Assembly: GCF_037042905.1 (NCBI RefSeq)
Contig: NC_087260.1
Coordinates: 11,160,001 to 11,224,000, forward strand
Direction: 5' to 3'
DNA: 64,000 nucleotides
DNA from: Lytechinus pictus
Taxonomy: Eukaryota
The translations under genes and the position numbers were made by a program. The notes below the pieces were generated by a model. It worked only from the letters and a program-made list of their open reading frames with translations, searched no databases and was not told the DNA's origin. Below, one piece after another: positions 1-64,000 of this stretch. Each line of letters starts with the position of its first letter. Position 1 is the first letter of the stretch.

Positions 1-315
1 AAGATTTCTCATGGTGGCTCTGAGTATTATCTTGGGAGTGATTAATTATAGAAGTAGTCAGTGACTTTGCGTTGTGAAAGTGAACCACACAACCATGAAA
101 AATTAAGTTTTGAGTTGTGTTTGCATTACTAGTATTTCTGATGTTCAGAGTGGATGCATTTATATTGGTCAGCTCTTGGAGAATGCGATCTTCCTTTGAA
201 GAAGTCATAGGGAGCAATTCAGATGGTTGAGGTAGATCTTCACCAGCGGCATCACCGAATCCAGCGTCAGAGTTAATGCTAGGCATGACAAGGCTCTAAG
301 TTGTGCTAGTTTTCT

Positions 316-576
316 GGACTTGGACCTGGAGGATGAATAGGTGCATGTAGATCTGTGCTTGGCCCTGGCAGACTATCAAGGCTGGGCCTAGGTCGGGGTA
401 GGCTATGGCTAGGCAAAGGCAGGTCACACTCAGATCTAGGCAACTGGACTTGGACTTGGAGGATGAATAGGTGCATGTAGATCTGTGCTTGGCCCTGGCA
501 GGCTATCAAGGCTAGGCCTAGGTCGGGGTAGGCTATGGCTAGGCCCAGGCAGGTCACACTCAGATCTAGGCAACTG
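316..576. repeat. Tandem duplication of about 130 bp (2 copies)
   Basis: ggacttggac[c/t]tggaggatgaataggtgcatgtagatctgtgcttggccctggcag...cagatctaggcaactg occurs twice back to back. It explains the duplicated SECDLP...HAPIHPP peptide in the ORF track. Confidence 0.9.
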
Positions 577-639
577 AAAAGCCATCATGGGCTCTTGATT
601 TGGTACTGAGGTTGATTTTTCATGTCGAAACAACTTTGG

Positions 640-1620
640 CGGTTAGAACATCACTCATTTGCTTCATCTTTGCATCATTGGTAGTTCTGTAGTGTTTGAT
701 ACTTTGTTCACTGTGGTGGCCACTATCACTCATTATGTCTCGACTCGCGAATCCTGCATCATTCAATGGTGAAATGCATGATGCCCGTTTTTTTTGTTGT
801 TGTACACACTGCTACTCCCTGCTGAAGTCAAGATTACCTTCATTTTTTCTCAAAGATTGTTTATTCTGAGGGGGACATTGGAGTACTGATTCCCAGAGGC
901 AGGTGTGCAAGTTCTTTTGGTTTTTGCCAAAACGCATCACATGCTTGATTCAATCTGGAAGTTTTTTTTTTTTTCAAACAAGCAACTATGCTTCTATCAT
1001 ATCTGGGAATCTCATACATAAATCCGTTGGAAGAGCCGTCATCATCATCTTCGCGATTTTTGTTTTTGTTTTGTAATAGTATTTTATTAAAATCATTCAG
1101 TTCAAAATCATACAAGTAATAGTACATCATCAAAAACACTGTTCACAAAGTCAAATAACTTTTCATAATACAAAAAATTATACAAAAAAATACAGAATAT
1201 AACATTCAAATCATCTAGAACAAGGTAATACTTAGTCTGAAGAAAAACAAAATACAGATACAAAAATGAATTTACAGCAACGCAATGGAATCAAATAAAA
1301 CTGAATGAGTATTAAAGTTCTTTCTTAGATTGTTCTTTGTTAGCCGATAGCGTCTGGTCACATGTTTCATACCGTGCTCATCCCGACTTGCAATGAAATC
1401 ATTAGGCTTCATGTCATGCAAATTTTCATGGCCCTGATTACAAAAGTAGATCGTGATGTCTATGAACACTTTCTTCTGCAGGCCCAACGGTGTACAGTAC
1501 TTGTGTCCAATTCCTCTGAATTCTTGCCATGTCCTCTGCAGAAATGGTCTTCTTTTTCTTCACCATCCCCTTCCCTACATTCTTAAGTCTCAACAACATA
1601 GCTTTGAACTCTTGAAGGCT
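640..1620 (-). pseudogene. Decayed Crypton-like tyrosine recombinase (DUF3504 / ZMYM-KCTD1-related), frameshifted and interrupted
   Basis: Minus-strand pieces in order: LKNVGKGMVKKKKTISAEDM, GLQKKVFIDITIYFCNQGHENLHDMK, LTKNN/REDDDDGSSNGFMYEIP, SRLNQACDAFWQKPK, RASCISPLNDAGFASRDIMSDSGHHSEQSIKHY. This matches my recollection of the Crypton/DUF3504 motif order, ending in SGH..S..Y. Confidence 0.75.
1059..1327 (-). mobile_element. Short retroposon 3' tail inserted in the Crypton-like ORF
   Basis: AT-rich insert with minus-strand AATAAA followed by a (CAAAAA)n tail, flanked by GATT at 1055-1058 and 1328-1331. Removing it restores the reading LTKNNRED. Confidence 0.6.
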
Positions 1621-1751
1621 TGAGTGCTCCTATCGAATTCCACATCCCTACATTATGTTCACACCCTTAGATTACCCCAGTTCAAATTTGCCATTCTGTC
1701 TGCAATTATACCCATCATTTTTGTGTGTGTTTCACCTGTTGATTTCTGTAG

Positions 1752-1892
1752 GGTAATGTGGAGCAGTTTACCCAACTAACAAACTGGCATGGATCAGGTG
1801 TGTTGTACTTTGGAGACCATGTGTACAGTGATTTGGTCGAGCCATGTTTGAAGAACGGCTGGAGGACAGGTGGCATTATACCAGAACTCGAT
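1752..1892 (+). CDS. NT5DC3: NT5DC2/3-like 5'-nucleotidase domain protein, internal exon ([28 protein letters not shown]...[12 protein letters not shown])
   Basis: ctgtag acceptor, gtaagt donor, 141 nt, phase 0/0. Contains the HAD motif VLYFGDHxYSDL and GWRTGxIIPEL typical of NT5DC2/3. Upstream exons lie outside the window. Orthology to NT5DC2 versus NT5DC3 is not resolved. Confidence 0.92.
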
Positions 1893-2575
1893 GTAAGTAG
1901 TGGTCTTATCTTGCTTTTTCATGTTGGATTTATAATAATCAGATAATATTGGGTAGCATGGAATGGACTATTATACAAATTTTATGAGTGTGTTGTGGTG
2001 ATCCAGCGCATTCAATGGTATTTGTAATATACGAAAACACAAGGCACTTGTGCCGAGTGCTTTTGGATGTTATTGCAAACACTTGGGATGCCTGCATCGT
2101 CAATAAAAATCATCAGTATAAATTTGTAGTGGAAAGGTCGTTTCAATCCCTCCAATTTTCTATTATGACATCACAGGCGTATCTTGTATGCGTATCAAAG
2201 AAAAAGGGCCAGCACCAATTGCATCGCAATTTGTTCCACATTTTTAAAGACTGCTACACAAACATTTTTTTGTGTAGTAGATTTTTTTACATAGGACTGT
2301 ACGGAATGTAGTTGAGAGCTTTTCACTTATGATAAAAAAAAATGCTTATCAAATTTGGTGAGCAAAGTTATTCCCTTTAAATCTAGATCTCTCAAGATGT
2401 GTGATCGGTTTAAGGTTTGGGATAACACATTTGTTACAGAATATTGTGAGGATTGTGATCAGGGTAAGTTTAGGTTTAGTGTTAGCTTTGGTGTTAGGTT
2501 TGGTGTTAGGTTGAGTGATATTTATGTACATGTAGGTCTTAAGTTTGGTTTGATGTGATAATTCTCTATTGGAGT

Positions 2576-3031
2576 AATAGACCAGTTCGTAGTTACTTCA
2601 TGGACAATTTTGGTCAAATGACCTTTCATTTTTTTCATTATGATAAGCAGATTTCCAAGCAAAATATTATGTAAGCTTGCCTTACATAGCAGGATGAAGA
2701 AATTGAATAGACCAGGTGACTAGAATAGCATACCAATGAACACTTTATGAAGGTATTTGTTGCATTCTTACTTTGTATGCATATCATAGCATGTTGCACA
2801 ATGTACTTGGCAAACTGTGAAATACCAGTCGTTCGTGGACTCATTGTTGTTTTTTGTGGATGTAAATGAAAACCACAATTCAAAAGAATGTATGAATAAT
2901 CAAGATATCAAAGTTGGTGCTTATCTCATTAGATTTTAAACCACCATGTCACTTTAGTACAAAGGACCTTCCTCTGATCATGCGTAGAATCTTTTGATCA
3001 TGCGCAGAGTGGAACTACGAACTGGCTTATT
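2576..3031. mobile_element. Non-autonomous TIR element (family A, copy 1)
   Basis: Termini aatagaccagttcgtagtt / aactacgaactggcttatt. Internal similarity to 7177-7613 (caaatgacctt, tagaccaggtgactagaat). Confidence 0.7.
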
Positions 3032-3858
3032 GCTGATGAAGAAGATGTCATGGAATGGTCTTGTGTGAAGTATTTTGGTATACTTTTATGTGATTGGCTG
3101 AAAAGAAATTTATCACTGAAAATGATGCTTTGTGAAATGCTCTCAACTACCTTTGAATTCGGGTTTGGTGTTGAAAACTGATGTTGAAAAGTGGTGTTTA
3201 AAATTGGTGTAAGCGGTTTGACCTGAAAGAATGTTGGTGCTGAATTTGACATTGATAGGTGCTAAAGCTATCAGTGGTGTAATAGGGATTGCTTTAAAGC
3301 TGAATTAAGTGTTGGAGCAAGCTAGAGCACTTACTAGCACTTACACAAAAAAGGCAACCCCAACTTTTAAATCTCCAATCAGCACACTTTTGTCACATCA
3401 CTTTTTATAAGCCCTTTTTAAGTAAGATTTTCATGGGCAGATGTCCAAGGGGGGGGGTATATTAAATATATTTCCCATAAATTTTGAATTGTGTGTTTTG
3501 TACAGCTTACTATTGGAAAGGGGTCATTTCATCTGCCTTTGACTACAAATGATTAGATATCACTGTGCCTGCTAATGGTAAACCAGTGACTCGACTTGAA
3601 CAAAATTTCATGCAATAGCTCCCTCTTGTGTTGGACATCAATTATGCCTTTGTGTTTTGGGTTGTTAGTCTCATACTGCAGACTTTTTTTCATATTTCGT
3701 GCTGACTTTTTTTTATAGGTCTTTGTTGCATTGCCTGTTTGGGTAATTGTCTCCAATTGTACCATAAATCATTTTTGAACAATGCCAGGATAGGTGATAT
3801 ACATGCATCATGCACTATATCATGACTATATGACAATATCTATCCTTAGAATTTTTAA

Positions 3859-4321
3859 AAGGGAAATTTATCCTAATCGAAGTTCATTTTAATAGAAGAA
3901 AAATTATTTTCAAAAATATTGGTGAAGGTTTGATGAAAATCCATCAAGGAATAACGGCTATTGAAAGAATTATTACCATTTTTGATTTGTGACGTCGCAA
4001 ATGAGAAGCATATCCATGTCATGTGATATCAATAAAGAAAAATGCAATTTTCTCAAAGTATTGACTGATTTTATTTATGCTGTGGATATATCATGAGATG
4101 CATCATTTCCAACTTCCATAGTATAAGAAAAGGAATTTTACTCATCATGTTCGATTGAAAATAATTATGGAATATACATGCATATTCCATGATATATGGG
4201 GAACCTGCTCATGGATAATCTCTTATTTTTGTAATAGATTTTCATCGGACTTTTACCATTATTTTTTTTTTTTTCCTGTCTTTTTTTTTAAACCTGCAAA
4301 TCGCCAGGGTGAACTTCCCAT
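3859..4321. mobile_element. Degenerate TTAA-flanked MITE (family C)
   Basis: Similar to 25650-26146 (aatattggtgaaggtttga, gatttgtgacgtc, cagggtgaacttccc). Confidence 0.65.
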
Positions 4322-5099
4322 TTAATCAAACTATAATGTCAATATTATTGTCACATTATCCAGCCCTACATCCTTTTGCTATTAACAGGGCAACATGAAT
4401 GTTTGACCTAGTTTCCGTAGTTTGATAATTAACTCATATCATGTGATACCCGTCAAATTAATGGACTGATAAATGACACTGAAAGTGAGAAAATACCAGC
4501 AACAGCTGACAATACCAGGTCTTCTTGCCATGAATTTGGCAGATCCTGATCTTTAATATTATGATGTTTGTGGTATGTGGATTTCGCTGTACTTTTTTAA
4601 TACTCTTATATAGAGAAAAGGTTTAAATACCTCGGGTGGATATCATCATTGATGTGCGTTAGTTTTATTCTTTGAATAAATTGTAGTTGCCAAATATTAC
4701 AGTAAATTCATTTATTTATTAAATGTATTCAATTAATTGATTTTTTTTAGATTTTTATTATTTCATCTGCTCATGTTCCCCCCTCACTATATCCAAAGCA
4801 TAACAAAAAGGTTTATAAAATTAGATCCAATAAGAACATAATAAGCCTACCAGAATGATGTCATTAATTTATACTGAAGTAGATTTTTAAAATCTGTCCT
4901 GACTTGTTTTCTTGTCCAATTTTCATCAAACTTTCACCATTTACCTAGAGCCTCCATTTCAATATTTTCCAAATGAAAAACTGGTACCTTTCAATATTTC
5001 TGTTTTCCTTGATTTTTCCATATGCTATCATGCAAAGGAAAAGGCCAGTATGACACAACACTTACGACACTATTGGGAAAAAAACAATGCCAAAGTTAA

Positions 5100-5688
5100 A
5101 GGAGAATGAAACTCTTGGAGCAAGTTAGCTTTTGTGAAAGCAGAAAAATCAAAGAATAAGATCAACAAAAGTTTGAGTAAAATAGGACTAGCAATAGAAG
5201 AGTTATGAGCATTTGAATATCGAGATCACTAATGCTATGGAGATCCTCCTATTGGCAATGCGACCAAGATCATGATGTCACAGATGAACAACTCTCCCCT
5301 TTTGGACACTGAAAATATACCCCAAAATATCTCTTTTTGCTCATTCTAATCATATGACAAACGATTCATCAATGATATAATGTTGTGAAACCTCTGTACT
5401 TGTCCTCTCATAAAGAGAACACCTCACCTTGTGATAGACTCTATAAAAGTGAGAATATAAATATAAGTGAAATAAGTACTAAAGTAATGAGGGAGTTGTA
5501 CATGTGTGACATCACAGATCTTGGTCGCATTGCCAATAGGAGGATCTACATGGCATTAGTGATCTCAATATTCAAGTGCTCATAACTTTCTTATTATTCA
5601 TTCAATCTTCCTCAAACTTTCAACAATATGTTTCTTTGATTTTTCTCTTTTATATGGATTCAGCTGGTTTCAAGGGTTTCATTCTCCT
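5100..5688. mobile_element. TTAA-flanked MITE (family B, Kolobok/piggyBac-type target site)
   Basis: ttaa|aggagaatgaaac ... gtttcattctcct|ttaa, with long internal inverted repeats. Near-identical inverted copy at 52463-53046. Confidence 0.9.
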
Positions 5689-7176
5689 TTAAACACTGTA
5701 TCACGAAATGTAATAAAAAGATAAAACAATATTTTTCAATATTGGTATGACACTGGCGGAGGGGTCTACAGAGGTTTGGCTTGGTGATTAAATGATATCA
5801 TTTGGTCAAAGAACTTTTATAATTTTGAAACATTTATTTTGCAATTTGATATCAATTTTGTAAGGATAGATTTTTTAAGGCTAGATTTCCTAATTTCTGT
5901 GTTGAATTTCCAATTTCTGTGAGGAATGGAGGCCTTACTTTGGTTGTTTCTAAGTTTTTTCTCTGCTTATGTTAGAAATTTTGAGGCTTCATTTACAGCA
6001 GTTTAAATTGACTCTTTTTCTTAAGGTGTGATAATGACCAGCAAGAATATTTTATAGTTGAGTATTACTATTATGTAATGGTATGCTGAGGTGATATTGA
6101 GGAAGCCATGAAATTTTGTAGATCCTGTCGTATTTTTTTATCATGTTTCTTATCCGTGGGTGTACTCTAATCTACATCTACTGGTAGTAATAACAAAATA
6201 TAGAATAGTTCAGTGGGATGCAAATACATGTACTTGTATTGTTTTTTTCTTTTAATAGAGAAGAGAGGAAATATAATGATTTAAAAAATGTCATAGATCA
6301 TTTTTTTCTTAGTTTTCTGCAATTAGCAGGAAGCATAAAATGTTTTGAGGAAATCTTTTGTTTCGTAATTATTTTATAAACTTTCTGATTACCTTGAATT
6401 TTGTTTTTAAAAAAAAGCTAGAAAAGACCAAGTATCAAGATTTCCAAATGTAATTATTTGATTTCTTTCTTTGTGTTTTGGTAATTTTGCCTCCGACGAA
6501 GATTCTGCTACGATCAAAAGCTTAGGCCCCTTTTGACTCTCTTTTTTTAAAGGGGGCGGGAATTAGGGGTCTGGGATGAAAAATTAATAAAAGAGAAAGA
6601 CGGTGCTTCTGAGATTTTTTTTTTAATAAAAAAAAAATGTTAAGCATATTTCCAAGAAAGTTCAAGTACATGTAAATGATATCGCTAATTATGCTGCTCC
6701 TTGCTCCTTTTTGATAATTTCACCAAGGTGCATAACAACACTTGTTTACGAACCATTTCCAGTTACTTCTATGCCCCCAGTGAAGGGTCCTTCCTGCCTA
6801 CGTAAATTCTTCGTTAGTTTCATATCCGTTCAAGCAGCGAGAAACACATAATTATTTTTGCAGTTGTCATGGTTACGGGTGACATCCCAACAGATATTCC
6901 TTGGTCATACTTAAAGTGCTATTGGAAGGTCATTTACAGTTATTTACTTAATGTTACACATGTAGCTCATATTGTATAAGAGAGGCAATTTTGATATGTT
7001 GATAAAGGCAGATAAATATGAGTTAAACAGGTACATGTATATAAAGTGTGGTTGTTATAACCTTGTATCGAAACATGATTTTGTAAGGAAAGCACATAAA
7101 TATAGAAACAAAACAAACTTACATGTATGGCAATGGAGGCAACCTTGTATTTTCTGAAAGCAGTCTCCTTATTCCT

Positions 7177-7613
7177 AATAAGCCAGTTCACGGTTAGCTC
7201 ATGATCAACTTTTTTCAAATGACCTTTGTGATTTTTCATTAGGATAAGCACTATCATTTTCAAATGTAGATGTTGCGTAAGCTTTACCGGTAGAGTATTC
7301 AAATTCTAAGAACAAAAGGCATTGTATAGACCAGGTGACTAGAATTGTACATCAGGGATAAAGTTTGGAAATCTGTTTTATTGTCTGCGTTTGGCACATT
7401 TGACTATTGTTTAGGCTACTGTCAAATACCAGCGATAATGAAGGCTCTATTTATTACTCTTCAGCTTGGATGTGATAAATATTTTGAGAGGAATACATGA
7501 ATAATCATCAAATCACAAATGCCTATGTCAGTGAATTTGAAAGCCACCTTCATGGTTGTCTCCAATGACCTTTTTCTGCTCGTGCGCAGTTTACAACCGT
7601 GAACAGGCTTATT
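7177..7613. mobile_element. Non-autonomous TIR element (family A, copy 2)
   Basis: Termini aataagccagttcacggtt / aaccgtgaacaggcttatt. Colinear with 2576-3031. Confidence 0.7.
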
Positions 7614-10025
7614 CATCAAACACCCCCTTCTCTTTTTTCTCTATCATCATTTGAATTTCTTAACACAGTATTATAGGCCTACATCATTGACGGTCCATAA
7701 TTTTGTAACCAGTCGAGCTTCACGTGAGACAGAAGATCTCAATGTCCTAACCCACCTGTAGTACATCTGTGTCGTATCTTTTCTTTCTTTCTTTCTTTGT
7801 TGTGGTCAATTGTTCTTGGAGAATGGAAATAAAAAGGAGGGGAAAATTCAGGAAAGTCGGTGTTGTGGCCATCAGATTTCTTGCTCTTCCAATAAATGGA
7901 ATTGTTAATATTCATATTGAATGTCTAGGAGACCTCCTCGCTGATCCCCCCTCCCGAGTAGGCCTATATCAGTGTGGTATTATGTCTTCTAGAGCCTTTG
8001 CTATGATTTAAATAAGTTTATAGGCCTAATTCTTGGTGAAACTTAAGGAAATAAAATGGAGGGGCATCTAGATCTATATAAATTTGGTTTGATGGCCTTC
8101 AGATTTATAGTTGATCTTCTATTAGCTGGCAGCTATTAGGTGACTAGCAATTATTTTTGATTGACTGAAACCACTGGTTAGTGCTCTCACTTGTTTTTTT
8201 AGCGACTGTCCTTTACCAATGACAGCAAGGACAATGACCATTCGACCTCGGTCATTTGTCCTGCAAAGGTTACCACTTTCAAAGGAGATCAATAGACCTA
8301 TTTATTACACATATGTCATTAGGATTATGTGTAAGTGCAGGGATGTAGGAACTCTAAAAAGCGACATTGAATTGATTTCACATTACCTTGAATTCCTGCC
8401 TGGAAGTTTGACACTTATCAGATATTCATCGTGCACATATCCACCTCTGGACACGTTCTGGACTTCAGAGTGTATTTGAGTTTGTTCAAAGAAAAGTGAC
8501 AGTGTATAGATTGTAGGCCTAGGTTTTACCGGTACTCATGTTTGGCATTGGAATGTTAGTTTGATTATTTCCATCATAAAAATAATACATAACAATACTT
8601 GTAAAGAAACACTAGGAATAACACATACATGTACATAATGAAATAAATTCTAGACATTGACGAAAAACATTACATAAACGATTAATGCTCTGAACATGCT
8701 AAAGAATTTAGAAAGTAATTCATATAGAAATTTCATAATGTAAATTTTGTCTCCAAGGTACTGATAAGTAAGATTCTTATGTAGGACATTTATCTTTTTT
8801 TTTAAATAATTGTGATTTTACAATTACATGACAAAATACATATGAACAAGGGAATATTTGATGCTATTTGCTTACTTAATTTAAAGTAATGAAAAACCAT
8901 AAATTGTTATTTTACATCTAAGCTATGCAAAATTCTCATTGTTGTGCTTCAGTTATTGTTTTCTTCTCATTTTCATTTTCATTTTCGGTTCTTCATACAT
9001 GCAAAAAAATCCATATGAACCATGCACAATTTTTTTTTGTTTCTTTTAAATGTTTCTTCTGTTCAATAAGAAAAGAGTGACTTTTCATCATGTTCCTTCT
9101 TCCTTCCTGCTCATAGGCATGCCACATAAATGAAAAAAGGATAAGAATAACATCCTATGTTTTGCCGGAAAGGCACATGATGAAAACTGCTTTATACATT
9201 CTATTGCCCTTGGGTATGAAATATTGTTAATGACATGTTCATGCTTCTTTATAATGTAGTCCTGTTTAACACGAAGTACGTTCCTGGATGAGACCTGCAC
9301 TCTATGAAAATGCATGTGATGCCCTCTACAAAACGGCTTTTGTAGCCAGTTGCAGATCCATGTAGTGGCACCTCTAGCCTGTGCGCACCCCCATCTTTGA
9401 GAGCTATGAAAATTTTTGTTAGTCTTTTTTTTTTTTTTTGGGGGGGGGGGCTTCTTAAAAATGATCTGAACAAAAATGCCCCCCCCCCCTTTGAAAATAC
9501 TGGAACTGTCCCTGGTTGTAGATTGGATAATGTTGACATCGTTGTCATGCTATGCCTTCATGTCCAGGCTTTAATAAATTTTGATATATTTCTTATTAGG
9601 ATAAGGTCACTTTTCTATATTACTGCACAAATGGGAAAAATTGAAAGGGCACAAAAAATATCCAGGGCCAATTAATGAGAGGGATGAGGCCAGTCTATAG
9701 ATAGGTGGTCTTGGGTTAATTTAAAGATGAATACAAGTTGCACTAACGATCTCAAAATGAGTTCGAACAGAATTCATTAAAATTACCATCCAAAAGACCA
9801 AGATGTGTTAAGTTTGAGAAGATTGTTATATGGCATTTCAGACCAAAAAAATTCAGTTAATTTCTTGTAAAGATTGGAAAAGGGGGTATTTAAACAGTTT
9901 TTAAACTAACAAGTATGAAAAACAACAATCATTTTGCCTTTTAGAGTAGACAGTTAAGGAGACCAGCCTCTTTCGGATGGTGACATTAAAAGTCGGTCCC
10001 AGGCGTAAATAATCATATCTGATTG

Positions 10026-10290
10026 TTCTGTTTCTGTTTCTGTTTGTGGTAACTCGCGTAGGAACTCGGCAGGACAGCATTTTTTTTTGCTGGTAAACGC
10101 CAAGCTGGTATATAACCAATTACCTTGGAAACATTTTACGTCTAGGTTAATCAGTCATAGTGGCTGACGTAATAGATGACAGATATCACTCTTGGGCCTT
10201 TTTATCAAAGTGGAGACAATGGCAGAGTTGGGATTCGAACTCACAACCTTGCGATTATGAGTCCAATGCTCTAACCACTGGACCACACGA
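10026..10290 (-). mobile_element. tRNA-derived SINE
   Basis: Minus strand begins TCGTGTGGTCCAGTGGTTAGAGCATTGGACTCATAATC...GAGTTCGAATCCC (A and B boxes) and ends in an (AAACAG)n tail. Second copy at 54341-54605. Confidence 0.85.
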
Positions 10291-12602
10291 TTGATATACA
10301 TGTATATCTATAAAAACTCAATCACACAAACACATACACCTCTATCCATTGTAATGGTAGAAAAGAGAATCTGTCAATAGATTTCAATGAAATGTATTGA
10401 CGTAAGGGGACATATGACAACAATGGTAGCTATCTCAAATACCATTATATTTCTCTGCCCTCCGATTTCGACTTTCCTACTCTTGATTCTCCCAAATAAA
10501 AAAATACAAGCATTTATATGACCAGATTAGATTAGATTAAGATTTAGACTTAGGGGGAGGGGGCTAAGTGATAAAGTAAGGTGATAACCATCACAAAGTT
10601 TATCCTGCCAGGAGAATATAATGACCTGACCAGCAAGTATGATTTTAAATGGTTAAATTTTGTGTGCAAAATGAATATACTTCTTTAATCAGTATGAATC
10701 AGAAAAATAAGCAAGGTTTTGGTTATCATATACAAGTTTTGTTTTTCAAGGTATGATATCATACCAAATCCATGTGTTTCTATTGATGTTTGTGATTTTG
10801 ATGTTTACTGGGTTTCATACGTGTACATTACATTTGGGCAATACATAAAATATGTAATGTCAGTCTGTAATGTTCTCAAAGGACCATGACTTGGTCAGTT
10901 TGTGAAGGTAAGTAAGACTTGAGAAAAATGGGGTCGAACGTACAAAAAGGTTTATCATTTTATGGAATTGCCCATTTATTACAACTATTTTTTTGTTATT
11001 TCCACAACATTTGGGTTGCTTGATTTAAATTGTATTTTTTAAGACCTTTTTATTGAAAATGACACAATGCAAATTCCTTTCAGTTAACTTGCTTAGGACC
11101 GATCCATAGCAAAATTAAGTCCCAATGAAAGAACCTGTTGTTCATTCTCAGTCAACTGATGTTGGCTGAGGTTGACAACAGTTTTGCAAGGATGCAGCTA
11201 GGACTCAGAAAATTTCGCCCCCGATTTACTCAAGAGAGCCCTTGAAACCCAAAAAGGAGCAGTTACAAGGTTATTTTTACCTAATTTTCTTGTTTGTATA
11301 AAGGGGATAAAAGGTATCTCTAACATTTTACCTTGTCCGATGAAACCCCTTCAAGGAAAAACTTGTGTTTTTTTATTGTGAAATCTGACAATGAAATGAA
11401 GACAATTCCATGATCCTTCTTTGGTCTGTTAAACTCTCTGAGCAATGATTTCATGCTCTAATAATTCTTGGAGGATGTTTTATTTGTGACCGACTTTGTT
11501 TAGGAGGAACCCTTTATGTTCTTTGATACCTATGTGATCATGGAAAATACCTGGGATTATCTGTTCTAGAATTTTAGTGAGATCAAAACAAGGTATTTTT
11601 CCAGAGTGAAAGCAAAACACATATTTGTTCCAAATAATATGTACATTTACTATTTTTTTCTGCAAGCTAACTAGTACACTATTAAACATGAGGTTAAAAA
11701 TATTACAAGCTTTCTGCAAGCAAATTTGAGCGAGCAAGTGTGCTTCTCTATTTAGAACGAACTAGCTAGTCGCAAGCTAATTGGCAGATGATTATTATGT
11801 TCCAAACTAGTTTTAAGATTAGCAGCTACATTGCTGGCTGAAAAACACGCTTAAAAAGATTAAGACAAGCTACTGTAGTAACTACCTTGCGACAAGCTAT
11901 TTAAATTTTGAGCATTTTCACAGGGATCTCATGGTTGCTCAGTTTTCTTTGTGTGATTACAAAAGGTTTAGATATAAAGCTTGCTTATCGTTTTAATATA
12001 GCTTAGTAAATTCCCAAATAGATAATTCCTAAAAGTGCATGTCACTCTCCAAATCCATTACTAGTTTATATGACTTTGTATGTGAGGTAAAAAATTAATG
12101 TTTTATTTGCAGGGGCTACTTTTCACAAGTTACTGTCTAAATCTGCAACATTGAACAAGCTTTAATTTTGCAGTGAATGGATATTTTATGCGACTCTTTT
12201 TATTTTCAGGGCTCTTTTGAGTATGTGGGATAAAAGTAATTGCCTCAAGCCCCTATTTAATATTTTTCTCTTGTGTATGCCCTAAAACTGTTGTAATTAT
12301 CCAGATATAAATGTTTATTATTTGATAATTTTATCAATTTAACATCAAAATTTATTTGATTGGGCACCCAGTGAAGATACGTTATCTGCATATTTTGGGT
12401 TTTTAAAATTTCAAACCATTTATAGGGAATAGGTTGAAAAATTTCAATTTAATCTTTTTCTGTATTGATATCCAATTACTAAATGTTTAAGGTAATTGCT
12501 CAAAAGCCATTTTTGAAGAGAAATGAAAACATTGCGAAGAGATGGTACTAATATTTGAATGTTTAAAAAAAAAATTAAATGGCCATTAAACTTTTGTATT
12601 GT

Positions 12603-13285
12603 TAGGAGTCCACTGGGCCCCCGCCAGTTTGCGCTCTTGGTGCGATGAAAATATCAATGTTGAATGTTTTGTCACACTAAATTCAATTTTTGGCACCATT
12701 ACACGTCACCATACGCCAGTTGAGAGACAGTTTAGGAGGCCGTTCTCATTACATTTTCTAAAACTAGTTTACTGGAAACCGGTTCAGGAAACCAGTTTGG
12801 AAGATCGCTTTGCTAGCGTTCCCACTCGATCACACGAAAGCAATTTTCAAAATCACTTCATGTAAAGCGATCTTGTTGCTATGGAAACGCTCTCAGTGGG
12901 TTGACACGTTTCGTGCGAAATTTGAAACCACATTGTAGGCATTCTACACCTGTCGTGTGGAGTAGGGTGCTCAAAATGTGCGAAGATCGCTTCACGAAGA
13001 ATGGTTGTGTCCTCACTTGCGCTAAAACCAGTTTACCGAGGCGAAGCAATCTTGAAAACTACATTGCGAGGTGGTTTTCCAAACTGGTTTGGAAGATCGC
13101 TTCCAAGACCACTTCGTCCGTTCTCACTATGCGTTAAACTAGTTTCCACTAAACTGGTTTCCAGTAAACTAGTTTTTAGAACGTAGTGAGAACAGCCTCC
13201 AAGCCACTGCACGCCACTATAAGCACCTTTTTGGTGACACAAGGTGTCCATGGGCGCAAACTGGCAATGGCCCAGTGGACTCCTA
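12603..13285. mobile_element. Small TIR element (TAG...CTA termini) hosting a nested MITE
   Basis: taggagtccactgggcc / ggcccagtggactccta is a perfect 17-bp inverted pair. Confidence 0.8.
12735..13200. mobile_element. Nested MITE with long TIRs
   Basis: ggaggccgttctcatt...ttctaaaactagtttactggaaacc versus ggtttccagtaaactagtttttagaacgtagtgagaacagcctcc. CpG-richer than the flanks. Confidence 0.8.
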
Positions 13286-14595
13286 GCCTATGACTGGAAT
13301 GTTAAATGACAATTGACACTGTTGACTCTCTACCAAATTTTTAGACGTCATTTTAATAAGGCAACAAGAGTATAATGCTAGAATTTTGTTGCTCACTCAT
13401 AACTTTGGAAGAGCTCTGTATTCAAAGCTTATTCAGAAATGGTGCACGCCACAAATCTCAAACTGCAACAAGTCTCTGTAACCTTTTTTTGTGCAAAGTC
13501 AACAGGCTATAAAGCGTCAACTAATTAATGAATAAATAAATAAAGCGATTTTCCGTTGCTGTTATCGTGTCTTTTGACTTGTGTAAGTGGGTAAAATGTC
13601 CAATTGACCCGCCAACTTCACACATCTATGTGGGTCAAATGCAAGACCAATCATGCCCACTTAATTGTGTCATGTGACTCTAAAATGGGCCTATAAAACT
13701 AGGTCATGTGACCCATATAGATGTATCATTTGATTCACATTGGGAAGTGGGTTAGCCGGGGGGGGGGGGGGGGGGGGGACAGACAAAAAAAATCATGTTT
13801 GTGGATCATTGACTCTGCAAAAGGGTTTTCAGAGTATGAAAAGCCTGACTGATCAATAAAGCCTTATCCGTTTTGTTTGTATCCACTCTCATGAAGAGGG
13901 AGTGAAAGTGTAGCTATACAATTGTTTTTTTTGTTGCTTGTCTGAATGAGTATGTCGGTGAATTCTGGAAGTGGATCATTGTGATCAATATTCATCGTAC
14001 AGTTGCTTGCTCTCTCCATGGACCTACTAGGTCCATGCTCTCCGTTTCTACCTCCATGCTCTCTAAGTTAAAAACCAACAATTCCAGACTACCAACACAC
14101 ATCAAACATGTACACAGCTTTTTATATGCTTAAAAACAGATTTTCAGGGGGAAGGGTGCTTTTGTAATTCATTGTGGAAATGTATCTAATGTGCTTATGG
14201 AGGCTGTACAACTACACTCTCAATTTTGAGAATAGAAATTAGGAGACAAATCTGTGTAAAAAAGTGTATTTTTAGCCAGGGATCATATAAATAATCCAAA
14301 TTTGAACTATTAGCTCTTAACTTTATTTAGAATTAAATCAAAAAATTCTTTTCAAAAATTCCTCTCTTAAGTGACTGTTGGAATTATCAGTTCATTTCCT
14401 AGTTACATTCATTTATTAATTTCCAATTCAATATGTTTTATATTATAATCACTACTCTTGTACTGTTGATTATGAGTTGAGAATGGGGATAGAGGAATAA
14501 GGATCATTTGGGACAATGAACATATGACCTTCAATAGAACAATTGCAAGAAGTTGCATTTTAATATTTTCAAGTATTAGGTGAAGGGTATTCTTA

Positions 14596-15053
14596 GGGCC
14601 TTTTCACACATGAATCATCATTGTAATGATGATTGCAATTCGTCTTTAGGATCATCGGACTTTTCACACGCTCGAAAACTGTGATTTGAATTTGAATTTC
14701 AGAGCGAAGGCGTATGTGTCCTTGGTGACTTGACAATCAAGCACTGCATCCAAATGCAAACTACTATGGGTGCATGACCATTGTATTATCTACAGAAGTG
14801 CTTGACAGGTCATGTAAGCTCTGCCCCTAAAAGAGGTTTTGGAGGTCAAAGCCTTTCACACACAAAATTTGTACCGTAATTTTTAGTGAAACTTTACTGG
14901 AATTCACAAATTTGAATTTGTGATTGTGATTAGATTTTGTGATTCTAATCATGTTCTAGTTTGGTTTCACACGTGCTAAAAATTTGTGATTAGCCTTATT
15001 TTTCACTGGAATCATCATTCAAATTACGATTGTTATTACTGTGTGAAAGGGCG
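14596..15053. mobile_element. Degenerate MITE
   Basis: gggccttttcacac / gtgtgaaagggc termini, with internal repeats of tttcacac. Confidence 0.55.
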
Positions 15054-15606
15054 GTTTGTGATGTTTTATGATATGTTATTTTCCGGGAGTATTCATTCAA
15101 TCTTGAATTTCATTCAATGCTGAACAAGGTCTGATGTCCTTCAGGAGCTCTTTCAAAACCCGTACATGTATAGTAAGATCCTTGAAAGTTGAAATAAGAA
15201 TCCTTGTTAATTTAGGTCATGCACTTATTTTCTATATGAACCAGATTATTTTATGTAGCTTTTACTTTTTATGTCAGTCCGAGTCGTTTTTTGGTTCATT
15301 CTTTTGTGTGAGCCATTTGATGCAATCTTTACAGTAGGCCCTATGCTACACTACTCAAAAAAAGTTAAGGACCACTTTTTAAAACGTACATAAAGATTTT
15401 ATACAAGGTGTTTTATTTCTGGAAATACCTCAGTACAACTGTCCTAAATGTCCTTAAACACGCTGTAATCAATTTCACGCATGGGTGGTTTCAGTTGTTG
15501 CACAATGTCTCTCGCATCACTGCACATCCTGAAAAGTGGGCCCCGAGGGGTATCAGCTACCGACATGAAGTGGTAAAAACGAATGTCTGAGTGTCTTTCA
15601 GGCAGT

Positions 15607-16635
15607 TCAGTAACGAGTGTGACCACCTCCTGCAGCAATAACGGCTTCACAGCGCTGTCTCATGGAGCTGATGAGGCGATTGATGTCTCTGACGTCCAGT
15701 GCATCCCATGCAGCCTCCAGAGCCACACCCAGCTGCTGCAGTCCAAGTGGATGGGCTTCGAGCTGGTCGAGACTCCTCCCCATCATGTCCCAGACGTGCT
15801 CTATCGGGTTTAAGTCCGGGGACCTCGCTGGCCACTCCATACGCTCAATCCCCTGGCCCTCAAGGAACTCGGTCACCACCCTAGCTCGGTGGGCACGGGC
15901 ATTGTCATCCATGAAAATGATGTTTTGTCCCACATTTTCTGCAAATGGCACCACTATAGGTTCAAGGACCTCATCCCTGTACCTCACTCCTGTCATTGCT
16001 CCCCCTGGGACCAGGTAGAGACGAGTACGGTTGGCGTAGGTGATGCCTCCCCACACCATGGCGCTGCCTCCCCCATAACGGTCATGTTCTGCAATACAGG
16101 GGTCTGCAAATCTCTCTCCTGGTCGCCTCCAGACTCTCGAACGTCCATCATTGTGGTCAAGGGAAAATCTGCTCTCATCTGTGAACAGAACTCTACGCCA
16201 TTGCTGTCTGGTCCATCTGACATGCTCCCGGGCCCAGTTGAGACGAATTCTTCTGTGAGCAGGGGTGAGTGGGACACACTGAGCTGGCCGTCTGGCATGC
16301 ATATTGGCTCTGTGAAGTCGGTTACGGATTGTTTGAGTGGAAACAATCACTCCAGTTGCTGCAGCGAAGTCATTGTTGAGGCGGCGTGCACTGTGAAAGC
16401 GGTTGCGGAGGCTGAGATTCGTCAAGTAGCGATCATCTCTAGAGGTTGTCGAAACTGGTCGGCCACTGCGGGGTCTCTCGGAGTATAGCCCTGTCTCTCG
16501 GTGTCTTTGATTTGCTCTGCTAATGACACTGTGTGACACGCCCATCATTCTGGCTACTCTTCGCTGACTGAGGCCAGCTTCCAGCATCCCTAGGGCTCTG
16601 GCTACATCTGTTTCACTTAGGTGGTGTCTTGGCAT
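15607..16635 (-). CDS. Tc1 transposase, DD34E, 342 aa, uninterrupted
   Basis: ATG at 16635 (MPRHHLS...). N-terminal HTH with GRP motif, VLFTDESRF, FMDDNARAH, SPDLNPIEHVW. 34 residues counted between the second D and the E. Confidence 0.97.
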   Translation of the reverse strand: MPRHHLSETDVARALGMLEAGLSQRRVARMMGVSHSVISRANQRHRETGLYSERPRSGRPVSTTSRDDRYLTNLSLRNRFHSARRLNNDFAAATGVIVSTQTIRNRLHRANMHARRPAQCVPLTPAHRRIRLNWAREHVRWTRQQWRRVLFTDESRFSLDHNDGRSRVWRRPGERFADPCIAEHDRYGGGSAMVWGGITYANRTRLYLVPGGAMTGVRYRDEVLEPIVVPFAENVGQNIIFMDDNARAHRARVVTEFLEGQGIERMEWPARSPDLNPIEHVWDMMGRSLDQLEAHPLGLQQLGVALEAAWDALDVRDINRLISSMRQRCEAVIAAGGGHTRY

Positions 16636-17030
16636 TGCTGTTGTAGGCAAGTTGTTGATTGTACAGACTAAAGACGGAAAATGCTTTGGAAGACACTTGT
16701 CTTATGGCCCACTGCAATGATGCCAGAGACATCATGAAAGAACTGCATGTGTGAAATTGATGTCATTGTGTTTGATGGCATTCTGGACAGCTGTATCTTG
16801 GCATTGCTATTGTCAGCAAGTTGTTGATTGTAGAGACTAAAGACAGAAAATGCTTTGGAAGCCACTTTTGTACGGGCACATTGCAATGATGCAAGAGACA
16901 TGAAAGAACTGCATGTGTGAAATTGATTTCATTGTGTTTGATGGCATCCTGGACAGCTGTATCTTGGCATTGCTGTTGTCAGCAATTTGTTGATTGTAGA
17001 GACTAAAGACAGAAAATGCATTTGAATCCA
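16628..17030. repeat. About 167-bp tandem repeat (2.4 copies) spanning the transposase start region
   Basis: cttggcattgct[g/a]ttgt...gttgattgta[c/g]agactaaagac[g/a]gaaaatgc recurs with minus-strand ATGs at 16635, 16804 and 16970. Confidence 0.9.
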
Positions 17031-19481
17031 CATTTGTACCACTTCACAATGGGCCCACTTTGCAGGATATGCAATAATGCGAGAGACATCATGCAACAAC
17101 TGAAACCACCCATGTGTGAAATTGTTACAGGGTGTTTGAGGAGATTCAAGACAGCCATATTCGGGTATTTCTAGAAATACAACACCCGGTTTGAAAATTG
17201 TATACACACATTAAAAAGTGGTCCTTAACTTTTTTTGAGTAGTGTATTTAGAACATAACTATGGCTATTCTCAAATCTTTTGAGACCACAGAAATCTATC
17301 CGACTTTGAAGAAATTTGACTCAGAATATAGAAGAGGTACATACATGTAACGCATGTTTTGCATAATCTGGGTCCTGTCTTTCAAAGAGTTATGATTGAT
17401 CCAATCAATCATAACTCGATGGAAATCCATGAGTGGCATGATTTTTTTCTTCAAGAAATTTGCAAATTGTCCTTTGTAAACAAAGGCGAACACATAAAAT
17501 TGTCAAGAAATCAATGATTTTATGTTATATACATCGTATCTAGAAAATATTTTGAACAAACATTCATTTTGTGGGTTTTGCTGGCTTTCCATAGTTGAGG
17601 TTGATCAGATGAATCGCAACTCTTTTAAGACGGGGGCCCAGATCTAAAAAAATTGCATTGCTACTTGGTGGAATATTCAACTTATAAAATAGAAGGTCGA
17701 CTTTATGCTACTTTACTTGTAGCCTACCGTTATTAGAATTCCATGCGACATATCAAGTAAGGTTTTACCAGGTGATTAACGAACCCAAAATGTAGGATTT
17801 TCTGTCTGATGTCATTGTTTGTTTGCCTGTTTTGATATGATTTCTCAGTTTCAGTTTTGCAAACCCTTCTAGAGCTATGTGTAGTTATAATTGATATTTG
17901 AATACAATGCTATTCTAAACTGCATGTGATATATTAAGTTTTAATTTCATACCTGCATATATTTCACAATCTGATCTACGTGTACTGAAAAAAATAATAA
18001 TGGGTTTTTTTTTCCATACAAAAAAATAATGTCATTAGTAAAAAAAAAATCCATTATAATGATCTCAACTAGTTACTGGTATAAAAAGTGTTTTAAAATG
18101 GTAGTTTTGCCTGTGGGGATGCAATGCTGGAAACAATATTGAAAATATGGTTTTGTCAGAAAAAAGGCAAAAACATTGGTGTTCAGAGTATGTTTTCCCC
18201 CATATTATTTTCAGTTTTCAATGCAAGCAAAATAAATATAGAGAGAATAGTAGGTCTATACCTGCACTTTTATAGGGGGTATAATAAAAAACAAGAATAG
18301 GGTATCGTTTTAAATATACCTTAAACTTTAAAAAGAAAAAGAAATCACAATAATTAAGAGGGCACATTGAGATTGACCTCATGCCAAACAATGATATGAA
18401 AAATAAGAAATACAAGTTGAACACCAGACGACTAAGATAATTAGGGAATTTCCCTATGACCTAACCAGTGATGTTCACACAGGATACAGCTCACACAACT
18501 TTAAAGTTTAAAGGCATTGGTTAATTATGATTTGGCTTTTAAAAGTCGAGCTGTATAAGGTCCCAATTGTTACCTGTGTAAAAATGAAGGCCTGAAAATA
18601 TGAAGCATTTAGTGTGCTTCAAAGAGCAAAAACATAGGCAATTGAATAGTGCATACACATTGTCCCCAGCAGAGAAAGATGTTTTTTTTTTTAGTAACAG
18701 ATATCTTGAAAGTGTCTGCAAGAATTCAATATTTTTGCTAGGTATATATTTTATACTACATGACTCTCATTAAAGTACAGAATTTTTTTTTTAACAGGAA
18801 TTTTTTTATGATAATCAGTGGCCCTTGTTTGATCTTCATTTTTTTTCATGGGTCGATCAAACACAGTATAAGAGCCATGGGGTCACGCGGTCACCAGCAT
18901 TGGCAATTCAAAAAGAATTCTAGTGATACTGTCTAACTGTTTGAAAGTGCTAGCTGTTTGCAGAAAAAAGACAAAACATGCTGAGAAATTTTGAACATAT
19001 TTTAAAAAATTGCCACAACAAAGACTGTTTACAACTGTTTAAGAACTTTCTTCCAACATACCTTTTGCAAACATTTTGATAACTTTGCAAATTCTGGCAA
19101 AATCCCAGATTTTCAAATGTATGCTGCCCATTGAGATATCCCCTTTTAGAGATCATGGCTTGAAGTTTTCTGATAAAGTTTAGAAGTAGTAGGATTGGTA
19201 ATTTTGTTGCCACACTACATTACTAGTTTCATGTGAACACTCTGGTAGCTGTTGACTACAAGGAGCAAATTAATTACTTGGAACGTAGGCGTGACTGCGA
19301 TGATATATTGGTAACTTCCACTGAGAACAACTTTGTTGATCAATTGTTGCTTGTCCTCATGGGTGAAACTAGGTCAAAGGATGTAGATTACCAAAGGGGA
19401 ATTCCATGATTGCGATGTTATTTAGTAACAAACATTTAGAGAGTGTGTGTTTCTGTTCCTTGCCTTTTTAAACATTTTTTA

Positions 19482-20016
19482 CACAGTAAAAAATGCTGTT
19501 TAAAATGTCTAAACAACAGTGTTATGAACCTTACAGTAGCTGTTTAAACAGTTTAACCAAAGCTTTGAAAATTTAAACAGCAAAAGTTTAATTTTCAATA
19601 TTTACTTCTCAATAAATATGATTGTTTAAAAAAATGTCAAACAACTACTGTAAGATTCATACAGTAAACAGCATTGTATAAAATATTAAGTTAGTCAGTG
19701 GAAATCTCTGACAAAATTCTTCGTAAAATCCTCCCCTGTTCTATCACTTGAACTCTTCTATTCCAACTATAGTAAAATTTACAAAGGGGGGGGGGGAGAT
19801 GACTATTATTAAACAGGAGAATTTCGATGAGATATAGAAATGATAATCCATACTCAGTAAAAAAATATAGCACGTTTAAGCCCATCACTCTAACAACAAG
19901 TTGTTTGAACTTTTTTTTAATTGTTTAAACTTTTTAAACAAAAATTTTAAACAACAGTTGTTAGAGAGACGGGCTTTAACAACGTGCTTAAACTTTTAAA
20001 CAGCGTTTTTACAGTG
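19482..20016. mobile_element. MITE with CAC...GTG termini and TA flanks
   Basis: ta|cacagtaaaaaatgctgtttaaaa ... ttttaaacagcgtttttacagtg|ta, with many internal tttaaac repeats. Confidence 0.75.
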
Positions 20017-20233
20017 TAAAACAATTGTGGAAGCATTAATTTCATTCATAATCATCTCTTGAATTTCATCCTTGCCACCTAAATGTATTACCCTCAATGA
20101 TAAAACCAATATTTAACATATTTACTTTTGATTGATTTGTAGGTTTAAAGTGGCATTTCCTTTGTGTCTTCCTGTTCATGAAGATTGTTCTTCTGTTTTA
20201 ATTGAATAATTTTTTTCTCTCTTTCCTGTTCAG

Positions 20234-20320
20234 GATGAGATCGAGATCTGCAACTCCCTTCCTTTCAAGAGAGCGGTCATATGGTTGAATGCATTGCAAG
20301 ATCTTATAGAAGCACACCAG
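20234..20320 (+). CDS. NT5DC3: NT5DC2/3-like internal exon (DEIEICNSLPFKRAVIWLNALQDLIEAHQ)
   Basis: Polypyrimidine tract plus cag acceptor, cag|gtaagt donor, 87 nt, phase 0/0. Continues the frame after IIPELD. Confidence 0.88.
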
Positions 20321-21465
20321 GTAAGTGAATGATTGATAGAAGGTTAGAATGAATTTATGGATAGATAGATGGATGAATGGATGGATGGATCTAGGTAGAA
20401 GGAATGGTCATATATGGTTGAATGCATTGAGATCTTCTAGAAGCGCACCAGGTAAGTGAATGATTGATAGAAGGTTAGAATGAATTTATGGATAGATAGA
20501 TAGATAAATAGATAGATTAGATGAATGGATGGATGGATATAGGTAGAAGGAATGATCATATGGTTGAATGCATTACGAGATCTTCTAGAAGCGCACCAGG
20601 TAAGTGAATGATTGATAGAAGGTTTGAAGGAAGGAATGAAATAACTAATGGATGGATTGACTGATGAATGAACAAAAGAACAACAGAAAGAACGAATGAA
20701 TAGATATAGGTGGTTGGATAGATAGATGAAATGGTAGTTTGGTAGAACTTAGAAGGCATTACAAGATCTTAATCAGAGGCTCATTGGGTGAGTGAAGGAT
20801 CGATATAAGGTTTGAAATAATGACTGGATGGATAGGTAGATAGATGGATGGATGGATGGATGAATGCATGAATGGATGGATGAATGAATGAATAAATGGA
20901 TTTATAGGTGGATGGATAGATAGTCATATGATTGAAGACATTACAAGATGATAGATCATAGAGGCGCATCAGGTTAGTGAAGGATTGATAGAAGGTTTGA
21001 AGGAATGAATTGATTGATGGATGAATGAATGGATAGATGGATGGATATAGACAGATGGAAAAGTAGAAGGAAGGGTAATGTGGTTGAATGCATTACAAAG
21101 TTCTACAAAACTTATAGAGGCTCATAAGGTGAGTGAAGGATTGGTAAAATATTTGAATCTTAGAAAGATTGAAGTATGAATGAATGAATAAATGGATAGT
21201 GGGATGGGTAGATAGGAGTGAATTATAGGACCTTCAGAGGCTCGTCAATTGAGTGAATGATTGATGGGATTGAAAGAATGGAAGTATGATTGGTGGATCA
21301 TGGAATGATTGAATCAATGAATGAATTGATCAGTGAATTATTTAATAAGTACTAGTAAATGAATGGATAAGTGGATTGATAGATGGATATATAAATAGAA
21401 GGATGGAATAGGCACATGGTAGAATGCAATGCATTATAGGACCTCATTGATAATCAGGTGAGTGT
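20275..21465 (+). repeat. Minisatellite of exon 3' end + splice donor + (GGAT/GAAT/GATA)n, about 8 units
   Basis: The unit ggtcatatggttgaatgcatt..agatctt.tagaagc.caccag|gtaagtgaatgattgatagaagg repeats every 130-190 bp with increasing divergence. Confidence 0.85.
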
Positions 21466-21485
21466 CCAGACTATACAATCTATCA

Positions 21486-21738
21486 NNNNNNNNNNNNNNN
21501 NNNNNNNNNNNNNNNNNNNNNNNNNNNNNNNNNNNNNNNNNNNNNNNNNNNNNNNNNNNNNNNNNNNNNNNNNNNNNNNNNNNNNNNNNNNNNNNNNNNN
21601 NNNNNNNNNNNNNNNNNNNNNNNNNNNNNNNNNNNNNNNNNNNNNNNNNNNNNNNNNNNNNNNNNNNNNNNNNNNNNNNNNNNNNNNNNNNNNNNNNNNN
21701 NNNNNNNNNNNNNNNNNNNNNNNNNNNNNNNNNNNNNN
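21486..21738. other. Assembly gap (N run)
   Basis: Run of n. Confidence 1.
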
Positions 21739-22060
21739 TGGAAAGGTCGATGGGGCAGTCCTGTTTTTTGATTAAATTACAAGAATTGAACAGAATTAAA
21801 TAGAATGTTGATAAAAAAAGGAGTGAACAGAATGGTTGATGAATGGATGGCTGACTGGCTGGATTGATAGAGTGATGGATTAATTGAGAAAAGAGGAAGG
21901 ATATGCTGCGATTTATGTTAGTAAACTTTACCACATATCAAAACGATCCTTCAATATCATAATTATTGATGGACTCGAAACAAAGTTGTAAAGTAATTAC
22001 ACACTAGGCATAAATATAGAGAGTCTGATTGATCTTTATATGTTTCTTTATTTCTATCAG

Positions 22061-22125
22061 GTACATGAGTCAGCTGACTGTCGAGCTGTAGTGAATTCAT
22101 GGATCATTGAGAAAGACCAGCTTAG
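22061..22125 (+). CDS. NT5DC3: NT5DC2/3-like internal exon (VHESADCRAVVNSWIIEKDQLR)
   Basis: tttctatcag acceptor, ag|gtaagg donor, 65 nt, phase 0/2. The phase matches the next exon. Confidence 0.88.
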
Positions 22126-22907
22126 GTAAGGAGCTCAAAGACTAAGAAAAGAAAATAGATAATTTCGACATTTTGATGGTAAATTTTACCCGTAAAACAT
22201 GTGAATCTGCCTACAAGTTTGTCAAACCCATATTGCAGAAATCTGTTTAACAACACTTTTTTCACTAAACATATTTTTATCTCCAAAATTCCCCTTTTTG
22301 AGAGTTTTGTGACACACATACAAAATCTCACTATTTTAATAAAGGGACGACACTTCTCAGAAATTAATTACATTGTTGGGCAGTTCTAGGGAATGTGCCG
22401 TGCCTTGGTCAATCTGCGCATCTGCCGTTGATAGTTTCAAAATCTGTTGGTGTATTCATGGACCTACTACTGAGCCGGTATATCGGACAGGAAGCAAGTT
22501 AGTATCAAGCACCATGACCATTTGTCAGTGGTTTCAGGCTTTATTACTCATTATCAGTCAAGGTTGTGAACTTTCTGGCTTTTTGTTCTGTTTGAAAGGC
22601 TTTGTACAGTGAATTGGTTGCATTGATGGGCTACTCCAGTTGTGGGACGGTTTTCTTTTAAGTGTAAAACTTTTTATAACTAAAAGGTTTTGTGTGTATT
22701 TTGCTAGGAATTCAGTGCTACACAATTCAAATCTTCTACCCAATTAAAACCTGCATTGATAACATATCTATTCCACTGATAATAATAATATCATCAATGC
22801 TTTTCCAGCTGCTTTCGTTCTTCTTTTCCTCCCTATTTTTTTTCTTGATGTGCATTCTTACCCCTTTTGAAATGTGTGATGTGCTATGTAAGAACTGTTT
22901 CATTATT

Positions 22908-23047
22908 AGCTGATAAGTTCATGTAATGTCGCAACATGGAGCAAACTGGAGTTGCAATGTTCTGCCTGATGAAGAATAGCAGTTAGCGGTTCAAACGACG
23001 CAACTCCAATTTGCTCCATCATGTGACATTAGATTAACTTATCAGCT
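22908..23047. mobile_element. 140-bp hairpin MITE with ATT target duplication
   Basis: att|agctgataagtt...atggagcaaactggagttgc / gcaactccaatttgctccat...aacttatcagct|att. Confidence 0.75.
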
Positions 23048-23181
23048 ATTATTATTGTTATTATTATTACCCTCATGAACATAATATTTCTTTGGGTTGC
23101 AGACCCTTTCTCCATATTCATGAAATGAAATCATACCATATTTCAACTTGTCAAGTGTTACTCTTGCTTTTTTCCCCCCAG

Positions 23182-23392
23182 GATGACGACCAAGTCTCTC
23201 TTCAACCAGCAGTTCGGCAGTGTCTTCCGTACGCACCACAACTACTCCTACTTCACGTCCCGCCTCTGCCGCTTCGCAGACATCTACATGTCCTGCGTCG
23301 GCAACCTCCGCAACTACTCGTTAACGCACACCTTCTACCCGCGGCGTACGGCCCTGCCGCACGAACTTTCGTATAACTTCACAGTGCAATGA
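23182..23392 (+). CDS. NT5DC3: NT5DC2/3-like terminal coding exon ([17 protein letters not shown]...RFADIY...[13 protein letters not shown]...stop)
   Basis: tttcccccag acceptor; the first G completes the AGG codon. FGSxFRT, RFADIY and FYPRR motifs are characteristic of the family. TGA at 23390-23392. Confidence 0.95.
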
Positions 23393-23964
23393 CCCCCATG
23401 CATGAGCTATTGGTACTGCAGGAAGGTCATTCATGTAGCTGGAATGTTACCAATGTACCGAGGACAATCTAATGTTATCAGTGAAAGCCGTGTATTCGAA
23501 GCACCTGTATCAGGTGTGGGGTTTGGGAATACTAGTAATTGCTTTCTTAGCAATTTCAGATCAAGCTCGGGCAAGTTCAACCATTTCAGTTTAAAGTTAT
23601 TTCACAATAAGTCTTTCCATAATTGACTACCATTTGGAGTAAAACAAAAGAGTAATAAAAAGTGATTTTTACTTTTGTGTGTGCTGTCTGTTACTCATAA
23701 CTGGTTCTGACTAGTCTGCAGGCACAGGCCCTGAATGAAACTGTAATCAACAAGTGGGTCTTCACACAAGACTAGCACATATAAATCTTGCTGTTTCAAT
23801 TCAGAGCGAGGGTACTTCACCACACAATTCATTGTAGGGTCAGTGAAGGGTTTGCATATCAGACTCGGTTCTGACCACCACTGAAATATGTGTCAGTCTA
23901 ATATTCCATTCCACTTGGCTAGGGGTTGACATCAAAGTTTTCCCTTTAAGTCACTGTCAGGTCA

Positions 23965-24305
23965 ATATATTTGGTTGCATTTTTAAATCATCATCTACAT
24001 ATTTGAGTGCATTCTTTATCACCATCAGATGGATATATTGGAATGCATTTTAGACCTCCATCAGGATGAAACATTTTGAATGCATTTTATGTCACAATCT
24101 GGGTGATTTGAATGTATTTTTAATTACAATCAAATGATATACACATATGTGAATGCATTTTGAGTCACCATGAAGCAACATATTTGAATGCATTATTATT
24201 TACTGATTGGATGATATATTGGGAATGCATCTTATATCACTTTCAAGGGGAAATATCTGAATACATTTTACTTGACGGTTTGACCATCAGAGTGATACAT
24301 TTGAT
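23965..24305. repeat. Degenerate minisatellite of roughly 35 bp downstream of the NT5DC stop
   Basis: Recurring atatttgaatgcatttt...accatcaga units. Confidence 0.55.
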
Positions 24306-24312
24306 TGTATTG

Positions 24313-24395
24313 TGGGCATGGTGGCTCAGTGGTAGAGCGACCGCCTCTTGAATGTGAGGTTGTGTGTTCAATCCCTGGCCGAGTTATACCAAATA
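24313..24395 (+). mobile_element. Decayed tRNA-derived SINE head
   Basis: gggcatggtggctcagtggtagagcg ... gtgttcaatccctggcc has A-box and B-box-like motifs but no intact cloverleaf. Confidence 0.55.
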
Positions 24396-25649
24396 CTGAC
24401 AAATATTGGACCTTCGATATTGGTGTTCTTGTTGGTGCTATGTCTTTCTTGCATTATGTAGTATATTTGAAGAAAGTATGACATAACATTTGACCCTGTA
24501 TAATGTTTTGTATTCATAGTTTGTGTACCCATGCAATGACTTCCAATTATTAGTGTGTTGGTATTGATTTAATCATTTCACCATGGAACTTTCTGTATAT
24601 TGGGGGTGGGGTTGTACTAAGACCATTATATCCTTAAACCAGCTAAACCAGCCTTTCCTACGAGGAGATGTGGAAAAAAAAAGGCTGAGGAATGTAAAAT
24701 GTTCATACTTGAAGACCAAGTAAACGTTTCTTATCAAAAGGGGTTTGAATGGAAATGTATTTTATTTTCTTTTTCTTGACCATTTGTCTATAAAGACCAA
24801 ATTTTGCCTCCCTTTCAGAAGTAGTTGCATTTTATCATGAAAACATTTACTTGTCTAAGTTTGCATGTGAAGGCTTTTGTCTACAAAGACCAACTTCTTC
24901 AGTACGTAGTACATGTACCTTGAAGCAACGTTTTCATAAATTCATTTACAGAGATGAAGCATTTCAATTGCAACCCAACTTTATCACAACACTCTATGCT
25001 CAAATTGGAAAGTTGCACTTGAGTTGCGATTGAACGCATGTTTCTTGCAATTCATTAAATCATATGTTGTGGTCTTTAATTCAAATCCCATCGCTCAAAT
25101 GTGTGATTAGAATGGCCGTATGAAAGCTTTAAAATAAAACGGCTTTGTTTATTTCCATTGATACCACCTTCCCCTCCCCTTTGTATTCAAAAGTGTCTTC
25201 CGTAAGTTACATGTTATTTACATACTGTATGTTAGTCAAATGGCAGTTTTTCTGTATATGTATTTGATGGTATGTATTTTATTGCCAAATGTTTGCCAAA
25301 ACTGTTTTAATATGACTTGAATATGTATTTCTGTGAAAATATGTGTACTAACTAATATTTTGATTGCATGATTTCATTTCATCTGGTATTGTTAGCGAAG
25401 TGGACAATGGGTGTGTTCAATGTCGAGTTTCAAATTCAAACAGCAGCATGAATCATGATTGAAAACTCAATTACAAAACACCGAACACAAACATGATCAG
25501 CGGTGCACTGTTCAGTGTCGAAAATCTGTTGATTGTCTTTGAATTTCCTGCTTGCTTTAGCGCAGCTTTATTGCGCAGTTTGACCCATAAGAAGAAAGGT
25601 CTATTCTGACACCTGCTTGTGTAGGCTTTCACTGGGAGAGCAAATTTAA

Positions 25650-26146
25650 AGGGGAAGTTCACCCTGAAGAAATTTTTGTTGTAAAAATAGCAGAAAAAAT
25701 AGTAAAAAATATTGGTGAAGGTTTGAGGAAAATCCGTTAAAAAGTAAGAAAGTTATTAGAGTTCAAAGTTTTTGATTTGTGACGTCATAAACGAGCAGCT
25801 GCCCCATGTGTTATGTAATATAAAATGCATGAATTTCAAATTTTGTATGGTTCCTGATGACTTAATTTTGTTTTCTATTCATGATCGGGAGTGAAATGAT
25901 TTGTCTATTGATGTACAAAAGGTACAGTGAAAACCATTTTCAATTTTCTGAGAAAATGACATTTCATTGATTTTTTACCGTTCGCTATGTAGGAATGCTG
26001 CTCGCATATGACGTCACAAATCAAATAATTGAAATTCTAATAACTTTTTGATTATTTGATGAATTTTTCTCAAACCTTCGGCAATATTTTTTATTATTTT
26101 TTCTGCTATTTTTACAATAAACTTTTTGTCAGGGTGAACTTCCCCT
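25650..26146. mobile_element. TTAA-flanked MITE (family C), well preserved
   Basis: ttaa|aggggaagttcaccctga ... tcagggtgaacttcccct|ttaa, with long imperfect TIRs. Confidence 0.9.
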
Positions 26147-26336
26147 TTAAAGATGTTTCAGTACTCAATCATGTTCATTGTTGCATTTGCGATGCTGAAG
26201 GTCGTAAAATCTGAGGTGATCGCGTTTATAGACACATCTTTTCATCGTTTGAATTTTCCTCCGAATCGTGATTTGAAAGACATTTACTTTTACGACCGGG
26301 AATGAAGGACATTGAATGCACCCTCTATTTCTCATA

Positions 26337-26608
26337 TAATAATAATAATAATATAGGGTATTTATATTGCGCACATATCCACCTTGTTAGGTGCTCAAGG
26401 CGCTATTACCCGGCTAAGCTAGGCGTTCATAGCGCACACAGCTTTTTAAGGAATTACTTCCTACTGGTACCCATTTACCTCACCTGGGTTGAGTGCAGCA
26501 CACTGTGGATCAGTTTCTTGCTGAAGGAAATTACGCCATGGCTGGGATTCGAACCCACGACCCTCTGTTTCAAAGTCCGAAGACTAATCCACTGGTCCAC
26601 AACGCTCC
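26337..26608 (-). mobile_element. tRNA-derived SINE with (TTA)n tail
   Basis: Minus strand GGAGCGTTGTGGACCAGTGGATTAGTC...GGGTTCGAATCCCAGCC, ending in an AATA-rich 3' end and (ATT)n. Confidence 0.85.
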
Positions 26609-26965
26609 ATATCTGCATTTTGTAATCACACTTTCGATCATGATTTATGTTGCCGTTTTAATTTTGAAACCGACATTGGACACACCCAATGTTAGCCATT
26701 TTGATATGTGTTATTTGTATAAATGAGAGCATATTTTGGTGGAAATATATTTACATGTTCACATGTTTTATGTAATGTAGTACATAGTTGTTATCACCAC
26801 TCAACAAGGATGGTGCAGTGTTATGATACAAGTTGTCTATTTTATGTGGTGTAGAAAATATTTTCATATCGTGTAAAGATTACAGTTTGTGTCAACATAG
26901 AGCTTAAAGTTATGATGTATTTAAAGAAAACTTGGACTCCAATGAAAACCTGAAAAGCCTCTGAA

Positions 26966-27941
26966 TTTTTGTCTCACCTGCATAGCAGAGTGAGACTATA
27001 GGCGCCGCTTTTCCGACGGCGACGGCGGCGGCGGCGGCGACGGCGACGGCGGCGTCAACACCAAATCTTAACCTGAGGTTAAGTTTTTGAAATGACAGCA
27101 TAACTTAGAAAGTATATGGACCTAGTTCATGAAACTTGGCCATAAGGTTAATCAAGTATTACTGAACATCCTGCCTGAGTTTCATGTCACATGACCAAGG
27201 TCAAAGGTCATTTATGGTCAATGAACTTAGACCATGTTGGGGGAATCAACATCAAAATCTTAACCTAAGGTCAAGTTTTTGAAATGTCATCATAACTTAG
27301 AAAATATATGGACCTAGTTCATGAAACTTATACATAAGGTTAATCAAGTATCACTGAACATCCTGCATGAGTTTCACATCACATGACCAAGGTCAAAGGT
27401 CATTTAGGGTCAATGAACTTTGGCCGAATTGGGGGTATCTGTTGAATTACCATCATCACTTTGAAAGTTTATGGATCTGATTCATGAAACTTGGACATAA
27501 TAGTAATCAAGTATTACTGAACATCCTGTGCAAGTTTCAGGTCACATGATCAAGGTCAAAGGTCATTTAGGGTCAATGAACTTTGGCCAAATTGGGGTAT
27601 TTGATGAATTACAGCCATAAATTTGAAAGTGTGTTGGTCTAGTTCATAAAACTTGGACATAATAGTAATCAAGTATCACTGAACATCCTGTGCGAGTTTC
27701 AGGTCACATGATCAAGGTCAAAGGTCATGTAAGGTCAAAGAACTTTGGCCACGTTGGGGGTATTTGTTGAATTGCCATCATATCTCTATAAGTGTATTGG
27801 TCTAGTTCATAAAACGTGGAAATAAGAGTAACCAAGTATCACTGAACATCTTGTGCGAGTTATAGTAGTTTTCAAAATCAGCACTGCTGCTATATTGAAT
27901 CGCGTGATGCAGGTGAGACGGCCAGAGGCATTCCACTTGTT
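26966..27941 (+). mobile_element. Helentron-associated (HINE/DINE-1/pearl-like) non-autonomous element with internal tandem array
   Basis: ttttt-gtctcacctgcat ... atgcaggtgagac subterminal inverted repeat, a (GGC/GAC)n microsatellite after the 5' IR, about five 162-192-bp core repeats (ctagttcatgaaact...caaggtcaaaggtca), and a TT end. Confidence 0.75.
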
Positions 27942-28308
27942 CTTGAGTTGAATTGTATAAATCTGACAAATCAAACAAACAGACAAACTAATGTTTCAGA
28001 ATAAAACAGTAATATGAAAGTTAATGCTATTTAAATCCTCTTATTAGGACTTCAGTAACAATTTTTTTATAGGTTTTTGCCTTGTTACACATTGGACAGA
28101 CGGATATCTCCCAGTCTACGATGGGCATTTTGAAAATCACTTTTTGTAGGGAAAAGTTCTATGATCTTACATCCTATCTTCATATGGGAACTCATACTAA
28201 GGAGTTTGATTTGATTTTTGTTCTAAAGAGGAAAATTTGAGATATGTATTCTTTTTATTCATTATGGAAATAATATCAAAGCCAGCTAAAATACTTCATA
28301 TTTGGGTA

Positions 28309-28450
28309 CACTCTAAAAACTAAAAGGTTGGATAGGGGTAAATCATGTTTTAATAGGGCTGAGGAGTGATAGTGTTTTCAGTAGGGGTGAAAAAATGCTG
28401 TCACTCTTCGGCCCTTTTCCACCCTTTTTGCCCTTTGTGTTTTAAGAGTG
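28309..28450. mobile_element. Small MITE with CAC...GTG termini
   Basis: ta|cactctaaaaac ... gtttaagagtg|ta, with an internal inverted pair gaggagtga / tcactcttc. Confidence 0.6.
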
Positions 28451-28556
28451 TATGTTTTTAATGTTTTTAACAAAAATTCCATTGATCATATTCATTATAT
28501 TTCCCCCTCCCTCTCATATTCTCATTCAATCCTTCCCTCACTCTCTCTCCCTTAAC

Positions 28557-28771
28557 NNNNNNNNNNNNNNNNNNNNNNNNNNNNNNNNNNNNNNNNNNNN
28601 NNNNNNNNNNNNNNNNNNNNNNNNNNNNNNNNNNNNNNNNNNNNNNNNNNNNNNNNNNNNNNNNNNNNNNNNNNNNNNNNNNNNNNNNNNNNNNNNNNNN
28701 NNNNNNNNNNNNNNNNNNNNNNNNNNNNNNNNNNNNNNNNNNNNNNNNNNNNNNNNNNNNNNNNNNNNNNN
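28557..28771. other. Assembly gap (N run)
   Basis: Run of n flanked by CT-rich sequence. Confidence 1.
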
Positions 28772-30278
28772 CTTCTCTCTTTCTACCCCACTCCCACCAA
28801 ACATATTTCTGTCATATTCACAGATACATGAGTACTGCAACATTAATGCACAAAATTCTCACTTGTGGGCCACATTTCAATAATAGTGGACCAGCAGTAT
28901 CAGTATTCAATATTTATCTTTATATTCCTGGTAGAATAATACCAAATGCCAGTATGTGTGGTCACTGTGGTAATATTTGATGTTTCTAGAATTTATATAT
29001 TTTAATGCATGCTTTGATTGACATTGATAAATACCTTGCTATTGCTTGCAGGTTTAGAATTGAATGTAAATATTTGAATTGGAATAAATATCTGATAGAT
29101 GCTCTTGTTAATATCTTTTATCTGCCAAAAAGTTGTTGGAAATGAATTGTTTCCTTTAAATATGTTTTCTTCTTACCTTGCATGATGAGATTATGCAATA
29201 TGTCTTTCCTGTTTTAATAAGATTTCCTAAAATTCACCTTTAAATTTTACTTGCTGCAAATTATTTTTGTTCTCTTATTACGTTGATGAAAATCGATTGT
29301 ATAATAATTGTAATGAGTTAGCAGCTACCAAATGCATGTAGCATAAATCCATTTGTGGCACCAAAAGTTTTTAATTTAATTATTCTAATAATTATGATCC
29401 TCGTTAACTTTTGAATGCAGATGTAGTAATGATTAATTTATTTTGTAACCAAAATACAAAAGTGTCAACTATTGACCGATCTGTGTTTTATTCATGACTG
29501 CATGTTATTGGAATTGTTATATAATTGAAAATACTGCATGATTCAGGAATGGATTCAGGTTTTCGTAGAAGAATGGGATTGCAACTCTTAGAAAGTAACT
29601 GAACAGATTTGATTTGGACCACGTTGCTCCCTCTTTTTTTTCAGTGAAAAGGGCACATTACATAACTTTTATTGATCAACGCAATCTTTTGTGGTTCTAT
29701 AAGTTGTCATACTTACCGAAAGTTGAGAGTTTGAAACCATATTGACTTTGTTGTGCAATCATTGTTATTGCTTCTTGTTGTTGAATACTTACTATGTAAA
29801 ATAAAATAATGCAATAATCTTAACAATATAAACAATGTTTTTAGTTCTTTTGTGAGATATTTGTTGCGGCAATGAGAGAGGCAGTAAATCGGCGATTTGT
29901 CTTCACCCACTTCATCTGTTTTTTTTCCATTTTAGTCGTATCTACCTCCTTCAAAGTTTATCTTCCTCTACAATCAGTTCATCTGCTAACCATTTGGTCT
30001 AATGGTCATGTAGCCCATTTACCATTTTGTCTAATTTCGTGTTAATAGGCTATACACATTGACCTGTATTCTGAACTCGGGTTTAAATTAAACCCTGGTT
30101 TAAATTGTGGATTAAGTATGGAGAGCCAATTGGGGCACAAATTATTAACAGTACACATCCAATTCATTAACTCATTTGACACTCAAATTGTTCATAATTG
30201 TCTGGAATGATAACTCAAGGATTTTTCTTCATTATGAAAGCAAAAGGAAACAAAATAGTAAACATAAGAAATATACAA

Positions 30279-32715
30279 ATTGAGCTGTCTAGACTGGAAA
30301 CCAATCTATGCATCCAACGATGTCAACCATGCCTATGATCTGTTTTACTCAATTTTTTATGATGCTTATAATGAATGTCTTCCTACTGTTAACAGTAAAA
30401 AAAAAAAAACACGATTTCACAAACCTTGGATTTCTTCTGGCATCTTGAAATCTATAAACAAAAAAAATATCCTATATAAAAATTTTCACAGATACTCTGG
30501 ACCAGAAAAGATTAAAAAAAGGAAAGAAGAAAAATACAAAAGCTATAAAAACTGTTTGGTAAAAGTAATTCGGTTTGCAAAAAGAGAATATTATAATAAA
30601 AAATTTAACACCTTAAGAGGTAACATGAAGAAAACATGGCAAGAAATTAATAACATATTGGGGAAAAAAGCTCAAATTTCTCTACCAACCAAAATGTTTT
30701 ACAATAATGAATCTTTTGATACCAATCAAATGAAATCTATTTATTTCAACAGATATTTTGCAAATTTGGGCAAAAATCTTGCTCAAGTCATCCCTGACCC
30801 CCACACAGAGTTCATGTCTTTTTTAGGAGACAACAATATTCATTCAATGTTTTTTAAACCAACCAATATAAATGAAATACTAAAGATCTGCTCCTCCTTG
30901 AAATCAACGTTTTCCTGTGGCTCTGATGATATTATCCCATCTATTGTGAAAAAATGTATTTATCAATGTGTCCATCCACTGTGCCATATATATAATATGT
31001 CTCTTGAATATGGTGAAGTTCCTAATGCATTTAAAATAGCTAAAATTGTTCCAATTTTCAAAAAGGGTGATCGTAAAGACATTGTTAACTATAGACCAAT
31101 TTCTGTTTTACCCATCTTCTCAAAGATACTAGAAAAAATTGTTTTTGAACGTTTGTACAGCTTTTTGAATCATAACAATATATTAATCTCACAACAATTT
31201 GGTTTTCGTAAAAGATATTCAACATACATGCCAATATTTCACATGTATGATCGTATAATGCAAGAAATAGATAAGGGTAATCTCACCATTGGTATATTTT
31301 TGGATCTCTCGAAAGCATTTGACACCGTTGACCATGACATACTTCTTAAAAAAATGAAACATTATGGGATAAGAGGTCTCGCTCTTGATTGGTTTGATAA
31401 TTATTTATCAAATCGCATGCACTATGTTGTGGTCAACGGTGTCAAGTCAACTTTCAGTCATGTATCACACGGCGTTCCGCAAGGGTCTGTCCTCGGCCCC
31501 TTGCTTTTCCTTTTGTATATCAATGACCTTGTAAATTGTTCCTCAATTCTTAATTTCATACTCTTTGCTGATGATACCAGTATTACTCTTTCTCAAAAAA
31601 ATATTATTCCTCTCATTAACACCATAAACATTGAACTTCGTAAAGTCGTTGTCTGGCTTCAATGCAATAAACTTTCACTGAACCTTGAAAAAACTAAATT
31701 TGTACTATTTAAAACACAAACTAAAAAAATTGGTAATGACATTCCTCCAGTTATTATGGATGGCAAGATTATTTCCCAGGTATCAAATATAAATTTTTTA
31801 GGTATCAAGATCAATGAATTTCTATCCTGGAAACCTCATATTGATGAATTATGCACTCGTTTATCAAAAAGTACTGGTGTCCTCCGCAAACTGAAGTTTA
31901 TTTTACCCAGACATGTATTAATTTCACTTTATAATACTTTGGTTTTACCCCATCTCACTTATTGCTGTATGCTATGGGGGAATGGATTCAAAACACATTT
32001 ACATAGATTATTTCTTATTCAAAAAAGGTTAATCAGAACAGTTTGTAATGCACATTTCAATAGTCACACAAACAAGTTATTTCTTGATTGTAAAATATTG
32101 AAAATTTCTGACTTGGTTCTTATGTATACTTATATATTTATGTACAATTACCATTCAAATCTCTTGCCAAATATTTTTGATAATCTCTTCAACACAAATG
32201 CCTCTTTCCATTCATACTTTACGCGTCATTCAGCAGATCTTCACCAATATCTTCCAAAAACTAAAATTACCCAAAATTCTCTACGTTGTAGAGGAATTAA
32301 GCTGTGGAATGATTTAAATAATGATATTAAACAAAGTAAAACCATAAATAAGTTTAAAATACTCTTGAAAGTTGAATTTTTTGCTCAGTATAAAAACTCC
32401 TGCCAATAGCATACTGTAGGTCACTATTATTTATAATTATTACTTCTAGTTTGCTTGTTTGTTTATTTCCCCTATGTTAGCCCATTGTTTTTTGTTTTTT
32501 TTTTAAATTGTATTTCAATGTTATTTGTTGTTCACTCTTTATGTACATGTATGTATTATATTAATTTGTATTTGATTGTACCATGGTGGTGCCCCACTCA
32601 CAAGTTTTTTTTAATGAAAACTTCTAGGGGCTCCCAATCCCATGTTTTTACCTAATTTGTATATACCTGTATTTTTATGATTGATTGATTGAAATAAATT
32701 TTGAATTGAATTGAA
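30279..32715 (+). mobile_element. 5'-truncated non-LTR retrotransposon (CR1/L2-group)
   Basis: RT ORF, about 300-bp 3' UTR, AATAAA then a (TTGAA)n tail. ACAA is present at both junctions (30275-30278 and 32716-32719). Confidence 0.9.
30280..32409 (+). CDS. LINE ORF2 fragment, reverse transcriptase domain, open but lacking the endonuclease and a true start
   Basis: KPWIS, NYRPISVLP, QFGFR, FLDLSKAFDTVDH, GVPQGSVLGPLLFLLYINDL, LFADDT, FLGIKI. No stops over 709 codons. Confidence 0.93.
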   Translation: MSCLDWKPIYASNDVNHAYDLFYSIFYDAYNECLPTVNSKKKKTRFHKPWISSGILKSINKKNILYKNFHRYSGPEKIKKRKEEKYKSYKNCLVKVIRFAKREYYNKKFNTLRGNMKKTWQEINNILGKKAQISLPTKMFYNNESFDTNQMKSIYFNRYFANLGKNLAQVIPDPHTEFMSFLGDNNIHSMFFKPTNINEILKICSSLKSTFSCGSDDIIPSIVKKCIYQCVHPLCHIYNMSLEYGEVPNAFKIAKIVPIFKKGDRKDIVNYRPISVLPIFSKILEKIVFERLYSFLNHNNILISQQFGFRKRYSTYMPIFHMYDRIMQEIDKGNLTIGIFLDLSKAFDTVDHDILLKKMKHYGIRGLALDWFDNYLSNRMHYVVVNGVKSTFSHVSHGVPQGSVLGPLLFLLYINDLVNCSSILNFILFADDTSITLSQKNIIPLINTINIELRKVVVWLQCNKLSLNLEKTKFVLFKTQTKKIGNDIPPVIMDGKIISQVSNINFLGIKINEFLSWKPHIDELCTRLSKSTGVLRKLKFILPRHVLISLYNTLVLPHLTYCCMLWGNGFKTHLHRLFLIQKRLIRTVCNAHFNSHTNKLFLDCKILKISDLVLMYTYIFMYNYHSNLLPNIFDNLFNTNASFHSYFTRHSADLHQYLPKTKITQNSLRCRGIKLWNDLNNDIKQSKTINKFKILLKVEFFAQYKNSCQ

Positions 32716-33610
32716 ACAATATAAACAGAATTTTTGGCTCCCCGTAATTTTAGCACAGAGTAGACCGTGGCCTAAATTAAACCTGACTTCAGAATACGGG
32801 CCAATCTACTTGGTATAACACCATATAGTTTCTTTGATAAGATGAACTGTTTATGAACCAAATTTTCATATGACAAAGTAGACCACATGGACTTTAGACT
32901 AAATGAGGATTAGACCAGGTGTGGTGTAGACCAAATGGCAAGTAGACCCAATCGATAGTAGACTATTGGGTTTAGCCCATGTGGTATTAGACTATTTGAG
33001 AAAAAGATTTGAGTGATGTATCCAGTCATTAATGATTGGAAGTATTTTTTTGCATTTTGGTCTGATTTTATAAGTTTTGCTTTGCACATTTCACATTGGG
33101 CCGTTAACAGCAATTTTTCTTTTTTTTTATTGGGGGGGGGGGGGGGGCTGATCAAGGATTTTTGGCCAGTCGGATATAATATCTTTATAGCAATCCCTTT
33201 TCGACTTTAAATATATTGTAGCCATGGTTACATCAACCCAGATGTTTTTAATTTTGATACACTTAATCCAAGTTCATATACCAGTTTTCGCTGGTTTCTA
33301 TTTTGCGTTAAAACTGGCTTTCGGAAGGAATTAAAAGCCAATTTCCGCTGGCAAATCGATAGAAAGTTTTTAAACAATGGGAATCAAAAGCAATAGGAAG
33401 GCGTGGTGAAGGATGGGCTATATAGAAAGTTCGTTTAATAATAACATCGCTTAATAAGCCGTCAAAACAAACCGAAAAATAGATCAGTAGTTGATGATGA
33501 AGGAAATAATCGACTTGAAATCGATGAAGCGATGGAGTTATTATCAAAATCAAAGTTGACAAATATTGTGCAAAAGTGCGATTATGTACCCACGCCCCAC
33601 AGTTCCACCC

Positions 33611-33793
33611 TAGTCTGCAGGCACAGACCTTTGTTTTCGCAATTCGCATAGAGCATAATACAGAGTCTGAAGTAGTGAGACTAAATTCGCTATGTGGCAA
33701 CTGACACAGACCGAGAGTTTGGGTCTAGTCTTTACTCTAGACATGGTATAAAATTGGTTAAAGTGTCAAATTTGAGTCTGTGCTTGCAGACCA
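33611..33793. mobile_element. Small TIR element (TAGTCTG termini)
   Basis: tagtctgcaggcacagac / gtctgtgcttgcagacca. The same left terminus occurs at 23712. Confidence 0.55.
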
Positions 33794-34287
33794 TACTTTC
33801 ACCCTTGTTTATAGTTTCTCTCTCTTTTTTCTTCCAAAGTCCCCGGGCCTTGCTCGATACAGTTTTAGGGTCGAATTCAATGTTATGATAACATAAACTC
33901 AATAATGCGTCACAGCGCTCTATTTTTAGCCCCTGTTACTATGGTACTATAGGGGACCCTTTAGATCATTATTCTGTATTTCTATGAGATGCATCATTAT
34001 TGTTATTGCAAAAGAAAAAAATGCCTGATGTGTTCTGGATCAAAGTCAGGCCCTTCTAAAATAAAAGCGAGGATAGGAGTTCAAGAGAAATATATTTCAT
34101 AGAAGGAAATGGATATATTGATAATTTTTCAGCGCTTTGAACAAATATCATGTAGATTATTTTTTTCATTTTTAATTTAATACCAACAAGCTCCGAACAT
34201 TATGAAGAGATAATTTATAGAGAATATTATGACAGAAAGAGTATAATTATAATGGCGCATTATGATAATGAATTATCACAATATGTA

Positions 34288-34456
34288 CACTGTAAAAAAT
34301 GAAGTGCTAATTTCGCACTTACTGCAGTACTTGTATAGTGACTGCACTACGAGTGCTGATTTTCTAGTTTAAATTTGAACTAGAAAATCAGCACTCGTAG
34401 TGCAGTCACTATACAAGCACTGTAAGTGCTACATTAGCACTTCATTTTTTACAGTG
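34288..34456. mobile_element. 169-bp near-perfect palindromic MITE
   Basis: ta|cactgtaaaaaatgaagtgcta...cttgtatagtgactgcactacgagtgctgattttctagtt / aactagaaaatcagcactcgtagtgcagtcactatacaag...tagcacttcattttttacagtg|ta. Confidence 0.9.
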
Positions 34457-35799
34457 TATATTCAGCTTTTATCAAACTAATAAAGTAGCATATTCAATGC
34501 TTTGTTCGATAACTAAAGTCATTTCCAGTTCACGGTGATAATCTATGTCAATAATAAATGTCAATTACTGACTTTCATAATGCCACAATATTGCCAAACA
34601 ATGTCATGTTATTTGTCCAATCCGATATTATCATGACTCATATGAAGATATGATTCTGAATAAAGACAAAAGCTATTATCAAGAAGTCAACATTATGCTG
34701 AACGATGAGATCGATGTCAGGTATACAGATTGCGTCGCCTTATTGAGATTCTTCTCATAGCAGGGTGGGGTGGGGATTATAATAGGCATTGGTTAATGTA
34801 CAACTGGGGGCACCACCCCCCCCCCCTTCCCCGGGATCACCGCCCATCTCATAATGATCAACGCAGAAGAGCCAGTGCATTTTTAACGTCTTGAAACTCC
34901 TCTTTAAAAAAAATATGATTGAAAATTTTGATCATCCATATTTTAGAATCCTAACAGGGTTCCTGCGTACATACACAAAAGCAAGAACAGACACACTGGT
35001 AGAAAATAAAGAACATTAGAAATAATGACGATATAGGAATACCTGCTATATTATTCAAGATATTCAAGATAAAGCTTAGGACCACATTAGCTCAACACCT
35101 ATCATACTTCCCACTTACTGCATGCTACCCCACCCCCCATCTCCAATTCCCCCTTTTTTGGAATAAGTTTTGTAGTCGTACCTTACCTTGTATAGGATTG
35201 ATTTATATTTTCTTTCATATTTGTATTTGTTTGTATATTGTATGTTTGTATTTTTTAACGTGTGTACTGGACCCCTCAGTAGAACAGCCTGTGGCTGAAG
35301 AGGGCAATCCAGCCCACGAGTGGAGAAGAAATAAAAATATTAAAAAAAGAAATGAAATTAGCTCTTTGAATTTTTGGATAAAATTTAAATAAATCAGACC
35401 AAAATAAAAATACACAATTTTTTTTGTTTTAGTTTAGTTTTATTTTGTTTTTAGATAAGTATGCACATTAAATGATAAAGGACTGGTGTGAAAAAAAAGC
35501 TACATTCTACTTCAATAATTACTGGAGTCACTGACGTCAACTCGGGATAGATAACAATGTGTTTATACCGAGATGAAATAATAATTGTAAATATTTACTG
35601 ATGATTATGCCTTTGCGGGATCTTTGGTCTGTATAATATCAGTTCAAAAGATAAATTTCATGACTATCGAATTACTTGATGATTACTTAATCGTTTGTTA
35701 ATTGTGTGTTAAAAATCAAAAGTCACCCCAGTTCATTGAGCGACAATAATCATTGTTTAGGCCTACATTGGGAATGACTATTGTTAAAAATATAATTAA

Positions 35800-36250
35800 A
35801 GGGGAAGTTCACCCTGACAAAGAGATCATTTTAAAAATAGCAGAAAAAAATTGAGAAAAATCCATCAAAGAATTAAAAATTTATTAGAATTTTAATCAAT
35901 TGATTTGTGACGTCATATGCGAGCAGCATTCCTACATTGCGAATGGTAAAAAATGAATAAAATGTCATTGAAAATGCTTTTTTCTGTACTTTTTGTATTT
36001 CAATAGACAAATCATTTCAAATCCAATCAGACATGATAAAAAAACAAAATTAAGCCATCACGAACCATTAAAAAGTGAAATTCATGCATTTTATATTACA
36101 TAGCATTTGGGGCAGATGCTAGTTATGACGTCACACATAATAACTTTCTTAATCTTTAACAGATTTTCCTCAAACCTTCGCCAATATTTTTTTATTATTA
36201 TTATTTCTGCTATTTTTACAACAAACTTTTCGTAAGGGTGAACTTCCCCT
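35800..36250. mobile_element. TTAA-flanked MITE (family C), inverted relative to the 25650 copy
   Basis: ttaa|aggggaagttcaccctga ... agggtgaacttcccct|taa. gagcagcattcctacat is the reverse complement of the 25650 interior. Confidence 0.85.
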
Positions 36251-38346
36251 TAAAAAATAAATTGCAGAAACCTGCCTGATAGGCATTTTTCCGGGTGGGG
36301 TCTAGGCAGCTTTGCTTTTTTTGGCAAGCCCCTCCGTTCTGTTTTATATAGTTATTAGTCAAAGTTACTTTAGTTCGCAATAGATCTCATTGTTTATACC
36401 TTCTAATTCTTATGCATTATTCCGATTGATATTGTACTTTAAATTTGACCATGTATTGTTACTTTGATTTTGTTGTGCTTTGTGAACGGAAAATGAATAA
36501 ATCTAAATCTAAATCTAGGGGGTACGTGCCCCCCCCTTCTTTCCTTTACTCAGACTTGAGATTGTGTCCTCTGTGCAAGCTAAATAGAACCATTATGATT
36601 GTTCAATATGACTCGATTTTCTTTATTAATAATCACGTACGAATTCCTGCTTTCGAGAATCCTATAATACTGTTTAGATTCTGAATTGACACATACTGAA
36701 GTTGAATAAACGTGAGTAGAAAACACGTTAAATCCGATAAGAATTATCTAAAATCAGTCCAAACTTCAACTTAACAGTTTCAAAGAAGGATTAATTAACA
36801 ATCATGACGTCAAAATATTTACAGAGGGCCTGCAGCAAGGTTGTTGTCAGCTTGGGCAGCGCGTGATATTTCATGTGTTATAAAGACCTCGGAACTGGGA
36901 GAGGGGAGGGCGGCGGAGGGGGGGGGGGGGGGGGTTGGAGGTCTCGCATACTCTGAGCTTGACATGGGCGTCTGTTTTGGAAATGTTTTGCAAAATCAGG
37001 TCCGATTTGAATGATTTTTATTTTCTATCGTAAGATCTTGCACGGTCTTCCATGGCTGTGGGAAGTGGGGGTGCTGGGGGTGAAACTTTTTTTTTAAATT
37101 GATTTTCGAATTTCTCGAGACCAAAATGACTTCCACTTTGTAGAGAAACCTTTTTTTCGCTTTTCAAATTTACTTCAGCGCCCCCAGTAAAAAAAAATCG
37201 TCCCCAGGGCCCTGCGGGCTTCAAATTTCAAATGGCGCCTGCCAAGGTTTCGTGTAGGCATGCATGCTGGTAACGTAAGGGTGGCAGGAGGGAAGGGGGG
37301 GGGGTGGGTGTTATCTAGTCGACTCATCCCGATCATGAAAACGCCACTGCATGTTTATCACGCAACTGTTTTTCATTAATCATACAGGCTCACAAGGTTC
37401 GCCTATCAATCTGAACCTTAGTTTAACACGATCTGAATGCATGCAGTGCACGTTTTAAACAGTCCAAGGAGCTAGTTACTTGAGCAAACAGAGTCTGTAT
37501 GATTGATATTTAAAGACCCCAATTATTGATTCCTCTCAATATCCATATTTCTTTTTTCGATTTCTTTGATTGCCTATAAGACAAAATGAAAAATTGTCAT
37601 TTTCAGAATTGGTCTAATGGTCGTTTTCAATTTGAAACGGTGATTTATTGTTATGAAACTATGTTCCAATATTTCCTTTATCAAAAGCGTGATAAGGCAT
37701 TATTGGTCGTATATCATGATTAATTGTAATTTCTCATTAAATTTCAATTTACTTAAAAACAATACAATACATATACCTATACTTGAAGAAATGGCATCGA
37801 TTGGTGTTTATGGTTGGGGGATGACTGACACAAATTTTATTCTCTGTGAGGGATTTTTTTTTAATTTTATCTTCGGGAGGGGGTCAAAGGCGTTATGAGT
37901 CTATCTTGGGGCGGGGGACATAAATTAACGGAGGCAACCGAGCTGCATGTAATCACAAAATTTCGCTTTGTTTAGACCACACATTATATTCAGTTTTCTT
38001 TTCGGACTTTAAAATATGGGGATAATTATTTCGGGGTCAATATCCCCCCCCCAAAAAAAAAAAACGTGCGAATATGGCATAAATCTTGAAAACCCAATCA
38101 AAAATAGAAACTACATATCCACATGGCTGTGAATAACACGATAACGCCAAAACGAAGTGATGGAGTTGTTTATAGATCTATTTTTGACATTTTAGGTGGT
38201 GAGATAAGAGTACTAAAAATGTTAGAATTCCGAATAATAGAACAACCATCAGCTATAATTATTTATAGGATCTAAATTCGTTGTGTAAATTAAGATGAAA
38301 TAATTGGGTATCAAACAAGCTTGGTCGTGATAGTTGGTGGTTGTAA

Positions 38347-38745
38347 ATTTCCAATTCGTCAACTGCCAACTCGTCCACTCATCACATGATCTACTTTCAT
38401 TAGGTCAAATGCCATTCCGTCTATCAACATTTCGTCTAACAACCATTTGGTCCAATAACCATGTGGTCCAATCATCACTTCGTCTAATCGCCATTTCGTC
38501 TCATAACCAGTTGGTCTAATATCCATTTCATTTTCATTCATTTTGAACAATTAACACTTAATCCAATTAGACCAAACTTTATGGACTAAATTTGCTATTG
38601 GGCCAACTGCATGGTTATTAGACGAAATGGTGAGTAGACGAATTGGCAATTAGACCATGTGGATAGTGGACGAACTGATGTAAGAACAAAGGATTGTATA
38701 GACGAGTTGGCAATTGGACGAATTAGCATCAGACGAATTGGAAAT
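38347..38745. mobile_element. Foldback-type element made of inverted arrays of short repeats
   Basis: atttccaattcgtc / gacgaattggaaat termini. The left arm repeats cca(t/a)ttcgtcta and the right arm repeats tagacgaa(a/t)tgg. Confidence 0.75.
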
Positions 38746-41700
38746 AAACCTGGATTTTAAGCCCCAAGGATACGACGCTGACCGACCTTATAATTCCAAA
38801 TAAATGAAAGACAAATAAGGGGGTGGGGAGAAAAGCTGTCGATAAAAATGGAAAATAAATGGAATCATGATTTTAAACCGGTATTTTGAAAGAGCTTCAC
38901 TCTAAATTTCAAGGATTTAAGATAAATACAGATTGCCTGTGAACAGTGACCTGCCGAATATTGGAAATCTTAAGGATTAATTTTAAAATCCCAAAAGATT
39001 AGAATTTGAATCTTTTAGCTTTATTTGCACAATTATGATTAATATTCGGATTGTCACTATTCACAGCCGATCGTGGCCGCACGCAGCGGGGGTGGGCAGG
39101 GGCAGATGCCCTCCAGAAATTTTGAGAACTTACATTCATTTACTGAAAATTTTCACAAAATTCACCAAAAGTATGTATGAAATCCTTTAATTTCACTTTA
39201 CAATATGCAAAAGCACCCCAATGACAAGCTCGGTCGCAATCGCTTTCGAGTTTTTTTTGAAAAAGTTCATGCGTCCTGCCCCCCCCCCCCCCCAGCAAAA
39301 AAATTATGCGTACGCGGCCATGCAGCCGATCCATGGAATTTCAAGTTTTGGTCATGGTGCCATACTACTTCGAACAAACTAAGTACCTTGCTCCATTCAG
39401 AATGCAATGGCATCATGATCCCTTCTCCTATTTTTTAGAAAAGCTTTAATGGGAGAACTTTTTGTTTCTTTTTTTATGCAGGTTTGCTGTTTGAATCCAG
39501 TAGCATGAAATTGTTTGAATTGGTGATATAGAGGGTCACGCTATATGCTGCAAGTGATTAGTGATTATTATCATTAAAAAAAATAAATAAGGGAAATTTA
39601 AAACCGAGATATAAAAGAGAATGATTATAATCCAAGCTATTTCGATTTAAAATTTATCCAAGGGCGGCACCACGGGGGGGGGGGGGGACAGGAGTTATAA
39701 CAGCCCCGGCTACGATTTTTCAAGTATCGAAAAAGGGAAAAATGAGGAGGTGAGGTAAAAAGGCATACAAAAAAAGAGGGAGAAAAGGGGAAACAAAAAG
39801 TAAAAACATAATCATGATAAAAGGATGAATTCTGATAGACCGTATAATTCAAGCTAGAAAATATACAACGGGAGTTACGTGACATTTGGGTCGTCTGACT
39901 TGACCCATATGAAATAGAAACGCCGCCCCTGAATATTCATCCAACTAAATTTTGAATTTTCGGATGAATCCTGAATAAAATTTGATCTTGGATAAGAATT
40001 GTAAATCCTTAATCATTTGAAATCGAGTTTAAATCTCATTGTTGGATTCGTGCCCAACCACATTTCGTTTTATATGTTAATTGGGAATCTATCATAAGAT
40101 TATCGCATTATTTTTCTAAAAGATTGGTAACGAATTACGTAAAAAGTGGTAACGGAGATAATTCGTTTATCTCCTCGTATTTAACCAATCTCTGAGGCGA
40201 ATCACGTGGTATCACGGTATCGCGGAAACTGTGTCAAAGATTGTGCTTATTTACGTCGTCTCTTTTTAGCATGTTTACTTCTAACCAACAATCATTATCT
40301 GTGCCTTCAAACACAATTATTTGTTCTGGTGTTTGGATTTTGTTTGTAAGCTGCTGGCTTATCTTCTATTGCGTGCTAGTTAGAAACACAGGTCATAGAT
40401 GGAGTATCATTCTGTCAAAGCTTTATGTAAACAAAATAATCGTGTTTTTTGTTGTTGTTGTCGTTTTTTAGATACTCGTATGCATTTCAATTCTACTCGA
40501 ATTCTTCCATTTTCACAAAATTATCAATTTTCAATATAATCCATACAAAATAATTTATCATAAAAGACTGTAAATATATAAAAGATTTGTCAACAGAAGA
40601 AGGCATAATTCCCCGAAAGCAAAAAGCTTGTGGCGGGATATGCCTGTAACACAAATACAATACAAATAGGGCTAGGAAAGGGTAGGAAGAAGACAGGCAA
40701 GGGACGGGATTGATTTCAACGTGACTTGGGGACTATGCTGATTCTGTTTTATTTATGAAGACAGATCAACACCCGCACATACAAAATACATGTATAATAG
40801 ACTTAGAGAGGGAAGAGGAGTGCAGGATTATGTGTGTAATGAGTCGAGAAAAATTAGAGGGCCATACATGATGTATTGGACAAAATTGACCAAAAAAAAT
40901 CTGCGAGTGAGCAAAACGAGAGGGCAAAACTTTGGACCTTTTGAATACAATTGCAAAGTTCTAATTTGTGATAGATTTTGACATAATATTCAGAAAATTA
41001 TATTACATTACCCCCGTTGTCCTTCCCCTCTCTATGTTGTTCTCACTTCTTTTTTCTTTGTCTTGAAAATTGGAGGGGGTGGGGTCCATGGCCCCAAAAG
41101 CACCCCATCTGGTGCCAGTGATGCCCAGATGGGAGACATTATTGTACATGTATATAAAAAAGTTTCCCTATTGTGGCATCAACAAAGTGACAAATTATAG
41201 ATTATTGGGGTCAGGTGCAAGCTCCGAACACGAAGCTGAGCGACGTCCCCGGGGATATTACCTTATATCACCCTTATCGATTTTCTCCTAATGATTTTTA
41301 ACTTGACCGCCAAACAAAGGCTAAATATTAGCATGCAGAATGACATAATATAAGTCTAGACAGTCAATGCAAGTATTACGCAACCAAGTCCATTGTTATG
41401 ATGTAACCCATGCACTGGGGATGACATTGAAGTGGTTTGATTTTGGTTGAATCCTTTCTGGTAGGATAAATGCAAACAGGTATTCTTTTCCTTTTTTTGA
41501 CATTTTAGGCGAATTACCGCATGATTTTGGTTCAATATTAATTCTTCGAAAAAAAAATCAGTATGAGCCAATGCAATCCAAACAATGGTTTGCATTGAAT
41601 AATTGGCTCATAGGCCCTACTGTTTTATGAAGTTAAAGAATACAAAAACTTGGAACGCCATAGTTCTCTTATTCTGATATTTTTTTCCAATATATCGGGA

Positions 41701-44700
41701 TGGACTTGACCTTAAATAAAATAACAATCTTGATAGAAATTACACAGATTCAGATCGCCTCCCGATTGGTCAGCTGAGCCTGCCGATATCTGGCATGGCC
41801 AGACCAAGGTCAAGGGTAGCTAGAATGACAGCAGACATACGAAAAACAGTCTCCTTGTATTTATTGCGTACCTGGAAACCGCAAGGGCGAAAGGCGGCTT
41901 TACGAAAACCTTTATCCATAGAGCTATTAGCTCCATGCTTTATCAATAGATGCAGAAAAATAGCCTGCAGATATAGACTAGTTCAATGGGGGCTCGTCGG
42001 AGGCTTGGCCCGATCAGCCAATCACAGAGCGGTATGAGGAACACGCGTCGCGAACGTGTCCCCAAATTGGAACCCAAACAAAGCGTGTATAGTCAGGCGG
42101 TCGCATACATTTAGGAAATATAAATGAAGTTTTTTATGTTTTGACTTTTCCTTGAACCATGGTAGGTTCCAAGCTTGAACTGAGCAGAGGGAATCGATTT
42201 TTGTGCTTTTAAAGTGAAAATATAGGCCTACTGTTTTAGTCATTTAATTTTTTTTCCATCCGAAAGTAAAACATGAAGTCAATAGGTCCGTAATTATCAA
42301 ATGTAAACATCACGGTTTAATCAAAATTTTCCTCAATCATTATTTTGGCATCTCGTCAGAAAGGATCAACGATGAATTTGAGAACATAATTCTATAACAT
42401 CGGACCATCATATCCCCTCAAATGTCACGGAAATGTTTGATTTGTTTAGAATGAAATGAGCTTACAATATGATTCATATTAGACAGGCTTGCATCATTAC
42501 TTTGGCATGCAGTCAGTAGGCCTACGTGAATAATATTCCAGGAAAGTGAAATATCGGGCCTCCTGTCTGACATTGGGGTCTGACATAATGCTACGTGTAC
42601 TTGTCTTGGAGCCAGGTTTACTGTATTCCATTAGCCTGAAATGAAACGGCACATCGTGTTGATATGTAGTGCAAAATATCAACCCCATGATACAATAATT
42701 ATTAATCGTTGCGTCAACAGCAAGTTATCACAATGCAATTTACACTATATTGTACAAAAACGAGCTCAATTATGGGGGGGGGGCTAAATTAGATATGATG
42801 CAACATTTATGATAATTCTAGAACAAGTGAAGCAATTGGGCCGACAATTCGATTTGTTTGTCTTATTTGTTTTTGCCTTGTTAGTTTTCTGCAGCTTTGT
42901 CAGTGTTTTTTATATGGAAACGTCTAAAATCCACCATTAGATAATGTATCAAAGGTTTCTAGTTATAATTGGGCCCATTATTTTGTTGGTCTTCTCAGAA
43001 ATGCTTTTAAGAAGTATTGTAAAGATACCAAGCAGCCAGTGAGTGGCATAGTATATAGGCTTGAGCCCACCCCAGCCCCCCCCCCCCCCCCCCCTCCCCG
43101 ATCATTCTTAGAATCGCTGTACTCAAGTTGGCGAAAGAATTGTTTGCAAAACAGACTCAATAGATTCCGGTAATTGCTTATTGATTTGTGTGCGTATTTG
43201 TTTGTTTTTGTGAGTTTTCTTATTCTTTTTGAGATTTTGACGTGCAGTATTCCTCTCTTGATTGAATCAAGAAATCAAGTCCATTGTTCGGAAGGGAATT
43301 CTCAAAATTCCTAATCAATATCAACCGTACAAAACTTCCACGCTGGAAGTTCGGAATCGAAACGCGTGGGCGTGCAAGGGGGTGTGTCATCATTGCGTAA
43401 TCGTATAAGATATGTATAAGATTGACAGGACGGGGAAAGCGTGTTAGTATTAGTTTCGCATCCAGACCGGGTTTTGTTGGAGGACGAGTACAGTGTAATA
43501 TTTTCAATAAATGAGAAAATTAGAAAGTGCGAGAAGTCCAGCTTGAATGTGATCCCTCCCATGCACCTTCGTATCTTTATTATTTATGAATGAAATTTTA
43601 GCCGAGGTATCTTTCCATTAGGCTCGTCACATTCGACAAAATTCATAGTAATTCCTAACAAGAATAATTGATATTAGAATATATATTTTTTATTTAAATA
43701 GCATCAATTTCTATAAAAACTATGCAAATTATGCTGGCGCAAATATTCACTGCTGAATGATATGCGCCGTATAAGCGAAAACAATAACAGAAATCACTGC
43801 TTTTGCCAATGTGACAAACAAAGAAATAGTCAAATAGAATGATATCCGAGTCGTTACACAGAGTTACCTGGTTCATTGTTACCTTTAAGAGTATTTCATT
43901 ATTATTCTGTCAGTGAAGCTATTTTGCCTTACTTTATATGACCTATCTAACTGTACACAAGGGCAGACAAGGCTGAACATTTCTGACTCTTTTTTTTTCC
44001 TTTGCGATTCGGCCCATCCACCATCCCATCACTTTTTTTTCTCCTCTCTTTCTTGCAAGTACACTGGAAAATTACCAGTGTTCGTTCAAAATATGACTAC
44101 GTGTAATCGACGTAAATCCAAACGGGTGAACACATACAAAAGGGGCAAATAAAATAAAATACCAGATTAGAATTGAGACCATAATGGTGTTTCAACCGTG
44201 CATAATGCCTTTGATGATAAAAAAAGCGAAATACCTGAAATTGTTAAATCATAGAGACTCTAATTCTGGTTAAAAGGTACAACTACGCAACATATTTAGG
44301 GCCTATATCAACACTCTGCAACTCTAAATGTCATACTTTGAAATCAATTTTAAGTGGATTAGTGTTTTGAATAAAAATTATACAAAATAGATGTGAATTC
44401 TAAAAGATTATTCAGAAATCGTTGCAGGCTTACCAGCTATGCCTGTTGATATACAGAAAAATCGATATTGAATTTTGTACGCCTATTTATTTTATAAAAA
44501 TCAATAATTTGGAGATGATCCGTTTTGGATTTCAATTTCAAGTGACATTCAGATGCGTCATGTGTATCAATTGGGATATAAGGTAAAAACAAAAAATCCA
44601 TACACTACAGAATATAAAGAAAGATCAGATTTTCATCAGATATAAAATACATTTTATTCATTATTCTCATTTTCTTTCGATTTGTTGCACTAAACATGCA

Positions 44701-47025
44701 TGTCAACGAGTTGCCATATGCACAAAATATATCAATTTCATGTCCTCAAACTTCATTATATACATTATACATTTTATTTTCGAGGTCATAAATCATGATG
44801 AAATCATACGAAATTGGAACGAAAATGTTTGAAAAGAATCATGTACGTAACCATTTTGTACAGTCATAAGCAACCACATTTGCATAAAACTTGCATTCGG
44901 GTATGGTCACATTCATTTCCACATTTCCGAAATACAAAATGACATACATGGCAATAATATTTTTTTTCTGTATACATATAAATCATAATTAGCAAGACCC
45001 TGCATTCCTAATTGTTGGTGTTTACAAAAGTCATCAACATGGTGGCAATGACAAACATTTCAATAATTAAAAATGTGTGACGTCTCACCAAACAATATAC
45101 ATTTTCGTGTTTCACAATGACAGCCCCAGTTATATCGCAATGATAATGTAATAACATTGATAATAATAATAAAAAATCATAATAATGGTAACGAAAGTAT
45201 AACTAGCATCATAATAATGGCAAACAATATCATTTTACCAAATTGGGGCATATTTGCCCGGAAAATATATCAAAATAATTCCAGATGTAAATCGATATTT
45301 CATACCAAATCTTGCAGGCACCATGCTCAAAACATGGATGGTTTAGGAAAAGAAAAAAAACTTAGGAACGTTTCATAGTTGATTTCAGATTCGGACCCCA
45401 AACCCACTATATAAAAATCAAACCACTACACCTCTCACATAAACAATATACTGTACTATGTCTGTTTTTATCACACACAGTCAGATGATTGGTAAATCAA
45501 CCCTTCACTAAATCATCAAGACAGATACAAAGTAAGAGGTATATATTACACATCACATTTAAATGCTGAAGAGATTGTATACCAACATACCACATGTGAT
45601 AATTAATTCACATAACATCAGTCATACAGAGGGACTTCGCCAAATTTATGGCAAGAACAAAAAATATGTCAACCACGACTCCTTGAATATTACATGTACA
45701 AGCATAGGCGAAGGTAATGATGCAATCATAGAGATGTATTAGGCTATATACATCTCTATGGATGCATTTTTTGTATCGCACATACTTTAGTACTGAATTT
45801 GGAAGACAACTTTACTGTGCTCAAATTCATGATAATCTATCGCCATTGCACCAACAAACTTGGGACATTGTTTTTGTTTCTGGTGGGAGCAAATGCAATA
45901 CGGTCAATTACAGAAATAAACACGCTTTTGTCCCCTTTGGTCCCTCCCTCATCAACATATTTTCCATATTTCAGAGGAGCGGGATACTCAGCATGTAGCA
46001 CTGCTTTCGGAAACTCCCTGGATTGTATGATAATCAACTGCGCTTGCGCAACAATAAGATCGATGGATATGCATGTCGGCTGCTAGACGTCAAGTGCATG
46101 TACAATGTATAGAAACATTGTTCGCAAATGAGTCAATAGACGTAAACAAGCCAGGCACGCACTAAGCGCGTGGTGCACATGAATGGTCGAGTATTGCATA
46201 ATTATTTGTGGCTTCCAGAAAATGGGATTTCTATTGTAACGACAATCAGGAGATAAAAACCCTAATAATTGACAGAATACTTGGTCAGTCTTAAAATTAA
46301 ATTGACTACAAGTCATGTACTTCAAATTCAGAAACTATAAGTATAGGGCCTACAAAACTCGGACTCGTAATTTACGGAGCACAAACAGAAAATTGATACT
46401 AGACTCTAATTCAGTTTGGTTATTTCATATCACAGGAATTGCACTTTTACACAGACGTGCTTTACTGTGGTATTTAGGTTAATAACCCATCTTGCTAAGA
46501 CTAGAGTAAGAGTTGGTTATGAATTTAGATTGTATTATCTCAATTTCTCATAACAATTGACTTGAAATATAAATCACCTCGACCTAGTTTTCGAAAGGTG
46601 CAAAGAAAGTCGAATTTGTCAATAGAACAGAAACTATTACTAACTTACGTCAATCAAAACGTTCAACGTTTTCTTAAACGCAATATTGACAAATTGTAAA
46701 ATCTTGAGACTGTGAAAATAAGGCTACATCATCATGATACAAAATCAATAAATAAGATTCAGTTAGAAATACACTACATTAATCATAATTTCTTATGCAA
46801 ACTGTAAACTGAGCTTTTGCGGCCCTTGTGTTCTTTCACAAAATTTCCACAAAATAGTATTTCTCGAGAAATTATCAATGAAGTGGAGAAAACCTCTTCA
46901 CGGGGCACTTCTTTGTTGTTGATAAACTTGACAAATCCCTTCAGTTTTTTTTTATCAAGTTCCTTCAGAGAGAAGTCTTTGACAGTTTGAGTTTAAAGTT
47001 TTTTCCTTCTTTTTCTTGAGTCAAA

Positions 47026-47592
47026 CTAGACATGGAACGATTTTGGTTTCAGGCAAGACTGCTGGTCTCCAGTTTCTTGTTGGTATACCGTCATCAGATT
47101 CTTAGAAACGTTCGTGAGATGGGAAAGGATAGAGAATAGTCCACGAAGATGTTCCCGGAAGGCCCGGGCGGTCTGCGCTTGTAACCTCGCACTCTCCTTA
47201 TCCAAGGTTTCATCCTCGAGTTCGCTCAGCTCGCTCTCCTCAACGGGACCACGAGCCAGTTCCCTCTTCACCGCCTTCAACATCGAGTAGTATGTATGCA
47301 AGCTGACCTGGTCACTGGGGACATTCGGCGACGAAGCGCTGGTCGACGTCGAAATCACCGACATCGCTGACGAGTCGTCGTTGTCCATGAGCATCGAATG
47401 GCAGTTGTCCATATTGATGTCCATCAGGCGACTTGGGATCAAAACAGTTTCGTCCATCTCGTTGACGGAATCGATGAAGTTTTTCATGATACCCAAGATG
47501 GATTGCGAAGGGGGTGCCTTCTCGTTATCCACAGTCCGCTGCAGTTCCATCATCATGCTTTGGCAGAGTGATGTAAATTCAATATCGGTCAT
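47026..47592 (-). CDS. MID1IP1: Spot14 family protein (MID1IP1/MIG12 / THRSP-like), 188 aa, intronless CDS
   Basis: SILGIMKNFIDSVNEMDETVLIPSRLMD, LHTYYSMLKAVKREL and FREHLRGLFSILSHLT...LMTVYQ match the three conserved helical blocks of the Spot14 family. Clean ATG to TAG. Confidence 0.93.
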   Translation of the reverse strand: MTDIEFTSLCQSMMMELQRTVDNEKAPPSQSILGIMKNFIDSVNEMDETVLIPSRLMDINMDNCHSMLMDNDDSSAMSVISTSTSASSPNVPSDQVSLHTYYSMLKAVKRELARGPVEESELSELEDETLDKESARLQAQTARAFREHLRGLFSILSHLTNVSKNLMTVYQQETGDQQSCLKPKSFHV

Positions 47593-48051
47593 AAATAGGC
47601 TTATCTGGAGAACGAATGGAACTGCTCAGAGAGAAGTTCCAAAGCTAAATGGTTCCCAAAAGATGATTCCTCAGGTATAAATGCTGGTTTCAAGGTAAGC
47701 TAGAGTCTGGATAAACAGGATAAGTCGGAAGAAAAGCTTAAATCGAGAAGACCTAGAACTTTTTAGAAGAAGATTTCTGATGACGACTTCAGACGAGTCC
47801 AACTCCAAGGCCCAGCTGATGAAAATGTCATTGGCAATTTATGTTGCACAGCTTTCAAACTCCGACGATAATATTCGTTTTTTTTAATTATTATCAGCAA
47901 AGCTATCTTCCGGATGAATTATTTAAGCTGGTATATTATTAATTCTTCCTCAATGTGTACGGTAGAAACGAACATGTGCACATTTTTCAACACGGTGGAG
48001 ATTCCAGACGTTCTGGATGCGCTAGCCCTGCATAGCTAATGAATGAACTTG

Positions 48052-48173
48052 TTTATAGAGCTACCCCTACGGAAATTAAATCCCTGCACGCATGCGCATC
48101 GTATGACGAAACGGGCGAGCCCCCAGATATGCAAATTAGCGACGATCACGCTATGTGGATGAATCACGATTGG
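48052..48173 (-). promoter_or_regulatory. Putative core promoter of the Spot14-family gene
   Basis: Minus-strand TATAAA (48052-48057), NRF1/P3A2-like TGCGCATGCG (about 48089-48098), octamer ATGCAAAT (48129-48136) and CCAAT (48169-48173), in a CpG-enriched patch about 460 bp upstream of the ATG. Confidence 0.55.
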
Positions 48174-49287
48174 GTGGACTCCATCGGCTCTGTGTATTCT
48201 ATCGACCCTTCCAAGATCTAGGTGAAGGGATCGTCTGAAAATATTGTACAAGGTGAAATCGCTTTCTGTCCAATTTTTAATGATTTTTGTATTTTTCAGC
48301 ATTAATAAAAATATGGAGATATGAATATAAAATAATAATGTACAAATTGATATTTTCTCTATTGTCTTATGCCTTATTTAAGATATATATTTATTTGAAA
48401 AAAAAAACTTGAACAAAATGTTGAGACAATCCTTGTCGTGGAGCTATCGTGATCGGACAAAGTTTGTTGAACTTGTTCTACGACTACGAAATGGAAGGGG
48501 CACTGATGGGGGGGGGGGGGGCACATGGGCCAGACGAGATGTACTGAAGGAATGGGGGGGGGGCGGGAGGTATCATTTTGAGAATAAAGGTATATTGTAT
48601 ATGTATTTATGCTTATGTAGGCCTATATCATTAATTTCAATACGATTTTCAGATTCCACACATATCATTTTATTTCTCACACTGTAATTTGGTAATTTTG
48701 CTGCCACCAGTCAAACCCAATCGGGTGTTTTTTTAATCGGTAGGAAAACTATTTTCTTCAATCCCGTGTACAATATAATAATTTAATAATTAGGCCTATC
48801 TAACAAGCGTCGCTTTGGCCCCGACCAGGCCTGCTTGTAATATGCCAACATGTTGATAGAAAAAAAAAACAGTAACTAATTATAGGATGATCGGGTGATT
48901 CAATGATTATATAAATATTGTTTTTTTAATTATATATAATATCGAATATATTTAATATAGTGTATATTAGATTAATCTATACCACGGGATCGCCGCCCAT
49001 GGAACACAGAATTGAGCTTCAGCCTACTCTTTTATCTTTTCTTCGTCAACATTTACTGAATACTGTCTATTTTGATACAAATTTTGCTGTATCCCATATT
49101 CTTGTTTTACATAGATGTTTTTCTGAAGGAGTAAGAAAGAAAGACCTGAGGAATAAGGAAAAACTATGCAGTAGACACCACCACCACCATCACATTGGCA
49201 TTGCTCATTACATGTATCGTATCGAGCTCCACATGCACAATCAGCTGACTTACGAGGTCGACAAACTTTTCCAAAAGGTAAACATGG

Positions 49288-49435
49288 CATGAGGTGAGCA
49301 CGAGGTCGCGCGCTGGCCGTCTAGCCAATCAGAACGCCTGATTAGAGACACCGCCTCCAAAGCCTACATGCATATTCATGAAGAAATCATCCAATCCATT
49401 CGCCCATAACGACCAAGCCCATTTTTATGACCAAT
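49288..49435. promoter_or_regulatory. ChoRE-like tandem E-box plus CCAAT cluster
   Basis: CATGAG-gtgag-CACGAG (49288-49304), with CCAAT at 49325, 49391 and 49431. Confidence 0.45.
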
Positions 49436-50390
49436 CAAAAGCCTGTAGTTCATTCCCTGGATGATATCCATGACGTTGAGGTTGTTCTTGAAATCAGCTG
49501 GTAAACTTTTCCTTCGTCCAAATTTAGTAGTCTAATTTCTAGGCGCAGATGTATACAAATATATAGAATTAGACCGTTTTTTCTGCTGCCAAAATGTTGG
49601 TTTCAGATTTATTATTATTCGTTGTTTATTTATGGTGGATGATAAATTGAAAGAGATGGAACTTTTTTGAAGTTCCCCGAATGAAAATACGAAATAATTT
49701 TTTTTTCATCCACTCAATGTCAAATAGATCCAGGATTTTTTTTCTTTTTAAGGGAATACTTTTGTCCAAAAATTTTTACAGGGGGGGTGGAGAGAAAGGT
49801 CATCACTCACAAAAGAAGGGCAAATTGATAAATCCCCCTTTTCCATCAGTTCATTTACAACATTGTCAAATGGAATGACTGTATCTTCACATCTGGGTCC
49901 TAAACCTAACATAAAGCCCTTTTGCAACTTGTCTTAGACGAAATAAAGCCAGGAGCATTTATTGTCGCCGGAGAAAATGTCGTGTCACGTTTTTGGTCAT
50001 CGAAAGAGATTATTAGTTACGCGCCGTCTCAGCTAAAACAACAGCAACAAAAACAGCAAGACGGGGGTAGGGGGGGGGGCGTGATGGTCTGGGTAAGAAC
50101 TAAAGGTGAAGGACGATCTTATACTTATTGACTGAACATTGTCCGTGTTAAAAAGTACGTTCATTATTATGCCCAGGAAGTTTCACGCTCTTCCACGACC
50201 AAGCCCAAAAAAAAGGAGAAAAGGAAGGAAAAGTGATGAAATGTGATATTATTTGTTTAATATTACGCCAAAATCTATATCCCAAAAATAAGTTGTTTAT
50301 TTCAAAAAATAAATTTCACTCTCTTGCGCCTAAACGACGAGCTTCCCCCCCCCCCCCCACATAGGCCTACTATGTCCACTCCATGTCCAT

Positions 50391-50660
50391 TCGGATCCAG
50401 AAATTTTCCTAAGGGAGGGGGGCACATTTTCCTAAGGAAAAATTTGACAAGCAAAAAAAAAAGGTTTTAACTAAAAATTAAGAAAAATTATGGGGATTTT
50501 GTCCACGAAAAAAAAATGACAAGCAAAAAAAAGTGTCTTCACTTTCAAAAGGGGGCACACTTCTGACGGCATTTTTACATTACAAATTTTAATTGTGCCT
50601 CTCAAAGGGGGGGGGGGGGGCACGGGCCGGCTGTGCCCCCCCCCCCCTGGATCCGCCAGT
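50391..50660. mobile_element. hAT-like G-tract MITE (relative of 58352-58556), left end eroded
   Basis: cggatccag ... aaatttgacaagcaaaaa ... ggggcacacttct ... ctggatccgccagt is colinear with the 58352 copy. Confidence 0.7.
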
Positions 50661-52462
50661 TACCTCGTTACCTATCTGGTACCCATATACTGATGCCGAA
50701 TTTTAAAGCCAATGTAAAATGAAAGGAGACTGAAATCCAAGTGATGTTAATGAAAACAAAAAAAAACAGAGAAACAGATATATAGATGAATAAGTTTTGA
50801 TAACCGATTTACGGATTTTTTGTGTGTGTGTTATGATGCAAGCGACCCCTTTTATGTAATATGACATGAAGACAGTGTTATTTTTATTCAGTTGCAAATG
50901 AGTTTATAAATTCAATTTTTTCACCCAGTATATAAAAAGGATTATTCAATCATATTTATCTAAAAAGTATTTGAAATTCATACTGTGGATGCGTGTAGGC
51001 CTATTCACCTATTCCTGTGTGACAGCAATTGTTTTATCGTAATCTATGATGGATTTTCCATGCTGAAAATAAAGGACTATTTTCTCGCAATTTTGTTTTG
51101 TAACATCACCCTAACGTCATTGTGTAGGATTTGCCGGAGGATTCGCATTTCATGAACACTCTTCGTACGAGAAAAACGTTAATGGATCCGTCCGAACAAA
51201 AGAGGGCAGTCGTTAATTTATCAAGAAACTGTAAAATTGAAGTTCTTTCAACCAGACGTTTGCTCCTGTTTATGTACATTGCTAATGCGAAGGCATAATT
51301 GATTTCTATTTGCCGGGCAGAAAAAAAATTAAACAAACTTTTGGAAGTAGTCCTATACTTTTCTGGCTATCATTCAGAGAAAAATATAAATTGCGAGTGA
51401 AAACATTTCTGTTTGGGAGGTTTGGGGTGGCTTGTCGTTATAATGTGAAGAGCAAGTATGACAAATTTTCAAGGGATATTAGTAGCTCATTTTTGTTTCA
51501 GTTTACGCAACAGTGAAATAAGCGATGACCTTTTTTGCATTATTGTTACTTTTTTGCTTGTCAAATTTCATTTTTGGGGGAGACGAAATGACCTTCATCA
51601 TTTTTGATTGATTTTTTTAAAAATCCGAACCCTGGACCCAAACCGTTGTATAGGCCTATAATGACCTGAATTTCTTTTTTTTTAAATCTTTTAATAATCA
51701 GTTTTATATAATGACCTGAATTTTTTTTTTTAGATTCAATTTTCTTCTTCCTCCTATCCTTCTTCCCGTTTCCCTTCCTCTTTTTTTTTTGGGGGGGGGG
51801 GGGCGCCAATGGAGGGGAAGGGGTCGCTTCGGCCCCCTGGATCCGCCTATGATTGAGGAAAGCAGTTGGTAATCAATAATTTTATTGTGTATGCATTTAT
51901 CTGAAGAAAATATATGCATAGTTCACCAGATAGGCGTAAAATGTTGTTACTTTCATAAACCCCAAATCAGAAACTTGTATCGGTCGGTCGGTTTCTTTTC
52001 TTTTTCCTCTTTTTTTTTGTTAATACCTTTGCTGCTATGCAGGGCCATGGGAACGATTTTATGACTCGTGGTGCTGATGTAAATTTGAAAGCAAAGCAAA
52101 GAAAAAAAATCTTTTATACATCTTCCAGAATACCTATGGAGAGTAATACACGATGCATCCCGCCCAAGGATTTTTTTTTTTTTGGGGGGGGGGGGGTGCA
52201 CCCCCGCTGCTGCTTTGCTGCAAAGAGAACATCGCGTATATGGGATGATTAATTTTTATAACATGCAGTCAATCATTGTCAAAACGCTTATTAAGTACTT
52301 TTAAAGCCATTGAATACACATTAATTTTTTCCCTAAATCTGATATTTTCTAACTAAATTATTGCATTGTATATTAGGGGCCAGCTAAAAAAAAATGAATA
52401 GTGAACCTGTTTTTTCGCATTTTATACGGTCGGGCGGATGAGGGAAACACAACATTTGTTAA

Positions 52463-53046
52463 AGGAGAATGAAACCCTTGAAACCAGCTGAATCCATATC
52501 AAAGAGAAAAATCAAAGAAACATATTGTTGAAAGTTTGAGGAAGATTGAATGAATAATAAGAAAGTTATGAGCATTTGAATATTGAGATCACTAATGCCA
52601 TGTAGATCCTCCCATTGGCAATGCGACCAAGATCTGTGATGTCACACACGTACAACTCCCTCATTACTTTAGTACTTATTTCATTTATATTCTCACTTTT
52701 ATAGAGTCTATCACAAGGTGAGGTGTTCTTTTTATGAGAGGACAAGTACAGAGGTTTCACAACATTATATCATTGATGAATCGTTTGTCATATGATTAGA
52801 ATGAGCAAAAAGAGATGTTTTGGGGTATATTTTCAGTGTCCAAAAGGGGAGAGTTGTTCATCTGTGACATCATAGATCTTGGTAGCATTGCCAATGGGAG
52901 GATCTCCATAGAATTAGTGATCTCGACATTCAAATGCTCATAACTCTTCTATTGCTAGTCCTATTTTACTCAAACTTTTGTTGATCTTATTCTTTGATTT
53001 TTCTGCTTTCACAAAAGCTAACTTGCTCCAAGAGTTTCATTCTCCT
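52463..53046. mobile_element. TTAA-flanked MITE (family B), inverted copy of 5100-5688
   Basis: ttaa|aggagaatgaaaccc ... agtttcattctcct|ttaa. Confidence 0.9.
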
Positions 53047-53531
53047 TTAAAGCCCTATGATAACACAATAATAGATCTGTATCTTGAATCGGCGGCTATT
53101 TTGATCGACATTCAACTCTGCAGCATCACCTCATAAATCTAACATGATCTAATTGGCATTATTGCCAAAAAGAATACAAAAGCATCAAATTTACGCGAAG
53201 TTTTCGGCTTTCGCTGAATTAAATGTTTTATGGGGACATTATTCATATGATTTAGGCAAGGGCGTAGGCTGGGGTGTACTGGTCTGGGTGCACCCTCCCG
53301 CTGAGGCACAGGAGTTCCGACACTGGCAAGCAAATCGAAATTTGTACCCTTTCTTCTGCTTTCACCAGATGCTGATTTTCCAAACTATAGTTCCACCTCC
53401 CCTGAGATGTATACAGTGCACCGGCAGCACCGCCATATACCACTTTAGTTTCACCTCCCCATGCAGGATGTGCATCTCCCCATGACATGCTTAAACCAGC
53501 CTACACCCTTGATAGGGACCAAATCATTTAA

Positions 53532-54129
53532 AGGGATGGTCCAGGCTGGAAATATTTATATCTCAATAAATAGAGTAAAATTTACAAAGAAAATGCTGAA
53601 AATTTGATCAAAATCGGATAACAATTAATAACAAATCTATTGAAGTTTAAAGATTAGCATTATTCCAGTAAAACAGTTCTAGGCATGTCTTTGTGAATAT
53701 TTATTAGGTGGGCTGATGATGTCATATCCCCATTGTTATTTTGTATTTTATTACATGAAATTAGGTTTATTCAAAAAAAATTCTACCTAGAACGAAAACA
53801 ATTGGATTGACAGCTGATTAAGTGCATTAGTTATTTATTGCCGCAACTTATTTTATCATAATGGAGACACATCATTTACACTTGTATGAAAAAATGAAAC
53901 ATTTATGATTTCATGTAATAACATAAGAAAAAAGAAAGTGGAGATGTGACATCATCAGCCAACCTAATGAATATTCATGACGATGTGCTGTTTTCACAAA
54001 ATATTGATAAAATTTAAAATTCAATAACTTAGATACTTGTTATCCGATTTTGATGAAATTTTCAGCATTTTGCTTTGTGAATTTACTCTATTTATTTAGA
54101 TGTAAATATTTTCAGCCTGGACCATCCCT
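53532..54129. mobile_element. TTAA-flanked MITE (family D)
   Basis: ttaa|agggatggtccaggctg ... cagcctggaccatccct|ttaa, with imperfect TIRs of roughly 200 bp. Confidence 0.9.
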
Positions 54130-54340
54130 TTAAGTTTTACCCACGACGTAGTGATATAGTTGATATTTATAACGAAATAAATGAAATGAAATGAAATAGT
54201 TCAGTGGTTTTACCCCCGGTATTTATCCTACCCTCAACCACTGATCTCTCCCCTAGAGATCAGTGCCCTCAACTCGCTGGGCCGGTGTTGCTGCCCTCTA
54301 CGTTCATTCGCTATAACCTTCAAATAGAATTGTGTGCCAT

Positions 54341-54605
54341 TTCTGTTTCTGTTTCTGTTTATGGTAACTCCCGCAGGAACTCGGCAGGACAGCATTTTGC
54401 TGGTAAACGCCAAGCTGGTATATAACCAATTACCTAGGAAACGTTTTACGTCTAGGTTAATCAGTCATAGTGGCTGACGTTATAGACGACAGATATCGCT
54501 CTCGGGCCTTTTTATCAAAGTGGAGACAATGTCAGAGTTGGGATTCGAACTCACAACCTTGCGATTATGAGTCCAATGCTCTAACCACTGGACCACACGA
54601 CCCCC
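54341..54605 (-). mobile_element. tRNA-derived SINE, same family as 10026-10290
   Basis: Nearly identical to 10026-10290 over about 260 bp. Confidence 0.87.
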
Positions 54606-54899
54606 TATGTCATGGTTACTAGTCATGACCCCTTCATGACATGATTTACCAGGAATAAACACCACCATCTTCTTTTTACCATGATCACAGGAATATATTC
54701 ATTTACTATGTTCTTGCATCCATCATGCATCGCGGAACAAAAGCTCCCAATTTCAATGTAATTTCGTCATGGTAAAAAGGGTAACAAAAAACACCAACAT
54801 TTTTCCAACTACGGTGACGCGTCATCTTTTTTTTTAAATAAACGACCGCACATTTTGTCGGTTATATTGATATCGGTACTATTATTCACATTTTGACGT

Positions 54900-55090
54900 A
54901 CCGTGGCCGAATTCTAACGCGCCTGGCTATACATTGAAAGTCCGGGGTTCGATCCCCGGCCACTGCACCTATGCCCGTGAGCAAGGCATTTAATCTACAA
55001 TGCTCTTTTATCCTGCTTTCAAATAAATGGAAATGCTATATGCATTATTGGTAACTAGGTGTGCACTTGTTTAAAAAACAACAACAAACA
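54900..55090 (+). mobile_element. Probable tRNA-derived SINE
   Basis: cgtggccga...ggggttcgatccccggcc (B box), gcccgtgagcaaggcattta core, and an A/AAC-rich tail. Confidence 0.6.
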
Positions 55091-55654
55091 TTTGACACCA
55101 ATCAACAATGTATGTTTTTTTCTCTTTTTTTCACGGCAAATAATGTTAATGAGCCAATCTAAAATATACACCGACAAATATGTCCCAATAATGACCTTAC
55201 CCGTCAGATTTCTGCTTTGACAGATAACTTTGGGTTAAGGTATTCGAAATGCCGGGGCGGATTATGGATTTCGGGGGGGGGGGGCATTTAACAAAAACGG
55301 TCCTCCCGATTGATGGTGACTTATGTCAACAAAAATTTGACAAGCAAAAAAAGAAGAGGAAAGAAACGAAAAAAAGTCTTCACTCGTTCACTCGCGTATA
55401 CTCTTTTTCACCGAGAAATATTTTTATGGCTCTTATCGGGGGGGGGGGGGGTGGCTGGGTCAGTGCCCCCACCTGGATCCACCACAGCTTCAAAGTGCCA
55501 TCCATTGTCAAGTCAACATCCCTTAGAGAAGATTATGAGATAAATTCATGGGTGTCGATTTGTGTTGTGAATCTATAATTTTGTTCAAAGGGGGGGGGGG
55601 GTGATCTATTGTTTCATCCCCCACTTGAATAGTATGACGTCACGGATCGATACC

Positions 55655-56900
55655 AGTGGATAACATGATCTCGGATCTAGTCATTGTGGGAGAGATGATG
55701 GATCTTGTTATGTCTACATCCTGTGGGAGACATGACCAGATCAAAAGATTTTGGATCCAGACATTTCTACACCCAGTGGGAGAGAGGATCAGATGACAAG
55801 ATTTTGGATCTAGACATGTCTACATCCTGTGGGAGACATGACCAGATGAAAAGATTTTGGATCTAGACATTTCTACACCCAGTGGGAGAGAGGATCAGAT
55901 GACAAGATGTTGGATCTAGACATGTCTACATCTTGTGGGAGACATGACCAGATGAAAAGATGTTGGATCTAGACATGTCTACATCCTGTGGGAGACATGA
56001 CCAGATGAAAAGATTTTGGATCTAGACATGTCTATGCCTACATTATGTGGGAGAGAGGATCAGATGACAAGATCTTGGATCTAGACATGTCTACATCATG
56101 TGGGAGACATGACCAGATGAAAAGATTTTGGATCTAGACATGTCTAGGCCTACATTATGTGGGAGAGATGATCAGATGACAAGATCTTGGATCTAGACAT
56201 GTCTACATCATGTGGGAGACATGACCAGATTGAAAGATTTTGGATCTAGACATTTTTTTTCTGTGGGAGAGAAGATCAGATGACAGGATCTTGGATCTAG
56301 ACATGTCTAGGCCTACATCCTGTGGGAGAGATGATCAGATGACAAGATATTGGATCTCATTATGTCGACATCCCGTGGGAGAGATGATGATATGACGTGA
56401 TCTTAGATCTCGTCATGTATACATCCCATGCGAGAGAAAACCAGGGGAGCGTTTCATGAAAGGACTTGTCGGACGTTTTATCCGACAATTCATCTTTTAA
56501 TTATCCGACAGTTACCATAGGAACAGAAACTCTTAGCCAATCAAAATCAAGGAAAGTATCTGATAACTTGTCGACCAAAAATGTTGATGAGACGCTTCCC
56601 AGATGACAAGATGAAAAAATCTCGGATCTCGTGTTTACATCCTGTGGGAGAGATGATCAGATGACAAGATCTTGGGTCTCGTCATGCCTTCATCCTGTGG
56701 GAGAGATGATCAGAAGACATGATCTGGGATCTGGTCTTGTTTACATCTCGTAGAAAGGATAATGAGAGGAAAAGAACTCGGATCTCGTCATGTCTAAATC
56801 CTGTGCACAAGAGTTGTTCAGATGCCATGATTTTTTTTATCTTGTCTCGTCTACTTCCCCTACGTGGTAGATAATTATAATGACAAGATCTTGGATCCAT
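55655..56900 (+). repeat. Minisatellite of about 52 bp with alternating variants
   Basis: tgtgggaga[catgaccagatgaaaag | gaggatcagatgacaag]at.ttggatctagacatgtctacatc repeated. Homogeneous from 55720 to 56350 and degenerate at the edges. Confidence 0.92.
56445..56599. mobile_element. 155-bp MITE inserted in the minisatellite, CAG TSD
   Basis: cag|gggagcgtttcat ... atgagacgcttcc|cag. Removing it restores ccagatgacaag. Confidence 0.75.
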
Positions 56901-57006
56901 GATCTCGCCATCATTCTGCTCATCTCTTCTAAAAGATGAAGGCATGATGATAATTATCCAAGATATATCACTTCTTCCACTGGATGTAGACATGACGAGA
57001 TCCAAG

Positions 57007-57229
57007 CATGTTGTCTGATCACTCAAATAAGAGGATGCAGACATGGGATCTGAGATCTCGTCATGTTGTCTGATCACTCAAATAAGAGGATGCAGACATG
57101 GGATCTGAGATCTCGTCATGTTGTCTGATCACTCAAATAAGAGGATGCAGACATGGGATCTGAGATCTCGTCATGTTGTCTGATCACTCAAATAAGAGGA
57201 TGCAGACATGGGATCTGAGATCTCGTCAT
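57007..57229 (-). repeat. Perfect 55-bp tandem repeat (4 copies), inverted relative of the 52-bp array
   Basis: catgttgtctgatcactcaaataagaggatgcagacatgggatctgagatctcgt at 57007, 57062, 57117 and 57172. Confidence 0.95.
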
Positions 57230-57559
57230 TTGATTATTCTTTTTCCTAAGGGTTGTTAGGCGTAGTGAAATGATTATCTGAACATCTTTTAAGCTTCCAC
57301 ATCGAAAATTCTGCTTTTTTTTTTATCATGCCTATACACAGTGCAACATGGGATTTCTTGCATCAATGGCAAAACGCTTGATTGGTTATTTCTTCTTTTC
57401 TGCGCTCCAAACTTCATCTCTAATCGCATCTCCAACCTGTAATGTACGACCAATCGATAAATTATTCGTGACCATTACATTAATCAATCGAAAACGTACA
57501 CAGAAATTACAATAAATTGCAAATATCGATTGTGTCTCCTGATTTTAAACACCCCAGTT

Positions 57560-57619
57560 CAGTGGCGTACCTAGGATTTTCCACAGGGGGGGCAAAATCG
57601 GCCGCCAAAAAATTTGACA

Positions 57620-57650
<31 letters not shown>

Positions 57651-57906
57651 CAAGGTCTTCAATAAAAAAATTAAGGTTTCCGTACCAGGAAAAAATTTGA
57701 CAAGCAAAAAAAAAAAAAAAAAAGCTCATCAGGGGGGGGGAGGGCAATAAAGGTCTTCAAGCTCGTCAGGGGGGGGGGGCAAAAAGAGTCTTTTAAGCTC
57801 GTCAGGGGGGGGGGCAGGTATGTGTCTTTTGTATGGGTTGTGGCTCGTCAGGGGGGGGGGGCAGAGTGCCCCCCCTGCCCCCCCCCCCCCCGTAGGTACG
57901 CTAGTG
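57560..57906. mobile_element. hAT-like MITE with 8-bp TSD
   Basis: ccccagtt|cagtggcgtacc ... ggtacgctagtg|ccccagtt. Confidence 0.88.
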
Positions 57907-58351
57907 CCCCAGTTGTATCTAATAATCGGCTATTACGAAATCGTCGGAAATAGGTTGTTCTGGCTGTAAAAAGATATTTCGTGTTTTCAGGCGCGCCGGA
58001 ACACTTCCAATTTTGAGGGAGCTACATCTTGAAAGAGGGGGGGGGGGCAGCACAATTTTGTTTGACGATGGGATATCAAAGCGACTGAACGGATGTGGGA
58101 GGGGATGTGATCCAGCTTTCACCAATAAGGGGGGGGGGGGGAGTAACAAAATATTTTTTCATCCACATTTTCTTCATTCAGTTATGAAATTGTCAATTTC
58201 AGACAAAATAAGTGTCTTTATTGTTTGATTTGTCTTTAAATTATTGATTACTTTTAACTTTTGAAGGGGCAAACAATTGTTTTGTCACCCCTATTTTATT
58301 TGGGGACAAGTGCGTCTTCTGCGTCCTCCCCCGGCCAATGTGTGTTTTATG

Positions 58352-58556
58352 CAGGGGCGGATCCAGGATTTTCCAAAGGGGGGGGAACAAAGATATTTCG
58401 TCCCCGAAAAAAATTGACAAGCAAGCAAGCAAAAAAAAATGGGGAGGGGGGCACACTTCTATTTCAAACGGCATTTTTACATTATAAATCTTAATTTTGC
58501 TTCTCAAAGGGGGGGGGGGGGGGCACTGGCCGGCTGTGCCTCTGGATCCGCCAGTG
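58352..58556. mobile_element. hAT-like MITE with 8-bp TSD
   Basis: gttttatg|caggggcggatccag ... ctggatccgccagtg|gttttatg. Confidence 0.88.
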
Positions 58557-59912
58557 GTTTTATGTCCCCCTTTTTCGAAGAGATGCAAATGGGGAGAACA
58601 ATAAATAAGTTTCAAAATAATGAAAGAGGTTAATGAAGACTGATATGAGAAGGAATAACGGGTTGAAAGAAAAGGGAGCTTATCCTAGGGGAAAATATAA
58701 TTTTAGAACATTATATTTTTCTATTCGTTATAATTATCTGTTTGCCTGCTGTTGCTACGCCTACGCATACGGTAGCTTTCCATAATTTATGATGATGATA
58801 AAAAATAACAACGGCATATTTACCCAGGGTAGCGACTTCAAAACTGCTCTCCCAGCAGGTCCTGCTCTTATTTACAATCTAAAACAAGACAATAATGACA
58901 ATAGCGAGTTGAATTCCAATACCATTGTGGATATCAGCAAAGTGAATGAAACCATCATTTTTCACTGCAATATCAAGCGTTACCTTTTATTCATGTGAGC
59001 ACTCATCACGTCACGCCAATATAGAACATTCAATTAGCCCTGTTCCGTTGGTTGAATCAGGGCTGGAGGTAGAAAGAAATTCGATCAACCTTTATTATTC
59101 ACGTGCAGTGATAGATATGGTCTACTCGGGATTTTTACCCGGCTGGGATTCAATTCAATTCAATTTATTAGGTCAATAAGGAAATTTGTTCTGGGATTTA
59201 GGCCTACAAATTAAACATACAGGCCTACATGATAACATTAAAAAATAGGGAGGCAGCGTACCTCAGTCGGTTATGGCGCCTATTTCGTATAAGATCGGGG
59301 ATAGATCTCAACGTGAGGGGTTAAAAAACTGATGCTTTAAGCATCGTGTGTAGACGTGCCTCACCACTGTATTCAGTGCAGGTGTGAAAGCAGTGTTCCT
59401 TGAGGGATGACATTATTGCATTGTTGACATCCTGGGCCGTGGAAATTCATATACCAGTTGGCAAAAGGGAGGATAGGGGAGAAAAAGAAAAATAGAGAAA
59501 GAGAGAAAGAAAGAAAGAAAGAAAGAAGAAGAGAAAGAAAGAATGGAATAAAAAAAGAAAAAAAGAAAAAAAAAAAAAAGCCTCATAGAGGTAATACATT
59601 CGAAGAAGGCTATTTAATGTAGACTTATAGAGTAAAGACTACCATGCAGTTCGCAAATCCAAGTCCATGTAGGCAGGCTTAATAGGGCCTGACCAGTCAG
59701 CAAAATACAAAAGACAAAAAAGAGGGAGCTATAAAATACAAAGTAAGCCCCCCCCCCCCCAAAAAAAAAGAGGTTATGAGTTTGCAAATTATACCACAAT
59801 TATTGACAATTTGACCTTCATACTAGTTTAGCAAAATGAGGAGAGGCATAGGTAAAGAATGTGGGGGTGGGGCGAATTTCTAAAGTTGAAGTTAAATAAT
59901 TAAAGCCATAGT

Positions 59913-60027
59913 CAGTGGCGGACCGTGACACGGAGGAGGCAAAGGCATTGGAGGGGCACAGCATTGTTCACAAACAATTCAGTGCCCCTCCAATGCTTTG
60001 TCTCCTCCGGGTCACGGTCCGCCACTG
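59913..60027. mobile_element. 115-bp hairpin hAT-like MITE with 8-bp TSD
   Basis: gccatagt|cagtggcggaccgtgac...gcattggaggggcac / gtgcccctccaatgc...gtcacggtccgccactg|gccatagt. Confidence 0.92.
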
Positions 60028-60909
60028 GCCATAGTATAGTTGGCAAGTCATGGAGTATTTAAGTGGCAAAACACTGTAGGCTCTACTAGTCGGTAAAGTG
60101 CTGTACAATTACTGGCCAGTCGGCAAACTTCAGATCTGAAAAGAACAGAACGCAAGACTTAAAGACTGGTAGCTCATGTTCAGCCGTGTAATCTGCAGTT
60201 GGCAAATTCATGACGACAAGTCAACAAGTTTGCAGTTGGCAAAAACACAAAACATGTCCTAAGTTAATAGTAGGATAACATTTTAAACTATATTTAGCCG
60301 GTTTTTAATTTTATGGAGTCAGAATGTGCTTGGGGTTGGGATGGGTGGGAGTTGGGATAGGTTTGGGTTGCAGTCAAGTCATTGGTGCAATCCAGGCTTC
60401 CAACGTGCTGTTTGAAAGCATTTTATCCCCAGAACAGTCATAAAAATAAATCCACTATACAAAATCAAATTTAGTATGTTAAAATCATGTTTAAACATAC
60501 TCAGAATAATGTTTTCCCATAATTAGTCATTATGAAACGACACCATGCTTTCCCCATCATCAATAGAGTCTGGTACTATATTTAGCTAGCCTCCATGCTG
60601 CCAATTACCTGCCTTGATTCATCTTAATAGTTACTGTTAATATTGTTTGATTGTGATCTTGAAAGTTGAAACAGGTTTGCAGGGACGGCAGAATCGACGG
60701 GGGTGGGCAGGGGCACTTACCGGCCAGAAATTGCTCAAAGGAAAAAAAAAAAATCATTTTTTTTAATGGAAAGTGTCCTTTTTTCAAAACCAAATATTAC
60801 CTTTTTCAACTAATTACCCTTTTAGAAGTAAAAAAAAAAATCTAGGTTAGAAAATCACTATTTCATCAGTTATTGTTTACTAAGGTACTCACTCCGTCTT
60901 TGGTTACCA

Positions 60910-61670
60910 CATGGACCTATGAAAAGATGGACGATTAACGCGAGCATTTCTTTGATCCAATGATAGTCACCGTCACCTGGTTGTGCGCATCTTAATGAGA
61001 ACATACATGTGTTGTAACAATAGCAATTACCATAGCAACTACCAAGGCGTATCTGATCACTCAAAGAGTGATCTTGATCAAGCGGTCTTGATTTTTGTTG
61101 GCTGATACCCTGTTTCAGCATGTGCCTCTCAGTCAACATGCTTCATATGTAGAGCAGCAAACTTGAGAAGCAGACGATTTTATGATATAAAATATGATAT
61201 TATTCGATCCGCTAACTACCGCTCACACATAAGGACCTCATTAACATTGAGAGATACACGATCTATACATGTTATGTTTAACGTATATCTGGAAAATTAT
61301 GGAGAAACCTGGGAAAATTTAATTTAAAATGGTAAACAATCAATCACAATATTGCCTCTATATTAAAATATGCAGACATTTCCCCAAATAAAACACATGG
61401 AACTAAGATTAACAAAGGTAAACAAAAACTGCACATCGATTTTCCATTATTTCATTGATTTGTTATCAACTGCGCATACAATTTGTGAAATATAAATCTC
61501 CAATCACGAACTGCTTCATTCCCTTCTCACGGTGACGATCATAGGACCAAAGAAGTATAGTATGAAGTATGAACTAGTATGAAGAGAATGCTATTCAGAT
61601 GACAATTACAGTCACCTGTTAGTGAATTTATTATCTAAGCGATGAATGTCCATCTCTTCATAGGTCCATG
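60910..61670. mobile_element. Non-autonomous TIR element with CAT...ATG termini (P-element-like)
   Basis: catggacctatgaaaagatggac / gtccatctcttcataggtccatg. Flanks gttacca and gttacaa form an imperfect 7-bp duplication. Confidence 0.7.
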
Positions 61671-63074
61671 GTTACAAATATGCTTAGAATGTCGGATGTC
61701 CAGTTTTCAGGTTAGAATATCACATATTTTTGGCTCGCATCAATTATTGTTTAATAAGGTACTCATTTTTTTCTTGGTTACAAAAACTGCTGAGAATGTC
61801 CAGTTTTCAGGTAGGAATATCACAGATTTTCAGCTCGCGTTTCGCGCTTGCATTATTCGATTGGTGAGATGTATATCCTATTAATCAGTTACTAAATGCA
61901 GTCCTTAACAGGTCCCTTTTCTGGTCAGTATATCAAAAATTTCAGCTCGCGCCCGCAATTTTTGATTGGTGAGATATGTATCCTATTAATCAGTCACTAA
62001 ATGCAATCCTTATCAGGTCCCTTTTCTGGTCAGTATGTTAAAAGTTTCAGCTAGCTCGAGCTTCGCGGTCGCATCTTTAGTTAGATACAAAACTTCTTCA
62101 TAATAACAAAACCTGCTTGGAATGTTTAATTTTCATGTCTTATTAAATGAAATGTCAAAAAGTTTGAGATTGCGATTCGCGCTCGCAACATCTCGCGAGC
62201 CGGGATGCCCTTTTAACAGTAGGCCTAATTACCAAAAAGCGAGTTTCACAACTTCAGGTTTGAAAGTTTTTTTCCAAAAAATAAAGCCCAGGCCTAAATA
62301 TATATTTTATCATCAGAAATCACTTTAAAAGGGCTTTGCTCAATTACTACAAAGCACGCAACTACTTCACACAAATGATAATCTCATGGTCAAAATATCC
62401 GTTTGCACCAAAATGCCAACCTGAGCAACCTCAGATACGGTAGCGGATCAAACAAAAATTTGTGGAGCTATATTTTCTGACGACTACCTGCAAGTTATAG
62501 AAACTAAGGCACAGCGGCCTGTCTATTATCCAAAATGTGTATTTTTTACAGTGCAAATATCTTTAAATCTTAAAAAAAAATCTTTTAGCATCTGAGGGGG
62601 GGGGGGGGGGTGGGGGGCACATCCCCCATCAGGCTCCCCCGTTGATTTTATATGAATATTTTTTTTATTATATTACGTACGGGTCTAAAGGGGATTCCAG
62701 AAATTGCGGGATCCCATCAGTGGTGTGCGTCCTAATTTTTTGGCGCAATACAAAATTTACATCACTGCACTTTTTGAATGGACGCAATTGTTGGTCGGCC
62801 TGTGTATATATAGGAGAGTCACATCCAAAGGTCACATCCAAAACGCACGTTAAAACCAAAACACGTATACAGTACTCGGCCAAGAGCAGGGTGTTCACCC
62901 GCCCGATGTATTGTACTTGCCAGCTAGTCCCGGCAAAAATTCAGGTCAAGTCAATCTTGACGTGTATTTGTCATAATAATCATTATAATGATTGTAGGCA
63001 TTAACGAAAAGACAAGACAGACATGACAGATAAAAAAATATATATGTACCTGCGCCTAGGATGCTGAAGTGAAA

Positions 63075-63270
63075 ATGCTGACTTGTGCTACCTTCCGAAA
63101 TGTCGATGCCTTGAAATCGACCTCGGCGTTGTTTCTGCAGACCTGCTATGCCTTAGGAACGATCAAGTCTATCGGAGTCTATCTACCGGTCCTGGAACGG
63201 GATTTAGGACTTACCTCGACAGGTATCGGCATCTGTCTTGGTTTATTCAACGCGTTTGCATATGGTCCAG
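63075..63270 (+). CDS. Probable first coding exon of an MFS transporter, monocarboxylate transporter (SLC16)-like
   Basis: MLTCATF...LFLQTCYALGTIKSIGVYLPVLERDLGLTSTGIGICLGLFNAFAYGP resembles TM1-loop-TM2 of MCTs (GxxKSxGV). It ends at a phase-1 cag|gtgagt donor. A possible acceptor lies at 63059 (cctag). Downstream exons are outside the window. Confidence 0.72.
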
Positions 63271-64000
63271 GTGAGTGGACGTCGTACTGCTTGATATACA
63301 TTAATTGCTAACTATTTTCACAAGAATGTTGCAATTTTTATAGTCTATTCAATTTAACAATTTTGATATTTTCAGTTTCTGTTGCCCCCTACAAGCTATA
63401 TTATGACCAAAGTGGTTCAGATATAATACAGTTGCTGATCCAGAACTTCTTTTGGGAGGACCGGGGCCAAAAGGGTGCACACTATATTCAAAATGTTGAC
63501 GACATGCAACCAGTGTTGCAATCTATAGAATTGGGTGAACGTCATTTCTTTCACTGTAAACTTGATAAGCCAACAAAAGACACAATGAGGACTGTTATAC
63601 GTGAAACCATTTTATCACCAAACAACCCATACCCCTTTCATAAACCCATCCTCCAATTAGCACCGCCTAAGAGTAATGCGGATAATTCAATAAAAATTGC
63701 GTTCACAAACTCCGAAAATAATCCGCACTATTTTTACGAGCGCCCGTCCTGAAAAAGGCGGATAATCGTCATGACACACGCCCCCTCCGATGCGGTTGTG
63801 TTGGAAAAGGGTGACCTTGTGACCGCACCATGGCAATTATCCGCATTATTTGGAAATGCGTTCATAAAGTAAAAATCTGGTCCCGATGCCGCTATTATGC
63901 GGATAATTGCAGCATCAAAATAATGCGGATAACTCTGGTCCTCCTCCGATTTTACGACCAAATTATGCTGCTATTAGCCGCATAATTGGGTTTATGAAAG

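What the first reader, a model, noticed from the sequence alone, without database searches (positions are those of the whole stretch)
20275..21465. A coding exon's 3' end and 5' splice site amplified into an intronic minisatellite (array of decoy donors)
Seen: the last 45 or so nt of the 20234-20320 exon plus its donor CAG|GTAAGT are repeated about 7 more times downstream, separated by GGAT/GAAT microsatellite. Donor GTs lie at 20321 (true), 20452 and 20600 (both identical CAG|GTAAGT), 20788 (GG|GTGAGT), 20973 (CAG|GTTAGT), 21129 (AAG|GTGAGT) and 21458 (CAG|GTGAGT); the one near 21250 is lost. Divergence rises with distance from the exon, yet most copies keep a consensus-like donor. Read-through from the true donor meets a stop at once (GTA AGT GAA TGA), so use of any downstream donor gives a premature stop. 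Inference: the array may act as competing donors coupling splicing to NMD, as a U1-binding array, or may be a neutral slippage product. The copies lack polypyrimidine acceptors, so they are unlikely to be new exons. The array runs into an assembly gap and may be longer.
Basis: partly seen in the sequence, partly recalled or inferred. Interest (0 to 1): 0.7.

Follow-up and report, generated by a model that had tools for sequence, protein, structure and literature searches.

The report
Intron minisatellite repeating a splice donor
The last 46 bases of a coding exon of a sea-urchin 5'-nucleotidase-family gene, with its splice-donor signal, have been copied seven more times in tandem into the next intron. 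The array is real, but it is a known, tolerated kind of repeat ("mirage"), and the only splice seen in RNA uses the first, genuine donor.

Summary
Exon 20234-20320 is real, and one public run holds its splice to 22061. Its last ~46 nt, its donor and the intron start recur seven more times (periods 120-209 nt), separated by GGAT/GAAT/GATA microsatellite, up to the N gap at 21486. Two copies keep the perfect CAG|GTAAGT donor, three keep a donor matching 8-9 of 9 consensus positions, one a weaker one (7/9), and one has lost GT.

The repeat core occurs nowhere else in the 812-Mb genome. The gene belongs to the 5'-nucleotidase family (PF05761).

Copying ran from exon to intron. The exon differs from the majority of the old copies at four sites, all third-codon and synonymous. 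Exons A and B also fill the matching segment of human cN-II to within one residue.

There are at least two age classes: a young clade (exon, u1, u2) and old units (u3-u7).

The donor 9-mers are not better kept than the rest of the unit (10/63 against 101/428 mismatches, p=0.20). No junction from a copy was seen, though the RNA evidence is thin.

This is a boundary-spanning minisatellite, as in amphioxus ("mirage") and in human F7, IFI6, CBS, LMNB2 and PDGF. Notes of this scan describe at least 15 other such arrays on other DNA of the same genome. Verdict: an ordinary new member of a known kind, with no support for a control role.

The parts
1752..1892 (+). Upstream coding exon of the same gene (ends ...IIPELD, donor GAT|GTAAGT). 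An 18.3-kb intron follows.
   Evidence: PF05761 positions 283-333. It aligns to human cN-II chain residues 357-394. Sequence read. The acceptor is predicted only.
20234..20320 (+). Coding exon A (29 codons, phase 0 at both ends). Its last ~46 nt form the head of repeat unit u0.
   Evidence: A 90-nt unitig of run X1 spans exactly 20234-20323, and a contig joins 20320 to 22061 with GT..AG ends. Translation.
20275..20405 (+). Unit u0: exon tail, authentic donor CAG|GTAAGT (GT at 20321), intron start and GGAT-type spacer. The in-frame stop TGA lies at 20330-20332.
20406..20553 (+). Unit u1: perfect donor copy (GT at 20452), 131 nt after the true one. It is 89% like u0, with a +2 and a -2 indel in the former coding part.
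   Evidence: Groups with u0 at 95/95 support.
20554..20741 (+). Unit u2: perfect donor copy (GT at 20600). Its head is young (91% like u1); its tail after about 20620 is of the old type, so the unit is chimeric.
20742..20926 (+). Unit u3 (old): TGG|GTGAGT, GT at 20788, followed by a 97-nt (TGGA)n run at 20825-20921.
20927..21082 (+). Unit u4 (old): CAG|GTTAGT, GT at 20973.
21083..21202 (+). Unit u5 (old): AAG|GTGAGT, GT at 21129, with a 9-nt insertion in the former coding part.
21203..21411 (+). Unit u6 (old): donor lost (CAA|TTGAGT at 21249).
21412..21485 (+). Unit u7 (oldest, 51% like u0): CAG|GTGAGT, GT at 21458. It is cut by the gap.
   Evidence: (family D10).
21486..21738 (.). Run of 253 N (assembly gap or masked). 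It was not filled or looked up.
22061..22125 (+). Coding exon B (65 nt, donor TAG|GTAAGG). This is the acceptor used by the true donor.
   Evidence: Joint 20320->22061. Sequence, translation.
23182..23392 (+). Last coding exon C, with stop TGA at 23390-23392.
   Evidence: PF05761 positions 400-459 of 460, E=6e-20. It aligns to human cN-II residues 455-510. Sequence.

Best explanation
This is a locus-specific, boundary-spanning minisatellite (a "mirage") in the third-last intron of a 5'-nucleotidase-family gene.

Origin (inferred). A segment of about 130 nt was duplicated in tandem by slippage or unequal exchange. It ran from 46 nt inside exon A, across the donor, into an intron start rich in GGAT/GAAT microsatellite. 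The array then grew and was reshuffled by unequal exchange, in at least two rounds.

State of the units (shown). The old units u3-u7 keep an earlier state of the exon's silent sites and an earlier GTGAGT donor. Units u1 and u2 (the latter at least in its head) were copied or converted from the exon later.

Selection (inferred). The first unit is held in place by selection on the coding exon. The other units drift, donors included.

Splicing. The first donor is used, which restores the normal mRNA; the 20320->22061 junction is shown. That the first of several equal donors wins by 5'-to-3' order and exon definition is inferred from the human F7 experiments. Any rare use of a copy would carry the TGA at 20330, about 180 nt or more before the last exon junction, and would probably be degraded (inferred).
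For: - Anatomy and uniqueness.
- Real exon and real junction.
- Gene family.
- Direction of copying. The exon differs from the old-unit majority at 20296, 20311, 20314 and 20317 only. All four are third-codon and synonymous (Leu, Glu, Ala, His). The chance that four random changes all fall on third positions is 0.012.
- Exon A, exon B and the split codon make 51 residues, against 50 in human cN-II between the aligned flanks. The exon tail is therefore part of the family's old architecture.
- Two age classes: clade (u0,u1) at 95/95 plus u2 at 87/92, against an unresolved set of old units with branches of 0.13-0.41.
- Neutral decay of donors: 10/63 against 101/428 mismatches, p=0.20; old copies 10/45 against 90/302, p=0.38. 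The donor window ranks 10th of 84.
- Precedent: PMC1557585 (F7, IFI6, CBS, LMNB2, PDGF) and PMC3087553 (amphioxus mirages do not disturb regular splicing).
Against: - The RNA evidence is one run of unrecorded library type, kept as contigs, with depth about 2-5 at this locus. Contigs drop rare variants, so low-level use of the 20452 and 20600 donors cannot be excluded.
- Those two copies are perfect 9/9 matches to the consensus. The F7 study found that perfect-consensus pseudo-sites can compete, though there the first site was weaker (PMC1557585).
- Six of seven copies keep GT, and positions +4 to +7 (AGTG) are invariant in all eight units. This could hint at constraint. However, the windows were centred on the donors, and eight related copies give little power.
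- No orthologue or population data were available.
Confidence: 0.8

Rival explanations
1. The copies act as competing donors. A share of transcripts splices from a copy, takes in the TGA at 20330 and is removed by NMD, so array length sets the gene's output.
For: Two copies at +131 and +279 nt have the same perfect CAG|GTAAGT and the same 16 nt upstream and 33 nt downstream as the true donor. The stop lies more than 50 nt before the last junction. IFI6 and CBS do use the first one or two pseudo-sites (PMC1557585).
Against: Only the 20320->22061 joint is seen. The donors decay at the same rate as the rest of the unit. The copies lack an upstream acceptor partner. In F7, LMNB2 and PDGF only the first site is used (PMC1557585).
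Confidence: 0.08
2. The array is a U1-binding platform. It could suppress premature cleavage at the AATAAA hexamers that the GAAT repeats create, or enhance recognition of the true donor.
For: Five copies besides the true site pair well with the U1 5' end (duplex -9.9 to -11.7 kcal/mol), and a sixth (u4) pairs more weakly at -7.7. Two AATAAA hexamers lie in the array, at 20891 and 21187.
Against: There is no excess conservation of the U1-pairing bases. The intron as assembled is short (1740 nt, including the 253 N, whose true length is unknown). The same structure arises at many unrelated genes of this genome (earlier notes of this scan), which fits a mutational by-product better.
Confidence: 0.04
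3. Reverse direction: the minisatellite came first, and the exon's 3' end and donor were recruited from its first unit.
For: Exon A alone gives no Pfam or PDB match, so its sequence is poorly conserved in the family.
Against: Exons A and B fill the cN-II-equivalent segment to within one residue. The four exon-against-old-unit differences are all synonymous. The core is absent elsewhere in the genome.
Confidence: 0.03
4. Assembly artefact next to a gap.
For: The array abuts a run of N, and repeats are often misassembled.
Against: The units differ by 9-49% and carry private indels. Contigs of a public run match 20234-20323 without any difference, and others lie on 20482-20709.
Confidence: 0.02

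Closest known systems
Amphioxus "mirage" minisatellites (Adh3; globin genes BflGb6 and BflGb9), as described in PMC3087553
   Same: [quoted passage not shown] Units reach about 150-160 bp, and many carry splice signals. Regular splicing is not disturbed. They show tandem-repeat turnover with partial homogenisation. BflGb9 duplicates the 3' boundary of an exon, as here.
   Different: Here each unit includes a tetranucleotide microsatellite spacer, so the period varies from 120 to 209 nt. The units fall into two clear age classes, with the youngest next to the exon. Length polymorphism could not be tested.
Human F7 intron 7 37-bp VNTR (PMC1557585)
   Same: The first unit spans the exon-intron boundary. 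The authentic donor is followed by identical pseudo-donors, which stay silent while the most upstream site is used.
   Different: The F7 unit holds only 4 nt of exon, and its donor is weak (consensus value 74). Here 46 nt of exon are copied, and the true site and two copies are perfect-consensus sites. Only 2 of 7 copies are still identical.
Human IFI6 (6-16) and CBS boundary minisatellites (cited in PMC1557585)
   Same: Donor-bearing units follow the authentic donor.
   Different: In those genes the first one or two pseudo-sites are used constitutively. Here no such use was seen, and any use would give a premature stop.
Human LMNB2 (100-bp unit) and PDGF (81-bp unit) intron minisatellites (cited in PMC1557585)
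   Same: Long units, with only the authentic donor used.
   Different: I read no details beyond that citation.

Membership tests
Boundary-spanning ("mirage") minisatellite | Head-to-tail tandem array of a unit of tens to hundreds of bases | tested here: met
   Eight units with periods of 120-209 nt.
Boundary-spanning ("mirage") minisatellite | The first (or last) unit spans a real exon-intron boundary, so the authentic splice site is one of the repeats | tested here: met
   Unit u0 is 20275-20405. The exon end at 20320 is confirmed by the 20320->22061 joint and by the exact-exon unitig.
Boundary-spanning ("mirage") minisatellite | The copies derive from the gene's own boundary and not from a dispersed repeat | tested here: met
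   The core is found only at this locus. The differences from the exon are all synonymous.
Boundary-spanning ("mirage") minisatellite | Regular splicing goes on at the authentic site | tested here: met
   The canonical joint is present and no other joint was reported. This rests on one low-depth contig run.
Boundary-spanning ("mirage") minisatellite | Length instability or polymorphism between haplotypes | not testable with these tools
   There is one assembly, and only one public run holds the stretch.
Regulated unproductive splicing (alternative donor coupled to NMD) | The alternative junction is observed in RNA | tested here: inconclusive
   None was seen, but the data are contigs of depth about 2-5.
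Regulated unproductive splicing (alternative donor coupled to NMD) | The alternative site is conserved beyond neutral expectation | tested here: not met
   10/63 against 101/428 mismatches, p=0.20. The donor window ranks 10th of 84.
Regulated unproductive splicing (alternative donor coupled to NMD) | A premature stop lies more than about 50 nt upstream of the last exon junction | tested here: met
   TGA at 20330-20332. It lies at least 119 nt before the copy's cut site, plus the 65 nt of exon B, ahead of the 22125|23182 junction.
5'-nucleotidase family (Pfam PF05761), host gene | Match over the curated cut-off | tested here: met
   Last exon 72 bits (cut-off 28.5). Exon-by-exon matches run from C16:11141140 to 11183368.

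The most novel reading that the evidence does not exclude
Exon edges in this sea urchin may be preferred birthplaces of minisatellites, re-seeded again and again from the selected exon copy. This locus would show it through two waves of copying, with the youngest units next to the exon and the old units keeping the exon's earlier silent-site states like dated fossils. That would point to a duplication mechanism tied to splice sites or transcription, not to random slippage.
Probability: 0.15. Interest if true: 0.55.

Novelty: new member of a known kind. Interest (0 to 1): 0.2.

Why it matters
Taken alone it matters little. It is one more tolerated boundary-spanning minisatellite, with no sign of a control role.

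Two points may be of some use:
- The true donor and two copies are all perfect-consensus sites in near-identical context. That makes a clean natural test of "first donor wins" outside mammals.
- The old units preserve earlier synonymous states of the exon and the earlier GTGAGT donor, which gives a small internal record of how the exon end has changed.

Together with the many similar arrays that this scan's notes place in the same genome, the locus adds a data point to an open question: do such repeats arise preferentially at exon edges?

Tried and rejected
- Pfam and PDB searches with exon A and exon B alone gave nothing, even at E<=10. The family was found through the last exon instead.
- tblastn of exons A and B against the paralogue on C12 gave only noise. 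That gene is the cN-II-like member and is too distant to test conservation of exon A.
- The genome hits of the 442-nt query looked at first like a dispersed family. They are plain (GGAT)n and (GATA)n microsatellites without the core.
- A search for more units behind the gap found only short microsatellite-like words at about 21820-21890.
- The search for RNA runs returned a single run of unrecorded type, kept as contigs.
- The stretch laid included the N run. No depth and no letters were obtained there, and none were sought.
Exons were searched one by one by reference.
- Codon-position counts among the copies (16/95, 15/96, 24/97) show no clear coding constraint on the copies. The small excess at third positions is mostly the exon-derived states shared by u1, u2 and u4.

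Full report
**1. What is there**

On the + strand at 20234-20320 lies an 87-nt coding exon, here called exon A. From about 20275 onward, three things recur seven more times: its last ~46 nt, its donor CAG|GTAAGT and about 35 nt of intron start.

- GT positions are 20452, 20600, 20788, 20973, 21129 and 21458. One copy, at 21249, reads TT instead.
- Start-to-start distances are 131, 148, 188, 185, 156, 120 and 209 nt. The units are separated by GGAT/GAAT/GATA tetranucleotide runs.
- The array is very poor in C on this strand, 74 of 1166 bases.
- It ends at a run of 253 N, at 21486-21738. Behind the gap only short microsatellite-like words remain.
- I did not fill or look up the N run. The stretch laid included it, and no depth or letters came back there.

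**2. Is it real and specific**

- TRF scores the first units at 429-466.
- An 85-nt core query finds only this locus in the 812-Mb assembly.
- A 442-nt query also hits many other places. The fetched examples are plain (GGAT)n and (GATA)n runs without the core.
- The units differ by 9-49% and carry private indels, so assembly error did not make them.
- Contigs of a public run lie on the exon unit and on 20482-20709.

**3. The host gene**

- The last exon (23182-23392) matches the C-terminal end of Pfam PF05761, the 5'-nucleotidase family, at E=6e-20. It also matches human cytosolic 5'-nucleotidase II chains.
- A family search of the whole assembly finds the gene exon by exon from C16:11141140 to 11183368. 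Window exon 1752-1892 sits at profile positions 283-333.
- A more cN-II-like paralogue lies on C12.
- Exon A follows an 18.3-kb intron and is the third-last exon. Exon B is 22061-22125.
- Exons were searched one at a time by reference.

**4. RNA**

Only one public run holds the stretch. Its library type is not on record and it is kept as contigs.

- One contig joins 20320 to 22061 with GT..AG ends.
- A 90-nt unitig spans exactly 20234-20323, without a difference.
- Introns are covered at a similar low depth of about 2-4.

So the exon and the normal junction are real. No junction from a copy was reported, but contigs at this depth cannot exclude rare ones.

**5. Direction and history**

- The exon differs from the majority of the old units (u3-u7) at 20296, 20311, 20314 and 20317. 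All four are third codon positions and all are synonymous: TTG/TTA, GAA/GAG, GCA/GCT or GCG, CAC/CAT. The chance of four third positions out of four is 0.012. This fits an exon that kept its protein while the copies froze earlier states.
- Between the flanks aligned to human cN-II, exon A, exon B and the split codon give 51 residues against 50. The exon tail therefore belongs to the family's old architecture.
- The old units also share GTGAGT where the exon now has GTAAGT.
- A tree groups u0 with u1 (95/95) and then u2 (87/92). Units u3-u7 form an unresolved set with long branches.
- Unit u2 is chimeric: a young head and an old-type tail.

Hence there were at least two rounds of copying or conversion from the exon end, with the youngest units next to the exon.

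**6. Are the donors protected**

- Against the exon copy, the donor 9-mers show 10/63 mismatches. The exon-tail columns show 47/211 and the intron-start columns 54/217.
- Fisher p=0.20 for all copies and 0.38 for the old copies only.
- Among 84 sliding 9-column windows the donor ranks tenth, and an exon-tail block (GAATGCATT) is kept better.
- Positions +4 to +7 are invariant. However, the windows were centred on the donors, which biases this.
- There is no evidence of selection on the donors, though power is low.

**7. Consequences of using a copy**

- Read-through meets TGA at 20330-20332. Any transcript cut at a copy would then carry a stop about 180 nt or more before the last junction. That it would be degraded is inferred from the general exon-junction rule and was not tested in urchins.
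- The copies have no acceptor-like pyrimidine tracts: at most 9 of 15 pyrimidines, against 12-14 at the real acceptors. They are therefore unlikely to become exons.

**8. Comparison with what is known**

- In man they are known in F7, IFI6, CBS, LMNB2 and PDGF. In F7 the identical pseudo-donors are functional but silent, because the most upstream site is chosen. Only perfect-consensus pseudo-sites competed with a weaker first site (PMC1557585).
- Here the first site is itself perfect.
- Earlier notes of this scan, which are unchecked AI notes, describe at least 15 other such arrays on other DNA of this same genome. They name it the painted sea urchin, Lytechinus pictus. I did not verify the species.

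**9. Verdict**

The functional readings are unsupported. This is a tolerated by-product of repeat birth and turnover, and a new member of a known kind.

Its particular features are the composite unit with a microsatellite spacer, the two age classes, the silent-site record, and two perfect-consensus copies in near-identical context.

Noticed in passing
window 15610-16701 (-) and 16627-17039: A 364-aa open frame for a Tc1/mariner-type transposase (HTH_Tnp_Tc3_2 and DDE_3) sits in the 18.3-kb intron before exon A. A 166-nt x 2.5 tandem repeat lies at its start.
   Followed up: partly
window 30268-32406 (+): A 713-aa open frame with a reverse-transcriptase domain (RVT_1, E=3e-35), downstream of the nucleotidase gene. 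It is probably a non-LTR retroelement.
   Followed up: partly
window 19456-20025: Just upstream of exon A, the contigs of run X1 pile up to summed depths of 200-1700, with many internal joints and loose ends. This points to a very abundant short dispersed repeat rich in TTTAAAC words.
   Followed up: no
window 55699-56437, 56601-56732, 57007-57229: A 53/112-nt minisatellite of about 13.6 units, a short relative of it, and a 55-nt x 4.1 array whose copies are 100% identical.
   Followed up: no
window 27055-27861: Tandem repeats of 163-192 nt, in 2 to 3.5 copies at 85-91% identity. They lie downstream of the gene's end.
   Followed up: no
window 28557-28771: A second run of N, 215 long.
   Followed up: no
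G000:C12:23332234-23351969 (L005 holds 23347500-23352500): A paralogous, more cN-II-like PF05761 gene. Just after its exon for profile positions 263-346 lies a long Asp/Gly-rich low-complexity open frame (L005:1267-1875), in another frame.
   Followed up: no
genome-wide, e.g. L006 and L009: Kilobase-long pure (GGAT)n and (GATA)n microsatellites are very common in this genome (793 first-look candidates; examples). They could be the substrate that favours unequal exchange at this intron start.
   Followed up: partly
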